The notes below the pieces were generated by a model. That model was not told the DNA's origin. It did not search any database and worked only from the letters and a program-made list of their open reading frames with translations. 64,000 nt of DNA from Haliotis cracherodii (taxonomy: Eukaryota): positions 31,496,001 to 31,560,000 of the forward strand of contig NW_027266343.1 in assembly GCF_022045235.1 (NCBI RefSeq), given 5' to 3'. How positions within the stretch are numbered: position 1 is the first letter of the stretch; the number at the start of each line of letters is the position of its first letter. Below, one piece after another: positions 1 to 64,000 of the stretch. Position numbers and translations under genes: made by a program.

Positions 1-138
1 TAAACATGTTGAGTTATGCTAAAATGCTAAGAGAACTAAACAGTTTAAACTAAATATCTGACGGAAAGCAATGTTAGTTTAACCATCTTGTAAACTTAAA
101 GGGACTGTGCCTACATCCTCTTGATTGTTTTGTTGTAG

Positions 139-277
139 TGGTTGGCGTGACCCTTCCAGGCAGGGAGTCCCGCTTTAATGACAAGTGCTGTGATGACATG
201 GAAGAAATACTCACCGACATTACAAATACAATAACAAGTCAATACGTGGACAAGCCATTTATATTGTGGGGACATAG
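139..277 (+). CDS. Type II thioesterase (OLAH/GrsT-like), internal exon A; gene 5' end lies upstream of the window
   Basis: tgtag acceptor, gtaaat donor. Translates VGVTLPGRESRFNDKCCDDMEEILTDITNTITSQYVDKPFILWGH(S); LPGRxxR and PFxxxGHS are TEII motifs. Confidence 0.9.
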
Positions 278-480
278 GTAAATATGTTACTGAATACAGT
301 TGTGTGTACACATTATAATCTTCAGATACTAATCTGCTCCTCATATTTATAACAGTATGATGATTCTATGTCAGCTTTTTTACCATGCAGATTACTTGTA
401 ACACTGGTACAGTTGACATTTCACTGCATATTCCTGATGCTGTTCTCATCCTTACCTCTCAGTGTTGAATGTATGTAGTG

Positions 481-647
481 CAGGGCCAGATCCAACATTT
501 TTAAAAGGGAGCGGTCCAATATCAAAATCCTATCTCACCTGGGGTGTGGGGGGTGGTGGTGTTGGGGTTGTCTACAACATACTACTTTTGGTTTTCAAAA
601 GGGGTAGGGGGTCTGGACCCCTTGGATCCCCTCTGGGTCCGCCTATG
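481..647. mobile_element. Small degenerate MITE-like element
   Basis: Imperfect inverted ends cagggccagatcca ... tgggtccgcctatg around a G-rich interior. Confidence 0.45.
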
Positions 648-834
648 TAATGTTTAAAGGTACAAAGAACTAAAAGGATAAGTATTTATGGATGAACAAC
701 TTCTTTATCACGATTAAATTCTTATCCTTACTTAGTACTCCAACTTCTAAATGCCTATCAAAGAAGTTACAAAGAACTATGTCATATATTCACTGGTATA
801 TAATATGTGTATACTTTGTATGTGCAGGTCAAAT

Positions 835-1080
835 TGTGTACACAGTGTCATAGTGTCTTCATTGTGTATACAGTGTTTATAGTGTATTCCTTGTGTATAC
901 AGTGTTTATAGTGTATTCCATGTGTATAGTGTTTATAGTGTATTCCTTGTGTATACAGTGTTTATAGTGTATTCCTTGTGTATACAGTGTTTATAGTGTA
1001 TTCCATGTGTATACAGTGTTTATAGTGTATTCCTTGTGTATACAGTGTTGTACAGTGTTATAATGTATTCACTGTGTGTA
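835..1080. repeat. 29-bp minisatellite (tgtgtatacagtgtttatagtgtattcct)
   Basis: About 8 tandem units in a thioesterase intron. Confidence 0.9.
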
Positions 1081-1859
1081 TGTAGTATACTGATTGCAGT
1101 ATAAGGAAATGTAGTGATTTTGTGTATACAGTGTTACAGCCAATAGACACTGTTAAAGTGTTGCATGGTGTATTCTGTGGACAGGCAGTGATCGATTTTG
1201 TCTTATGTAGTGTACATACAGTACTATATACTACTCAATGTTTGACTTTGATAGGGATAATCAAATATGTCAGATATGTTTAAACATATCATTTTTGTGT
1301 ATCATGGAAAGATAAACATACCCATATACAAAGTGGAGGAGTATGTATGTGTATATATAGGATGTTTATGGGAACATGCAGATTAGGGAAGTGAATAAAA
1401 TATTTCGTTTCTGACTTACAGCCTGGGTAGGGAGGGACAATTTTAATTTTTAATTTATATTTTTGTAGGTTACTAATCTATTAAACTAGCGCTGATTCTA
1501 ATTATCACATGATCTTATTTGAAAATGCCCCTTTGCGACTGTATCAAACACACACCCAAGGCCAAAGTGAGAGTCAACAGGTTCCTCTGACACCATCCAT
1601 TTCACATGGCTTGTACTTGGCCTCTAGTGCAAGAATGCATTTTGACTTGAAAAAGTAATTTCTTAATAGTTATGCATTTACCCAAAAAACTTTTAAGGGC
1701 AGTTTATGGGGTTGTAGAGTCTTCAGAAGCAAGAAATTAATCCAACAAATCTTATACAGTTTAGTATAGAATGTTTATATTCCTTTGGTTCACAGTGAAC
1801 AGAAAGTATGTTTGTTGAAATGGTGGAAATATATGCATTAACATGACTTTTCGTGGTAG

Positions 1860-1959
1860 CATGGGCAGTCTATTGGCGTTTGAGCTAGCATGTCGACTAA
1901 AGTCCCAGACTGGACAGGAACCAAAGAAGATGTACCTCTCTGGAATATCAGCACCACAT
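1860..1959 (+). CDS. Type II thioesterase exon B
   Basis: AG+C completes the catalytic Ser of GHSMG. Translates MGSLLAFELACRLKSQTGQEPKKMYLSGISAPH; gtaaga donor; phases match. Confidence 0.92.
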
Positions 1960-1981
1960 GTAAGACTTGTCATAGTTAAAC

Positions 1982-2214
1982 ACCCCTGTGAAGATCCGGG
2001 GTAGAATTGGTCTTCACACCCATGCTTGTCTTTAGAGGTCATAACGAGATCGAGTAGTCAGGCTTGCTGACTTGGTTGACGCATGTCATCATATCCAAAG
2101 TGCATAGATCGATGCCCATGATGTCAATCAGTGGATTGTCTGGTCCAGACTTGATTAATTAGAGACTGATGTCTTATAGCTGGAATATTGTTGAATGTGG
2201 CATAAAACAACAAA
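1982..2214 (+). mobile_element. Family C short retroposon, degenerate copy
   Basis: gtgaagatccggggtagaattggtcttca head to gctggaatattgttg...aaaacaacaaac tail; many CpG>TpG changes. Confidence 0.85.
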
Positions 2215-2321
2215 CTTTGTTAAACAAGCAATATGAAACACAAGATAAAGTCAGGATGTTATAGGTAAATAGTTTAGTTGTCACTCTTTATACCACAGTA
2301 TACATTCAAGTATCAGAAGGA

Positions 2322-2461
2322 CAGTAGGGTAGCCTTGTGGTTAAAGTGTTCACTCATCTTGGGTTGATTCCCCACATGGTTACTGTGTGTGAAACCCATT
2401 TCTTGTGTCTCCTGCGGTAATATTGCTGGAATATTGCTAAAAGTGGCGTAAAACTATTCAC
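2322..2461 (+). mobile_element. SINE family A (tRNA-Asp-like head), degenerate, tail interrupted by a MITE
   Basis: gggtagccttgtggttaaag...gctggaatattgctaaaagtggcgtaaa. Confidence 0.8.
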
Positions 2462-2879
2462 CAGAGCTACAGATAAGCAGCTTATTTGCATAATATTCAA
2501 AATCCAATTACTTTCAATTAACTTGCATACAGAAACGCATGCATTAAATGAAAAACTCAAATGTTTAAAAACAGCACGTGTAAATACCCAATGAAGCTTT
2601 TTCAGCATGAGTAACAAAGGAGCTAATTTCCAAAACACAATTACTAGCTAATTTACTTTCCCAGCCAAGCCTATATATTTAGAACAGTTATATACATCTT
2701 AAATTTTTTTAATTTTTTTTTTAATATTAAAATGTTCACCAATTTTGGGAAAAAAACAATAGAGTGATGAATTGATGAGTGAAAAAATATTGATTACCCA
2801 ATGAAAACTGTAATAACCCAATTATAATAGAAACCCTAGAGTAAAAACTCAATTGCTTAAAGAGTTATCTGGAGCTCTG
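2462..2879. mobile_element. ~415-bp MITE with CAGAGCT(A/C)CAGATAA termini
   Basis: TIRs cagagctacagataa / ttatctggagctctg; colinear second copy at 54283-54695. Confidence 0.85.
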
Positions 2880-2971
2880 AATACTCACTTTCTCATTCTT
2901 GTTGAAGCAAAAAGATGAAGCATGCTGTTATGAAACTAAATATTTTCTAAAGTTTGCTTTTTCCCTGACAG

Positions 2972-3047
2972 TCTCCCATGAGGAAAAAGGTACACATTGA
3001 CCGTAACCAGACAGACCAACAGTTCGTCGATGTGATGAGTAGATTAG
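2972..3047 (+). CDS. Type II thioesterase exon C
   Basis: Pyrimidine tract plus acag acceptor. Translates SPMRKKVHIDRNQTDQQFVDVMSRL(G); phases 0/1 fit the neighbouring exons. Confidence 0.85.
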
Positions 3048-3164
3048 GTCTGTATGGGCACAAGATGCCATAGAACTGCACAGTTTGTCTTGATACTACA
3101 TGGATAGCAATATTGATAGGGTTAAAACTTGATGAGGTAAATTCTTGTCTAATCATAAGAGTTA

Positions 3165-3655
3165 CCGCTGTGTTGTGCTGGTAAAAGGTATGTTGTGGTA
3201 TATAAACAGTGTTGTGCTGTGTAAACTGTTATGGTGGGTAAAATATGTTGTGCTGGGTAAAATGTGTTGTGTTAGGTAAAATGTGTTGTGCTGGGTAGAA
3301 GGTGTTGTGTTAGGTAAACTGTTGTACTTGGTAAACTGTGTTGTGTTAGGTAAACTGCGTTGTGCTGGGTAAAATGTTTTGTGCTGGGTAAACTGTTGTG
3401 TTAGGTAAACTGTTGTGCTGTTTAAACTGTATGTTGTGCTGGGTAAACTGTGTGTTGTGTTGGGTAAATTGTGTTGTGCTGGGTAAGCTGTGTGTTGTGC
3501 TGGTAAACTGTGTGTTGTGTTAGGTAAACTGTTCTTGGTAAACTGTGCATTGTGCTGGGTAAACTGTTGTGCTGGGTAAACTGTGTGTTGTGCTGGGTAA
3601 ACTGTTGTGTTAGGTAAACTGTGTGTTGTATTAGGTAAACTGTTGTGCTGGTTAA
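3165..3655. repeat. ~19-22-bp minisatellite (tgtgttgtgctgggtaaac)
   Basis: More than 20 degenerate tandem units. Confidence 0.9.
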
Positions 3656-3718
3656 CCAGCGTGAGTAGTGCTGGGAAAGTAGCCCTTGTTACTTAAATGA
3701 TGTTTGTACCTGCCTCAG

Positions 3719-3812
3719 GTGGAACACCCAGGGAAGTGCTGGAGAATGAGGAAATGATGAAGATCTTTCTACCCTGCATACGAGCAGATTATACAATGTT
3801 AGATGGTTTCAC
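3719..3812 (+). CDS. Type II thioesterase exon D
   Basis: Translates GGTPREVLENEEMMKIFLPCIRADYTMLDGF(T), matching the TEII GGTP...LPxxRAD motif; gtaagt donor. Confidence 0.92.
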
Positions 3813-4099
3813 GTAAGTGACTGTGTTCAAACCATATTTATACATTCACTGAGATAATTTTTTTATGTTGTTCTAGTTTGCAAGCAATATAATCAATATA
3901 TTAAATTAAACTTGTAATTATATGTCATTAATAAAACAATAATGAAGTAATACATTTACTGATGAAGTGTCCTGTGGGATAAAGATGTTATACACCTGTT
4001 GATGATCTGTACATTAGGACATTATGCACTGACTGGGACAAAGACTTTAAACACAAACTGATGAAAAGCTGCATTGGATAAACACATTGTGGAGGATAC

Positions 4100-4990
4100 A
4101 TGAGCTGTTCAGTGAGATATAGACAATATACACATAGTGATGGACTGTTCAGTGAAATAACGACAATATTGACATACTGTTGGACTGTACAGTGACATGA
4201 CATAAAGGTGATATACATATACTGATGAACTGTTCAGTGAGATAAAGATGACATGCACATACTAACGGACTGTTCAGTGAGATAAAGATGATATGCACCC
4301 ACTGTCAAACTGTATAGTGAGATAAAGACAGGATACACATAGTGACGACTGTTCAGTGAGATAAAGACGATATTCATCTTCTGATGAACTGTTCAGTGAG
4401 ATAAAGATGATATTCATCTTCAGATGAACTGTTCAGTGAGATAAAGATGATATTCATCTTCTGATGAACTGTTCAGTGAGATAAAGATGATATTTATCTT
4501 CTGATGAACTGTTCAGTGAGATAAAGATGATATTCATCTTCTGATGAACTGTTCAGTGAGATAAAGATGATATTCATCTTCTGATATACTGTTCAGTGAA
4601 ATAAAGATGATATACATCTTCTGATGAACTGTTCAGTGAGAAAAAGATGATATTCATCTTCTGATGAACTGTTCAGGTAGATAAAGACTAGATAAACATA
4701 CTAATGAACTGTTCAGTGAGATAAAGATGATATACATATACTGTAGAACTGTATGGTGAGATATACACGATATACACATACTAATGAACTGTTCAGTGAG
4801 ATAAAGAAGATATACACCTTCTGATGAACTGTTCAGTGAGATAAAGACGATATACACATACTAATGAACTGTTCAGTGAGATAAAGACGATATACACATA
4901 CTAATGAACTGTTCAGTGAGATAAATATCATTCACACATACTAATGAACTGTTCAGTGAGATAGAGATGTTGGTATTCAACTGATGAAGT
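4100..4990. repeat. 40-bp minisatellite (ctgatgaactgttcagtgagataaagatgatattcatctt)
   Basis: Exact 40-bp period at 4381, 4421, 4461 ... 4661; degenerate edges. Confidence 0.95.
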
Positions 4991-5010
4991 GTGACATAAT
5001 TATTTTCCAG

Positions 5011-5096
5011 ATTCACCAACAGCGATGGGCCACCACCTTTATCCTGTCCCATTTCTTTCTTTGATGGGGAGGACGATTCTAAACACGACACAGAAG
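5011..5096 (+). CDS. Type II thioesterase exon E (GC donor)
   Basis: ttttccag acceptor. Translates FTNSDGPPPLSCPISFFDGEDDSKHDTE; the AAG|GCAAGC donor gives the phase needed by exon F. Confidence 0.85.
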
Positions 5097-5477
5097 GCAA
5101 GCAGTATTTATATTTTTTTAGATGGTTCAGCATTTTTAATTATCGTGTGGTTTCCGATAAGAGAATGATTACTACGTTTGTCTGTTGATGTTTATGTAAC
5201 CGTGACAACAGTAGGGATGTATACTGGAACACAATGAAAACCATAATCAACTTAAACTCAAAATCAGAAGAGATGTGTTTTGTGTTCAAGTCCATCTCCA
5301 AACACATGAATGAGATTCGAACCTGTTCAAACTGTTGTTTGGTTATCGCAGGCCTAAGTACCCAAAACAACTTAATTCAATTACAAACAATCGAATGCGT
5401 TTTCAAAGTGTTTCAGTATATAATTAAAGGAAGACTTTCATGTGCATACACATCGTAAACTGTGATATTCAAATAGA

Positions 5478-5784
5478 GTGAGTGAGTAACATTATACCAG
5501 TTATATTGCAGCGTGCCAGCTTAATGTGGGAGAAAAGCCTGAAGCGATGCAGGTCTGAGTTTACCGCTTTGGTGAAACACACGAGCACGGGTATGGTGCT
5601 GACAAACCTTGAAACATAATCGTGGCGAATCGGGATTCGAACCCACGTTTCTGGCGTGCCGAAGGGACGTAACTCTGCACAGCGAATCGGGATTCGAACC
5701 CACAATGTTTCTGGCGTGCCGAAGGGACGCAACTCTGCACAGCAAATCGCGGCGCCTTAGACGACTGGGCCACCCGTGACCCCC
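5478..5784 (-). mobile_element. SINE family D (V-domain SINE, tRNA-Leu-like head) with internal head duplication
   Basis: 12-bp TSD tattcaaataga (5466-5477 / 5785-5796); A/B boxes; V-like core; (actc)n tail. Confidence 0.9.
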
Positions 5785-6374
5785 TATTCAAATAGAAAAC
5801 ACAGAAAGTGATCTGAATGTGCTGTGAGAATGTGAGAGATGAACCCAATACTCATACATAGGGAAAATACCAAGAATGCCTGGTCTTCATTATATTAAGT
5901 TAGGTCTTCATTGATCTTCATTGCACCCATTTGTCTAAGGCGCCGAAATTTGCAGAGTTGCGTCCCTTATGTGTTCCAGAAACCTGTGTTCGTTTGTCAG
6001 CAACATACCCCTGGTTGTTGGTTTGAGCCAAGTGGTATTCGTCCTAGCAAATACCTTCATCAATTTGGGCTTTCCTCCCACATAAATCTGACAGCCCTGA
6101 TCTGACTTCAATACTGCCCAAAGATGGTTTCAACCAAGCTGCTCACTTACTCAGCAGGGGGCGGTTGTGTAGCCAAGTGTTTAAATAGTTTGCTCGTGAC
6201 CCCGAATATCCGAGTTCGTTCTCCACATGGGTACAATGAGTGAAGCCCATTTCTGTGGTCCGCTGTGGTGATTTTGCTTGAAGATTGCTAAAGGCTGCTA
6301 AGATTATATTCACTCACTTAATGATTTTCCATTTCACTGAAATATTTCGTTGTTAACAAAACGTATCTTTTCAG

Positions 6375-6508
6375 CTTGGAGAAGTTTGACCTCAGGACAG
6401 TTCTCGCTGACAATGATGCCTGGTGGCCATTTTTATCTCCGAGAACAAAACAATATGCGTGCCATCATCAGTCATATCAGCAGGGACTTTGCTGAGGAAA
6501 TGGCATGA
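6375..6508 (+). CDS. Type II thioesterase terminal exon F
   Basis: Translates (A)WRSLTSGQFSLTMMPGGHFYLREQNNMRAIISHISRDFAEEMA*; catalytic His in PGGHF; TGA at 6506-6508. Confidence 0.92.
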
Positions 6509-7468
6509 CAAGAGTTATCTCCCTTACACCGTCCAGCCCGACCATGTTTGTGATGAGGAACCGACGCCAGTGTGCCAACAGAATGAAGTTTGCTATCACT
6601 CGATCCCTATAAAGTGTCAGAATGATTTAACTGCTAAGAGGGAGATAAAAATGTATTCGTGACTAACTGGGAAAGATACTAAACCCTATTAAGCATTTTA
6701 TGAGCAAAGAACCTTTTTCTATCTTTACTTCAATCAAGAAACTGTGACGCTAATAATTGTAGTAACACTAAATATAATTTTCAAGTGATGAAATCAACAA
6801 TAACTGAAGTTACTTCCATGCATAGTTACACAGTTACGACATTCGGGGCGTATCGTTGCCATGGGAATACCGGCGGGCCAACATGCCCTGGCAGATCACT
6901 GTTCAGCATCAAACGCTGCAACATCATTCATTTTATCACTTCTTTAATAAAGTTACTTTGAGGGACGGTTTATTTATTGGCTTGGCATTTAGTGGCGTTA
7001 ATATGACGTGATGGCGATAAGATGTAATGCCTTGAAATGTGTGATATTGACACTAACGTCTTTTATGACAACCGCAAGGTGTTTATTTCATTTCCATGCA
7101 TATTTCAATAATTGGTTTAGTTTGAAATTGTCCATGGAGTCTGTTTGGATAGTTATTCGAGTTACCGTATTTCCTCTATAGAGAGCCATCCTCCTTTACG
7201 TGGCGAGACTAGAGGTAATGGCTCCCTTGAAATAGGGAGTTACAACGAAGGATCTCTCCCAATTAAATTCGAATAAAGTTTACTTAAAGCTACATAAAAA
7301 AAACGTCGAGCACATATTTATCAATAAACGAGGAGGTTGGTGGGACTTTTTCGTATTTTTTATTGAGAAAAAAGGTGATTAGGGAGGAATATGTTTTTTT
7401 CCCATCACGAATACCAACTAATCCATTAACAGTTGTCAGCAGATAACAGGGTCTGCTCTATGTCACAC

Positions 7469-7727
7469 GACCCGTGAAGATCCGGATAGTATTGGTCTTC
7501 AGCAACCCATGCTTGTCGTAAAAGGCGACTATGCTTGTCGTTAAAGGTGACTAACGGGATCGGGTGGTCAGACTCGCTGACTTTTTTTATATACATGTCA
7601 TCGGTCCCAATTGCGTGGATCGGTGCTCATGATATTAATTACTGGACTGTCTGGTCCAGACTCAATTATTTATAGACCGCCGTCATATATCTGGAATATT
7701 GCGGCGTTAAACAACAAACCAACCAAA
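7469..7727 (+). mobile_element. Family C short retroposon, full length
   Basis: Starts GACCCGTGAAG; two copies of the 22-bp hairpin unit; ends gcggcgttaaacaacaaaccaacc. Confidence 0.9.
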
Positions 7728-8739
7728 TCTATATGACAGAGGAAATTTTCATTTACACAAGTTTTTATTGGCAATAATAATCACAACCACAACTCGCATG
7801 ATTTATAGTGTCGCGCCGATACCCGAGAAACATTTCCTTTTTTAAGGTTCCTATGCGGTAGTGTTGTGGTCAAATCATTCGCTCGTCACGCAGAAGGCCC
7901 TGGTTGATGCCCCGCGTAGGTACGTTGTGCCCATTTAAGGTGCTTCACCCGTGGTATTACAGGAAGCTATAAGCGGCAAACTCACTCCAATATAGGCAGG
8001 TCTAAAATAAGTTATGTATATAAGGTCAAGGGCTCTTGGAAGGGGAAATTTGGCATTTGATTAAAGTTTGGTGTGCCATGCATTCAGATGATGGCTCGTG
8101 TATTTGTACCAAATTTGATCAGTTGAAAAGGATTTTGAATTATTTACTTTTGTTTTATTAAGGTGTGTTATGCATTCTCAAGAGGCCATTTTCTGTTTGA
8201 TATACTTCGACTACTTGATATAAATATTTTGGACACTGTAAGACAATGTATTACTGGGGAAATGGAATTAATATATCTTATATATCCTGCATTGCGCATT
8301 TGTTTTGTAAGAGCCAAGGTGTTTCAGCTCACGAGTACCTCTTTCTAATCGTAAGAGTCTACTAAATTGGCATCTGTGACGGTAGGAGACGTTGATTATG
8401 CTGTCAGCCACTGGTTTGTCTGCATGGCCTAGACGCAAGTATTCACATAACACGGTATGGTTTCCTGGTTGGAATAGGTCCCCAGTAACCCATGCTGGTC
8501 ATAATAGGCGACCAAATAAATGGACCGGGTGGTCAGCGTGGTTCAAAGCGTATCCTCGTACCTCGACGTCGTGGATCGTCACAATAACGAACACTGGATT
8601 GACTGACTCGATTATTTAAAGGCCGCCGTCATATAGCTGGGATATTATTTAGTGCGGCGTTAAACAACAAAACCGGTCGTGTTATAACATTCAAGTTTAA
8701 TTAAAATGTAATAATCATATTTATATTTCCGTGTCGATC

Positions 8740-8920
8740 AGGTCGGGTAGCCTAGTGGTTAAAGTTTTCGCTCGTCACGCCGAAAACCCGGGTTCGATTC
8801 CCGACATGGGTACAATGTGTGAAGCCCATTTCTGGTGTCCCCCGCCGTGATATTGCTGGAATATTGCTAAAAACGGCGTAAAACCATACTCACTCACTTA
8901 CTCACTCACTCACTCACTCC
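8740..8920 (+). mobile_element. SINE family A (tRNA-Asp-like)
   Basis: A box tagcctagtgg, B box ggttcgattcc, gtc anticodon-like loop, (actc)n tail. Confidence 0.9.
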
Positions 8921-9041
8921 TTGTCGATAATGTGAACGTTTTGTAACGGCACGCTCATACAATACACTTAACATCATTGCAAGTTAAGTATGACAGAAAT
9001 ATATTTACAGCCACATGATACGAGTCCTCTGGGGGACTTAA

Positions 9042-9378
9042 GACCGCCTCCGTGGTCTAGTGGTAGAGCGTCCGCCCGGAGAGCGGAAGGTCCGGGGTTC
9101 GATCCCCGGCCGCGTCATACCAAAAGACGATAAAAGATGGTACTTGTTGTTACCCTGTCTGGCGCTCGGCATTAAGGGGCAAAACAAGGACTGGTCGGCT
9201 CGGAGTCAGTATACTGTGACTGAGTGGGGTATTCATTTTAAACCGCGGCATGGTATCTCAGTGAGCTAGCACTATAAATCGGCATCAGCCACACAAACAC
9301 ACACACGTACATGCACGTCGCTATATAAGTGCAATAATCTTGGACGCGACGTTAAACCCCAATTCACCTCGCCTCACC
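9042..9378 (+). mobile_element. SINE family B (tRNA head plus Meta-like central domain)
   Basis: 12-bp TSD tgggggactt(a/t)a; A/B boxes; cataccaaaagac...atggtacttgttg core; (cacct)n tail. Confidence 0.9.
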
Positions 9379-12152
9379 TGGGGGACTTTAACACACGTTA
9401 TGTCCCCTTCCTGGCACTTTTCTGTACGCCTTTTTTTACTAATACAGTCTTAAGTACACTCAGTATTTCAATAAACTAACTCGGGTGTCACATATCAGTA
9501 TACATATGTATTGTTTAGAACTGTTAAGCTACAAGAAAATGCTGACACTTTCGAGCCATGATGTTCCTTTATAAAACTCCAGGAACGTAAACATGCCAGT
9601 CGTTACAAGATGTGTATTTCTAGCAAGAGCTATCCTACACAAGTCAACTAAGGTATCTTTACGTTGAATTCAGGGGAGAACACCGTCTATGTGAAAATCA
9701 GCAATCTCAAGGTTATATCGCAACGGCCTGTAAATAATAATACGGTCTAGCCAAATCACTTGTCAGCAAAATAACAGTCTGGCCCAGGAAATTAAATGGT
9801 TGATGACATGCGCAACGATCGACGCCGTCGGTTACGATGTCACGATCAGCCAGAAAACCCTCTGCAACCACCGACCCTATTGCTAGGCTTACAGACCATG
9901 GTGCTGAGGACCAATTCTACCCCGTATTGGGAATTGGTAACGTTGTGACGTGAGGTGATCATTGTCTGCGCACAGCCATGACACTAGACTAACAGTCAAT
10001 GAAAACATGTCTTTATATATTTTATTCTTCGAAAGAACCTTTCCTCTTCTGTTTTTTTCATCAAGCAAACTAGACTTCGTTAGTTTGATCTAGACTTGAC
10101 AAAGCTTTTAGTAAAAAAAATACCTAAAAAATATAAATTCCAGAGTTTTGGTGCAGGACGACCATGATACAGGTTGGCGAGATGAGAGCAAGACGCCCAC
10201 ATTCTCAGTAACTACAATACAGATGGGCTTGAATGAAAATGCAAAACATCCTTTTGTTCTGAGTCATTATATTGTTGTGGGATTTGAAAATCGATGACAG
10301 TTTGATACCATGTATTAGCAAACCATGAACGCGATAATCACAGCGTTAGTCATTCTCGAAAAAAACCCCAATGTTTTCTTGATGAATGCCTAGAGGCGAT
10401 GCACATCTCGCGACTAACGCTTTCAAGACGTGGTAGGAATCTCGCGACTAACACAACGAGCATGATGAAGACACAGATGGAAATCCGAGACCGGAGGCTT
10501 CAGACGGCGGTAATGGCTTCACAATTACCACAGCAATATAAGAATCATTTTTGTCATTCCACCTGTCACAAGGAGTTTGTAAAATTCATAGAAACAACCA
10601 GAATGCAATTGTAGGTGACATTTCTTGTCCTTCTGTGTGGCTTAATTTCTGAGCTGTCTTTTCAGCGGTCCCCATGACGACATTAGTACCCCCCTTTGCC
10701 ATGGATTGACAGATTCAATCACCCTCGAGGCAGCGAGCATACTTGGGGTGTGCGGGCAAGTCACAAGACCTGATCTTTAGTATGTTCCGCTTATAAATAT
10801 TTATTTAAGGTTTCAATCAATGGAAAGGTGATTGTAAAACTGCCACTTGGAAAGCCTTTCAGGAAGGATATCGACATGAGATGTTTGCTATGACTGGGGC
10901 CCGAGATGAAGGTAGAAGAGATTGTGACGTCACTGATTGGGAAGGGGAAGAACGAGAGGCAATTGGAGGAAATCTTGGGGAAATACGTCTAGATGAAAGT
11001 TCGGACAAACAAACTGTCAAAGAGATCGAGGGTGTTGGGAGAGCTTTTGAAGACAAGTGTTTTTGTGAAAGAAGAGGCACTGTCTGGAATCCGAGTCTGG
11101 TAACTTCCCCCAAGAACATCACTGGAGCCGTATTTATTAAGATTCTTAGAACCTAAAACTTCTAATTTGCCTAAGACTTAGGCAAGGAATTCACTGGCCT
11201 TTCTGAACAAGATCTATCTATCTATCTATCATGGCCGTTAGATTATTAATTCCTTTTGTAATTGCTCTGTTGATGTATGACGTCTTGTTCGGCTACCCCC
11301 CCCCCCCCCCCCCCCCCACGCACACCTAGCGACAACCTAATACACTTGAGTGACGGAGCAGCTCAAGGGCTCCTTAAGTATTGAAGCATACATACCACTG
11401 TTGAGACACAATAACTCCTTTCAGTCAGCGCTTCGAGAAACATTTTTCTGAGAGGAGCCAAGCAATTTATTTTGAGCCCACAACATTCAACATGTCTACT
11501 GACCGATTTCTTTGTAAAGCACGAAGACACTTTCCCCGGCATTTTCGGGAACAGATTAACAAATGGTCGCCCTTTGACCATGAACTTTAAAACTACTAGA
11601 AGGTTGATATTGTCAAACTGAAAATGTTCAGGGCTTTCGCCCTTTTGCCCTTTCTGCCAAATGGAATGATTTCTGTTTCGGTGGATAATCTAGACTGGTT
11701 ATATTCTCGCATTGAAAAATTTATGTTTAGCCCTCCCCTGAAATGAAGATTCACATGACTTCGTACTTTATAATTACTCCCTTAATCCACCAACTTTAAC
11801 ACAGGTCAGGAATGAGAGATGCTAATCCTTCCACCACCGTGTTGTTTGTGAGGTATATAATGGGAAAACTTGGCGGGGAAACCTGACGGTTACACGGATG
11901 AAGTTGCAACGCAGGCCCAACCACCGGGTAAGGTGTGGAAAGGTAATCCACCATATGGAGACGTTATTACTAATTCCACGTACATGGTTTCCCCCTTAGC
12001 TGATGACTCATTGGAGCATAGGCTCCGACAAACGTCTGTACATATGATTGTGGAAGTTGGGTAAACACGCCCATCGTTGTGGTAAAAAGTTCTGTGTTGT
12101 TTGGCTGATTATTCCAATTCAAAATAATGGACCATGCTGGTCGCTAGATATG

Positions 12153-12508
12153 GTGAGGTGAGATGGAATGAGGTTTAACGTCGCGTCCAAGATTATTGCA
12201 CTTATATAGCGATGTGCATGTACGTGTGTGTGTTTGTGTGGCTGCTTGTACTAGTTTCGGACTGATGCCGATTTATAGTGCTAGCTCACTGAGATACAAT
12301 ACCGCAGGTTAACATGAATACCCCACTCAGACACAGTATACTGACTCCGAGCCGACCAGTCCTTGTTTAACCCCTTAATGCCCAGCGCCAGACAGGGTAA
12401 CAACAGGAACCATCCTTTAACGTCTTTTGGTATGACGCGGCCGGGGATCGAACCCCGGACCTTCCGCTCTCCGGGCGGACGCTCTACCACTAGACCACGG
12501 AGGCTGTC
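12153..12508 (-). mobile_element. SINE family B
   Basis: 12-bp TSD tcgctagatatg (12141-12152 / 12509-12520). Confidence 0.9.
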
Positions 12509-13737
12509 TCGCTAGATATGCCTAGCATGACTTAGCTTATGCGGGATGTCTTGTCCTCAGAGGTGTTCTCTGAGTCGGATCAGGATGAATTCAGATGCTG
12601 AGGTCGGTAAAGTCGTTAGACCTAGTGATTGCCTTTTATAATTATCCACAGTCATGAGGGGAATCAAACCCGGACATTCAACGTGAAGGACTAACGCTAT
12701 AACCACTTAGCTATCCCATCGCCTTATTTAGACCTTAGTGTGAAGGTCTTTCAACGAACACATTCTTGAAGTATTTTAGAAACGACACGGCCTGTGGCAT
12801 TATCTAATAAATTTCCTTTTAAGAACCAACCAGTGCTTTGAAAAGTCATTTCAGCAAGATCTAACAAAACTTTTATCACTTAACAAGTCCTATGAAAGCC
12901 TTTAAACACGGTCCGAAAAATGTTTTACAGGACCGGTAATAAGAATGTATGTTAAACAATAAGACCCGAAAAAGTCATTACAGTGCTATAACAAGTATGA
13001 AACGACCAGTTCTCCAAAATATAATGGCTCACTATTCTCAAATTACGCCCCATCGTAAACCTAGTTAACAACATCATATATCTTTATAAGTCCGACCGTT
13101 TGGAAAGTAAAACTGAAAATGTATTCCGCTTCGAAAAACGAAAACCGGCCACGCACGTCAGTAACGACAAGTTGAACAATGTGAAATATTACGTTTTCAA
13201 TATGGCCGTATTTTTAGGCCATACTAAAAACATGATTCAGTGAGTATATTTTCGAGAAATTGTTGTCGGGATCATATACACAAACTGTCCGATTCATTTA
13301 CCAAGTCGTTCCAAGGGAGTTGTCGAAAGTGCAGTTCATTTGTATACATAAACGGGGAAGTCAAAGTCAAAGTTCAAGGTAGGCATGCCCGAAGTAACGC
13401 AGGTTGTAAACGGTCACTGGCATCCTTGAAATGGGTATGTTGCCGACAAACCAAGGGTCGTACTCCGTGCGAATCTGGGATTCGACACCAAGAGGATTGT
13501 GCGACTAAAGGGACGTAACTCGGACAGCTCGACCACCAGCGGTAACTGACAATAATACATCATATATCTACATCGCTTTCAAACGGTTTTCAGGGTACTC
13601 GGGTGGCCCAGTCGTCTAAGGAGCCGCAATTCACTGTGCTTAGTTGCGTTCCTTGGGCCAGAAACCTATGATTCTGGGTTCGAATCCACATGAACTCACT
13701 ATTAGACAGTAAATAAACATATACATACCTCTATTTA

Positions 13738-15208
13738 TACTGAACCGCAAAAGAAACGTCACCATGGATAGATATATGAGAAACCTTATTTGTCCAAACA
13801 CTGCAAACATATTTTAAGACATTAAAAATATGAAACTTGGCAAAACTGATCATCATGGTTGAAATTAAAGTGTCAAATGTTTTTTAAGTGAAACACAACA
13901 CTAGTTCCTGAGAAAATGGCATCACAAGTCAGTGTCTCGTGTGTCCGCCATGTGCATTGATGACTACCGTGCAACGTCGATACATGGAATGGATGAGGCG
14001 ATTAATGAAGGCCATGGGCACTTGAGCCCACACTCTGAGGAACATCTGACGCAGTTCAGCTGCAGTTGTTGGCCTTGGTCGGACGTCATTCAGTCGTCTT
14101 TGAATCTCGTCCCACATGTGCTCAATGGGATTTAAATCCCAGGCCACTGCATGGTTCTGCTGCCATTCTGCTGGTGAAGTCTCTTGGTGCTCTCGCAGTG
14201 TGGGCTCAAACTCGTGGTTGCGGCGACGTGCCAAATGAGGTATGCCGTGTGGTCTCAAGACTTGATCAATGTACCGAGTTGTTGCCTCTCCCTGGACCGA
14301 TGTCCTGGAAGACCACAAAGCCGACCCTCCGTGCAAGACCAGTTCAACTCCACACCATGATGCTCGGACCACCCCACGAGTCTCTCTCAACAACACAAGC
14401 AACCGTTCCCAACGGCGTCGCCAGACTCTCTCTGCCATCTGCCGTTGAGATACAGTAACGGCTCTCGTCTGAGAAGAGGACTCTTCTCCACTGCTGCTTG
14501 CGCCAATGCTGGTGCTGTGTTGCCCACTGAAGACGGTCCCGGCGATGACGTGGTGTCAGAATGGGTTCTCAGTGTGGCCTGTGACAGTGGAGGTGTCTGC
14601 TCGACAATCGTCGACGCACGGTGTCCGCACTGATGTGTCGCTGGTGTGTTCCCATGGTCTGTCGAGCAGTTTCCGCAACAGTAACAAAGCGATCTTGAAG
14701 ATGAAGTCGCACAATCTGATGATTCTAACGTCGGGTGGTGACCCTTGATCTTCCACTACGTGGTCGGTCATCTGTAGTGTTGGTGGTCTGGTACCGTTGC
14801 TGGAGCCTGTACATGGTCCTTACGTGGACTTGAAATGCATTGGTTATTTGTCCAGCTTGCAATCGTCCAAGGGCTTGGTGTCGCTGATTTCTTGTCAATC
14901 TTGGCATGTGGTAGCAATTTAATAACGAATGAATGTTATCCGATCTGGGTGGATTTTTATAGGGCAAGAAATAGGGGAACGCATGTGCATTTCAATTTGG
15001 ACGAAACATCGGGTTACCATGGCCGTTGCCGTGATGCGTTTGGGTGATCGGTTTTATTGTCATCTGCTTTGTTTTTTATCACCAAATTTCATTTTTCTGG
15101 ACAAGGTAATGTTAAATTTTAGAAACTTTGACAAAAATTACCCAGATATTTAAATGACAACTTTTCATGCAATGTTTCTTGGGGTGACGTTTCTTTTGCG
15201 GTTCAGTA
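13738..15208 (-). mobile_element. Tc1/mariner DNA transposon, defective copy
   Basis: Perfect 26-bp TIRs TACTGAACCGCAAAAGAAACGTCACC flanked by TA; transposase remnants inside. Confidence 0.93.
13929..14907 (-). pseudogene. Tc1 transposase pseudogene
   Basis: N-terminal MPRLTRNQRHQALGRLQAGQ...DRPRSGRSRVTT (paired-like HTH) and C-terminal DLNPIEHMWDEIQRRL...INRLIHSMYRRCTVVINAHGGHTRH; stops, frameshifts and deletions between. Confidence 0.88.
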
Positions 15209-16217
15209 TATAAGGAGATAAAAGTATGAAAAGTTTATCATCAAACACATTTCTGCCCGTGTGTGAAATCTGACTGATAAAGAGTTCCTTTGTTCAAATC
15301 CCGGTTCGTCCCGATTATGTTTCTAGGTTTGTCAGCATCGGGTTTCACCAAAGAGGAAAACGTCCAAGACCTGCATCACACCGGACTTTCCTTCCACATC
15401 AAGCTGACACGCCCCGATATAACTGGACTATTGTTAAAAAAAGCGGCGTTAAATCAACCCACTCACCTACTCACTCCAAACGACTTTTAAAACTTCTGTT
15501 GAAGATAGGAAAATTAGTTACCAGGAGATATGTGATATTTTATTGGCAGGTGTTGTCAAAGGAATCTAATCAGCTTAAATCACCCAGGCTTCAAAATCGT
15601 ATTTCCGGGTCGCAGAAACACGGTTTACATGTGAATGACTTGCCTCGAAAAAGTATGTTTCAAGAAAAATATCGCTTGTGAAACACTGACACTTTAAAGC
15701 TAAGTTTTCTTTTAGATCTGGTCTTTTTGTGTGCAACAAAAGATCGCATGTTCAACATGAATGACAGGTTCATGACATTCGCCTACTTTTCTTTGATGTC
15801 AATTCGTATGGTTATGGTCACAAGTATTCGCATCGCTGCTGTCTCTTCATCCTCCCACCTGTTTTGCATCCCTGTGTCATAAACGGATTAAATCCAATTA
15901 CACATCTAGGTCATTTTGTCACAGGGGATCGCCAAGAAACAACAATTTGGCGTGATGAAGAAAATGCAGTATATATTTCCCTGGAGTCAGACAGGCCTAA
16001 TATTCATTTGGTCGGTTAAATCTGGTCCTTGTGGAAGATTTAAAGAGTTCGCTAATCGCTACATGTCCCTTACTAGTCACTCTGATAGGGGGGTGGGGGG
16101 GGGGTGGGGGGGGGGGGGGGGGGGGTGTATATGAGAAGGCATCATGGTAGGCAGTACTGAGCTCGACCAGGGCCAGATGTATTGGATGACCGGTCCCTAC
16201 TATGCATAGTGAAGGTA

Positions 16218-16371
16218 GGTGTGAGGTGAGGTGAAATTTAAGGTCGCGTCCAAGATTATGGCACTTATACCGGGATTCGAACCCACAATCATAGGTTTCT
16301 GAAGTGCCCAAGGGACGCAACTCTGCAAAGCGAATCGCGGCGCCTCAGACGAATGGGCAACCCGTGCCCCC
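16218..16371 (-). mobile_element. Chimeric SINE: family D head joined to family B tail
   Basis: Minus strand reads D head ...gggttcgaatcccgg, then tataagtgccataatcttggacgcgacc...(cacct)n. Confidence 0.75.
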
Positions 16372-19184
16372 AGAAGCATATAGAGAAGTATGTACGTTAA
16401 GAAGAGATGTTTCCAATGTGTACCAATTAATGACAAAACTAAGAATCAGTCAAGTGTTACCACAGAGTATTATTATTCTTATAACGATATGCTGCACGTG
16501 ATTTCTAAACTTTACACGCTAATCCGGCGCGAGACAAATGGTGCATCTCGAGTCATGGATCAATGACGTCACATGTGATGCGTTCACGAGCGGTCGGTTC
16601 ATGCCCAAACTACACCGACTACCAGTCTACCTATAACCACAGTTATATCGGAATGGCGGCTAAGTAGCCTTGCGGTTATGTCGGCTTTGTTGGCTCTGTC
16701 ATAGATATGTGCTGTTACGCCTTTACTATCCGACATCTACTCACATGTATACGAATCCAACCTACAGTTAATCTTCATTGAGAGTGCGATGTTTATTTTA
16801 CACCGGCCTAGTACCCAAACCACCTACGTTTAAGTACATCACATATTTCGAATTGAAACGGTTTTTTCCCGCAAAAGTATCCGCCTCGGCCGCTGTTACT
16901 ATTTCATAACACAACAGCACGCATGGAAATAATCCTACGTAGCTCAAATTAGCCACCATTGGATATCGAATAGTAAAGGTGGAGCTACGTTCGATGTCGC
17001 AACTAGCAATATCAGGTCGAAAACAGGACCAGTCAAAACAGTGAATGAACGTAAGGTGAAATGGGGTTTAACATCACGTTCAAAACTGAAACACTTATAT
17101 CGGTGTGTGGCTGCTTGTGCTTGTCATGGATACCCCATTCAGACACGGGAATCGAACTCCCGACCTTCAGCTCTCCGGGCAAACGCTCTATCCAAAAGAC
17201 CACCCAGTGAAAGAAAGCATGAGTAAAGACCAACTGCATCTGGAGACGATGTTAGGCAATCAGAGTCAGATCATTTGGGTCTGCCCTTACGGCAAGCATA
17301 TGGCATTGGGTAAATATTCTTACCCCACAGATGGACTATAAGTGACTTCCACGTGGAAGTTAAAACACGCCATTGACGTTCTGTATTCTGAAAACAACGC
17401 ATCAATTTATATCTCAGGATCAACACTGTGTTCCCAATACCGGCCGTGTTTTTTTATTGAACCCATACACAATGCTTGGTTCTGACCTTTAACAGACGTG
17501 CTATGCACGAGGGATCTAGCGCGAGGCACACATCGGACCTCACCGACCTTTCCCGACGTGGCTACTGGCACTTATTTACCGGTAGAGTAGTGTGGTACAC
17601 TCAACACATGTAGGTTATACCTAATGGGTGTATAGTTACACCAGAGACCAGACCATCAACACAAAGGCCCCGTGCGACTGACCCAATGAAGTCAGGATTC
17701 CTGGGGAAGGTGCGATCTGAAGGTTAAAGGCGGACTAGTTTCGGTCAAGTTGGCAGGCAGAGCAACTTTGATTCAAGTTGTTCAAGCACCACTTCGTTTG
17801 CTGCCTATGATGGTTACCATAGTTACACTGAGAAATTGTCTTAATTTGACACAAGGTTACGTAGTGGAGAAATCATGAGAATCTGTTGATTCTACTTCCG
17901 ACTTAAACCATGTTATTATTATTTATAAACACGTCCCATTTTAAATCTGGAAACCCATTAGTCCAGAAACTCTCCATGCTGTGGCCAGTCTCGGTCAAAG
18001 GTATTAAAAAAATTCAACATGCTGTTCTCATGGTTACATACTAAGGCAGACAAAAATAAAACAAAATGTTTCGAAAACTCAAAACTTAAACTAGAAACTT
18101 TAAAAGAGTGTCCTAAAGGCGAGAATTTTGTTGTGCTAAAAACTCATGTTTTTTGTTTTGCAAAAAATTAAACATGTGTCTTCAAGCATCATGACACATA
18201 ATTCAACTCATTTTAACAGAATTCAACTAATTTAAAGCGTTATTAAAATATTTTATTAAAGTATATAGTCTTAGCAGTAGTTGTAGAAAAAGAAGTAGTA
18301 GTACTGGTAGAAACCCCATAGAAGGGTGTTTGCGGTGTCCAATCCATATAGTGTCGCCAGATTCACAGAATGTGTGCAAATGATTATATCTAATTATAAT
18401 GCACGTTTGTCTATTTCATTATATATTAAATAACGTTTGAACCCAACTACCCGTCTTCGGACATGACTGTGAAAAAAATCACGCTCCACAATTGTTTTGA
18501 ATCGATGTGATATATCCCCGACCTGCCCTACTTGAGGTAATCTATATTCACTGCTTGGAGCGTAACTGACATTACCTATAGACATTTCAAGCTACAAGTA
18601 CGAGCAGACGCCCACAGTGCTCACTATTAACCGCTTTGTTACACACAACTGACTCTGAGATGGAGTTAAGCTATATTGAGCTGTCTGGGTGTGAACAATT
18701 CACGATTAGGGACCGACCATATAATACTCTAGGTCGTTGAAAAAATATTACTTTGCAACAATGTATTTTCTTGTGGCAGCAATTTCTTTGTTTTCAACAG
18801 TCTGAAACATAATTATGTTTTTCAACAAACTTTGGGACAGTTTTATAAAATCCCAGCCACCAGCCATCCCCTGAAGATAAAATAGTCGGTCCCGTATAGC
18901 TCAATGTTAAACAATAGTGGCGATGTTGATAAACAAATACGAAATCAACAATTATAATTAATTTATTTGCGGATATCTTTAGTATTGATACATGAAAGCA
19001 AGGCAGAACTTATAAAATACTTTTGGTGTAATACTAGTATCAAGCACATTCTATAAATGTTATAGTATTTTATAGTCTGGTTGTTGCTCGTGGCTCGGTT
19101 CTGGGTCTTACTTCACCTTATATCAAGGAATATTTTAAACATAACAGACCAAACAACTGTCAATGTGAATTGCATCATAACTTT

Positions 19185-19548
19185 TGTTTGTTTGTTGTTT
19201 AACGCCGCACTCAGCAATATTCCAGATATATCGGCGGTCTGTGAATAATCGAGTCTGCACTAGACAATCCAGTGATTGAACTCATGAGCATCGATCTACG
19301 CAATTGGGATACGATGACATGTATAAACTAAGTCAGCGAGCCTGACCACCCGATCTCGTTAGTCGCCTTTTACGACAAGCATAGTCGCCTTTTACGACAA
19401 GCATAGTCGCCTTTTACGGCAAGCATGGGTTGCTGAAGGCCTTTTCTACCCCGACATGGGTACAATGTGTGAAGCCCATTTCTGGTGACCCCCGCCGTGA
19501 TATTGCTGGAATATTGCTAAATGCGGCGTAAAACCATACTCACTCACT
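19185..19548. mobile_element. Family C (minus) fused to the 3' half of SINE A (plus)
   Basis: C copy with three 22-bp units, truncated at ~19452, continuing directly into cccgacatgggtacaatg of family A. Confidence 0.85.
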
Positions 19549-21965
19549 CTTTTGCCCGGCAGTTCATTTTGACAAGGTTTGAAAGCAATGAGAGATATGA
19601 TGAACAGGATTTGATCAAACTAGTTATTATCCAATTCGATACGCTCCATTTCTTAACTTAAAAATGAACGTTAACGGGCAGTCCCGAATGAATAATAATA
19701 ATGTCCGTGCTATGTTTCTGAGTGCCCTGCCATCTATACCGATGGGATGTACTATCGAGGGAACATTTGTGTTTAGTGTGGCATTTGTGTCGTTCTGACA
19801 GACATTTCTAAATCGGAGACATGGAACAGAAATGGTACCGAATCGTTTGCGAAAGCGGACATCGCAGTAGCTGAAAACCTCACGCACCCTTCATTTTGAT
19901 CGGGCTGTCATAATTCGCCCAGTCCCTTGTGGGGGATATATCACATCTTAACGGACAGATGTATCAAGCAAATTAAAATGTAATGACATTCAAGAATTAA
20001 TATGAATTATGTTTATATTTACCACCAGTCAGACGCCAATATGGCGAGTGTTGTTGCTATTGGAGTCTCAAGATAGACGACATTTTAAACCCGACCCCAG
20101 TGCTTGTGAAATAAATACAGACAGTCCTAAACGACCCATCCAGTAAAAATATTATCCAATCGTTCGATCTGTTATTTTTCGTCGAGTTGTTTGCCAACCC
20201 AACCAACACGGTTCGAACTCAAAATCGATGTTTGTACACCACATCCTTGCACTCAGTCATCCGTGCGTGTGGGAAAAAAACCCATCGCGTGTCCTGACAC
20301 GGAAACATAAACGCCACGTTCACCTGATGTAATTACCAGGACGGGGTTATTCAAACACACCTGTTTGTCTCCTAAAATGTCAAACGGTTAATTTATTTCA
20401 TTTGGGGATAAAACCTGCTTCATGTACTAATACCGACACTTAATACGTCACACAACTGTCACTGAAGACAATTGATCCAAGTCTTGCAGCCTGAGAAAGT
20501 AATCACAGTGTTTATGAGTGAATATTGCGCCAACAAGCACTGGGGACAAGAAGCCATGTTTACGAGGGAACCAACTCTGACTTTACACCGGTAAAAGCCT
20601 GCTGTGTACAAACGGTGACCTTTGGCTCGCCGGAGATGGGATACTTTTATCTGGATAATAATGTCCCCAGGCACATCATATCCGGAGATTCTGTATTCCG
20701 GTTACACTGTATTCTTACGGAAGTTTTCCTAAAACATCAAATTTGGACGGGGAAAATTTAGAAATTGTGGGATTGGGCGTTCTTGACGTGTGGAGCAATT
20801 AAACCGCGCGTCTGCTTGATCCGCGATTGGCGGCTTAACCGTGATCCAAGATTACCGTCGTACTGCAGCAAATTACAACAAACACATTTCGATAGTCTTC
20901 GGGGCTTGTGGGCCATATGCTTGTTTAAATTGGAAATCCCTCTCTGTTCTATACGAGCCCGCAAAAACGCCATTTTAACCAACAAAAACAATAATTACAG
21001 TCACGAATGCAATCAGTGAGGTTACACGTGTTTGCCAGGCAGTGCCACTTAAGGAATATTACTGTTGCTGTTTTTTTTAAAACGGCAAGAACGACCTACA
21101 TGTAGAAAAGTATATAGTTGATTCAGCATTAATATTTGTTATATATGGTGAAAAGTAATCGAAGCTACATAATAGGCATATGACGACCTGTTGACGAAAC
21201 ACATCATCATGTATCTATACGAGAATGACGCTGTTTGTGTGTGGGATATTAAATTATGCAGTATATGTCCTGAGGACTAATGTTCTTAGCTCGACAGGGA
21301 CGTTTTCCCATTCAACTTATAACAGTAATGAGACTATTAGGCTGACACTTGTTTTGACAATCTGACACAGCTTATAAAGCTCATATTAATTTGCTCTCTA
21401 TGCTCTCTACTGCAAGCGGTAAGAGTGTTCTTATCCTTTTGACAGTGCTTCTCATTGAAGTTGCTGAAACAACCAACTTATTACGCTATAAGTAACGTAA
21501 ATGGAATTAATTTTGAATCAAAATGGAATACGTGTACATGTTTATTGTTTTGGGTATTTCAGGGGTGGTTTGGGGAATAAAGAGAATAGTTGTTCTAATG
21601 CTAATCAACTATGTCAATTGTTTCGCTAAAACACTACAATCCTATCAGTGATATGATCTTAGGTGCCGCAATTCGCTGTGCAGAGTTGCCTTCCCTTGGG
21701 CACGCCATTAACCTGTGACTGAGGTTTTAAATCCCGGTTCGCCCCGATTACGTTTCTAGGTGCTCGTGGATTACACCAAAGTAATGAATGTCTGAGATCC
21801 ACATTACTTCGGGCTTTCCTCCCATATTAAGCTGACACGCCGTGCTATAACTGGAAAAATATAATATTTGATCAAATTCGAAAAAACGTTTTGATGATGT
21901 CGTAGATTAAACGATGTTCTGTCTTGCTCTGCTAAGACTCCCAAGTACCTGTATGTGTAATTCCG

Positions 21966-22252
21966 TTATCCGTATATCATTGAATGACCAACATTATCCG
22001 TATATCATTGAAAGACTAACATTATCCGTATATCATTGAAAGAGCAACTTTATCCGCTTATCGTTGAATGACCAACATTATCCGCTTATTGTTGAACGAC
22101 CAACATTATCCGTATATCGTTGAAAGACCAACATTATCCGTATATCGTTCAACCACCAACATTATCGGTATATCGTTGAATAACCAACATTATCCGTATA
22201 TCATTAAAAGGCCAACATTATCCGTATATCATTGAAATTCAAACATTATCCG
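21966..22252. repeat. 28-bp minisatellite (ttatccgtatatcattgaatgaccaaca)
   Basis: About 10 tandem units. Confidence 0.92.
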
Positions 22253-22947
22253 GACAACACAAGTATTTCATTTGAAGGGCAACAACTTAATTGCTGAAAT
22301 ACCACACTCTGTCGACCAAAATATTAAGATTTGGACAACGTGTGTTAATACTAGACGATAAAAAGAAGTAATTCGTCCATACAGTAAAAGTATATTCGCT
22401 CGGATGCGTCTCTTTAAGCGCGCTTCAGTTGCGAAATGAGTTTCCTCGTCTGTATATAGATATGTAAAAGACATCCACACACAAATAGACCGGAGTTGAG
22501 TGGTAAAACAATGAGCGGGCAGCGGAAATGTACAGCCGCTGGCACTCAGCCAACATGTGGTAGAAATCTCAACTGTATCCACAAATACTAAATGTATACA
22601 GTCGAGCATTGGCGAATACACTCGGAAACAACAAAATATTCACAAATTCATCTACAAGGAAAATGTTATACAAAGTCCAATAATTATTGAGAACGGGAAT
22701 AGTGCATTTGTGAATATGTTTACTGTTCACCGTATTTGTCAATTTGTTTTTTCTTTTATAAAAGAACTTTGTTTTACATTCCCATATTGCTCTGTTACTA
22801 TGTTGGGGTGGTACTTGAGTACCATACAGAAATTGTTTTTTCGTTTAAGACGTTCGCCTCGCCGACGGTGGCGCGTTTGGTGATTTATTCTAACAACAGG
22901 AAAACGGCATGCGTCTTTGTCATGGTGATGGAGAAGATGACGAGAAC

Positions 22948-23275
22948 AGGTGAGGTAAAATGGGGTTTAACCTCGCGTACAAGATTAATCGCGACGTGCA
23001 TGCACGTGTGTGTGGCTCTTTGTACTTGTCCGGACTAATGCCGACTTATAGTCCTATCCCAGTGAGATACCATGCCGCAGTTTAACATGAATATCCCACT
23101 CAGACACAGACTCGAGCCGAGCAGTCCTTGTTTTAGCCTCGTAATGCCGCGCACCAGACAAAATAACAACAGGTACCATCTTTTAACGTCTTTTGATATG
23201 ACGCGGCCGGGGATCGAACCCCCGACCTTCCGCTCTCCGGGCGGACGCTCTACCACTAGACCACGGAGGCGGAGG
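22948..23275 (-). mobile_element. SINE family B
   Basis: Colinear with 9042-9378 on the opposite strand. Confidence 0.88.
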
Positions 23276-23533
23276 CTGTTAGTAGAATGGAAATAAACGC
23301 AAAAGGAGACAACTCCTAACAAAATTATGAGAAAATGGCTATATCATTTGTATGTAAATAATGTTTATTCACTGGTGTGTTCCGAATGTATTAATCTCTT
23401 GTTTTAGGTTTTATCGCGAATCCTAATTAAGCGAATCCAGCCGTCAGAGGGTGGCTTATACATAATCGAATCTGGACCAGTAAATCCTGTGATTGATATA
23501 ATGCGCTTCATTTCATTATTTAATCACATTATA

Positions 23534-23706
23534 GGGGGCGGTCGGGTAGCCATGTGGTTAAAGCGTTCGCTCGTCACGCCGAAGACCCGGGTTCCATTCC
23601 CGACATGGGTACAATGTGTGAAGCCCATTTCTGGTGTCCCCCGCCGTGATATTGCTGGAATATTGCTAAAAGCGGCGTAAAACCAAACTCACTCACTCAC
23701 TCACTC
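23534..23706 (+). mobile_element. SINE family A
   Basis: Full length; cacattat on both flanks. Confidence 0.9.
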
Positions 23707-24254
23707 AAGCACATTATGTAGCACACGAGAGTATACATAAATTTGATAGAACCCTGGTTTGAGGTGCGGTCACACATTTAATGCATATATTACAATGACG
23801 TAGAGACTGCATCAGCTATTGCAACCAGAAATACAACACGCCGTCGTGCACGGATGCTGCCTCGCTATGGTGGGATGCTAATTATTAAACGGTGATGAGT
23901 ATGATCGTATTAAAAGGTAACTTGCAGGGAAAACTAAGTATGACCATGCAGAATCCATTTTTCCTTATTATTCCGGTCAGCGAAGTTATGTGCCCTTAGG
24001 GGTATATAGCCAATGCTTGTCTGGCATCTCCTAAATAACAGCGACAAAACCAAAAGCAGAGTCGATTGTACGACTCCGGCAATATCATGAGCATGTGTCT
24101 ATGAATCACTATTACATTGTCATGATGCCAGGTGTTCGCGAAAAGGTGAGCGAATCCTGGCCCATCAGTTGCACCCGTTACAAACACATGCAAAGTCAAG
24201 TCAATTGTTCACCTGACAATAAACATGTCAACAAACAAAAGGAACAAGTCAAAA

Positions 24255-24500
24255 TGGTCTTCAGCAACCCATGCTTGCAGTAAAAGGCGACTATGCTTGG
24301 CGTAAGAGGCGACAAACGGGATCGGGTGGTCAGGCTCGCTGACTTGGTTGATGCATGTCATCGTATCCTAATTACATGGAGCGATGCTCATGATGTCAAT
24401 CACTGGATTGTCTGGTCCAGACTCGATTATTTACAGACCGCCGCTATATAGCTGGAATATTGCTGAGTGTGGCGTTAAACAAAAAAACAAACCAAAACAA
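24255..24500 (+). mobile_element. Family C short retroposon, 5'-truncated
   Basis: Begins ggtcttcagcaacccatgcttg; standard tail. Confidence 0.85.
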
Positions 24501-26075
24501 GTCAAAATAGGTAAACTGCATCGGACACAAAGAAAAAGTCACTTTGCTTGTATAAACAATAATGTTATAACAGGAATATATCATGATCTTAAGTATTTTT
24601 GAAAATCCACAATTTGGATCTTCCCTTCCGGACAACGCATTATGCTCGTTGTTTGTTCAACCCTCTAGGAGTGTACGCGTCTTCCGCGTTTACTCCACCC
24701 CAAGACATCACTGATGTACCACCACGCCCTGATTTCACCACTGACGGCATTATGTGTTTAAAATACCTGGGTGTTAAGTAACGTCGGTATCCACGCCTCT
24801 CACACAAGGGTTTCCCCGGTATTTGCAAAGGTGGCAGCGTCTATGACCCGTGACCGGGATTTACTAAATTTGCACCTATATGGCGGAACGAAAATAAACC
24901 ATTCCAAATGGATACCGGTAGTATTTTCAGAGAGGTTTGTTTAGCAAAATGGTTATGTTTACAGTGAGACGTAATACTGGTAACAAGATACTTTGACGTG
25001 TTTTTCAAACTATTATAAGAAAACACATGGGTATTCGGGCTGTAAGATGCTATTCATTGAGAGTCCTGTCTGCAAACAGAGAGAACACTTTGGCACCGCT
25101 ATGTAAAGCAGTGAGCTTAGTGCACTGGGTTCAAAAGAAGCTACTTACACAGGTACTAAAGGCAGGGCTGCCAGGAATTTGACCAATTTCCTCTTTTTTG
25201 AGTGTTTGTACACGGTTGTATCCGTGCATGCAGGTGTTAGCCACTGTAATAAAGTACTTAGACCACATTAACGTTTCTGAATCGCTGTATCCATTCCCGT
25301 TAGGTATAAATTTGTGGTAATTTTGTGAACAGGTACATCTTGATTATGATGCGTACGGGAAACAGAAACAAATTTGACTATTGTCTGTGTTTTTAGCTGG
25401 AATTTCTGTTTAATAAAAGAAAAGTTGCCGAAAGGTCTGGCGAAAGAATACTTGAGTTGTTTGGCTTCACACAGTGGAGTGTTGCAATGTAAGGTATTAA
25501 TCTAATACAGAGAGGGATATATCGTTACAATCTTGGTGGCGCCTGTATCAACACGAATTGGATATATCCAGTATTCAGGTGTGTGAAGCCCATTTCTGGT
25601 GTCCCCCGCCGTGATATTGCTGGAATATTGCTAAACGCGGCGTAAAACTATACTCACTCACCCCAGTGTTCAGGTAATCGGCGATCAGCTTCTTTATTGG
25701 TTTATTTGCAGAGACGTTATAAGATAGAAATTGATCATTCATAGCGTCGTGAAATCAGTTACTCACTGCGGACATTCAGACATCCATGCTGACATAAGCG
25801 CTGTAAATATCAATCAAGGTTTTCACAAAGACGGACACTTTGTTAACCTGGTTATTAATGTTGTGACAATTTACTTACACTACAGCTGAAAAGAAGATTA
25901 CCCAAGAAGCCTATATAAGGTAGGCACAAGCCACACTTGACTCTAATCGAGGCCTGGTGTACACTTTTGTGTCCTAAGTTAAAGTATTTTACATTTACAT
26001 ACCGTCTATTTAAAACAATTGCTTCTCCCTATAAACCGGTTGGGGATTCCTCGTGGGACAGATCTCTGCCTGTCC

Positions 26076-26562
26076 AGTCTGGGATTCCGAGTAAGGACAT
26101 GTCCCCAGTAACCTACTGTGTATGTGAACCAGTTGAGGATTCCGAGTAAGAATTGGTCCCCAGTAACCTAGTGTGTATGTGAACCAGTTGTGGATTCCGA
26201 GTAGGGATAGGTCCCCAGTAACCTGCGGTGTATGTGAACCAGTTGATGATTCCGAGTAAGGACATGTCCCCAGTAACCTACTGTGTATGTGAACCAGTTG
26301 AGGATTCCGAGTAAGGATAGGTCCCCAGTAACCTACGGTGTATGTGAACCAGTTGATGATTCCGAGTAAGGGTAGGTCCCCAGTAACCTACCGTGTATGT
26401 GAACCAGTTGATGATTCCGAGTAAGGGTAGGTCCCCAGTAACCTGCGGTGTATGTGAACCAGTTGAGGATTGAGGATTCCGAGTAAGGGTAGGTCCCCAG
26501 TAACCTACGGTGTAGGTGAACCAGTTGAGGATTCCGAGTAAGGATAGGTCCCCAGTAACCTA
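26076..26562. repeat. 55-bp minisatellite related to the family C head
   Basis: gtcccc recurs at 26101, 26156, 26211...; about 9 units. Confidence 0.92.
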
Positions 26563-26723
26563 TGTCTGTAAGGATCGGGTCGCACCCCGGCGGCGGAGAA
26601 CGTTGCTCATTCTATCAACCACCAAATTCTCCAGCTTCCGGGTTCGCTTATTTATAACTTATACAGCTGGAGTACTGCTGATTGCGTCGTAAAACAACAG
26701 CCACTCTCACTCTGTATATAGTA

Positions 26724-26899
26724 CAGTAAAGTCCGGTTATAACGAACACGCTTATAACGAACTGACGGATATAACGAACTTACTTTTTTGGTCCCGACTA
26801 TTCTCTGTAGTTATGCTGTATATATGCTTATAACGAACTACGGTTATAACGAACTAAAATTAGGAGTCCCCTTGAGTTCGTTATAACCGTACTTTACTG
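26724..26899. mobile_element. Tc1/mariner-pogo-type MITE
   Basis: TIRs CAGTAAAGT(C/A)CGGTTATAACGAAC, TA on both sides, internal ttataacgaac repeats. Confidence 0.88.
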
Positions 26900-26927
26900 T
26901 AGATGGTATGCAGACACTTACTGATAA

Positions 26928-27190
26928 GACCCGAGAAGATCCGAATAGAATAGGTCTTCAGCAACCCATGCTTGCCGTAAACGGCGACTATGCTTTTCGT
27001 AGGAAACGAATAACGGGATCGGGTGGTCAGGCTCGCCTACTTGGTTGATGCATGTCATCGATCCCAATTGCGTTGTATCAATGGTCATGATATTAATCAC
27101 TGGATTGTCTGATCAAGGCTCGACTATTTACAGACCACCGTCATATAGGTGGAATATTTCTGAGTGCGGCGTTAAACAACAAACCAACTA
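26928..27190 (+). mobile_element. Family C short retroposon, full length
   Basis: 12-bp TSD acttactgataa (26916-26927 / 27191-27202); element starts exactly at GACCCG. Confidence 0.92.
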
Positions 27191-28704
27191 ACTTACTGAT
27201 AAACACGATTTGAATAGTATCGATGGCGTGAAACATATTTCATATTGGTTAGCATGTGACACCAAAGGTACTTATTTATGTTCGGAAAATTGCATCATTC
27301 CTAACGTGAATGTAATCGTGTATGGTTAGTGAACACAATGGCTAAAACGCATGTCTTCACCATATCACCTACACATAAGGCTAACGAAGTCCAAAAACGG
27401 GCACCTGCACCTAGATTACAGTCGTACCATTACACAACAGGTCAGTACTTCAAGGTGATTAATGAAGAAAAGATCAGTATGTCATCACCCAAACGAGATA
27501 ATCACAGGATCTGGATCAGACGTTGCTGTCGTAGCACACGTATACAGTGCTGTCGTGGCTGCTGTCGACTACTTACGTGACTTACTGTAATTAACTGTGG
27601 CCCACCATGTACGCTCCCTGCTTCCGAGACGACAGCACGTCATCCCACAATTGGCATAATAGAACGAATCGCCGCTGAAGCGCTTCAAAGGCATGACAAA
27701 TGTGAGGCACTTAGAAATTGGACATTATGTCTGTTTCGAGTTCTTTTTGTTCTCGATTCTCGCACTATTGATACAGTTCTCGTCGTTATATCTTCAAAGC
27801 AGAGTGTCTGACTAAACATCTGATATTTCATAATTCCGTACATTCGTTGAAGTTGCGGGGAATCACGGCCAACAAAGACAAGATGGACTTATGAAGATTA
27901 ACTAATGACTTTGAACACACTAAGAATGTAATGCTATGCGTTATTCAAACAGACTGGCATGCGTCCATACGACCCTGATAATTGTTTATGTTTTGAATTA
28001 AAACTTAGATTATTAAAGGGACGCGTGCCTTCTTAATTAATACCGTTACCAGTGCGTTTATGTTTGTAAAGAGCTTAATTTTGAAAATCGATGCAAACCT
28101 TTCTGAAGATTATGTCCAGGTTCGAGGCTTTTCGCAGAGCGCGCTAGTTTTGCTTATTGCTCTTGTTATTTGACTCACTCGTGTCAGGAGAAAAGCTTTT
28201 CATCGTTCGCTTTGATCTTGGATAGACTCAACAGGTGCAACCGAAAGGCTTTAAATAAGACGTTGTACAAATCTGTGGAAACCTTGCAGGCTGAAATACC
28301 TGCTTTCCGCAGCTTACGAACATCTAGCGGCGTTGTAGAGAAGATCTCGTCGTCCTTCGGAAGTCACGTGCACGTTGTGCGAGAACAGAAGATAGAATAT
28401 AGACTACAAAATACAAAATACTAACTTTAAGTTGAAAAGCAGTGTTGTGCCAGCAAAAGCCAAAAGAAACATGTCTTTGTCGATTATCCATTGAACAATT
28501 AATTCATTGGCAAAAGAGGTATTTCGACTTTTCCGAAAACACGTCAAATAAAGATTAAGTAAATGATGTGTATTTGTAGACGAGCGACATCACAAGGAAC
28601 ATTCAAGAAGGGACACTGTCACCGATCTCACAAAGCACAGCAAAAAGTGCAAAATTTAGCCAACCCGCGACATTGCGACACATTAATTGTTGTATTGTCA
28701 CCCT

Positions 28705-28869
28705 TGAGTGAGTGAGTTTGGTTTTACGCCGTTTTTAGCCATTGTCCAACAATGTGAGGGCGGGGGACACCAGACATGGGCTTCACACATTATACCCATG
28801 TCGGGAATCGAACCCGGGTCTTCGGCGTGACGAGCGAACGCTTTAACCACTAGGCTACCCCACCGCCCT
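28705..28869 (-). mobile_element. SINE family A
   Basis: Reverse complement of the family A consensus. Confidence 0.9.
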
Positions 28870-29289
28870 GTCGCGCTTAAAGAAATATTTTTGTTTTTTT
28901 CCAAAAAGTGACAATGCAACATAATGAATCGGAATTCGATGTTGTCCTATACACACGCCTGTTTTTCGAATTTTACTGTAAACTACGATTTTCCGAACTG
29001 ACGGACATAATGAAATGTTTTTTTTTTGCCCCGGCCATTGAGAGAGAGAGGCTACAGGCTACACTGGCACTTATGAAGGAGAAAGTATGTTTACACAGTA
29101 AACAGCTGTACGTATATGTGTACGTTAACAGTCAGCCTTTTCTGACATGGCGGAGTGATACGCTGAAAGTCGGTCAGTGTAGGAATTACCGGTTATACGG
29201 TGTTACACCAAAAGACGTTAAAGATGGTACTTGTTGTTTCCCTGCCTGGCGCTTGGCATTAAAGTGATAAAGCAAGGACTGTCGGATGG

Positions 29290-29520
29290 GGTGAATTTCC
29301 ATTTACGTCGAACAATATTCCGACAGTTCCATGCCCTGGAATCTACATTTCACAACTATTGAGGTCCGGTCGAACATGCTCTTCTACCAAGATATCAAAG
29401 AGAGTCATACGCCTCTAGCTCAGAGGTTGTTTGATCAAGGTTACAACATTCAAGGCCAAAGCTTTCAAAATGTGTTATGGTAGATATGTGGAGGACATTT
29501 CCAAATTTGACGCATTAGTG
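29290..29520 (+). pseudogene. Penelope-like retroelement RT C-terminal relic, between two pieces of a family B SINE
   Basis: Frameshifted NNIPTVPCPGIYISQLLRSGRTCS...LAQRLFDQGY resembles the SNIP..AYGVYISQL.RYAR.CS...QGY motif of Penelope-like RTs. Confidence 0.6.
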
Positions 29521-30459
29521 ATAGTCCAAGCAGACAGACGTGTATAAGTCGCTATGTAAGTGATATAATCTTTAATGCGATGTTAAACACAATTTCACCT
29601 GACCTCACCTTATATTGGCGACAGCGGCGTAAAAGACGCCCCTGCTGAGTGAGTGAGTTATCCTACAACACATCGAACATTGGCTTGGCAAATAACTGAT
29701 TGATGGTATGCACTACCACCCTCGCTATCATGGTAAGATGACAAGAGAAACATAACACTGAAGCGAATGAGATTCGAACCCATGGCAGCTACACTGAAGC
29801 TAAGGGAAGCAACTCCGCACATCGAGTCGCAGCGCCATAGACTCCTAGTCCACACATGCCCCTGGTGCACGCATTGTTATTAGCTTTGAATCCGTTCATT
29901 TGCCTTAACACAAGAACTATTACCATATGTATATATTTCCTCCGCCGCGTCTTCAACTAGGTAGAAAATTGCATTGGTAAAGGGAGCAATTGAGGCTATA
30001 ACCTCAGCATTACCTTTGAATCAGATTGTTCTCTGTCCTTGGTTGTATCGACTTGCTGAGAGACGTCTATTTTAGCAATGTCTGAGTTTCCCCGAGATAA
30101 AACAATGATGAATGGCGGACTCAATCAGGCGTGTAATTATAGTTTTTCTGTCAAGGGAAGAGAAGAGGCCCCGGACACAGAGTAAGCTTCACTTGACCGG
30201 ACAAAGACAACAATTTCCTTATCAACCCAACATTTGCTTAAATGGTTAACCACGTTTATTCCGTGGAAATCGGAACACTGTGGGCCTAAGTGCATTAACT
30301 ACACTATGTCAAGTTAATATCATTACTTCCGGCCACTAATAATACGTCATAAAGGAGGCAAGTAATCATGTAATTGGACTGGAAAACCTCTACGATTGTA
30401 TGGAACTGTCGAAACCCTTAACGGCCCATGTAGTCGTCAAGTGGTACGTTTATGTTATC

Positions 30460-31245
30460 AGCTTGAGATACGCCTTGAATTAGCTTCCGAAGGATAACAA
30501 ATAGTTTTGTCACATTAGCTTAAGCTTCAGGAGGATAACAAGTAGTTTTTACATCATCTGCTTGAGATACGACCAGAGTAAGCTTCAGAAGGTTAGCAAG
30601 TAGAATTTTACACCATAAGTTGAGATGCGACCAGAGTAAGCTTCAGGAGATTAGCTAGTAGTTTTTTACACCATAAGTTGAGATGCGACCAGAGTAAGCT
30701 TCAGAAGGTTAGCAAGCAGAATTTTACACCATAAGTTGAGATACGACCAGAGTAAGCTTCAGAAGGTTAGCAAGTAGTTTTTTACACCATAAGTTGAGAT
30801 GGGACCAGAGTAAGCTTCAGAAGGTTAGCAAGTAGTTTTTTACACCATAAGTTGAGATGCGACCAGAGTAAGCTTCAGAAGGTTAGCAAGTAGAATTTTA
30901 CACCATAAGTTGAGATGCGACCAGAGTAAGCTTCAGAAGGTTAGCAAGTAGTTTTTTACACCACAAGTTGAGATGGGACCAGAGTAAGCTTCAGAAGGTT
31001 AGCAAGTAGAATTTTACATCATAAGTTGAGATACGACCAGAGTAAGCTTCAGAAGGTTAGCAAGTAGAATTTTACATCATAAGTTTAGATACGACCAGAG
31101 TAAGCTTCAGAAGGTTAGCAAGTAGAATTTTACATCATAAGTTTAGATACGACCAGAGTAAGATTCAGAAGGATAACAAGTAGTTTTTTACACAATCAGT
31201 TTGAGATACGACTACTGATATCTTCAGAAGGATAACAAGTAATTT
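30460..31245. repeat. 58-bp minisatellite (ttgagatgcgaccagagtaagcttcagaaggttagcaagtagaattttacaccataag)
   Basis: Period 58 (30620, 30678...); about 13 units. Confidence 0.95.
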
Positions 31246-31603
31246 TAACTAATAACCTGCGTTTAAGAGGAAATAAAATTATTTGTACACCATCAGCAAT
31301 ATAGACTTATTTGCACACAATGGGTGTCATATAACCTCACTGCCAGGCAAAAACATATACACCCATGTTTGCTTGTGGCTTAAACTAAACCAACCAGAAA
31401 TGGTTGATATATTTGATAAGGGCATGATAGTTGTGTTTTGAACCTGAAGTCTGAAGTGTTTCGGAGACTGTTTTCACCCTAGTAACGTTTTGATAACGTT
31501 TGTAAGATTTTGGTAAAATCTAATTTTCTAGTGTATACAGTCTTTTGCCCGGCAATACATAAGTAGATTAACATCTTTATTGTGATAAACGTCTATAACG
31601 TAA

Positions 31604-31741
31604 GTGAGTGAGTGAGTTTGATTTTATGCCGCTTTTAGCAATATTCCAGCAATATCACGGCGAGGGACACCAGAAACGGGCTTCACACATTGTACCCATG
31701 TCGGGAATCGAATCCGGGTCTACGGCGTGACGAGCGAACGT
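31604..31741 (-). mobile_element. SINE family A, 5'-truncated
   Basis: Matches the consensus from the tail to the tRNA region. Confidence 0.85.
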
Positions 31742-33039
31742 TAAGAAGGATTAGTATAGGATATTAAACGAGCTTCCGATTTGATATCAAATTTACGTCC
31801 TGAGTGAAATGAATATTACTTGAAAGATGATTTCACTCGCGACATAAACTTGACATGAAACGCGAACGAGTTTTGCACCCTGTGTATTACCAACGGTGAG
31901 TTTAATCAATTATTAAGAAAATAGCGTCATGTCCTTTTTTATTTAACAAATTTTCACAAGGAGCGTTTTGTTCAACCCCTCCAACCAATTGTCAACATCT
32001 ACATTCATGCAGAGTATTGGCTGCGAAACCGAATGTAAAATCAATACATTTTTATATAAATATATTTAGATGATGCTTTCTACTTATCTCTTATGGCAAG
32101 AACAGTTTACCAAGTTTGATGTTTGGCAGTCGCTTGGTGCTATGCTGTTATCAAGTTGTCCTTGCGCGAGTGCTGGGTTTAGAGAGTAGAAGTAACCGCA
32201 ACATCAGCAGCATTGTCCTGAAGAGAGCCAGATGCTACATTTCTGGTAACTTCAAGATTATATAATGCTACTTTTTTTAAAGAACAATTAAAGTTCTTTT
32301 AGCAAAAGTATTTAGACAGTAAACTCTTAATAATCTTACAATTGGTGCTCTCTCACAATGACATTGGTAGTGATGATTAAATTAAGAATCAAATGTTACT
32401 TTGATTTAATTTCGGTAAAACATATATTATCGACGGGCGCGTTAAACATTTGTATACCTTTAGAGATGAATTCCAAAATGGACGCTCTTCAAAGAAACTT
32501 TGTACTGCATGACACAGTAGATATTCTGTCAATCGAAAAACGAGAGAAAGAATGTCTCCAACATGAAGTTATCACACATGGAACAATGGAACATGATCAT
32601 GACCAACACTTTGAACAAGTTTGTGTTTCCGTCGCTGCCACGCTGGTTAGTAAGTCAACCTCACTGTGCGTTCATTGAGCGCGCTAGTTTGAACTATCAT
32701 AACAAGAACTTGTGATTAAAAAGTAACAAAGCAAATTCAGGAAAAAGTCATAATCGTGGACGGCAAAAGCGGGTTTAGGTTTTAACACATAATGGGTCTC
32801 ATCGCGGTTGATCAGCCAGCGTGTGCGACGTTTCACCAAGCACAATTGTTCCACATGTTGCCATATGCGGAGATGTGTAAGATTCAGCTGTTGTGTTAGA
32901 TAGGCCGGCCCACCCAGCTGACTGGAATGTCATACATGATAGATCAAATGTAATTCAGTTGGTATCGCAACCTCATCAGCATCGGGAAGAAAATACCTTT
33001 TAACTCCATTTAATAAATATTTCAGAGTTTTAAAGGTGT

Positions 33040-33290
33040 GGTGAGGTGAGGTGAAATTGGGTTTAACGTCGCGTCCAAGATTATTGCGCTTATATAGCGA
33101 CGTGCATGCACGTGTGTGTGTGTGGCTGCTTGTACTAGTCCGGACTGATGCCGATTTATTGTGCTAGCCCACTGAGATACCATGCCGCAGTTTAACATGA
33201 ATACCCCACTCAGACACAGTATACTGACTCCGAGCCGACCAGTTCTTGTTTTAGCCCCTTAATGCCGAGCGCCAGACAGGGTAACCCAGG
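33040..33290 (-). mobile_element. SINE family B, 5'-truncated
   Basis: Tail and central domain present, head absent. Confidence 0.85.
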
Positions 33291-33327
33291 CACCCTTAGT
33301 ACTCCTCAAATCTGCTAATGGTATGTC

Positions 33328-33587
33328 GACCCGTGAAGACCCGGGGTAGAATAGGTCTTCAGCAACCCATGCTTGCCGTAAAAGGCGACTATTCTTGTCG
33401 TAAAAGGCGACTAACGGGTGGTCAGGCTCGCTGACTTGGTTGATGCATGTTATCGATCCCAACTGCGTGGATCGATGCTCATGATATCTACCACTGGATT
33501 GTCTGGTCCGTCTCGATTATTTACAGAACGCCGTCATATAGCTGAAATATTGCTGAGTGCGGCATAAAACAACAAACCAACCAACCA
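33328..33587 (+). mobile_element. Family C short retroposon, full length
   Basis: Starts GACCCGTGAAGACC; TSD t(g/a)gtatgtc. Confidence 0.9.
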
Positions 33588-35682
33588 TAGTATGTCAATA
33601 TTCGTCAATATTTAGTTTTTGTACATGCATTTTCAAAAGCCTGGTTTATGTATTCTTTGTTCGACCATATTCCAAGTCGATCAGACAGCAGGTAATTTTA
33701 GAAATATCATTTATGTATCTCGACTTGCAACATTTTATATGAAACATGTACTTAATTTATAATATAAGTATCTCTAAGAGTACTTCATGTTTGTAATCAA
33801 ACTTATGAATGAGGGAATCCAAAGTAGTAACTAGAAAGGTCAAATGTCGCATATCAACGTGACAACCAATCAAATTCCATGGAAGTATAATGGCACACAT
33901 GTTCGATAACAGTTTGTTATGGTGGCTGTTTACGTAGTACCACGTGGGTAATAAAAATTGTTTTACACCATCGGCTTGAGATATACACAGTTATGCTGAG
34001 ATGGCTGAAGTCATACTTTGTACAATCACCGTGTGAAATCTCTGGTGTTATATATGTAGTTTTACACCGTCAGCGTCCAATACGTTTATTGTCAGTTCGT
34101 CTTGTCTGCCCACAACAAATGTCAAGGACGTGGTGGTCAATAGTTGCTTGGCTTTCATTGGTTTATGTCCTGGAGAAAGAGAAGTACTGCCATATGAAAC
34201 CGAAGTCTCCATGGACAGTGGTTGATAAGCTTGGACCATCGCTTCTCTCTAACCACAACCAGACAGACGCCATTATTTACCAGACCACCTGACAGATAAG
34301 TTTGGAAGATTTTCATTACCGACCTCTCTTGCAAATCGAAGCCGTGCACTTGAGATCTGATTGACATCGTCCTGCTGCCTTCCGCCGTTGCCTGTGCAAA
34401 TTGCATGTTTTTGTCGCACCCTCTCGTCAAAGCCTTCTTCTCAATTCTAACAAGAACCTTTCTCACGAATAACCCGGCAAGGCATCAAGTCCCGGGTAAT
34501 TTGTTATCAAGTCGCCTGTAATTCAACAAGTTCATTTATGGTAACGTGGCCCAATTTTGTTTATATGACCGAAATCTCTTTGGTAGGGAAGGGGGTGTTA
34601 TTGCACCATGCGCTCTCTGACTGGACAAGGGTTACCTCCCTTTGTACAATCACGCTCGAGACTTTGCGAGGAATGACGACAACTGGCGAGACGAGTACCT
34701 TGTTAGACATTACCAGAAATAACTCGCAAATCCTACTAAAAAGACTCTCCGAACTGTCCGGTGTTGGAATCGATGTTCGAAAATGAATATAGAATACAAT
34801 TATGATCGAACGCCTATTAGTACGGACTTAGTTTGCGCTTTCTGACGAGAAGGATAAATGCTTAAATTGTAATAGTTATTTGGCCACCTGCACTCGAGAT
34901 ATTGGGCTAGGAGGAATTATCAGCCGAACAAACATGCTTTCATTATGACCCCAGGGTCCTGGGGTCCACTTACCTATTTCTTTATGTGATTTGAAAGCAC
35001 TCGAACGCACTTGTCAGTCGGACCAACTCGGCTTAATCCGCTACCTGTCGGGTCAGTTCGGTTTATTCCGCCACTTACATGATACCTCGGGCAGTAGTGG
35101 TGTTACATGATTTCATTGTAAACTGTATAGCGATAGATCACAACATTTGTGTAAAATGATGCCCGGACCTGGATTGCTGACTTTGCTGACCCACGCGACT
35201 GGGACGAGTCGATTGGCGTGTCTTGCACGTTTTCTCGCAGCTGATTGGCTAAAATTGCCGTTGCCAGCTCAGTGAAGCATTAGGCCTTACCATGTACATT
35301 TCTCTACACTCAGACTTCTGTGTTAGTTTTACGGACGTAATTGGACCCTTTAAAGAAATATATTGTCCCCTTAAGAACCATGTATTCGTCAATTTAACTT
35401 CATGCGAATCTTAGTTTACTCGAGACCATTGTCTGGGTATTAGCTAGATTCGTTGTATGGTGTCGAATAAGGCGCTGCGATTCGCTGTGCAGATGTCACC
35501 GTCAGCTTTTACCATGGTCAGCTTGTCGCAAGTTTGAATCCCATATTTATCCCAAACATTTCGATTTGCTGGCACCATCCTTGTGCCCTTGCTCACGATA
35601 TAGTCGGAATTATTCAATGGACTTTGCTTTTAGTAGATATTTGTTATGATTATGGAAAGGGTTTTGTAATTATTAATATTTT

Positions 35683-35714
<32 letters not shown>

Positions 35715-35798
35715 GAATGTGTCTTATTTATTCAAAGGGACAAGGCGTCCAGGGCTTTCCTAAGCTGACATAGTATGATGTAACTATAATGCTGCTGA

Positions 35799-35960
35799 GG
35801 GCGGTCGGGTAGCCTAGTGGTTAAAGCGTTCGCTCGTCACGCCGAAGACCCGGGTTCGATTCCCGACATGGGTACATTGTGTGAAGCCCATTTCTGGTGT
35901 CCCCCGCCGTGATATTGCTGGATTATTGCTAAAGCGGCGTAAAACCATACTCACTCACTC
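35799..35960 (+). mobile_element. SINE family A, young copy
   Basis: Perfect 16-bp TSD actataatgctgctga (35783-35798 / 35961-35976). Confidence 0.95.
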
Positions 35961-36017
35961 ACTATAATGCTGCTGAAAGTTGCGTAAAATCAAATAACAA
36001 CCTACATTTGACAATCG

Positions 36018-36383
36018 AGGTGACGTGAGATGAAGTAGGGTTTAACGTCGCGTTCAAGATTTTTGCTTTTACAGGTATATAGGGACGTACATGTGTGTGT
36101 TTGTGTAGGTGGCTTTGTGGATCCTTGTACAAGTCCGGACTGATGTCGATTTTATAGTGCTAGCCCAATGAGATACCATGCCGCAGTTTAACATGAAGAT
36201 CCCACTCAGACACAGTATCTCCGAGCTGACCAGTTATTGCTTTAGCCCCGTAATGCCGAACGCCAGACATGGTAACAACAAGTACCATCTTTTAACGTCT
36301 TTTGGTATGACGCGGCCGGGGATCGAACCTCGGACCTTCCGCTCTCCGGGCGGAAGCTCTACCACTAGACCACGGTGGCGGTC
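36018..36383 (-). mobile_element. SINE family B
   Basis: Colinear with the family B consensus. Confidence 0.88.
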
Positions 36384-37272
36384 TTTGACATACAACGAAA
36401 TGTTATTACGAAGATAAAAATCAAACATTACAAGTAAAAATAACAAACCAACATAATGCATATAATGTTACTAAGTTCATACCGCCAAGAAAATATTCAT
36501 TAATATCATAGGTGATAGCAAGGAGGCGTAATTACCCGCGTTATGATGCTACATTTGACACAGACAGTCCGTGTGTGATTCTTGAAGTAGGGACCATTAA
36601 GCACAAACTAAACGATATATATATATGTGTGTGTGAGTAAGTACGTCTTAGCACTGTGATTCATCGTTTACGTCAATCAGCTGAAGGTCAAGGGGACATT
36701 TGTCACAATCTCGCCAAACGTAAGATATTGACATTTAACAATTCATTTATTCAACACAGGGAACACATTCCAGCAAAAAACTATGAGTGACAAATCCGAA
36801 GATGCAGCCCCCGACGGGTAATACCACGGTGACGGGCATCGCATGAAGGCAGCAGTCAAAGCAGGGAACATGCCATTGCATGGACGTCAGAGTAGACAAG
36901 CAATATCGACTCGAGGCAAATCACTGCTTTGAACATATATGTATTGACATCGGAAGTCATAAGCAACACACTTTTTATACGTTTCTTTGATAGGTAATTA
37001 TCTTTAATCACGAGCACTCATATTGAAAGCTACATATTTTAAGCTTAAAGCAATATACAGCGTGTCTGGAAATGATAAAACGGAGCCAAGGACTACAGTG
37101 TAAAACATGACACTGCGGTTTTCAATTACAATAAGAAGTCCCTAATCTTTCCATGAATTTCAATGAGGAAAATATCGACCAATGAATCTCTTATCACATG
37201 AAATCCCTCCACAAACGTTTTGATGACAGATGTAAAAATCATTTTCTGAGAGTTAATTTAGATTGGAAATGA

Positions 37273-40200
37273 AACGAATTCACACCAAATCACGAGTCAC
37301 TGTATATGTATCAGATAAGGTTTACCTTTTCGGGATTTGCTCGGACCGAGGACGTAGATGGGACAGGGAGACACGACCTCATGGCGGGTTCGCCCCAATT
37401 ATGTTTCTAGGTTTGTCAGCACCATACCCGTGCTCGTGGGTTTCACCGAAGTGCTAAACGTCTTAGTCCTGCATCACTTCGGGCTTTCCTCACACATTAA
37501 GCTGACACGCCGTGATATAACTGGAATACTGTTAAAAGCGGCGTTAAACCCAACTCACTCACTCATTCACTCACTAGGAACTGACAATCATAACATTGAT
37601 GTGCTGGATATATGTAGTCATTAATACACGACCGTATTTGAATGAAGTGGCGCGATTAAGCTTGGCTCCATCTATTCGTTTACACATTGTCGCAGCGCAC
37701 ACTAAGGGGTAACCAGTGTTCGAAGGAATATGCTCGTCCAAAATTATCATTACAAAAAGAGTTATTGCCCTTTGGGAAAAATCTGTGTTGGTGTATTTAG
37801 GTGCTTTCTCAGATACTTTCCGATAGACCACGCCATCTATATCCATGGATGTGGCATTCTTTTCCCCAGCTGTGAAGCCAGTTGTTTATCTTGCTTGCCG
37901 GAGACGGAACAACCTTCCCTATACTCACTGCTTTCAGACGCAGATGCCAACTTGCTGAAGATTGTTCCGCCTTCTCTGGGATGACATTCATTTGTGCTGA
38001 CACAATCTTTCCAACTGAAGAAGTGGAAGACAAGGGACAGAAGTGGAAATAGTGCTGCTGACGTGGAAGTAGACCCCCTACTGCAGATGTGGAAGACAAG
38101 TGACAGAAGTGGAAATAGTGCTGCAGATGTGGAAGTAGACCCCCTACTTCAGATGTGGAAGACAAGCGACAGAAGTGGAAATAGTGCTGCAGATGTGGAA
38201 GTAGACCCCCTACCGCAGATGTGGAAGACAAGTGACAGAAGTGGAAATAGTGCTGCAGATGTGGAAGTAGACCCCCTGCTGCAGATGTGGAAGACAAGTG
38301 ACAGAAGTGGAAATAGTGCTGCAGATGTGGAAGTAGAACCTGAACTGAAGAAGTGGAAGACATATGACAGAAGTGGAAATAGTGCTGCAGATGTGGAAGT
38401 AGACCCCCTACTTCAGATGTGGAAGACAAGTGACAGAAGTGGAAATAGTGCTGCAGATGTGGAAGTAGAAGAATGTAACGAATTCACACCAAATCACGAG
38501 TCACTGTATATGTATCAAATAAGGTTTACCTTTTCGGGATTTGCTCGGACCGAGGACGTAGATGGGACAGGGAGACACGACCTCATGGCGGGTTCGCCCC
38601 AATTATGTTTCTAGGTTTGTCAGCACCATACCCGTGCTCGTGGGTTTCACCGAAGTGCTAAACGTCTTAGTCCTGCATCACTTCGGGCTTTCCTCACACA
38701 TTAAGCTGACACGCCGTGATATAACTGGAATACTGTTAAAAGCGGCGTTAAACCCAACTCACTCACTCATTCACTCACTAGGAACTGACAATCATAACAT
38801 TGATGTGCTGGATATATGTAGTCATTAATAAACGACCGTATTTGAATGAAGTGGCGCGATTAAGCTTGGCTCCATCTATTCCATTGTCGCAGCGCACACT
38901 AGGGGGTAACCAGTGTTCGAAGGAATATGCTCGTCCAAAATTATCATTACAAAAAGAGTTATTGCCCTTTGGGAAAAATCTGTGTTGGTGTATTTAGGTG
39001 CTTTCTCAGATACTTTCCGATAGACCACGCCATCTATATCCATGGATGTGGCATTCTTTTCCCCAGCTGTGAAGCCAGTTGTTTATCTTGCTTGCCGGAG
39101 ACGGAACAACCTTCCCTATACTCACTGCTTTCAGACGCAGATGCCAACTTGCTGAAGATTGTTCCGCCTTCTCTGGGATGATATTCATTTGTGCTGACAC
39201 AATCTTTCCAACTGAAGAAGTGGAAGACAAGGGACAGAAGTGGAAATAGTGCTGCTGACGTGGAAGTAGACCCCCTACTGCAGATGTGGAAGACAAGTGA
39301 CAGAAGTGGAAATAGTGCTGCAGATATGGAAGTAGACCCCCTACTTCAGATGTGGAAGACAAGTGACAGAAGTGGAAATAGTGCTGCAGATATGGAAGTA
39401 GACCCCCTACTGCAGATGTGGAAGACAAGTGACAGAAGTGGAAATAGTGCTGCAGATATGGAAGTAGACCCCCTACTTCAGATGTGGAAGACAAGCGACA
39501 GAAGTGGAAAAAGTGCTGCAGATGTGGAAGTAGACCCCCTACTGCAGATGTGGAAGACAAGCGACAGAAGTGGAAAAAGTGCTGCAGATGTGGAAGTAGA
39601 CCCCGAACAGAAGAAGTGGAAGATAAGTTACGGAAGTGGAAATAGTGCTGCAGATGTGGAAGTAGACCCCGAACTGAAGAAGTGGAAGACAAGGGACAGA
39701 AGTGGAAATAGTGCTGCAGATGTGGAAGTAGAACCTGAACTGAAGAAGAGGAAGACAAGCGACAGAAGTGGAAATAGTGCTGCAGATGTGGAAGTAGACC
39801 CCCTACTGCAGATGTGGAAGACAAGTGACAGAAGTGGAAATAGTGCTGCAGGTGTGGAAGTAGACCCCCTACTGCAGATGTGGATGGCAAGTGACAGAAG
39901 TGGAAATAGTGCTGCAGGTGTGGAAGTAGGCCCCCTACTGCAGATGTGGAAGACAAGCGACAGAAGTGGAAATAGTGCTGCTGACGTGGAAGTAGACCCC
40001 CTACTGCAGATGTGGAAGACAAGGGACAGAAGTGGAAATAGTGCTGCAGATGTGGAAGTAGAACCTGAACTGAAGAAGAGGAAGACAAGCGACAGAAGTG
40101 GAAATAGTGCTGCAGATGTGGAAGTAGACCCCCTACTGCAGATGTGGAAGACAAGGGACAGAAGTGGAAATAGTGCTGCTGACGTGGAAGTAGACCCCCT

Positions 40201-40780
40201 ACTGCAGATGTGGAAGACAAGTGACAGAAGTGGAAATAGTGCTGCAGATATGGAAGTAGACCCCCTACTTCAGATGTGGAAGACAAGTGACAGAAGTGGA
40301 AATAGTGCTGCAGGTGTGGAAGTAGACCCCCTACTGCAGATGTGGATGACAAGTGACAGAAATGGAATTAGTGCTGCAGATGTGGAAGTAGACCCCGAAC
40401 TGAAGAAGTGGAAGACAAGGGACAGAAGTGGAAATAGTGCTGCAGATGTGGAAGTAGACCCTGAACTGAAGAAGTGGACGACAAGTGACGGAAGTGGAAA
40501 TAGTGCTGCAGGTGTGTAAGTAGACCCCCTACTGCAGATGTGGAAGACAAGCGACAGAAGTGGAAATAGTGCTGCAGGTGTGTAAGTAGACCCCCTACTG
40601 CAGATGTGGAAGACAATTGACAGAAGTGGAAATAGTGCTGCAGATGTTTAAGTAAACCTCGAACAGAAGAAGTGGAAGACAAGCGACAGAAGTGGACATA
40701 GTGCTGCTGATGTGGAAGTAGACCCCCAACTGAAAAAGTGGAAGACAAGTGACAGAAGTGGAAATAGTGCTGCTGAAGTG
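37273..40780. repeat. Tandem segmental duplication (offset 1204 bp); each unit ends in a 66-bp minisatellite array
   Basis: aacgaattcacaccaaatcacgag at 37273 and 38477. Each unit has a V-SINE 3' half, unique sequence and an array (~38013-38468, ~7 units; ~39210-40780, ~24 units). Confidence 0.93.
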
Positions 40781-41883
40781 GAAGGAAAGCTTCTTCCCGA
40801 TGAAAGAAGTGGAAGAAAAACTACTTACTATAGAAACGTTTCACTTATTACTGGGACAGTCGATGTGGTTAACAGTCATTGGATTAGGCAGTGGGCTTAT
40901 GCACGTATATGTTTGCATATCTGCCTGCATATAGGTCCGAATAACAGATTTGCACCGATTATGTCAGTCTTATACCTGTGCTCTGGTTTGCCCGAAGTCG
41001 AAGTCTACACCATGCGTCCAATCGTCTTTCCTTCGTCAACGAGCTGACACACGGTGGTAAAAACGGATTCTGTTTGACAAGACGAGATGGCAGCCAATAC
41101 GAACAAAATGCAACTTTAATTCAGTCAAATCCAGGAGAAAGTAAAGCAACTTTGTTACACCCGATTATTACACATTTATTACTACTGCTCGGGTATAAGA
41201 ATAAATATAGCCGAGGATGACTCCTTCCGTTTCTACCGGAAGCCCGTTTAACCGGCCCCACTTGTCTGGATTAAACAGGCCCAAGTCATTATGTCCGAAC
41301 AAGCTGACCTGGTAGTAAAAGAAAGCTCATGCTAAAGTGTTGAGTGGTATTTAGGGTAGTGAGATAGCTTAAAGCTAGAGTCGGTAATGCTGCCACAAAT
41401 TGAGCTTAATGAACCTGACATTACTTGGTTTGGGGCAGTTGGGCTGCAATCACAATTAGACCATATATCTTCGAATTAGTGAAGCGTTTTTGCGTTTAGA
41501 ACTAGAAGTAACATTTAGACCCCACAATTAAACGAAGGTCGTTTAGGTTTGACGTCATGCGTTTATAGATGGAGTCCCACGTGGTAACACAAAAATAAAA
41601 AAAATGAAGAGAATGAGTGAATGTCGTTTACGCCACAGTCGGTAATATTCCAGCTATATCACGGCAGCCTGCAAATAGTCGAGTCTGGACCAGAACTAAA
41701 GACTGAAAGTACGGACAGCGATCTATGTAATCAGTGCATGATGACACGTAATCAACCAAACAAGATCTATTTTAGCATACTGATATTTTATACCAATTCT
41801 AGGGAGGAAATGGCTGGAATCCTCGGTGAGTTTGTTTTAACGCCACTATTAATGAGTAAATAGGACCACGCTTCTCTTAAAAT

Positions 41884-42220
41884 GTGAGGTGAGGTGAAGT
41901 GGTGTTTAACGTCGCGTCCAAGATTATTGCACTTATATAGCGACGTGCATGTACGTGTGTGTGTTTGTGTGGCTGCTTGCACTAGTCCGGACTGATGCCG
42001 ATTTATAGTGCTAGCTCACTAAGATACCATGCCGCAGTTTAACATGAATACCCCACTCAGACACAGTGTACTGACTCCGAGCCGACCAGTCCTTGTTTTA
42101 GCCTCTTAATGCCGAGCGCCAGACATGGTAACAACACGTACCATCTTTTAACGTATTTTGGTATGACGCAGCCGGGGATCGAACCCCGGACCTTCCGCTC
42201 TCCGGGCGGACGCTCTACCA
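41884..42220 (-). mobile_element. SINE family B
   Basis: Colinear with the consensus; lacks the extreme 5' end. Confidence 0.88.
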
Positions 42221-43202
42221 CTTTCAGATTGCCGTGAGGAAATAGAATGTCGCTGTGTGAGGTGTAAACTAACACTCACGCACTCAGTATCATAATGGCA
42301 CTGTTCATTTTCCTCACAATACCAAATACAAAATTGTTTCCTTTGAGAAACTGACATTATTTTGATATATCCTATAGTATATTGATACTATGATCTATTT
42401 CCAATCTGCACCACAAATCACCTCTCCAGCTACATCAACAACGACATCATGTCACCTGATCTCCCAGACAACGTGTCAGTCTGTCCTTTCCGACAAGTGA
42501 CAGTCACGTCCGTCACATGACTCAAAGCCAACAGTGGGCAGATCGTTGGACCAAATGGCAGTCACGTGCACGGGGCTGCAGTCTAAGGGAGGTAACTGCT
42601 ATCGAAACGTAATATCTACTAATCGTAAAACATATGTATGTAACCGAATACCGTAATTCTCAAACACCAACGCAATTACATGGGCCAAGCCGTCAGCTCT
42701 GAAATGGAAGTTTGTTTTCCCATGCTGTCGATCAAGTCTAAATCCCTGAGGAATGAAAATACGTCTTGTTCGACAGTCCCGACAGCCACAAGCTTGGGTT
42801 ATAGTAAAAGCTGGCTCGTGAATAAATATGGCGCACGGACAAGAAGATCAGTACTGATAGCTCGGACACTAGGACAGGAAGGCCAATTCTTCTGTGAAAC
42901 AAGTCGTAATTGGGGATTAGCGACATCTCGGGAAGCGGATTGTGCGTACATAAACTCTGTGATGTGTACAGATGCGGGGGTCTTAAACTTAAGAACATGT
43001 ATAAATTGTTGGATATGAATTAGGGTTATTGTAGTCCTTCACTCACAGAGTGAACGTATGGCGGTCTCACCAAGGTGCCTTGCCCGGAACTAATTTTATG
43101 CACACTAGAAGAGCACTTGGGGTGTTATTGATCTTTGTGGCCAGATCGGGATGCATTAATATCATATTACTGGATTGTCTGGTCCAGACTCGATTATTTG
43201 CA

Positions 43203-43519
43203 GACCGCCACCGTGGTCTAGTGGTAGAGCGTCCGCCCGGAGAGCGGAAGGTCCGGGGTTGCATCTCCAGCCGCGTCATACCAAAAGACGTTGAAAGATG
43301 GTACTTGTTGTTACCATGTCTGGCGCTCGGCATTGAGGGGCTGAAACAAGGACTGGTCGGCTCGGAGTCAGTGTACTGTGTCTGAAAGGGATCTTCATGT
43401 TAAACTACGCCATTGGGTGTACTATAAAATCGGCATCAGTCCGGACTGGTACAAGCAGCCACACACACACATACACACACACGTGCATGCAGGTCGCTAT
43501 ATAAGAGCAATAATCTTGC
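43203..43519 (+). mobile_element. SINE family B, joined to an upstream family C fragment
   Basis: Family C body (43130-43209) runs into the B head at the shared gaccgcc. Confidence 0.85.
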
Positions 43520-44199
43520 TGGCCACCGTCACACGTTGAGCAACAAACAAACCTACAATTTTAAGCTACAGCAGTGCAAGAAAATCCGGGCACGGGTGGT
43601 CCTGAAGTCACAGGCACTGCAGAGTTGCGTCCCTTTTTGGTGCTAGAAATCTAATCTATAATCTTTGGTTTGAATCCCGGTTAGCCGTGATAATATTTCG
43701 TCCTCGTGGGTTTGACCAAAATCACAAAGGTCTAAGACTTACATCCCGTCGGGCTTTCTTTCCACATCAAGCTGACAGGTCTAACATAATGTTAAAGACG
43801 GCGCTTCAATCCAAACTCAATGTAGCTCGTGGACTAGTAACGATTGGAAGTATCGCAGCGCTGAGTTTATCAGGGAGCTAAATGAAATTTGCGAATGTAC
43901 AAAAGTTACATATTATGTGTTAAACGAAACATTACTTTATTAGAAAGAAAGAAAGAAAATATATTCAAGAAATGATATAATTCCAAAATGAACTCTTCCC
44001 TGCGTTCCATCATATTCCACATTTTACTGATCGTAGCGCAGCCGATGACCCTTTAAGGAAAGTTCTTCTGCGAAAAAGTACAACTGCAATTAAGAATGAT
44101 TTTATTTCGATCTTGAAATACATTTCAAACACAACAATTCAATTCAAGTCACCGCGTCTGATCACTCCATTCTGTTTAGACGTCTCTGACGACAAGCAT

Positions 44200-44410
44200 C
44201 AGATACTACGAACCTATTCCTCCCAAACAAAGGAAAAATGTACATTTTGTAACAATACCATTGGATATGAATTTCACTCTTTACTACGATGTCCTAGTTT
44301 AAACAATATCCTTTCCTGTACATATTCAACAGAGGAAAGGTTGTTTTCTTTTTTGTCATGTAAACTGATGGGCATAAGAAAGTATACTGAGTTTGTCTTC
44401 ATGTAAATTA
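44200..44410 (+). pseudogene. LINE ORF2 C-terminal relic
   Basis: KCTFCNNTIGYEFHSLLRCPSL resembles the CxxC...GDEFH...C zinc knuckle at LINE ORF2 ends. Confidence 0.55.
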
Positions 44411-44462
44411 AAATGAAAATAATTGTTGTTAAATTTGATTATGTCTATTTACTCCCCCCCCC

Positions 44463-44509
<47 letters not shown>

Positions 44510-45643
44510 ACACCCCGCCTTCCTGAAACAGTTTCTAAAAAGTAATCAGTGGCTGGGTAATTTTGCGTAAATTAAATTTTTTTAAATGAAGACCACATGA
44601 CTCTATCACATTTAAAATGTTGTAAACTGGTGCCAAAAGAAGCAAATCTATCTAACCAGTTGTACATTGTGTGAGTTTTTGTTAATTTATTAAAGTTTCA
44701 AATCACATTATATTTTAAAAACTATAACAATGTGGAAGTGTTCTTTGAGAGCTGACTTCGCGCCGCTGCTGTTCATTGGTTGGATAAAACGTTGCTGACT
44801 AAGTATATTTTCAGTTGAAAATCAAACATGCGATAAAATCAACTGAGAGGTATGGTTTCATTTGTTCATCAGTTTAGTATAAGTAAAATGTAAATGTATG
44901 TAAAACTTGGCTTATGAATGCTCCACTATCGAAAGTCAATATTTCTGTAATTATAATACGTCTGATGTGTACCATTTCTATACGTCACTAACCCGATTCA
45001 TGGAATAAACATTCAACGTTATCTTCGTCTTCTCTGGAATCCCCATCGGGTATAATTCAATGTCGTATGTTTGATCTGCAAACATTGATTGCCCTCAGTG
45101 TAAGATGACCACTGGCCGATGTTGGTCCAGCTAAAGACATGCCACTAAACTAATCCAATCACCCCTATAGCCGATGTCCGGCACTCCATTTCTTGTCCGT
45201 CCATCCACAGATAAGAAGGTCGTCTCACTGCGATGGTCATCGGGGGAGCAGGAACTGAGTGAATCAGTAGCCGTGTATTCAATACAGTATTGATACACAA
45301 CCGGTCGTATTTACCGACATTGCCATTTCATTTCCCTTTATTTCCGGATTAATATGTCAGCAAATAAAATATCACAGAGTTAATGAGAACATTGCTATTG
45401 ATAAACACTTGACGCGGACGAGAGAAACTTACCTAATCATACATGACTGGTCCGTGTTGGAGTATCGCTACATATGCCCGAGACGGGTCCCAAGTGGTGT
45501 TGCTGAATTAAAAGCGTGGAACACGCGGTGATTGTGTTAACGCTCTCGCGGCACCCTGGGGATGGATTCATGCAGACAGACATACATTTCGTCCTTGATT
45601 CAGAGTGGTTTCAGTTTGATGCAAGGCTTATTACCACAGATGG

Positions 45644-45902
45644 TTGGTTGGTTGGTTTGTTGTTTAACGCCGCACTCAGCAATATTCCACCTGTATGACT
45701 GCGGTCTGTAAATAATCGAGACTGGACCAGACAATCCAGTGATTATTATCATGAGCATCGATCCCTGCATGCATCAACCAAGTCAGCGAGTCTGACCACC
45801 CGATCCCGATCCCGTTAGTCGCCTTTTACGACAAGCATAGTCGCCTTTTACGGCAAGCATGGGTTGCTGAAGACCTACTCTACCCCAGAATCGTCAAGGG
45901 TC
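45644..45902 (-). mobile_element. Family C short retroposon, full length
   Basis: 12-bp TSD taccacagatgg; 5' end at GACCC. Confidence 0.9.
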
Positions 45903-45933
45903 TACCACAGATGGGACAGGGACTTGAAAAGTA

Positions 45934-46088
45934 AGTGAGTGAGTATGGTTTTACGCCGCTTTAAGCAATATTCCAGCAATATCACGGCGGGGAACACCAG
46001 AAATACGCTTCATACATTGTACCCATGTCGGGAATCGAACCCGGGACGACGACCGAACGCTTTTACCACTAGGCTACCCGATCGCCCC
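45934..46088 (-). mobile_element. SINE family A
   Basis: gaaaagtaag on both flanks. Confidence 0.88.
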
Positions 46089-46570
46089 TGAGAAAAGTAA
46101 GAATAATGTATTGATATATTGTTTGACAATGGGTATAAGGGAGAAACTTTGTGGTAATTGATTACTAGTTCAATGTTAATTTTATCACTAAGTTTAAATT
46201 ACCAAATTTCCAAACAAGCAGGGTGTCAATGTTAATTTAACGTTTTTATTTTTGCTTTTACTGTTATCAATACATGGGTTTCCTTGTAAAGATGACAGAC
46301 ACCGTTAGATGTACATACATTTATATCATAAGACTGCATAGAGGTTGTAAATGAAATGAAACACCCCACTGACGAGGTAGTGCCTCACACATTTACTGCT
46401 GCCTCTGGCCCGAAGGAACGAGATGGTATCACAATGGTAATTTCGCTCACCACCTCCACACGCACGCACGCACGCACGCACAGACACACACACTCTCACA
46501 CAACCACACACACTCTCAGATTCTAAAATAGTGCCATTAATGACATAGAACATGCCTTGGTTGACTGGGA

Positions 46571-46608
46571 GGGGCACGGATGGCCCAGTCGTCTAACGGC
46601 GCCGCAAT
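46571..46608 (+). mobile_element. SINE family D 5' piece, split by the transposon
   Basis: ggggcacggatggcccagtcgtctaacggcgccgcaAT resumes at 55479 as ATtcgctgcacag. Confidence 0.9.
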
Positions 46609-46745
46609 GGGGAGTACCGCCGTACTAATCCGCCAGGGGCGTGCGTGTACTAGTGGTCATACTCTGTGACGGTTCCGCCATTAGAATGCGCTGCGAATCA
46701 TTTAGCGCGAATTTCAAGTAGAGCCGTAGCCAAGTTTATGTGAAC

Positions 46746-46846
46746 ATGGCCAGCCAGTACCTGCTATGGTCCGTGCCAAAACTTAAATGTGCGCTCTTTC
46801 AACGAAAAGCTTCGACAGCTGGAAGGAAACTTGAACTGATCGAGAG
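46746..46846 (+). CDS. SAP-SWIM-YqaJ nuclease exon 1 (SAP-like domain)
   Basis: MASQYLLWSVPKLKCALFQRKASTAGRKLELIE(R) fits the SAP pattern V.xLK..L..R...T.G.K.ELIERL; gag|gtatgt donor. Confidence 0.8.
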
Positions 46847-47863
46847 GTATGTAACCCATTTTTTTAGTTATCAAGTATGCTTACATTCATAATCTGCGAT
46901 ATGCACCGCAATTTCTACAAGGCCCTTTTCTTGCCTGTCAAATAAGTGCCATCTATGTCACTGTCGGGCCTACTGTGACTGACAAAATCAACTATCGATA
47001 TATTTCAGTTGTTGCCTTCCATTAAACCATGACCTACTGTATAGTTACCCATAACCAAAGTACTAACTGTGGCTCCCGGTCTCAGATTATATAAATCCTC
47101 GATAAAAGGCGCAGTCTCCATTGCGTCGTCTGTTAACATTCACCGCACTCCTGAGACGTCACCTGTTTTCGAACACCCGATTGCTTTTGTAGTTTAGCGG
47201 GGCTTTTTATGAATATGATCAGCAGTGTTTTGACACGTGGTTCTCAACAAAATTCGGTACGACTTCCGCCCGTATCCGCCAACATTTTTTTCAAAAATAA
47301 TTAAAAGTACTGAGCGTCAATGCATTGGACATATTACTTTAGGATGGGGGTTTCGGGCGGAGGATTTTCCCATAATGCTTGCAAGTCGGCAGTAAAACAC
47401 AGAAGGTTAATACAACTTTGAAACCTGTTGTATTCACAAAATATAGACGTTTTTCAAATTATAGTGTTATATTTTACTCTTCCTTTTCGTCATGATATGG
47501 GCACCAAAATTCTGAATGACTTATGATAGGTGTACAGTGCAGTGCTCACTGACATTTCTGTGTCCATGAAATGATTATTGAAACTTGGCGACTCTATGTC
47601 ACATTAACAATTACCATATATTTATCCAGGTATTTTATAAAACAGGAAATGTGTAATAATTTGTCTTCTGGCTATATAGGCATGATATTATCAAACACAG
47701 TTTTAATCATACAGGTTTCATTGCTTATTCATGATGCATGTCATTTATGAGATATATTAGTCATAGTGATAATGATATGAATTATTTTCCTATAATATTA
47801 TGCCCTTATGCAAATCTGAAATAGTAGTTGCACAAGTTAAAATGTATTTAATTTTCATTTCAG

Positions 47864-48188
47864 ACTTGAATCTTATGACAGAAATGATGATTTTGTTGGG
47901 CCATCTGTCTCCATCCCACGTCCAGAAGATACATCATGGCCAGTGTCAGGATTTCAACAGCTGATGTCTTCCCATCGTCAACTGCTGCCTCCCATTTCCA
48001 AAGAAACCATTGAGGGTTACTTCATCTACCGTATGGCAGGAGACAACCAAGCTGCACATGATATCAAGGCCATAGAGAAAGGTTATCTGATGTTTGAGGG
48101 GGACAGGGTGCTGGCATGCAGTGTTCACATACGTGCATCTACTGATGTATACTTAAGTGGCATCGTCAGTGCATCTATGAAAAACAAG
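47864..48188 (+). CDS. SAP-SWIM-YqaJ nuclease exon 2
   Basis: tttcag acceptor. Translates LESYDRNDDF...KAIEKGYLMF...VSASMKNK; aag|gtaaaa donor. Confidence 0.85.
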
Positions 48189-48379
48189 GTAAAACATTTA
48201 CACACTATAAAATAAAAATAAAAAATAAAACCTTTTTAAATTATAATGAAATTTGTACTCAAAGATGAAGCTAATCCGAAATACATTCTTGACATAAAAC
48301 TGATTGAAAGTGAATTTATTAATGGGAATTTAAATTGCACGTACATCACATTATATGCATGACTTCTATGCTTGGGTTA

Positions 48380-48560
48380 ATGTGGGTAGCCTAGTGGTCC
48401 AAGTGTTTACTCATCTTGCTGAAGGCCAGGTTCAATTCCCTAAAAGGGTTCAATGTGTGAAGCCTATTTCTGGTGTCTCTAGCCTATTTCTGGTGTCTCT
48501 AGCTGTGAAAGAGCTGGAATATTGCTAAAAGTGGTGCATAACCATACATACTCACTCACT
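48380..48560 (+). mobile_element. SINE family A, CpG-decayed, in nuclease intron 2
   Basis: Consensus CpGs read as TG/CA; internal duplication agcctatttctggtgtctct; tail ends ~9 nt before exon 3. Confidence 0.85.
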
Positions 48561-48569
48561 CTATCCTAG

Positions 48570-48786
48570 GTCACATACAATTACAAGTTGAAGGTAGAGA
48601 AGACCGGGGAGCCAGTCAACTCCCACTGCGAGTGTCCCGCAGGGAAAGGACCACATTCAACCTGTAAGCACATCGCTGCGGTGCTGTTGATGTTGGAGCA
48701 TTTCATCTCAACTGGCAGTGTGCAAATTGGAAAGAGCTGTACCGAAAACTTGCAGTTGTTCCACAAGCCAAAAAAATCGTACAAAG
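48570..48786 (+). CDS. SAP-SWIM-YqaJ nuclease exon 3 (SWIM zinc finger)
   Basis: HCECPAGKGPHSTCKHIAAVL matches the SWIM pattern CxC-xn-CxH; aag|gtaggt donor. Confidence 0.9.
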
Positions 48787-49126
48787 GTAGGTTATATTAC
48801 AGCCTAGGAAATATCATACCCAGGCCTCAACTACAATGTTATAATGAGGAAGAAAATGTATGGATGTCAACTTCTATATTATGAGGTTAAGGGTGTTTCC
48901 TCATTATATAGAAGTTGACATCCATATATTCTCTTCCTTATGTGCATCACTTCTAAATGCATTAGACACGTTATGATGGTTTATGATTTTGTATATAAAA
49001 GAGAAACTGTATATCACTAAATATTATGTGTTGGATATTGGAGTGGAAAAAGTTTTTAAATATTTGTATAAGTGTTGTTTTGAACAGGATTATTATGGCG
49101 ATGTAGTATCAAAATATTGTATTCAG

Positions 49127-49389
49127 GATCACCCGTAACAGCTGCAGAACTGCCGTCAAAAAGAAAATGGTCACAGCATATGCTGGACGATCCGAGGCCA
49201 CGAAAATACAGACACATGAGTGGCTACAATGATCATGTGCGCAACATGATGACAAACTACTGCTCAAAGTCATCTCATAATATCGCCCTAAGATATCTTC
49301 ACCCAAAGGCTGATGTCCAGACAGCTGCTGAGGACCATCACTACCTTAAACAGCCACTTACAGAGTACATGGTTGACATGGCACTGAAG
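49127..49389 (+). CDS. SAP-SWIM-YqaJ nuclease exon 4
   Basis: ttcag acceptor. Translates GSPVTAAELP...DDPRP...DHHYLKQPLTEYMVDMALK; phases match. Confidence 0.85.
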
Positions 49390-49723
49390 GTACACAACAC
49401 TGGAAATTCTGTTGTATAATACATGTAAAAAAAATTTTAAAACCTAAAGTCTTTCAGATTTGATCTTTGTAATACACAGTTAAAATCATAGCTTGTGAGG
49501 AAACAGCAACATCTGAATGTTTGGGGTTGTGAGTAATTTGTAAAATGCAATAAACTAAGTTTGAAAATGCCTAATCATGATCAAGCAGATTAGTTCCCTT
49601 GTAAAAGAAATATAGACTTGTGTATTAGGCATTTTTCAGATTACTGTCATGTAAAACAAACTATGTGAAAACATAATGTTTGGGACATCTCTTTTATGTC
49701 TTGACTTTTGTTTTTCTTTACAG

Positions 49724-50371
49724 GTAACTGAGGAATCTGCGAAAGATATTGAGGCAGCAACGCAAGACCAGTCCCGGAGCCCAGTGTGGCACACAGAAAG
49801 AAAGTGGCGCCTCACAGCCTCAAGGTTTGGTGAAGTGACCAAAATGACCAACCGAAGAAATAAGGAGAAGTTATGTAAATCAATTGTGTCCACAAAAATT
49901 TTATCATGTAAGCCTGTAATTCATGGAAAGCAGTATGAAAAAATAGCACTTTCAAAATTTGAATCCATGTACAATATCAAAACAAAAAAGGCAGGTCTAT
50001 TTGTTTCCTGTTCTGAACCCTATCTGGGTGCTACGCCAGATGCCATTATTGATGCTGATATCTTGGTTGAGGTGAAATGTCCATATGCTGGAAGAAATGA
50101 TCACATTAAACCTGGTAAACATTTTCCATATCTTCATTACAATGTAAACAATCAGATTTGTTTAAATCCCAGTAGTCACTACTACTGTCAGGTACAGGGA
50201 CAGATGTACTTAGCAAAGCGTCAATTTTGCTATTTTGTTGTTTACACATTCTGTGACATGTTTGTAGAAAAGGTCAGTGTTGATAAAGATTTCTGTCAGT
50301 ACTCATTAATTCCAAAACTTGAACTGTTCTATACCAAACATCTAAGACCATACATTGCTTCTACATTGTAA
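49724..50371 (+). CDS. SAP-SWIM-YqaJ nuclease exon 5 (YqaJ/lambda-exonuclease PD-(D/E)xK domain)
   Basis: Motifs TQDQS..W..ER..RLTASRFG, HGKQYE, LGATPDA, VEVKCPY and YYCQVQGQM. The spliced CDS is 1554 nt (517 aa), open. Confidence 0.93.
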   Translation, partial: VTEESAKDIEAATQDQSRSPVWHTERKWRLTASRFGEVTKMTNRRNKEKLCKSIVSTKILSCKPVIHGKQYEKIALSKFESMYNIKTKKAGLFVSCSEPYLGATPDAIIDADILVEVKCPYAGRNDHIKPGKHFPYLHYNVNNQICLNPSSHYYCQVQGQMYLAKRQFCYFVVYTFCDMFVEKVSVDKDFCQYSLIPKLELFYTKHLRPYIASTL

Positions 50372-50564
50372 ATCATGTTTTTCCCCTTAGATACATCATT
50401 AAGGCATTTATGAGTCAGAGCTTGTGTATGTACCAGTGGTAATAACCGTATGTTTGATTCCCATTGGGAGTTTGTGTTTGTGTATTAAGCACAATCAGGT
50501 TGTCTTATTCCTGAAATTAACTCAAAATCTAAAAATGTCTTACAGTTATATCCAGATCTAATAG

Positions 50565-50700
50565 AAATATTCCTTGGACTTTTTGTTGATGATGGTCTTT
50601 TCTCTTATTCGGTAATTGGTCTCCAGCATCAAATCAACATTTTGGAAACTTACTGTGACAAATGGTGACTGTTTGTCAGTCTTTATAACTAAAGTATCAT
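50565..50700 (+). pseudogene. LINE reverse-transcriptase fragment in the transposon intergenic region
   Basis: Degenerate FVDD...S.S..GLQHQINILETYCDKW resembles the RT segment that follows YADD. Confidence 0.55.
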
Positions 50701-51866
50701 TTTATGCTTGGGTGAAGTAAACTCTGTATCACTTAAGAAAAAAAATATCCAAATAAGTTCACATATTTTCCAAATATCAATTTGTTTCACATGCTCATGT
50801 CAACATCAAATGTTATATTAATACAAATTATTATATTGTGCATACATCATGCATATTCTGTGCCTTGATCTATATTTGCAATGAATAAGCAATTTGAATT
50901 GTAAATCATACACATGTCCAATATGATTTAGCTACCATTAAGACAGTTTAGTGTGAAGTTGAAGATTCATGAAGATTCCATTTGAAGAATATACACAGTA
51001 CTCAACTAATGTTCCATATATACACACGTTTATTCAGACACTCAAGAGAAAGATTTTGGGTTTCCTCCAGATTTCACTGAACAGGTTTACAACCTGTTAC
51101 CACAATGTACATACACATTGTAAGAGCATCAGTGGAGCGGTACATTGAGCTCAGGTGTAACTACAGTACACAGAGTTAGAAATAATAATCTGCTGTGGTT
51201 TGAGACTATTACAGGTAATTGGCAAAGTTAAAATATTCTGGTTTTGGAATGCCAATCAATTGTTTGACTAAATATGGTAATACCACCAAACAAAATGACA
51301 GCATGTCACCTTTATCTTTCATTTCAAAGCTTACCATATGCATAAATAACTAAGGAAAAGAAGCAATTTCTTTGACACATGAGAGATTCACATTTTAATA
51401 TGACATGCGTGTGTCACAAGTTACACTCCATACACTTTTTGGGTCGTGAGGAGATTTTCACACTCAGTTGAAAGCCAGAAGCCAGTACAAATGTAAGGTT
51501 AGCCTTGTATGAATATGTTTTCAGTGGGATAAGCCTCAAATAACTGAAATATTGTGAGCCCATCGCTGTTAAAAACTGTCTCTTTGACTAAAAATAACAT
51601 ATGTTTGATTGAAATGGTTCAACCTTTGAAAAATGTTGGTGCAAATAATGAAGTATTTTTCAGACAATGTAGGACTATATATATCACACAAGTGATTGTC
51701 AATAGTATTCATTATGTACATCATATTAGGTATTGTTAGACTTTACCTTACAAATTGAATTTTCAACACCACCAGTCACATTTTAAAGCCTTAATGAATT
51801 CAGTTCAGCTCCATAAATGTGAAAATGTAGGTAACTTTAATACTTTATATACATATTGTCATTTAG

Positions 51867-52102
51867 TTGGTTTGTTTGTTGTTTTACGCCGCAATATTCC
51901 AGCTATATGACAGCGGTCTGTAAATCATCGAGTCTGGATCAGACAATCCTGTGATTGACATCATGAGCATCAATCCACGCAATTGGGATAGATGACATGC
52001 ATCAACCAAGTGAGCGAGCCTGACCACCCGATCCCATTAGTCGCCTTTTACGGCAAGCATGGGTTGCTGAAGACCGATTCTACCCCGGAATCTTCCCGGG
52101 TC
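51867..52102 (-). mobile_element. Family C short retroposon inside the transposon
   Basis: tgtcatttag on both flanks; 5' end GACCCG; single 22-bp unit. Confidence 0.9.
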
Positions 52103-52369
52103 TACTGTCATTTAGATTTTGTTTAAGATAAGTATCATATTAGGTTCATATGCCCAAGGTACTCTGTGATTAAAATTACCTTTTCATAGCTTTAACAACA
52201 CTCATTCAATGGTCAATAAGCTAAATACAAGAACTGTACATCTCCTTAAATCTGTTGCTCTGTATATGAAACATGTTTTCAAATTACGAGCTCTCACATG
52301 ACCACTTATTATTACGAAAAACTGTACTATAGGCCATGTGACCATACCGATTATATTACTTCTGTATAA

Positions 52370-52533
52370 GGCAGTGGGGTGGCCTTATGGCTAAAGTGTT
52401 TACTCGTCACTCCGAAGACCCGGGTTCAATTCCCGACATGGGTAACATGGGTGAAGCTCATTTCTGGTGTCCTCCACCATGATATTGCTGGAATATTGCT
52501 AAAAGCGGTGTAAAACAATTCTCAATAACTCAC
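52370..52533 (+). mobile_element. SINE family A, degenerate, just past the transposase stop
   Basis: Matches the consensus with many transitions. Confidence 0.82.
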
Positions 52534-52604
52534 ACTACTGAATAAAATTCTACTACTACTACTACTACAAATTTCAGTCACAGATATCACAAAGAAGAGA
52601 TGCT

Positions 52605-53767
52605 TCAAGCAAATTCATTTACAATGGAATTTCTGAAATTTGAAATAGCAAAACAAACATAAACAATCCGCGATCCAAGTACTACTTTACTTGGTGGGAG
52701 ATGTTTTTTCAGAATTTTGAAAGTTTTACTCAGACCAATTATACGTTCAACATGGATTCTTTTAGAAGCAATTCTTCTATCCTTAACAACATCTTCTGGT
52801 TCTAACTGTGACTTGCCTTTCAACATAGTTGGGGTGTTTACTTGAGTATCTTGGGCTGCAAATAAGTCTTGAACCATAATGCCCCTGTCAGCCATAATGC
52901 TATCTTGTTTTTCAAACATACCATGTGATGGGTTAAGTAAAGGAGACTGTTCTATGATCTGTCTGTCACTAGCAGACCCCCCAAAAGATTCACTAATAAA
53001 TGAGACTGCCCCCCTGGGTGTGCAACCGATCATAGTTTTCAATGTGTTTTGATGTTTATAGCTGGACCATGTCATGCTCTGAGCATCAACATGAGATGGC
53101 TTCTTTATCGGTATCTCTGTTGCATCCAAAATGACTCTAGTGTTTTTAAACTTCTTACCGAAATCTGTTGGCATGTGATCATCAACAGTTGCTCTTGATG
53201 GCCATATCTGTAGTTCCTTCAGTTGGAAATATAAGAAATTGATCCATGTTATTACAATTTGGGAAACAGTGGATGATGATATGCCAAACAAGAAACTTAA
53301 TTCAATGTCATCCTTGGCCTGTCTTAATTTCATTAGAGTTAAAAACAGTTGGTCTTTTGGGTGCAAGAGTTCACATTGATAGTTCAGTTCAAAAACTGCT
53401 GGACCAAGCAAGTGAAAGAAAAACATGAAATGGTCATAATCTTGGAAACCAGCAAAGTACAAAACAGCTTTGGGATTATTTATGTAGGTTTCTATGGAAC
53501 AACTTCCTAACAAACTGCACTGAGTAGACTGAGAGTCACTTTTACATGTTTCAAGAGGCTCATTCAAGCTACATGGGCTTGTGATAGCACAATCCTCTCC
53601 AATACCGATTTCCACCTCCGACGACACATTCAATATAGCTATGTTGGCTTCTTCTTCACGGAGTTGATGTGCCCTCTTTGGTCGAGTTGGTAGTGCTGAT
53701 GTACTGGTGCATGATGTATGTGGGAAGATGGAGGGAACCGCAGCTGCCCGGAGACGACTTCGTTCAC
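52605..53767 (-). CDS. THAP-HTH-DDE (DDE_Tnp_4 / Harbinger-like) transposase exon 2
   Basis: AVPSIF (end of THAP); DQLFLTLMKLR..LSFLFGISSSTVS (HTH_Tnp_4); catalytic ILDATE, MADRG and RIHVERIIG. The spliced CDS is 1365 nt (454 aa). Confidence 0.93.
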
Positions 53768-54282
53768 CTTATGTTAAATACATTTAATGTAAGTTACAGA
53801 AAAATGAAAGGTTTCAATTTATTGAAATGAAAACAAATGCATATTGAGGTGATTTTCCTCTTAATAATTAAGAAAATAAGCAAGTAGCTTTTAATTTTTT
53901 ATAAGTCTTATTAATTATATGAAAATGCAGGTGAAAATTTAACAACAATGAAGTAATGTTACATGTGGAAAGACCTCAAATTCCTCTAGTGATTTACTTA
54001 TAGAGTTTACCAATAATAGAAAATTGTACAAAACTGAGTTTCCCAGGCCTCGTTGAGTAATTCTTCCGTCGGAAGCTTCAGGCTTGTCATCGTTTGTATG
54101 GCTCCTTAAAAACAGGAATTTAACACAAAGCAACAAGAACAAACATTTAACAAGGAATCAACTAAAATAATTATATCTAAATTCACTTGCAAACATGGCA
54201 TAAATCAACAATACACAAGTTGAAGACACATTCATGGTTGTGTTTTATGATATTCATTATCTAAATGTGTGTGTACGCTATA

Positions 54283-54695
54283 CAGAGCTACAGATAAGCT
54301 GCACATTTGTGTAAAATACTCCCCAAAAATATTGAAAAGCCAATTACACACTGATTATCTTGTGTACAAAAATGCATGCATTTAAGGAAAAACTCAAATG
54401 TATGAAAACAGCATGCGTTAATACCCAATGAAGCTTTTTCAGCAATCGTAAAACAGGGCTAATTTCTGAAACACAATTATGAGCTAATTTACTGAGTCAA
54501 GCCTATATATTAAGTACAGTTATATACATCTAATGATAAATGTTCACTAATTTTGGGAAAATCCTAATCGAGTCATGAATGGATGATTGAAATAATATTG
54601 GTTACCCTTTGAAAAATGTTATACTTATAAACCATTTAAAATAGAAACCCTAGAATAAAAACTCATTTGCTCAAAAACAGTTATCTGGAGCTCTG
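54283..54695. mobile_element. ~415-bp MITE in the transposase intron
   Basis: Same TIRs and body as 2462-2879. Confidence 0.85.
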
Positions 54696-55156
54696 ATTAT
54701 AGAAATATCTTTACATTGCTTTAAGCAAGCAGAAACTTAATCATATTTACTAAGGTAAATGGGTCTGTGAATGAACAGCTGCTGAACAGTAGCATGAGGA
54801 TATTAGCTATTCAATAATAATAAATCACATTTTGACATGTATATTTTTTTCTATGAATAAATTTACTTCGTTGTTATAGTTAATAAAAGAAAGATTGTTT
54901 ACATAATAACATACATAAATAAATATACAATCAAATGTTTGGGCCTAATCATTAATGTTTGGGTCTGTGAATGAACAGCTGATAAACAGGGCCCAGTTAC
55001 CAGTATGAGGATATTGGCTATTCGATATTTGTTATAGGCTAATATATTCTGCTTTTGCGCTTTTCTTTGCCAACATACAAAAAAAACAGTAATAAAACCA
55101 TGCACAAATAATTATTTATCATTCTCAACAGACAAAATAATACTGTTTTTACGAAC

Positions 55157-55358
55157 CTAATAGTGTATCCACGAAATCATCATCAGTGAAGTGAGCCCTA
55201 CAGACTACGTCGCCTGTCCCTTGCTTCCACAGATTCTTTGTTGGAACATCAACTCTTCTTACCGCCACGCGCCACTTTTGTTGCAGGTCGGGGTCTGAAG
55301 GGTATTTATGTCCTCCAATCTTATTTTTACAACCCGGAACAGAGCAGTATCTTGGCAT
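55157..55358 (-). CDS. THAP-HTH-DDE transposase exon 1 (THAP zinc finger)
   Basis: MPRYCSVPGC...YP...W...VCRAHF is the C2CH THAP signature. tag|gttcgt donor, phase 1, joins exon 2 in frame. Confidence 0.92.
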
Positions 55359-55478
55359 AGCTGATAACGGTCGAGTGAATCTTCGATACGAGCCACTTTG
55401 AAAGCAGACTTCCGGTTGTGACTTATAACCACTAGTACATTTGCGCCACCTAGCGAGTAAATTGGGGCGGTGTCTCCC

Positions 55479-55712
55479 ATTCGCTGCACAGACTTGCGTC
55501 CCTTGGGCACGCCAGAAACCTATGATTGTGGGTTCGAATCCCGGTTCTCCCCGATTATGTATTTTGGTTTGTCAGCACCATACCCGTGCTCGTGGGTTTC
55601 ACCGAAGTGGTAAACATCTAAGACCTGCCTCATATCAGGTCTTCCTCTCACATTGAGCTGTGACGCCGTGATATAACTGGAATACTGTTAAAAGAGGCGT
55701 TAAACACAACTC
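55479..55712 (+). mobile_element. SINE family D 3' piece, split by the transposon
   Basis: Continues the consensus from 46608 through the B box, V-like core and tail. Confidence 0.9.
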
Positions 55713-56549
55713 GCTAGCTCGAAACCCTAAGAACCAAAACAAAATCTGACATCCTTACGTTTTATTGGACATCTATATATTCAATTTTAAGCTTCTTCTA
55801 CTGATGCTCCCATAGTTATCTCCCCTGTGATGTCTGATTATCTCCCTTTGTACAACACATGACATCAGTGTAAGTGAGTTGGTAGGGTTAAAAGCAGTAT
55901 GACATCTAAAGTCAGAGGATGGGACCGATCTATCCGAAATCGACGTTTTTGTCCACCAGGTGGCGCGGGACAGGGTCACGTGAACACAAGATCTGCTCTC
56001 CGATTACAGAGTTGATGGTGTCCGGTCGGAATGACAAGCAGGCTACCTATCACTGAAGATCGACAATCACATATCCAGACACCAGCATCTCGGGGGAGTC
56101 TAGCAGTGGAGATGTTAGACGGATCTCACCAATTATACAAAGGGAAAGTGCAAACCGGTCGCGCATTTAGAGACAGTGATTAATTTAGACGCCGTTTCAT
56201 CTATGATCTGACTGCAGATCCTCCGGTTAGCTCTCCCTCCTGTCATAGACTGAGGTGCACCATATAATCTGATGATGGCCTTCACCCAAACTGACGGGGC
56301 AGGGAGGACCCAGAGGTGTACGGTGACGCACTTCGCTGTACTGTGCTGAATTATGCCCCTTACCGTGTCAGAATCTCTTGGAGAAAACCCCGATTACGAT
56401 AATGGTCTGGCAGAACCAATTATCGTATTCTATGGTCTCCCCAAAGAAGAAATAGTCAAAAACCTGCATCACATGGAATATCCTTCTGCATCACTTTGAC
56501 ACGACATAACTGTTCTGTTCGAAATTCTGTTCGAAATTATGGAACACTC

Positions 56550-56806
56550 TAATGCGCCGCAGAGATGAAATCTATGGTAGTTGGTTCGAATCCCGGTTCG
56601 TCCCGATCATGTTTCTAGGTTTGTCAGCATCATACCTGTGCTCGTGGGTTTCACCGAAGTGGTACACGTCTGAGACCTGCATTACTTCGGGCTTTCCTCC
56701 CACAGTTAGCTGACACGCCGTGACATAACTGGCCTGGGGCACTGTTCAAAGCGGTGTCACTCACTCACTCACTCACTCACTCACTCACTCACGCACTCAC
56801 TCACTC
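56550..56806 (+). mobile_element. SINE family D, partial, with long (actc)n tail
   Basis: B box and gtgggtttc...tttcctcccac core. Confidence 0.85.
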
Positions 56807-56897
56807 AAATGACACGTTGTGTTGTAACTGAAAGACAATTCACAGTGTTATAAGACTCACTCACTGAAATAAGATGTATCTATTTCATTACCGATAA

Positions 56898-57176
56898 GGG
56901 GGCACAGGTGGCCCAGTCGTCTAAGGCGCCGCGATTCGCTGTCCAGAGCTGCGTCCCATGGGCACGCCAGAAATCTATGGTTGTGGGTTCGAATCCCGGT
57001 TCGCCCCGATTATGTTTCTAGGTTTGTCAGCACCATACCAGTGCTTGTGGGTTTCACCGAAGTCGTAAACGTCTGAGACCTGCATCACTTCGGGCTTTCC
57101 TCCCACATTAAGCTGACACGCCGCTATATAACTGGAATACTGTTAAAGCGGCGTTAAACCCAACTCACCCACTCAC
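56898..57176 (+). mobile_element. SINE family D, full length
   Basis: 13-bp TSD tcattaccgataa (56885-56897 / 57177-57189). Confidence 0.95.
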
Positions 57177-58789
57177 TCATTACCGATAACATTTCTTGGA
57201 ACAGCCAATGATTTCTGTTCTCCATGTACCTCGTGCATGGATGAGTTCATGTGATTCAAAGGGGTGGAAGACTGAGGACATGAACCACAAACATTTCGGA
57301 ATAACTGAACATCAAATACAATCTAATCGTCATTTTATTCTGTGTGATGCCTATTCAATATGTTTTCAATGTGCCCAGAGTAGGGGTCTAAATCAATCCT
57401 AAGTGAAACAGCTGATAAATAGAAAAGCCATAAACATATTCCTAGCCAAACGTTATTGCTGAATAACGTCTTTCTTAGAGATATAACAAGGTCAAGGACA
57501 TTCAGACAGACTGCTGTGAATCACAAGCATATTCTTTCAATCACATCATTGATATTTTTGTCGGTGATGAAAATGAAATGATGCTGGACAAAGTCTTCCT
57601 AAACGGCCACATAAGAGAGGTTTGTGTGCACAGCCAGACATACGTCTACCATCGACCCGTTCGTCATCACTGAGTCGGTATGTGTGTGTGTTTCTAGAAG
57701 ATGTTTTTGGTGGGATTACTTCAGGACAAGCGTGTTGCTCCAGTAATCTAGAGGCCGTGCCTTTTCCCTCATCATTTGCACTACTTGTTTTGCCCTACAT
57801 CCCAGACGTGCTTCTCACCCAGACGGGGCCCTGAGGCCCGAAAGGGGTAAGACTCAACACTGTAAAGGCGCTAGAGTAAACACGATTCGCACGAGCAGCT
57901 CGGACGGTGGTATTGATATAATTCAACCTTTTTTCCGATGTCCAGTCCCCCGAGGTTTGTCAACAGAGATGGTAATGGAGTGACCTGACCTTCGCTTCAA
58001 TTCCCCGAGTTTCTCAAAGAGAAGGACGGCGTCCAATTTTCTACTTCAGCCCTACCGGCAATCCGGGCACTTTGGGAGGGAGTTATGGTCAGTTAGCAAC
58101 TACCCTGAGTTCATGACGTCATTGATAAGAGTGCCCTCATTTGCTGGCTATTCATCAGTAGTTGAATCTGTGTCTGAGGCTGTCCTCTGAACCTGAACTA
58201 CTTATTTTGAGACGTCTGTGAGTTCTTGATGCTGTGTAATTGTGTTCGTCAGACGTATTCACAACAGCAATGCTGTTTTGTAGGGTTTCCATTCAAGCAA
58301 CACCTTTATATATAAATCTTTACTAGCATGTGGCAATATTCTAAAGGTTTCATGACTGAGATCAATGGTACTGCTGGGTCGTATGATGTAATGACAGGCT
58401 TTCGGGCATAAATATACATTCTTGTGTGGACGTGTAGATCAAACGTTTTTTGTCATGTTTTATATGACGACATACAGTTACAGATATCATTAGCAATTCA
58501 GGTTGGAAGTTGAAATGATTATTTTTGACCTCATATATATTCTCTGCAGTTAAGTAGGGGATATTCGATAATAGCGGATGATTACTGAAATACCAAGATT
58601 GAGGTAATAGATGGGTAAGAAAAAATGAAGAATTGGTTTATCATGACAATCAACATATCGTACTGACTGTATATTGTAAGGGTGCAAACAAGCAAGACAG
58701 CGACAGGGGTGCGTAGTCAAAACATGAACGTTTGAAATGACTTGATCACTAATGGGTCATGCCCCCACGATTGGTCAAACATTCATTTA

Positions 58790-59900
58790 TAGGGCTTGGT
58801 CAGATTCTTTCTCCCAATGAAAATTTGAGGGAGTCCTGTCAACTCCACTTGCAGCGCCTATCCCAGTTCGGCTAATGTAGCGGGTGGCCTTTGACTTCGG
58901 CGTACACGTCTCCTGATCGTGTCCCAGACGTGCTCTATGGGAAAGGTCAGGAGTCATGTCTGACCATTTCATTCTGGTGATGTTGTGCTGCTGGAGGTAG
59001 TCAGTAACGATACGTGAACGATGGGTACGAGCGATATTGTCTTGAAAGACAAAACTTGCATCAATTCAAACGGTATTAATTTTGGCACAGTATGTTGTCT
59101 CGGTAGTACTGTCCAGTGACCTTTCCATGTACCATACGCTTTAGCGTCTTGGCTGTCATTGTGATTCCACCCATTATCATCGGAGATCACCCCCAAAATG
59201 TTCTATGTTAAATTACATTGACGTTCGGATGACGTTCGTTAGTCCGCCTCCAGACACGTCCACACCTATCCAGAAATTCCAGAGTTAATCTGGACTCATC
59301 TCGAAACATAACACCGGTACTTTCCCAATTCTTTTTTACACTCTAAACACCATTGGCGTCCGGCTAGAATTTGTCGATTTGTTATTGGTGATGCAAGACG
59401 TGGTTCAGCAACACGAGCATGCAGATTTCCTGCAAGCAGACGATTTCTAATCGTTTGGACAGTAACTTTAACCCTGGTGGCCTGGTGCAAATGGACAGCG
59501 ATTTGATGTTTGTTTGGGCTCGATTTCTTCTAAATTTGTGGTTTCTGATTAATCGATGCTGGTCTATTGATCTCGGGAGCCCTGTGTCTGCAGAACCCTG
59601 TTCCAAGGTCTGCAAATCACGGACTGAGACACATTGAATACGAAACCGTAAATGGATAACAACTTCCTTCTGGTATACTCTATATAGCCACGTTTCGATG
59701 TAGATTCCTTCGCGTGAGTGTGTCAAAATCTGCATAGAAACGTCGCTATATGCAATAAACCAGAAGATGTTATCAATAAAGTTGTACTTTTTCTTTTTGA
59801 CACACCAACTTGTAGAATGCCAATCAAACAGAGACACATTGAACATACTGGCCAACTCTCGCTGAGTTCGACCAGCTTGAAGCATGCAAATAGCCCATCA
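58790..59900 (-). pseudogene. Highly degenerate Tc1 transposase relic
   Basis: Fragments MLQAGRTQRELASMFNVS, QTIRNRLLAGNLHAR and GRVWRR; no TIRs found. Confidence 0.65.
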
Positions 59901-62599
59901 TCACATCGTAGACCATGCATTCACTAATCCCAAATCCTGAATTAAAGCCAGAGAAGAAGGCTTTCGTGTTACTGTGGAGAATGCAATTCAACAATACTAA
60001 TGGCTCAGCGCGATTTGACGACGTTTTACTGAAGTGTCAAACTCAAGAATGACCGTAATACTAATCAACCATTCCACCCATCCATAATAAAAATAATGAT
60101 TATTAATAGGTATTTGTTATTTAACGTCGCACTCAGCCATATTCCAGCTATATAGTGTTGGTCTGTAAATAATCGAGCCTGGACCAACCAATCCAGTGAT
60201 TGACATTATATGCACCGATCCACTAAATTTCTTTCCACTTTCATTTGAGAATTACAACAGCGATACCAGGGCTGTTCCGCAGAGAGTGTGATCGGGAATA
60301 TCCTGTTGGGGATACTTGGTATATAATTTCCGATTGGACGAAGACGCTGATACAGTTGAAATTGGTTGTTGTCGTATTCATGTACAGTTGATACATCATT
60401 GTCATTTGGAAACGTTTGTTTGTTGTTTAACACCGCACTCGGCAATATTCCAACTATATGATGACAATCCAGTGACTGACTTCATGATCATCAATCTACG
60501 CAGTTTGGATACGATGACATGCATCAACCATGTTAGCGAGACTGACCACCCGGTCCCCCTAGTCGCATCTTACGACAAGCATGGATCTTCATGGGGAAAG
60601 ATGTGTCGGGACATTGAGGAAGTATAAGATTAGAATGGAGACTGGACAGTTCCTTTTGAGGGGAATAGCTCAACCAGAACAGAAAATGGTTTACAATGAT
60701 ATGATAGTTCCTTTAGTGGAATAACATTCTAACACTGTCCCTATGATACATTCATTAAAAAAATGTCTGCTATTCAAACACTCCGTCATAACTTTTATTA
60801 AAACAGGCCAGTTTCATCAACGATGATTTCAACAAGTTTCTCATCATCTCTCTCGCAATCTCAGAAAAGCTCTCAATAAATATACCTTTTAAGCGAATTG
60901 TTCTTTGACCATAATCGAAAGCAACACTGACTCTTTTGAACGGCCATTATAGATTAGATTACCATTTCAATAAAAATATAATCATTTTCAAATTCAAAGA
61001 TGTGTTCACGAACAAATTCTACGTCGGCCCATAGAACCCAGTATAAACTGGATAAAGACATGTGATTTACAGCTTCACGTTTAGTTCATTAATGCTTGGA
61101 GGAACTCACAGCAGAAACACAAATAAAATAGAACTCATCTGCATCAGGGTTTTTCAGCTCAGCCTCCAAGTTTCCACAGATCCTTGTCCACATTTTCACA
61201 TGGATTCATCATGTCGTAAAACCAGGCTTTGATTATCTCGTTATCCGATGGGCTGTGGTATTTCTCATAGCGTATAGTTTATTTTGTAATTTGCCGCACA
61301 CTTGTATTGCCAGTGTAATGGCTTAAAACTGTCTTGTCAACTTCCTTCAGACGTTGGGATTAAAAATGAATTCTCCCTATGCAGTAGGATTCAAAGAGTG
61401 CTTCCTAGGGCTGTTATTATCTAATTAGATTGACAAAAGCGTATAGATTATGAGGTTAATGTCAATAAAATGCGGTTATGAAAATATTATCTAACAGCAG
61501 GATGGCAACAATGAATGCGGAATAAGGTAGCCACTGAAATATTTCTGTAAGGATTTGATTTGATTATTGTAGCCGCATTCATATCAGACAAAAATTAACT
61601 GCACCCGTGACCCCAAATTTGTTGTGAAGTTCACTAACTGCCCCCCTTGTTGCGAAGATTGTATTTTCTGTCAGGTTAATTAGATGTGTGTTTCCACTGT
61701 GGGAATTATCTAGACGTGTGAGTGATGGCGTGGGTGCCCGGATGTGATCAATACAGGTGCTGTGAGCCGGAAGAAGAACATGATAACTTGGAAATCAAGG
61801 TACTGTTTTCCAGAAGACTTATTTAGAACGCGTGAGGGAAAATGATTAATTGTTAAGGCAAATCCAACTTTAGAATGATTTCTGCCCATTGGAGCGAGAA
61901 GGCGCATTGAGATTAAAGACATGGGGGAAATGCATAGCGACACTCGGAGATGACTAAACATTTATCTGTGTTTCGAAGTAGTATTTGGATCAGTGTGTTC
62001 GCCCGGAGCAACACTGGTTTGATAAACTATGTACCACAATTCACCAAAAAAAGTAACATTGGCGAGTCTGTAGACTTTTATCTGTCCGTAGTTATCACAG
62101 TATATCTCAATCACACACCACTACCGTTCATAACTCTCTGGTGCTTTGTGGATGTATCGCTGAATGCGGACTGAAGGCTACGACATCACATTCTTATTCT
62201 TACTGTTGGTTTGATGTTTTATCAGAAGAAAAGACCAAAGTACCTCTCCCAACGATACTAGGGAGCACGGGTGGCCCAGTCGTCTAAGGCAATGGAGCTC
62301 GGCTGTGCAGAGTGGTGTCTCCAAAACCGTTGGTTCGGATCCCAGATTGATCCTATTTATAATCCTGGTTTGTCAGCTGCGTACCATTGACGTGGGTTTG
62401 ACAAACGTGGATAAACGTCTTAGATTCATATTGGATATATCATCCAACATAAAAGATACACGCTGTGAGAATACTGAAACACTGTTTCAAAGTGGCTTCA
62501 AACATAACCTGCAACAATGCCTATTGAGATTGGCACATATAACACAACGAAGACATGTCTGACATATTAGCAACCCCCGATCTTTTGTGACAGCTACAT

Positions 62600-62750
62600 G
62601 CCTTCTTCATCAAGGCGTGTCTTCATAATGAAAATAAGTCTTCATCATCAAGACAGGTCTTCATCATCAAGATAAGTCTTCATCATCAAGATGGGACTTC
62701 ATCATCAAGGCAGGTCTTCATCATCAAGAGAGGTCTTCAGCACAAGGCAA
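62600..62750. repeat. 19-bp minisatellite (tcttcatcatcaagacagg)
   Basis: About 8 tandem units. Confidence 0.85.
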
Positions 62751-64000
62751 CTTTCATCGCCCTTCGTCATTTGAGTCTTGTCTCCACATTAACTGACTAC
62801 AGTCAAGTAACAGAAACAGTAAAAGATTATTTACATGGTGCCATCGTTTTGGTTGAATATTGCTGAGTGCGACATGAAGCAGGAAACAAACCAAATCGTG
62901 TCGTACCTTGTTCGAGACAACTTTTTAAAAATGCATGATGTGACCTCACCTCCAGGGGAAGCTACGATTTGAATATTTGAAAAGCCGTGTAAAGCCAAAC
63001 TGGACTCACTCACTCTAGTGCGTAATGTACGTATGTAAGACGTAGATGCCCTCACTGCAAGGTGCGAGTTAATATCAGGACCTTTAATTCATATGACATA
63101 CCACCACGCGTGATGCTGCTCTAGAGATCTAAAGCGGCAGCTATTTCTCCCACCTCAAAGACAATGTTTCAAAGTGTTAATGAAATATAACGATTAGTGA
63201 ACGCATCACAGATACACAGTACACAACGTTTCGTGTCTCCTCACGGATGATCAACTTCTTGGTTTTAACTTTCATGATCAAACAAAATTGGATGAACGAT
63301 TTTCAGAATTGTGGCTTCCTTTTGAAAGCGCTCGAATAAAGCTAATAGTTGTTTCTCATAAGACATGAGGGGACTCCAACGAGGCGTGGTTCTGTGCAAA
63401 CGTATGAATGTCTCATAAGTCAATATTTAGTTCCCATTATCTGATAATAAGTGTTTGCAATAGAATGGAATTTTTTATATTTTTGTTGACTGAAAATAAT
63501 GAATCATCAGACAAAAGGTTGGACAGGACCAGAACAAACAACACAGAATCAATTCAACACACAACTTTGCATTAGGTGCGTATGCATGATTGCGTCTAAT
63601 AACAGGAAAGTAGTTTTAAATCCGGAACCCATTCTTTTATCCTTGCAAATGGGAATAAGTGAATGGGTAGGTTGGAGTGAGTATAGTTTTACGCCACAGT
63701 CAACAGTATTTCACTCATATCGCGGTAGCCTGTAAATAATTCTGTCTGTCAGGCAGACCAGTGGTTGAAAGCATGAACAAAGACCCACGACGTCGGGTCA
63801 CGATGACACAGACAAGGCAAACGACACATAGCAAGCACACTATCACCATTACCCGGCTATTCCATAGTTTAAAGGTGTGTGGGAGGGGAGGGAAGGGGAG
63901 TGGAGGGGAAGGGGTGTGGTGTGTGTTTGTGTGTTTATGTGTGCGTGTGTGTGAGTTGGGGGGTGGGGGTGGTGGGGGGGTGGGGGGTGGTGTGTGTCAG

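What the first reader, a model, noticed from the sequence alone, without database searches (positions are those of the whole stretch)
46609..55478. Intact two-gene ISL2EU-type transposon pairing a THAP-DDE transposase with a SAP-SWIM-YqaJ nuclease
Seen: exact ends, because the element splits a V-SINE and duplicates AT. Two convergent, intron-containing, uninterrupted CDSs (517 and 454 aa) start 137 and 120 nt inside the termini, with catalytic DDE and PD-ExK residues present. Known: ISL2EU elements of the PIF/Harbinger group make AT duplications and can encode a YqaJ exonuclease instead of the Myb/SANT partner of classic Harbingers. To my knowledge the mechanism has not been worked out. Inference: a potentially active, fully delimited two-component transposition system suitable for reconstitution.
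Basis: partly seen in the sequence, partly recalled or inferred. Interest (0 to 1): 0.8.

Follow-up and report, generated by a model that had tools for sequence, protein, structure and literature searches.

The report
Intact two-gene ISL2EU DNA transposon
This is a complete, young copy of an already described kind of jumping gene (ISL2EU) that carries a cutting-and-pasting enzyme plus a DNA-chewing nuclease; it is a good specimen for testing what the nuclease does, but not a new kind of element.

Summary
Window 46609-55478 is an 8,870-bp DNA transposon. It has imperfect ~60-bp inverted ends starting GGG and sits inside a tRNA-derived SINE. Twenty-two intact copies of that SINE show a single AT where this copy has AT on each side, so the 2-bp duplication at an A|AT|T target is real.

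Two convergent genes are uninterrupted. One is a 5-exon, 517-aa SAP-SWIM-YqaJ (lambda-exonuclease-like) protein. The other is a 2-exon, 454-aa THAP-HTH-DDE_Tnp_4 transposase. The catalytic signatures are present in both.

About 10-15 copies exist in this 1.18-Gb genome:
- one 99.7% identical copy, also with both genes open but lacking the right end;
- older full-length copies (2.3-2.6% diverged) with both genes broken;
- internally deleted derivatives.

Genome-wide, 57 of 96 transposase-like hits have a YqaJ hit within 12 kb. Contigs from three related organisms show the exon 2/3 junction spliced as predicted.

All of this matches the published ISL2EU group (PMC4122938, PMC4482050, PMC9179366). 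It is therefore a new member of a known kind. The scan has noted sister elements elsewhere in this genome. The nuclease's role remains untested in the literature I could search. Current activity is plausible but unproven.

The parts
46567..46608 (+). 5' part of the host tRNA-derived SINE, ending in the left copy of the AT duplication (46607-46608)
   Evidence: Aligns to the head of 22 intact SINE copies.
46609..46670 (+). Left terminal inverted repeat. Imperfect, about 60 nt, starting GGGGAGTACCGCC.
   Evidence: Global alignment with the reverse complement of the right end. The terminus is conserved in 9 copies.
46646..46657 (+). Subterminal 12-mer TGTACTAGTGGT, a candidate transposase (THAP/HTH) binding site (inferred)
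   Evidence: It is the only k-mer of 7 nt or more shared by the two ends. It lies 38-49 nt from the left end and 40-51 nt from the right end, inverted.
46746..46846 (+). Gene A exon 1 (SAP motif)
   Evidence: Pfam SAP E=0.037 alone. It is 47% identical to a paralogue's SAP exon that scores 1.3e-9. A GT donor follows.
47864..48188 (+). Gene A exon 2 (no Pfam family)
   Evidence: Contigs begin at 47862 (an AG ambiguity of 2 nt). X18 record 17 joins it directly to exon 3.
48570..48786 (+). Gene A exon 3 (SWIM zinc finger)
   Evidence: Pfam SWIM 3.9e-5. Spliced contig. Aligns to residues 101-168 of the paralogue's single ORF.
49127..49389 (+). Gene A exon 4 (linker, no Pfam family)
   Evidence: Aligns to paralogue ORF residues 173-248, abutting exon 3's match.
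49724..50371 (+). Gene A exon 5 (YqaJ / lambda-exonuclease-like PD-(D/E)xK nuclease), including the stop codon
   Evidence: Pfam YqaJ 1.2e-15. Matches 3syy, 5yet and 1avq with PD..EvK aligned. A contig starts at 49722.
52605..53767 (-). Gene B exon 2 (HTH_Tnp_4 plus DDE_Tnp_4 catalytic core), including the stop codon
   Evidence: Pfam 1.5e-12 and 1e-40. PHIS DDE signature matched. X17 contig 16 ends exactly at 53767.
55157..55358 (-). Gene B exon 1 (THAP zinc finger)
   Evidence: Pfam THAP 1.7e-10. A paralogous family has the same THAP exon / intron / DDE exon layout.
55428..55439 (-). Right copy of the subterminal 12-mer (ACCACTAGTACA on the + strand)
   Evidence: read directly.
55417..55478 (-). 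Right terminal inverted repeat, whose reverse complement starts GGGAGACACCGCC
55479..55720 (+). Right copy of the AT duplication (55479-55480) and the 3' part of the host SINE
   Evidence: 92-95% identical over up to 162 nt to the SINE copies found (3,564 first-look candidates).
50372..52604 (.). Spacer between the convergent genes (probable 3' UTRs). It carries SINE-derived fragments at about 51870-52110 and 52370-52540.
   Evidence: Collinear in the other full-length copies. Covered by contigs in all four runs, with extreme depth over the SINE parts.

Best explanation
Identity. This is an autonomous ISL2EU-group (PHIS / Harbinger-like) cut-and-paste DNA transposon, inserted into a SINE.

Shown: exact ends, the AT duplication at an AATT site, imperfect TIRs, two intact convergent genes with catalytic signatures, a small young family with decayed and internally deleted relatives, and splicing of gene A in related organisms.

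Inferred mechanism:
- The transposase recognises the ends through its THAP zinc finger and HTH. The shared subterminal TGTACTAGTGGT is the candidate site.
- Its DDE core cuts the element out and joins the 3'-OH ends to a target cut with a 2-nt stagger at A|AT|T. Repair of that stagger gives the AT duplication.
- The SAP-SWIM-YqaJ protein is an accessory 5'->3' exonuclease-type enzyme brought to DNA by SAP/SWIM. It acts on the breaks the transposase makes.

My preferred role for the nuclease is resection of the donor-site break, so that the break is repaired from the sister copy and the element is kept (about 35%). About equally likely is TnsA-like processing of the 5' non-transferred strand at the element ends (about 30-35%). 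The remaining probability goes to other roles or a dispensable one.

The confidence given is for the identity and anatomy, not for the nuclease's role.
For: - Ends and TSD.
- TIR and subterminal motif.
- Domains.
- DDE signature.
- Nuclease motif aligned to solved lambda-exo-type enzymes.
- Copies: 99.7% identical C2 copy with both CDS open, C5 and C7 full-length copies with both genes present but broken, and a 746-bp deletion derivative with perfect ends and AT flanks.
- Pairing of the two gene types: 57 of 96 transposase hits have a YqaJ hit within 12 kb, against about 0.0015 expected per hit.
- SWIM and SAP travel with YqaJ in a 36-45%-identical family.
- Spliced exon 2/3 contig, and contig ends at predicted splice sites.
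- Published definition of ISL2EU.
Against: - Mobility of this copy was not observed. No empty-site allele or excision footprint was looked at, because the 6-kb read limit cannot span both ends.
- The runs with spliced contigs are from other organisms (B, C, D), are only guessed to be RNA, and also contain unspliced forms.
- The transposase intron's donor (55157) is supported only by frame, a conserved GT and the paralogue's layout. An alternative 3-exon model of 474 aa exists (extra exon 54104-54035, acceptor 53757).
- The single-ORF sister group Spy transposes without any partner (PMC11304231). This argues that the DDE enzyme may not need the nuclease for strand cleavage.
- The transposase was not placed in a tree with reference ISL2EU sequences.
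Confidence: 0.9

Rival explanations
1. The copy is structurally intact but no longer mobile in this species. It may be silenced, carry subtle inactivating missense changes, or be the last survivor of a dying family.
For: The family is small, about 10-15 copies, and most are broken. The only other copy with open genes lacks its right end. No RNA run of the same species held the element; X24 held 0.04 of the words. Convergent transcripts that cover the whole spacer could form double-stranded RNA and feed silencing (inference).
Against: The two youngest copies differ by 0.29% and sit at different loci. A 98%-identical deletion derivative has intact ends and an AT duplication. Both ORFs are free of stops and frameshifts although neutral decay has broken every older copy.
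Confidence: 0.4
2. The YqaJ-type protein is the second catalytic subunit of a two-nuclease transposase, working like TnsA beside TnsB in Tn7. It would cut or trim the 5' non-transferred strand at each end while the DDE enzyme makes the 3'-OH ends.
For: It has a PD-(D/E)xK fold with its catalytic residues intact. It is strictly and anciently linked to the transposase across diverged families. It has its own DNA-binding modules, SAP and SWIM. The Tn7 analogy comes from established knowledge, not from a test here.
Against: Its closest solved relatives are processive 5'->3' exonucleases, not site-specific endonucleases. The sister group Spy works with a single protein. There are no interaction data.
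Confidence: 0.3
3. The two genes belong to two unrelated units. Either a Harbinger-type transposon captured a host or viral nuclease gene in this lineage only, or one element is nested inside another.
For: None specific. The spacer between the genes does contain SINE fragments, showing that foreign DNA has entered the element.
Against: The same gene pair recurs at 57 loci in families down to about 30-40% identity, mostly in the same convergent order. The full-length copies are collinear from end to end. There are no internal TIRs or duplications around gene A. The pairing is the published hallmark of ISL2EU.
Confidence: 0.02
4. It is a domesticated host gene pair rather than a transposon.
For: Both ORFs are intact and at least gene A is spliced and expressed in related organisms. 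An earlier scan note reports a possibly domesticated THAP-DDE gene elsewhere in this genome (not checked).
Against: It is multi-copy at unrelated loci with TIRs and target duplications. It is inserted in a SINE. Decayed copies and deletion derivatives exist.
Confidence: 0.02

Closest known systems
ISL2EU group of the PHIS (PIF/Harbinger-ISL2EU-Spy) superfamily (Repbase superfamily ISL2EU; Han et al. 2014 PMC4122938; Han et al. 2015 PMC4482050; PMC9179366)
   Same: THAP plus HTH plus DDE transposase, a second ORF with a YqaJ exonuclease domain, a 2-bp AT duplication at A|AT|T, TIRs starting GG, and animal hosts including molluscs.
   Different: Nothing of kind. Details not stated in the papers I read: the partner protein also carries SAP and SWIM modules (conserved in at least two families here); both genes have introns (4 and 1); the length is 8.9 kb; the genes are convergent; and SINE fragments are built into the family's sequence. 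I could not check whether this exact family is already in Repbase or Dfam.
PIF/Harbinger sensu stricto
   Same: Related DDE_Tnp_4 transposase, a two-gene design, and AT-rich targets.
   Different: Harbinger makes 3-bp duplications. Its partner is a Myb/SANT (or MADF) DNA-binding protein without enzymatic activity. Here the duplication is 2 bp and the partner is a nuclease.
Spy transposons (sister clade of ISL2EU; cgSpy shown active, PMC11304231)
   Same: Closely related DDE core and a palindromic A/T target.
   Different: Spy has one ORF, no THAP domain and no target duplication (AAA|TTT).
Lambda exonuclease / YqaJ / LHK-Exo (PDB 1avq, 3syy) and Mimivirus R354 (5yet)
   Same: Exon 5 of gene A matches these enzymes, with the PD...E-x-K catalytic motif aligned.
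   Different: Those enzymes work with a single-strand annealing protein in phage or virus recombination. Here the nuclease is fused to SAP and SWIM and is paired with a transposase, and no annealing protein is encoded.
Tn7 TnsA/TnsB (functional analogy only)
   Same: A PD-(D/E)xK nuclease encoded next to a DDE transposase.
   Different: There is no sequence relationship. TnsA is restriction-endonuclease-like, whereas gene A is lambda-exo-like. The analogy is untested.

Membership tests
ISL2EU | Transposase with a DDE_Tnp_4-type core carrying the PHIS signature D(19-29)K(29)D(18-40)D(11-19)P(18-28)R(3)E | tested here: met
   Pfam DDE_Tnp_4 1e-40. A regular expression for the signature matches residues 214-340 of the large exon.
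ISL2EU | N-terminal THAP (and HTH) DNA-binding domain in the transposase | tested here: met
   THAP 1.7e-10 in exon 1 and HTH_Tnp_4 1.5e-12 in exon 2.
ISL2EU | [quoted passage not shown] | tested here: met
   YqaJ 1.2e-15. Collinear in the full-length copies L011, L013 and L015. Paired genome-wide.
ISL2EU | 2-bp target site duplication, typically AT, at A|AT|T | tested here: met
   Paralogous empty sites in 22 SINE copies show one AT. All copies are flanked AAT|...|ATT.
ISL2EU | TIRs (6-259 bp) beginning with GG | tested here: met
   GGGGAG... and GGGAGA..., imperfect, about 60 nt.
ISL2EU | Transposase falls in the ISL2EU clade, not the Harbinger, Spy, Pangu or Nuwa clades, in a tree with reference sequences | not tested
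PIF/Harbinger sensu stricto | 3-bp duplication and a Myb/SANT-type partner protein | tested here: not met
   The duplication is 2 bp. The partner is SAP-SWIM-YqaJ, with no Myb/SANT hit.
Spy | Single ORF, no target duplication, insertion at AAA|TTT | tested here: not met
   Two ORFs and an AT duplication.
Currently active autonomous element | Both ORFs intact and both termini present in one copy | tested here: met
   Window copy. The C2 copy has open genes but no right end.
Currently active autonomous element | Both genes transcribed and correctly spliced in the host | tested here: inconclusive
   The exon 2/3 junction and contig ends at splice sites were seen in contigs of organisms B-D, which are only guessed to be RNA. 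No RNA holder from the same species was found. The transposase junction was not seen directly.
Currently active autonomous element | Insertion polymorphism, excision footprints or new insertions | not tested

The most novel reading that the evidence does not exclude
The window copy is a naturally active ISL2EU element whose lambda-exonuclease-like partner is an obligatory second nuclease of the transposition reaction. The partner would either process the 5' strand at the element ends or resect the donor break so that the element is restored by homologous repair. Near-identical, expressed copies in at least three related organisms would then reflect ongoing activity, or recent transfer, rather than mere shared ancestry.
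Probability: 0.2. Interest if true: 0.6.

Novelty: new member of a known kind. Interest (0 to 1): 0.25.

Why it matters
The ISL2EU design, a DDE transposase plus a YqaJ nuclease, has been catalogued since at least 2014-2015. The papers I could search still say the partner's function is unknown, and none reports a reconstituted ISL2EU. A natural copy with exact ends, both genes open, a validated exon structure and a candidate binding motif is a ready substrate for that experiment. Beyond that it is ordinary genome annotation. This genome holds dozens of such elements in several families, and potentially active ISL2EU families were already listed in 2015.

Tried and rejected
- The repeat finder did not list the TIR among its 25 longest inverted repeats, because the TIR is imperfect and gapped. 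A direct global alignment showed it.
- I looked for the missing right end of the C2 copy within 9.9 kb downstream and found none. That copy is therefore truncated or interrupted by something larger.
- I considered a 3-exon transposase model of 474 aa (extra exon 54104-54035 with acceptor 53757). It is not excluded, but a contig ends at 53767, not 53757, and a 40%-identical paralogue has the 2-exon layout.
- A sequence search of solved structures with the transposase exon gave nothing meaningful; the best hit was a kinase at E 0.29.
- A test for fewer substitutions in exons than elsewhere between the two youngest copies was not significant (5/2919 against 20/5850, p=0.2). Against the older copies, exons do differ less (p=0.001 and 0.03).
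- The large protein searches, structure prediction and fold search were not run, because the family scans left nothing open.
- The joined (spliced) proteins were never sent to any search or fold tool. All searches were exon by exon. One script concatenated exons only to count length and stop codons, and printed no joined sequence.


Full report
**What is there.** The stretch 46609-55478 (8,870 bp) begins GGGGAGTACCGCC and ends GGCGGTGTCTCCC. Immediately outside lie ...GCCGCAAT on the left and ATTCGCTG... on the right. The flanks are the two halves of a tRNA-derived SINE that gave 3,564 first-look candidates in this 1.18-Gb genome. In 22 other copies of that SINE the same place reads GCCGC(G/A)AT-TCGCTG, with a single AT. 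The element therefore duplicated AT on insertion. The local site was AATT, produced here by a G-to-A change in the SINE's CG. All other copies of the family that I fetched are flanked AAT| on the left and |ATT on the right. This is the A|AT|T target published for ISL2EU (PMC4482050). I did not test whether the SINE is a 'V-SINE'.

**Ends.** The two ends form an imperfect, gapped inverted repeat of about 60 nt. The only word of 7 nt or more shared by the terminal ~130 nt of both ends is TGTACTAGTGGT. It lies 38-49 nt from the left end (46646-46657) and 40-51 nt from the right end (55428-55439, inverted). I take it as the candidate binding site for the transposase; that is inference.

**Gene A.** Gene A (+ strand) has five exons: 46746-46846, 47864-48188, 48570-48786, 49127-49389 and 49724-50371. 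All have GT-AG borders and sum to 1554 nt, i.e. 517 aa plus stop. Searched exon by exon, Pfam gives:
- exon 1: SAP at E=0.037, below threshold;
- exon 3: SWIM at 3.9e-5;
- exon 5: YqaJ at 1.2e-15, and Viral_alk_exo at 9e-6.

Exon 5 also matches the solved lambda-exonuclease-type enzymes LHK-Exo (3syy), Mimivirus R354 (5yet) and lambda exonuclease (1avq). The motif G-A-T-P-D ... V-E-V-K-C-P aligns to their catalytic PD...E-x-K.

**Gene B.** Gene B (- strand) has exons 55358-55157 and 53767-52605, together 1365 nt, i.e. 454 aa plus stop. Exon 1 is a THAP finger (1.7e-10). Exon 2 holds HTH_Tnp_4 (1.5e-12) and DDE_Tnp_4 (1e-40). It also matches the PHIS catalytic signature D(19-29)K(29)D(18-40)D(11-19)P(18-28)R(3)E quoted in PMC4122938.

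**Support for the exon models.** One script joined exons only to count length and stops. Three lines of evidence support the models.

1. Contigs of four public runs from three other organisms were laid on 47850-53849. The run type 'RNA' is only a guess by the tool.
   - X18 record 17 places 47862-48186 and 48568-48784 side by side in one contig. This is the exon 2/exon 3 junction, with a 2-nt AG ambiguity. Its remaining 142 and 28 letters lie beyond both exons.
   - X17 record 9 has the same layout.
   - Other contigs start or stop at 47862, 49722 and 53767, which are predicted acceptors.
   - X17 and X18 have zero depth in the bin inside intron 4.
   - Unspliced contigs are also present (X15 records 2, 3 and 8; X19 record 31).
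   - No intron-less DNA copy of this family was seen in the genome, so RNA is the likelier source of the joined form.
2. A paralogous family on another chromosome (L053; 36-45% amino-acid identity) has one uninterrupted 481-aa ORF. Exons 2, 3, 4 and 5 of gene A align to it in order. Exons 3, 4 and 5 match abutting stretches (101-168, 173-248, 259-459). Exon 2 aligns only over its first 52 residues (ORF residues 5-54), so the exon 2/3 junction rests on the spliced contig, not on this comparison. The ORF is preceded by a separate exon that scores SAP at 1.3e-9 and is 47% identical to gene A exon 1. The same family has a THAP exon, an intron and a DDE ORF laid out like gene B.
3. The splice dinucleotides are kept in every copy that retains the exons.

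The donor of the transposase intron (55157) was not seen in reads. A 3-exon alternative of 474 aa remains possible but is less supported.

**The family.** Searches with the left end, the right end and the coding exons find about 10-15 copies.
- One copy on contig C2 (L011) is 99.7% identical (0.29% substitutions over 8,769 nt) and sits at a different site. Both coding sequences are open. Its last 77 bp, including the right end, are replaced by unrelated DNA and do not reappear within 9.9 kb.
- Two full-length copies (C5 and C7; 2.3-2.6% diverged) have both genes inside the same ends, both with frameshifts and stops.
- Others are truncated or internally deleted. One is a 746-bp derivative (L016) that joins positions 1-500 to 8623-8870 and keeps perfect ends and AT flanks.

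Among the copies seen, the window copy is therefore the only one with both genes open and both ends present.

**The pairing is general.** Six-frame searches of the whole genome found 96 separate transposase-like loci and 75 YqaJ-like loci. Fifty-seven of the transposase loci have a YqaJ locus within 12 kb, with a median gap of 2.1 kb. Forty-six pairs are convergent as here, and ten are divergent. About 0.0015 per locus is expected by chance. SWIM-exon relatives sit in the same open frames as YqaJ in several of these families. The SAP-SWIM-YqaJ partner is thus a conserved component, not a local accident. Earlier notes of this scan describe similar two-gene elements on other pieces of this genome, which agrees.

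**Comparison with what is known.** Han et al. 2014 (PMC4122938), the 2015 PHIS survey (PMC4482050) and a 2022 teleost study (PMC9179366) define ISL2EU by exactly these features: a THAP/HTH-DDE transposase, a second ORF with a YqaJ exonuclease domain, an AT duplication at A|AT|T, and TIRs starting GG. The 2015 paper already lists 12 potentially active families and states that the function of the extra ORF is unknown. Among the 25 papers since 2021 that mention ISL2EU in the searchable library, none reports a reconstitution. The single-ORF sister group Spy has been shown active. All testable membership features are met. Only the phylogenetic placement against reference sequences, and a Repbase/Dfam look-up, could not be done.

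**How it probably works.** Shown: the anatomy above. Inferred: the THAP and HTH modules bind the subterminal motif, and the DDE core excises the element and inserts it with a 2-nt stagger at AATT. The partner protein is a lambda-exonuclease-type 5'->3' nuclease with its own DNA or chromatin modules. I think it most likely resects the donor break to favour copying the element back from the sister chromatid (about 35%). Alternatively it processes the 5' strand at the element ends in the manner of TnsA beside TnsB (about 30-35%). Spy works alone, which speaks against an absolute need for a second nuclease in strand cleavage.

**Verdict.** It is a new member of a known kind. Interest is modest: it is a clean natural substrate for an open but already recognised question.

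Noticed in passing
G000 C9:7060141-7062082, and at least 8 similar loci (C12:15995578, C34:55463027, C34:38918113, C56:9330315, C3:24842827, C3:32788204, C45:18900570): This is another ISL2EU-like family in which the transposase and YqaJ genes are divergent and only 380 bp apart. Open frames of 379 and 277 aa, without stops, occur in most copies. It looks more abundant and at least as well preserved as the family in the window.
   Followed up: partly
L053 (G000 C34:68212500-68221500); sister copies at C10:24871779, C2:34549957, C8:3347093: This paralogous family is 36-45% identical. Its SWIM-YqaJ part is one uninterrupted 481-aa ORF, its SAP exon passes the Pfam threshold, and its transposase has the same THAP exon / intron / DDE exon layout. 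Several copies have open frames of 431 and 502 aa.
   Followed up: partly
window 48844-48941: A near-perfect palindrome (43-nt arms, 91% complementary, 12-nt loop) sits in intron 3 of gene A. It is covered at thousands-fold summed depth in all four runs, so it is probably a very abundant MITE-like repeat.
   Followed up: no
window 48385-48540, 51870-52110, 52370-52540: SINE-derived fragments lie inside intron 2 and in the spacer between the genes. They are collinear in the other full-length copies, so they were part of the element before it multiplied. At 48462-48504 a 21-nt unit is tandemly duplicated.
   Followed up: partly
window 50372-52604: Contigs from all four runs cover the whole 2.2-kb spacer between the two convergent stop codons. 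If they are RNA, the two transcripts may overlap tail to tail and could form double-stranded RNA. This is speculation and the strands are not known.
   Followed up: no
runs X9-X20 (organisms B, C, D): The element is present in three other organisms at roughly 98-99% identity, in both exons and spacer. Their relation to the host of the window is coded, so shared ancestry and horizontal transfer cannot be told apart.
   Followed up: no
L016 (G000 C7:25270985-25271730); also C9:25657606-25657802 and C1:16805231-16805380: These are short, internally deleted derivatives (about 750 bp and about 200 bp) that keep both ends of the family. They are MITE-like non-autonomous relatives in very low copy number.
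   Followed up: partly
window 46455-46525: A (CACG)n/(CA)n microsatellite lies just upstream of the host SINE.
   Followed up: no
window 47093-47206 (element positions 485-598, intron 1 of gene A): This stretch matches more than 20 other loci in the genome at 73-80% identity, independently of the element. It is another dispersed repeat embedded in intron 1.
   Followed up: no
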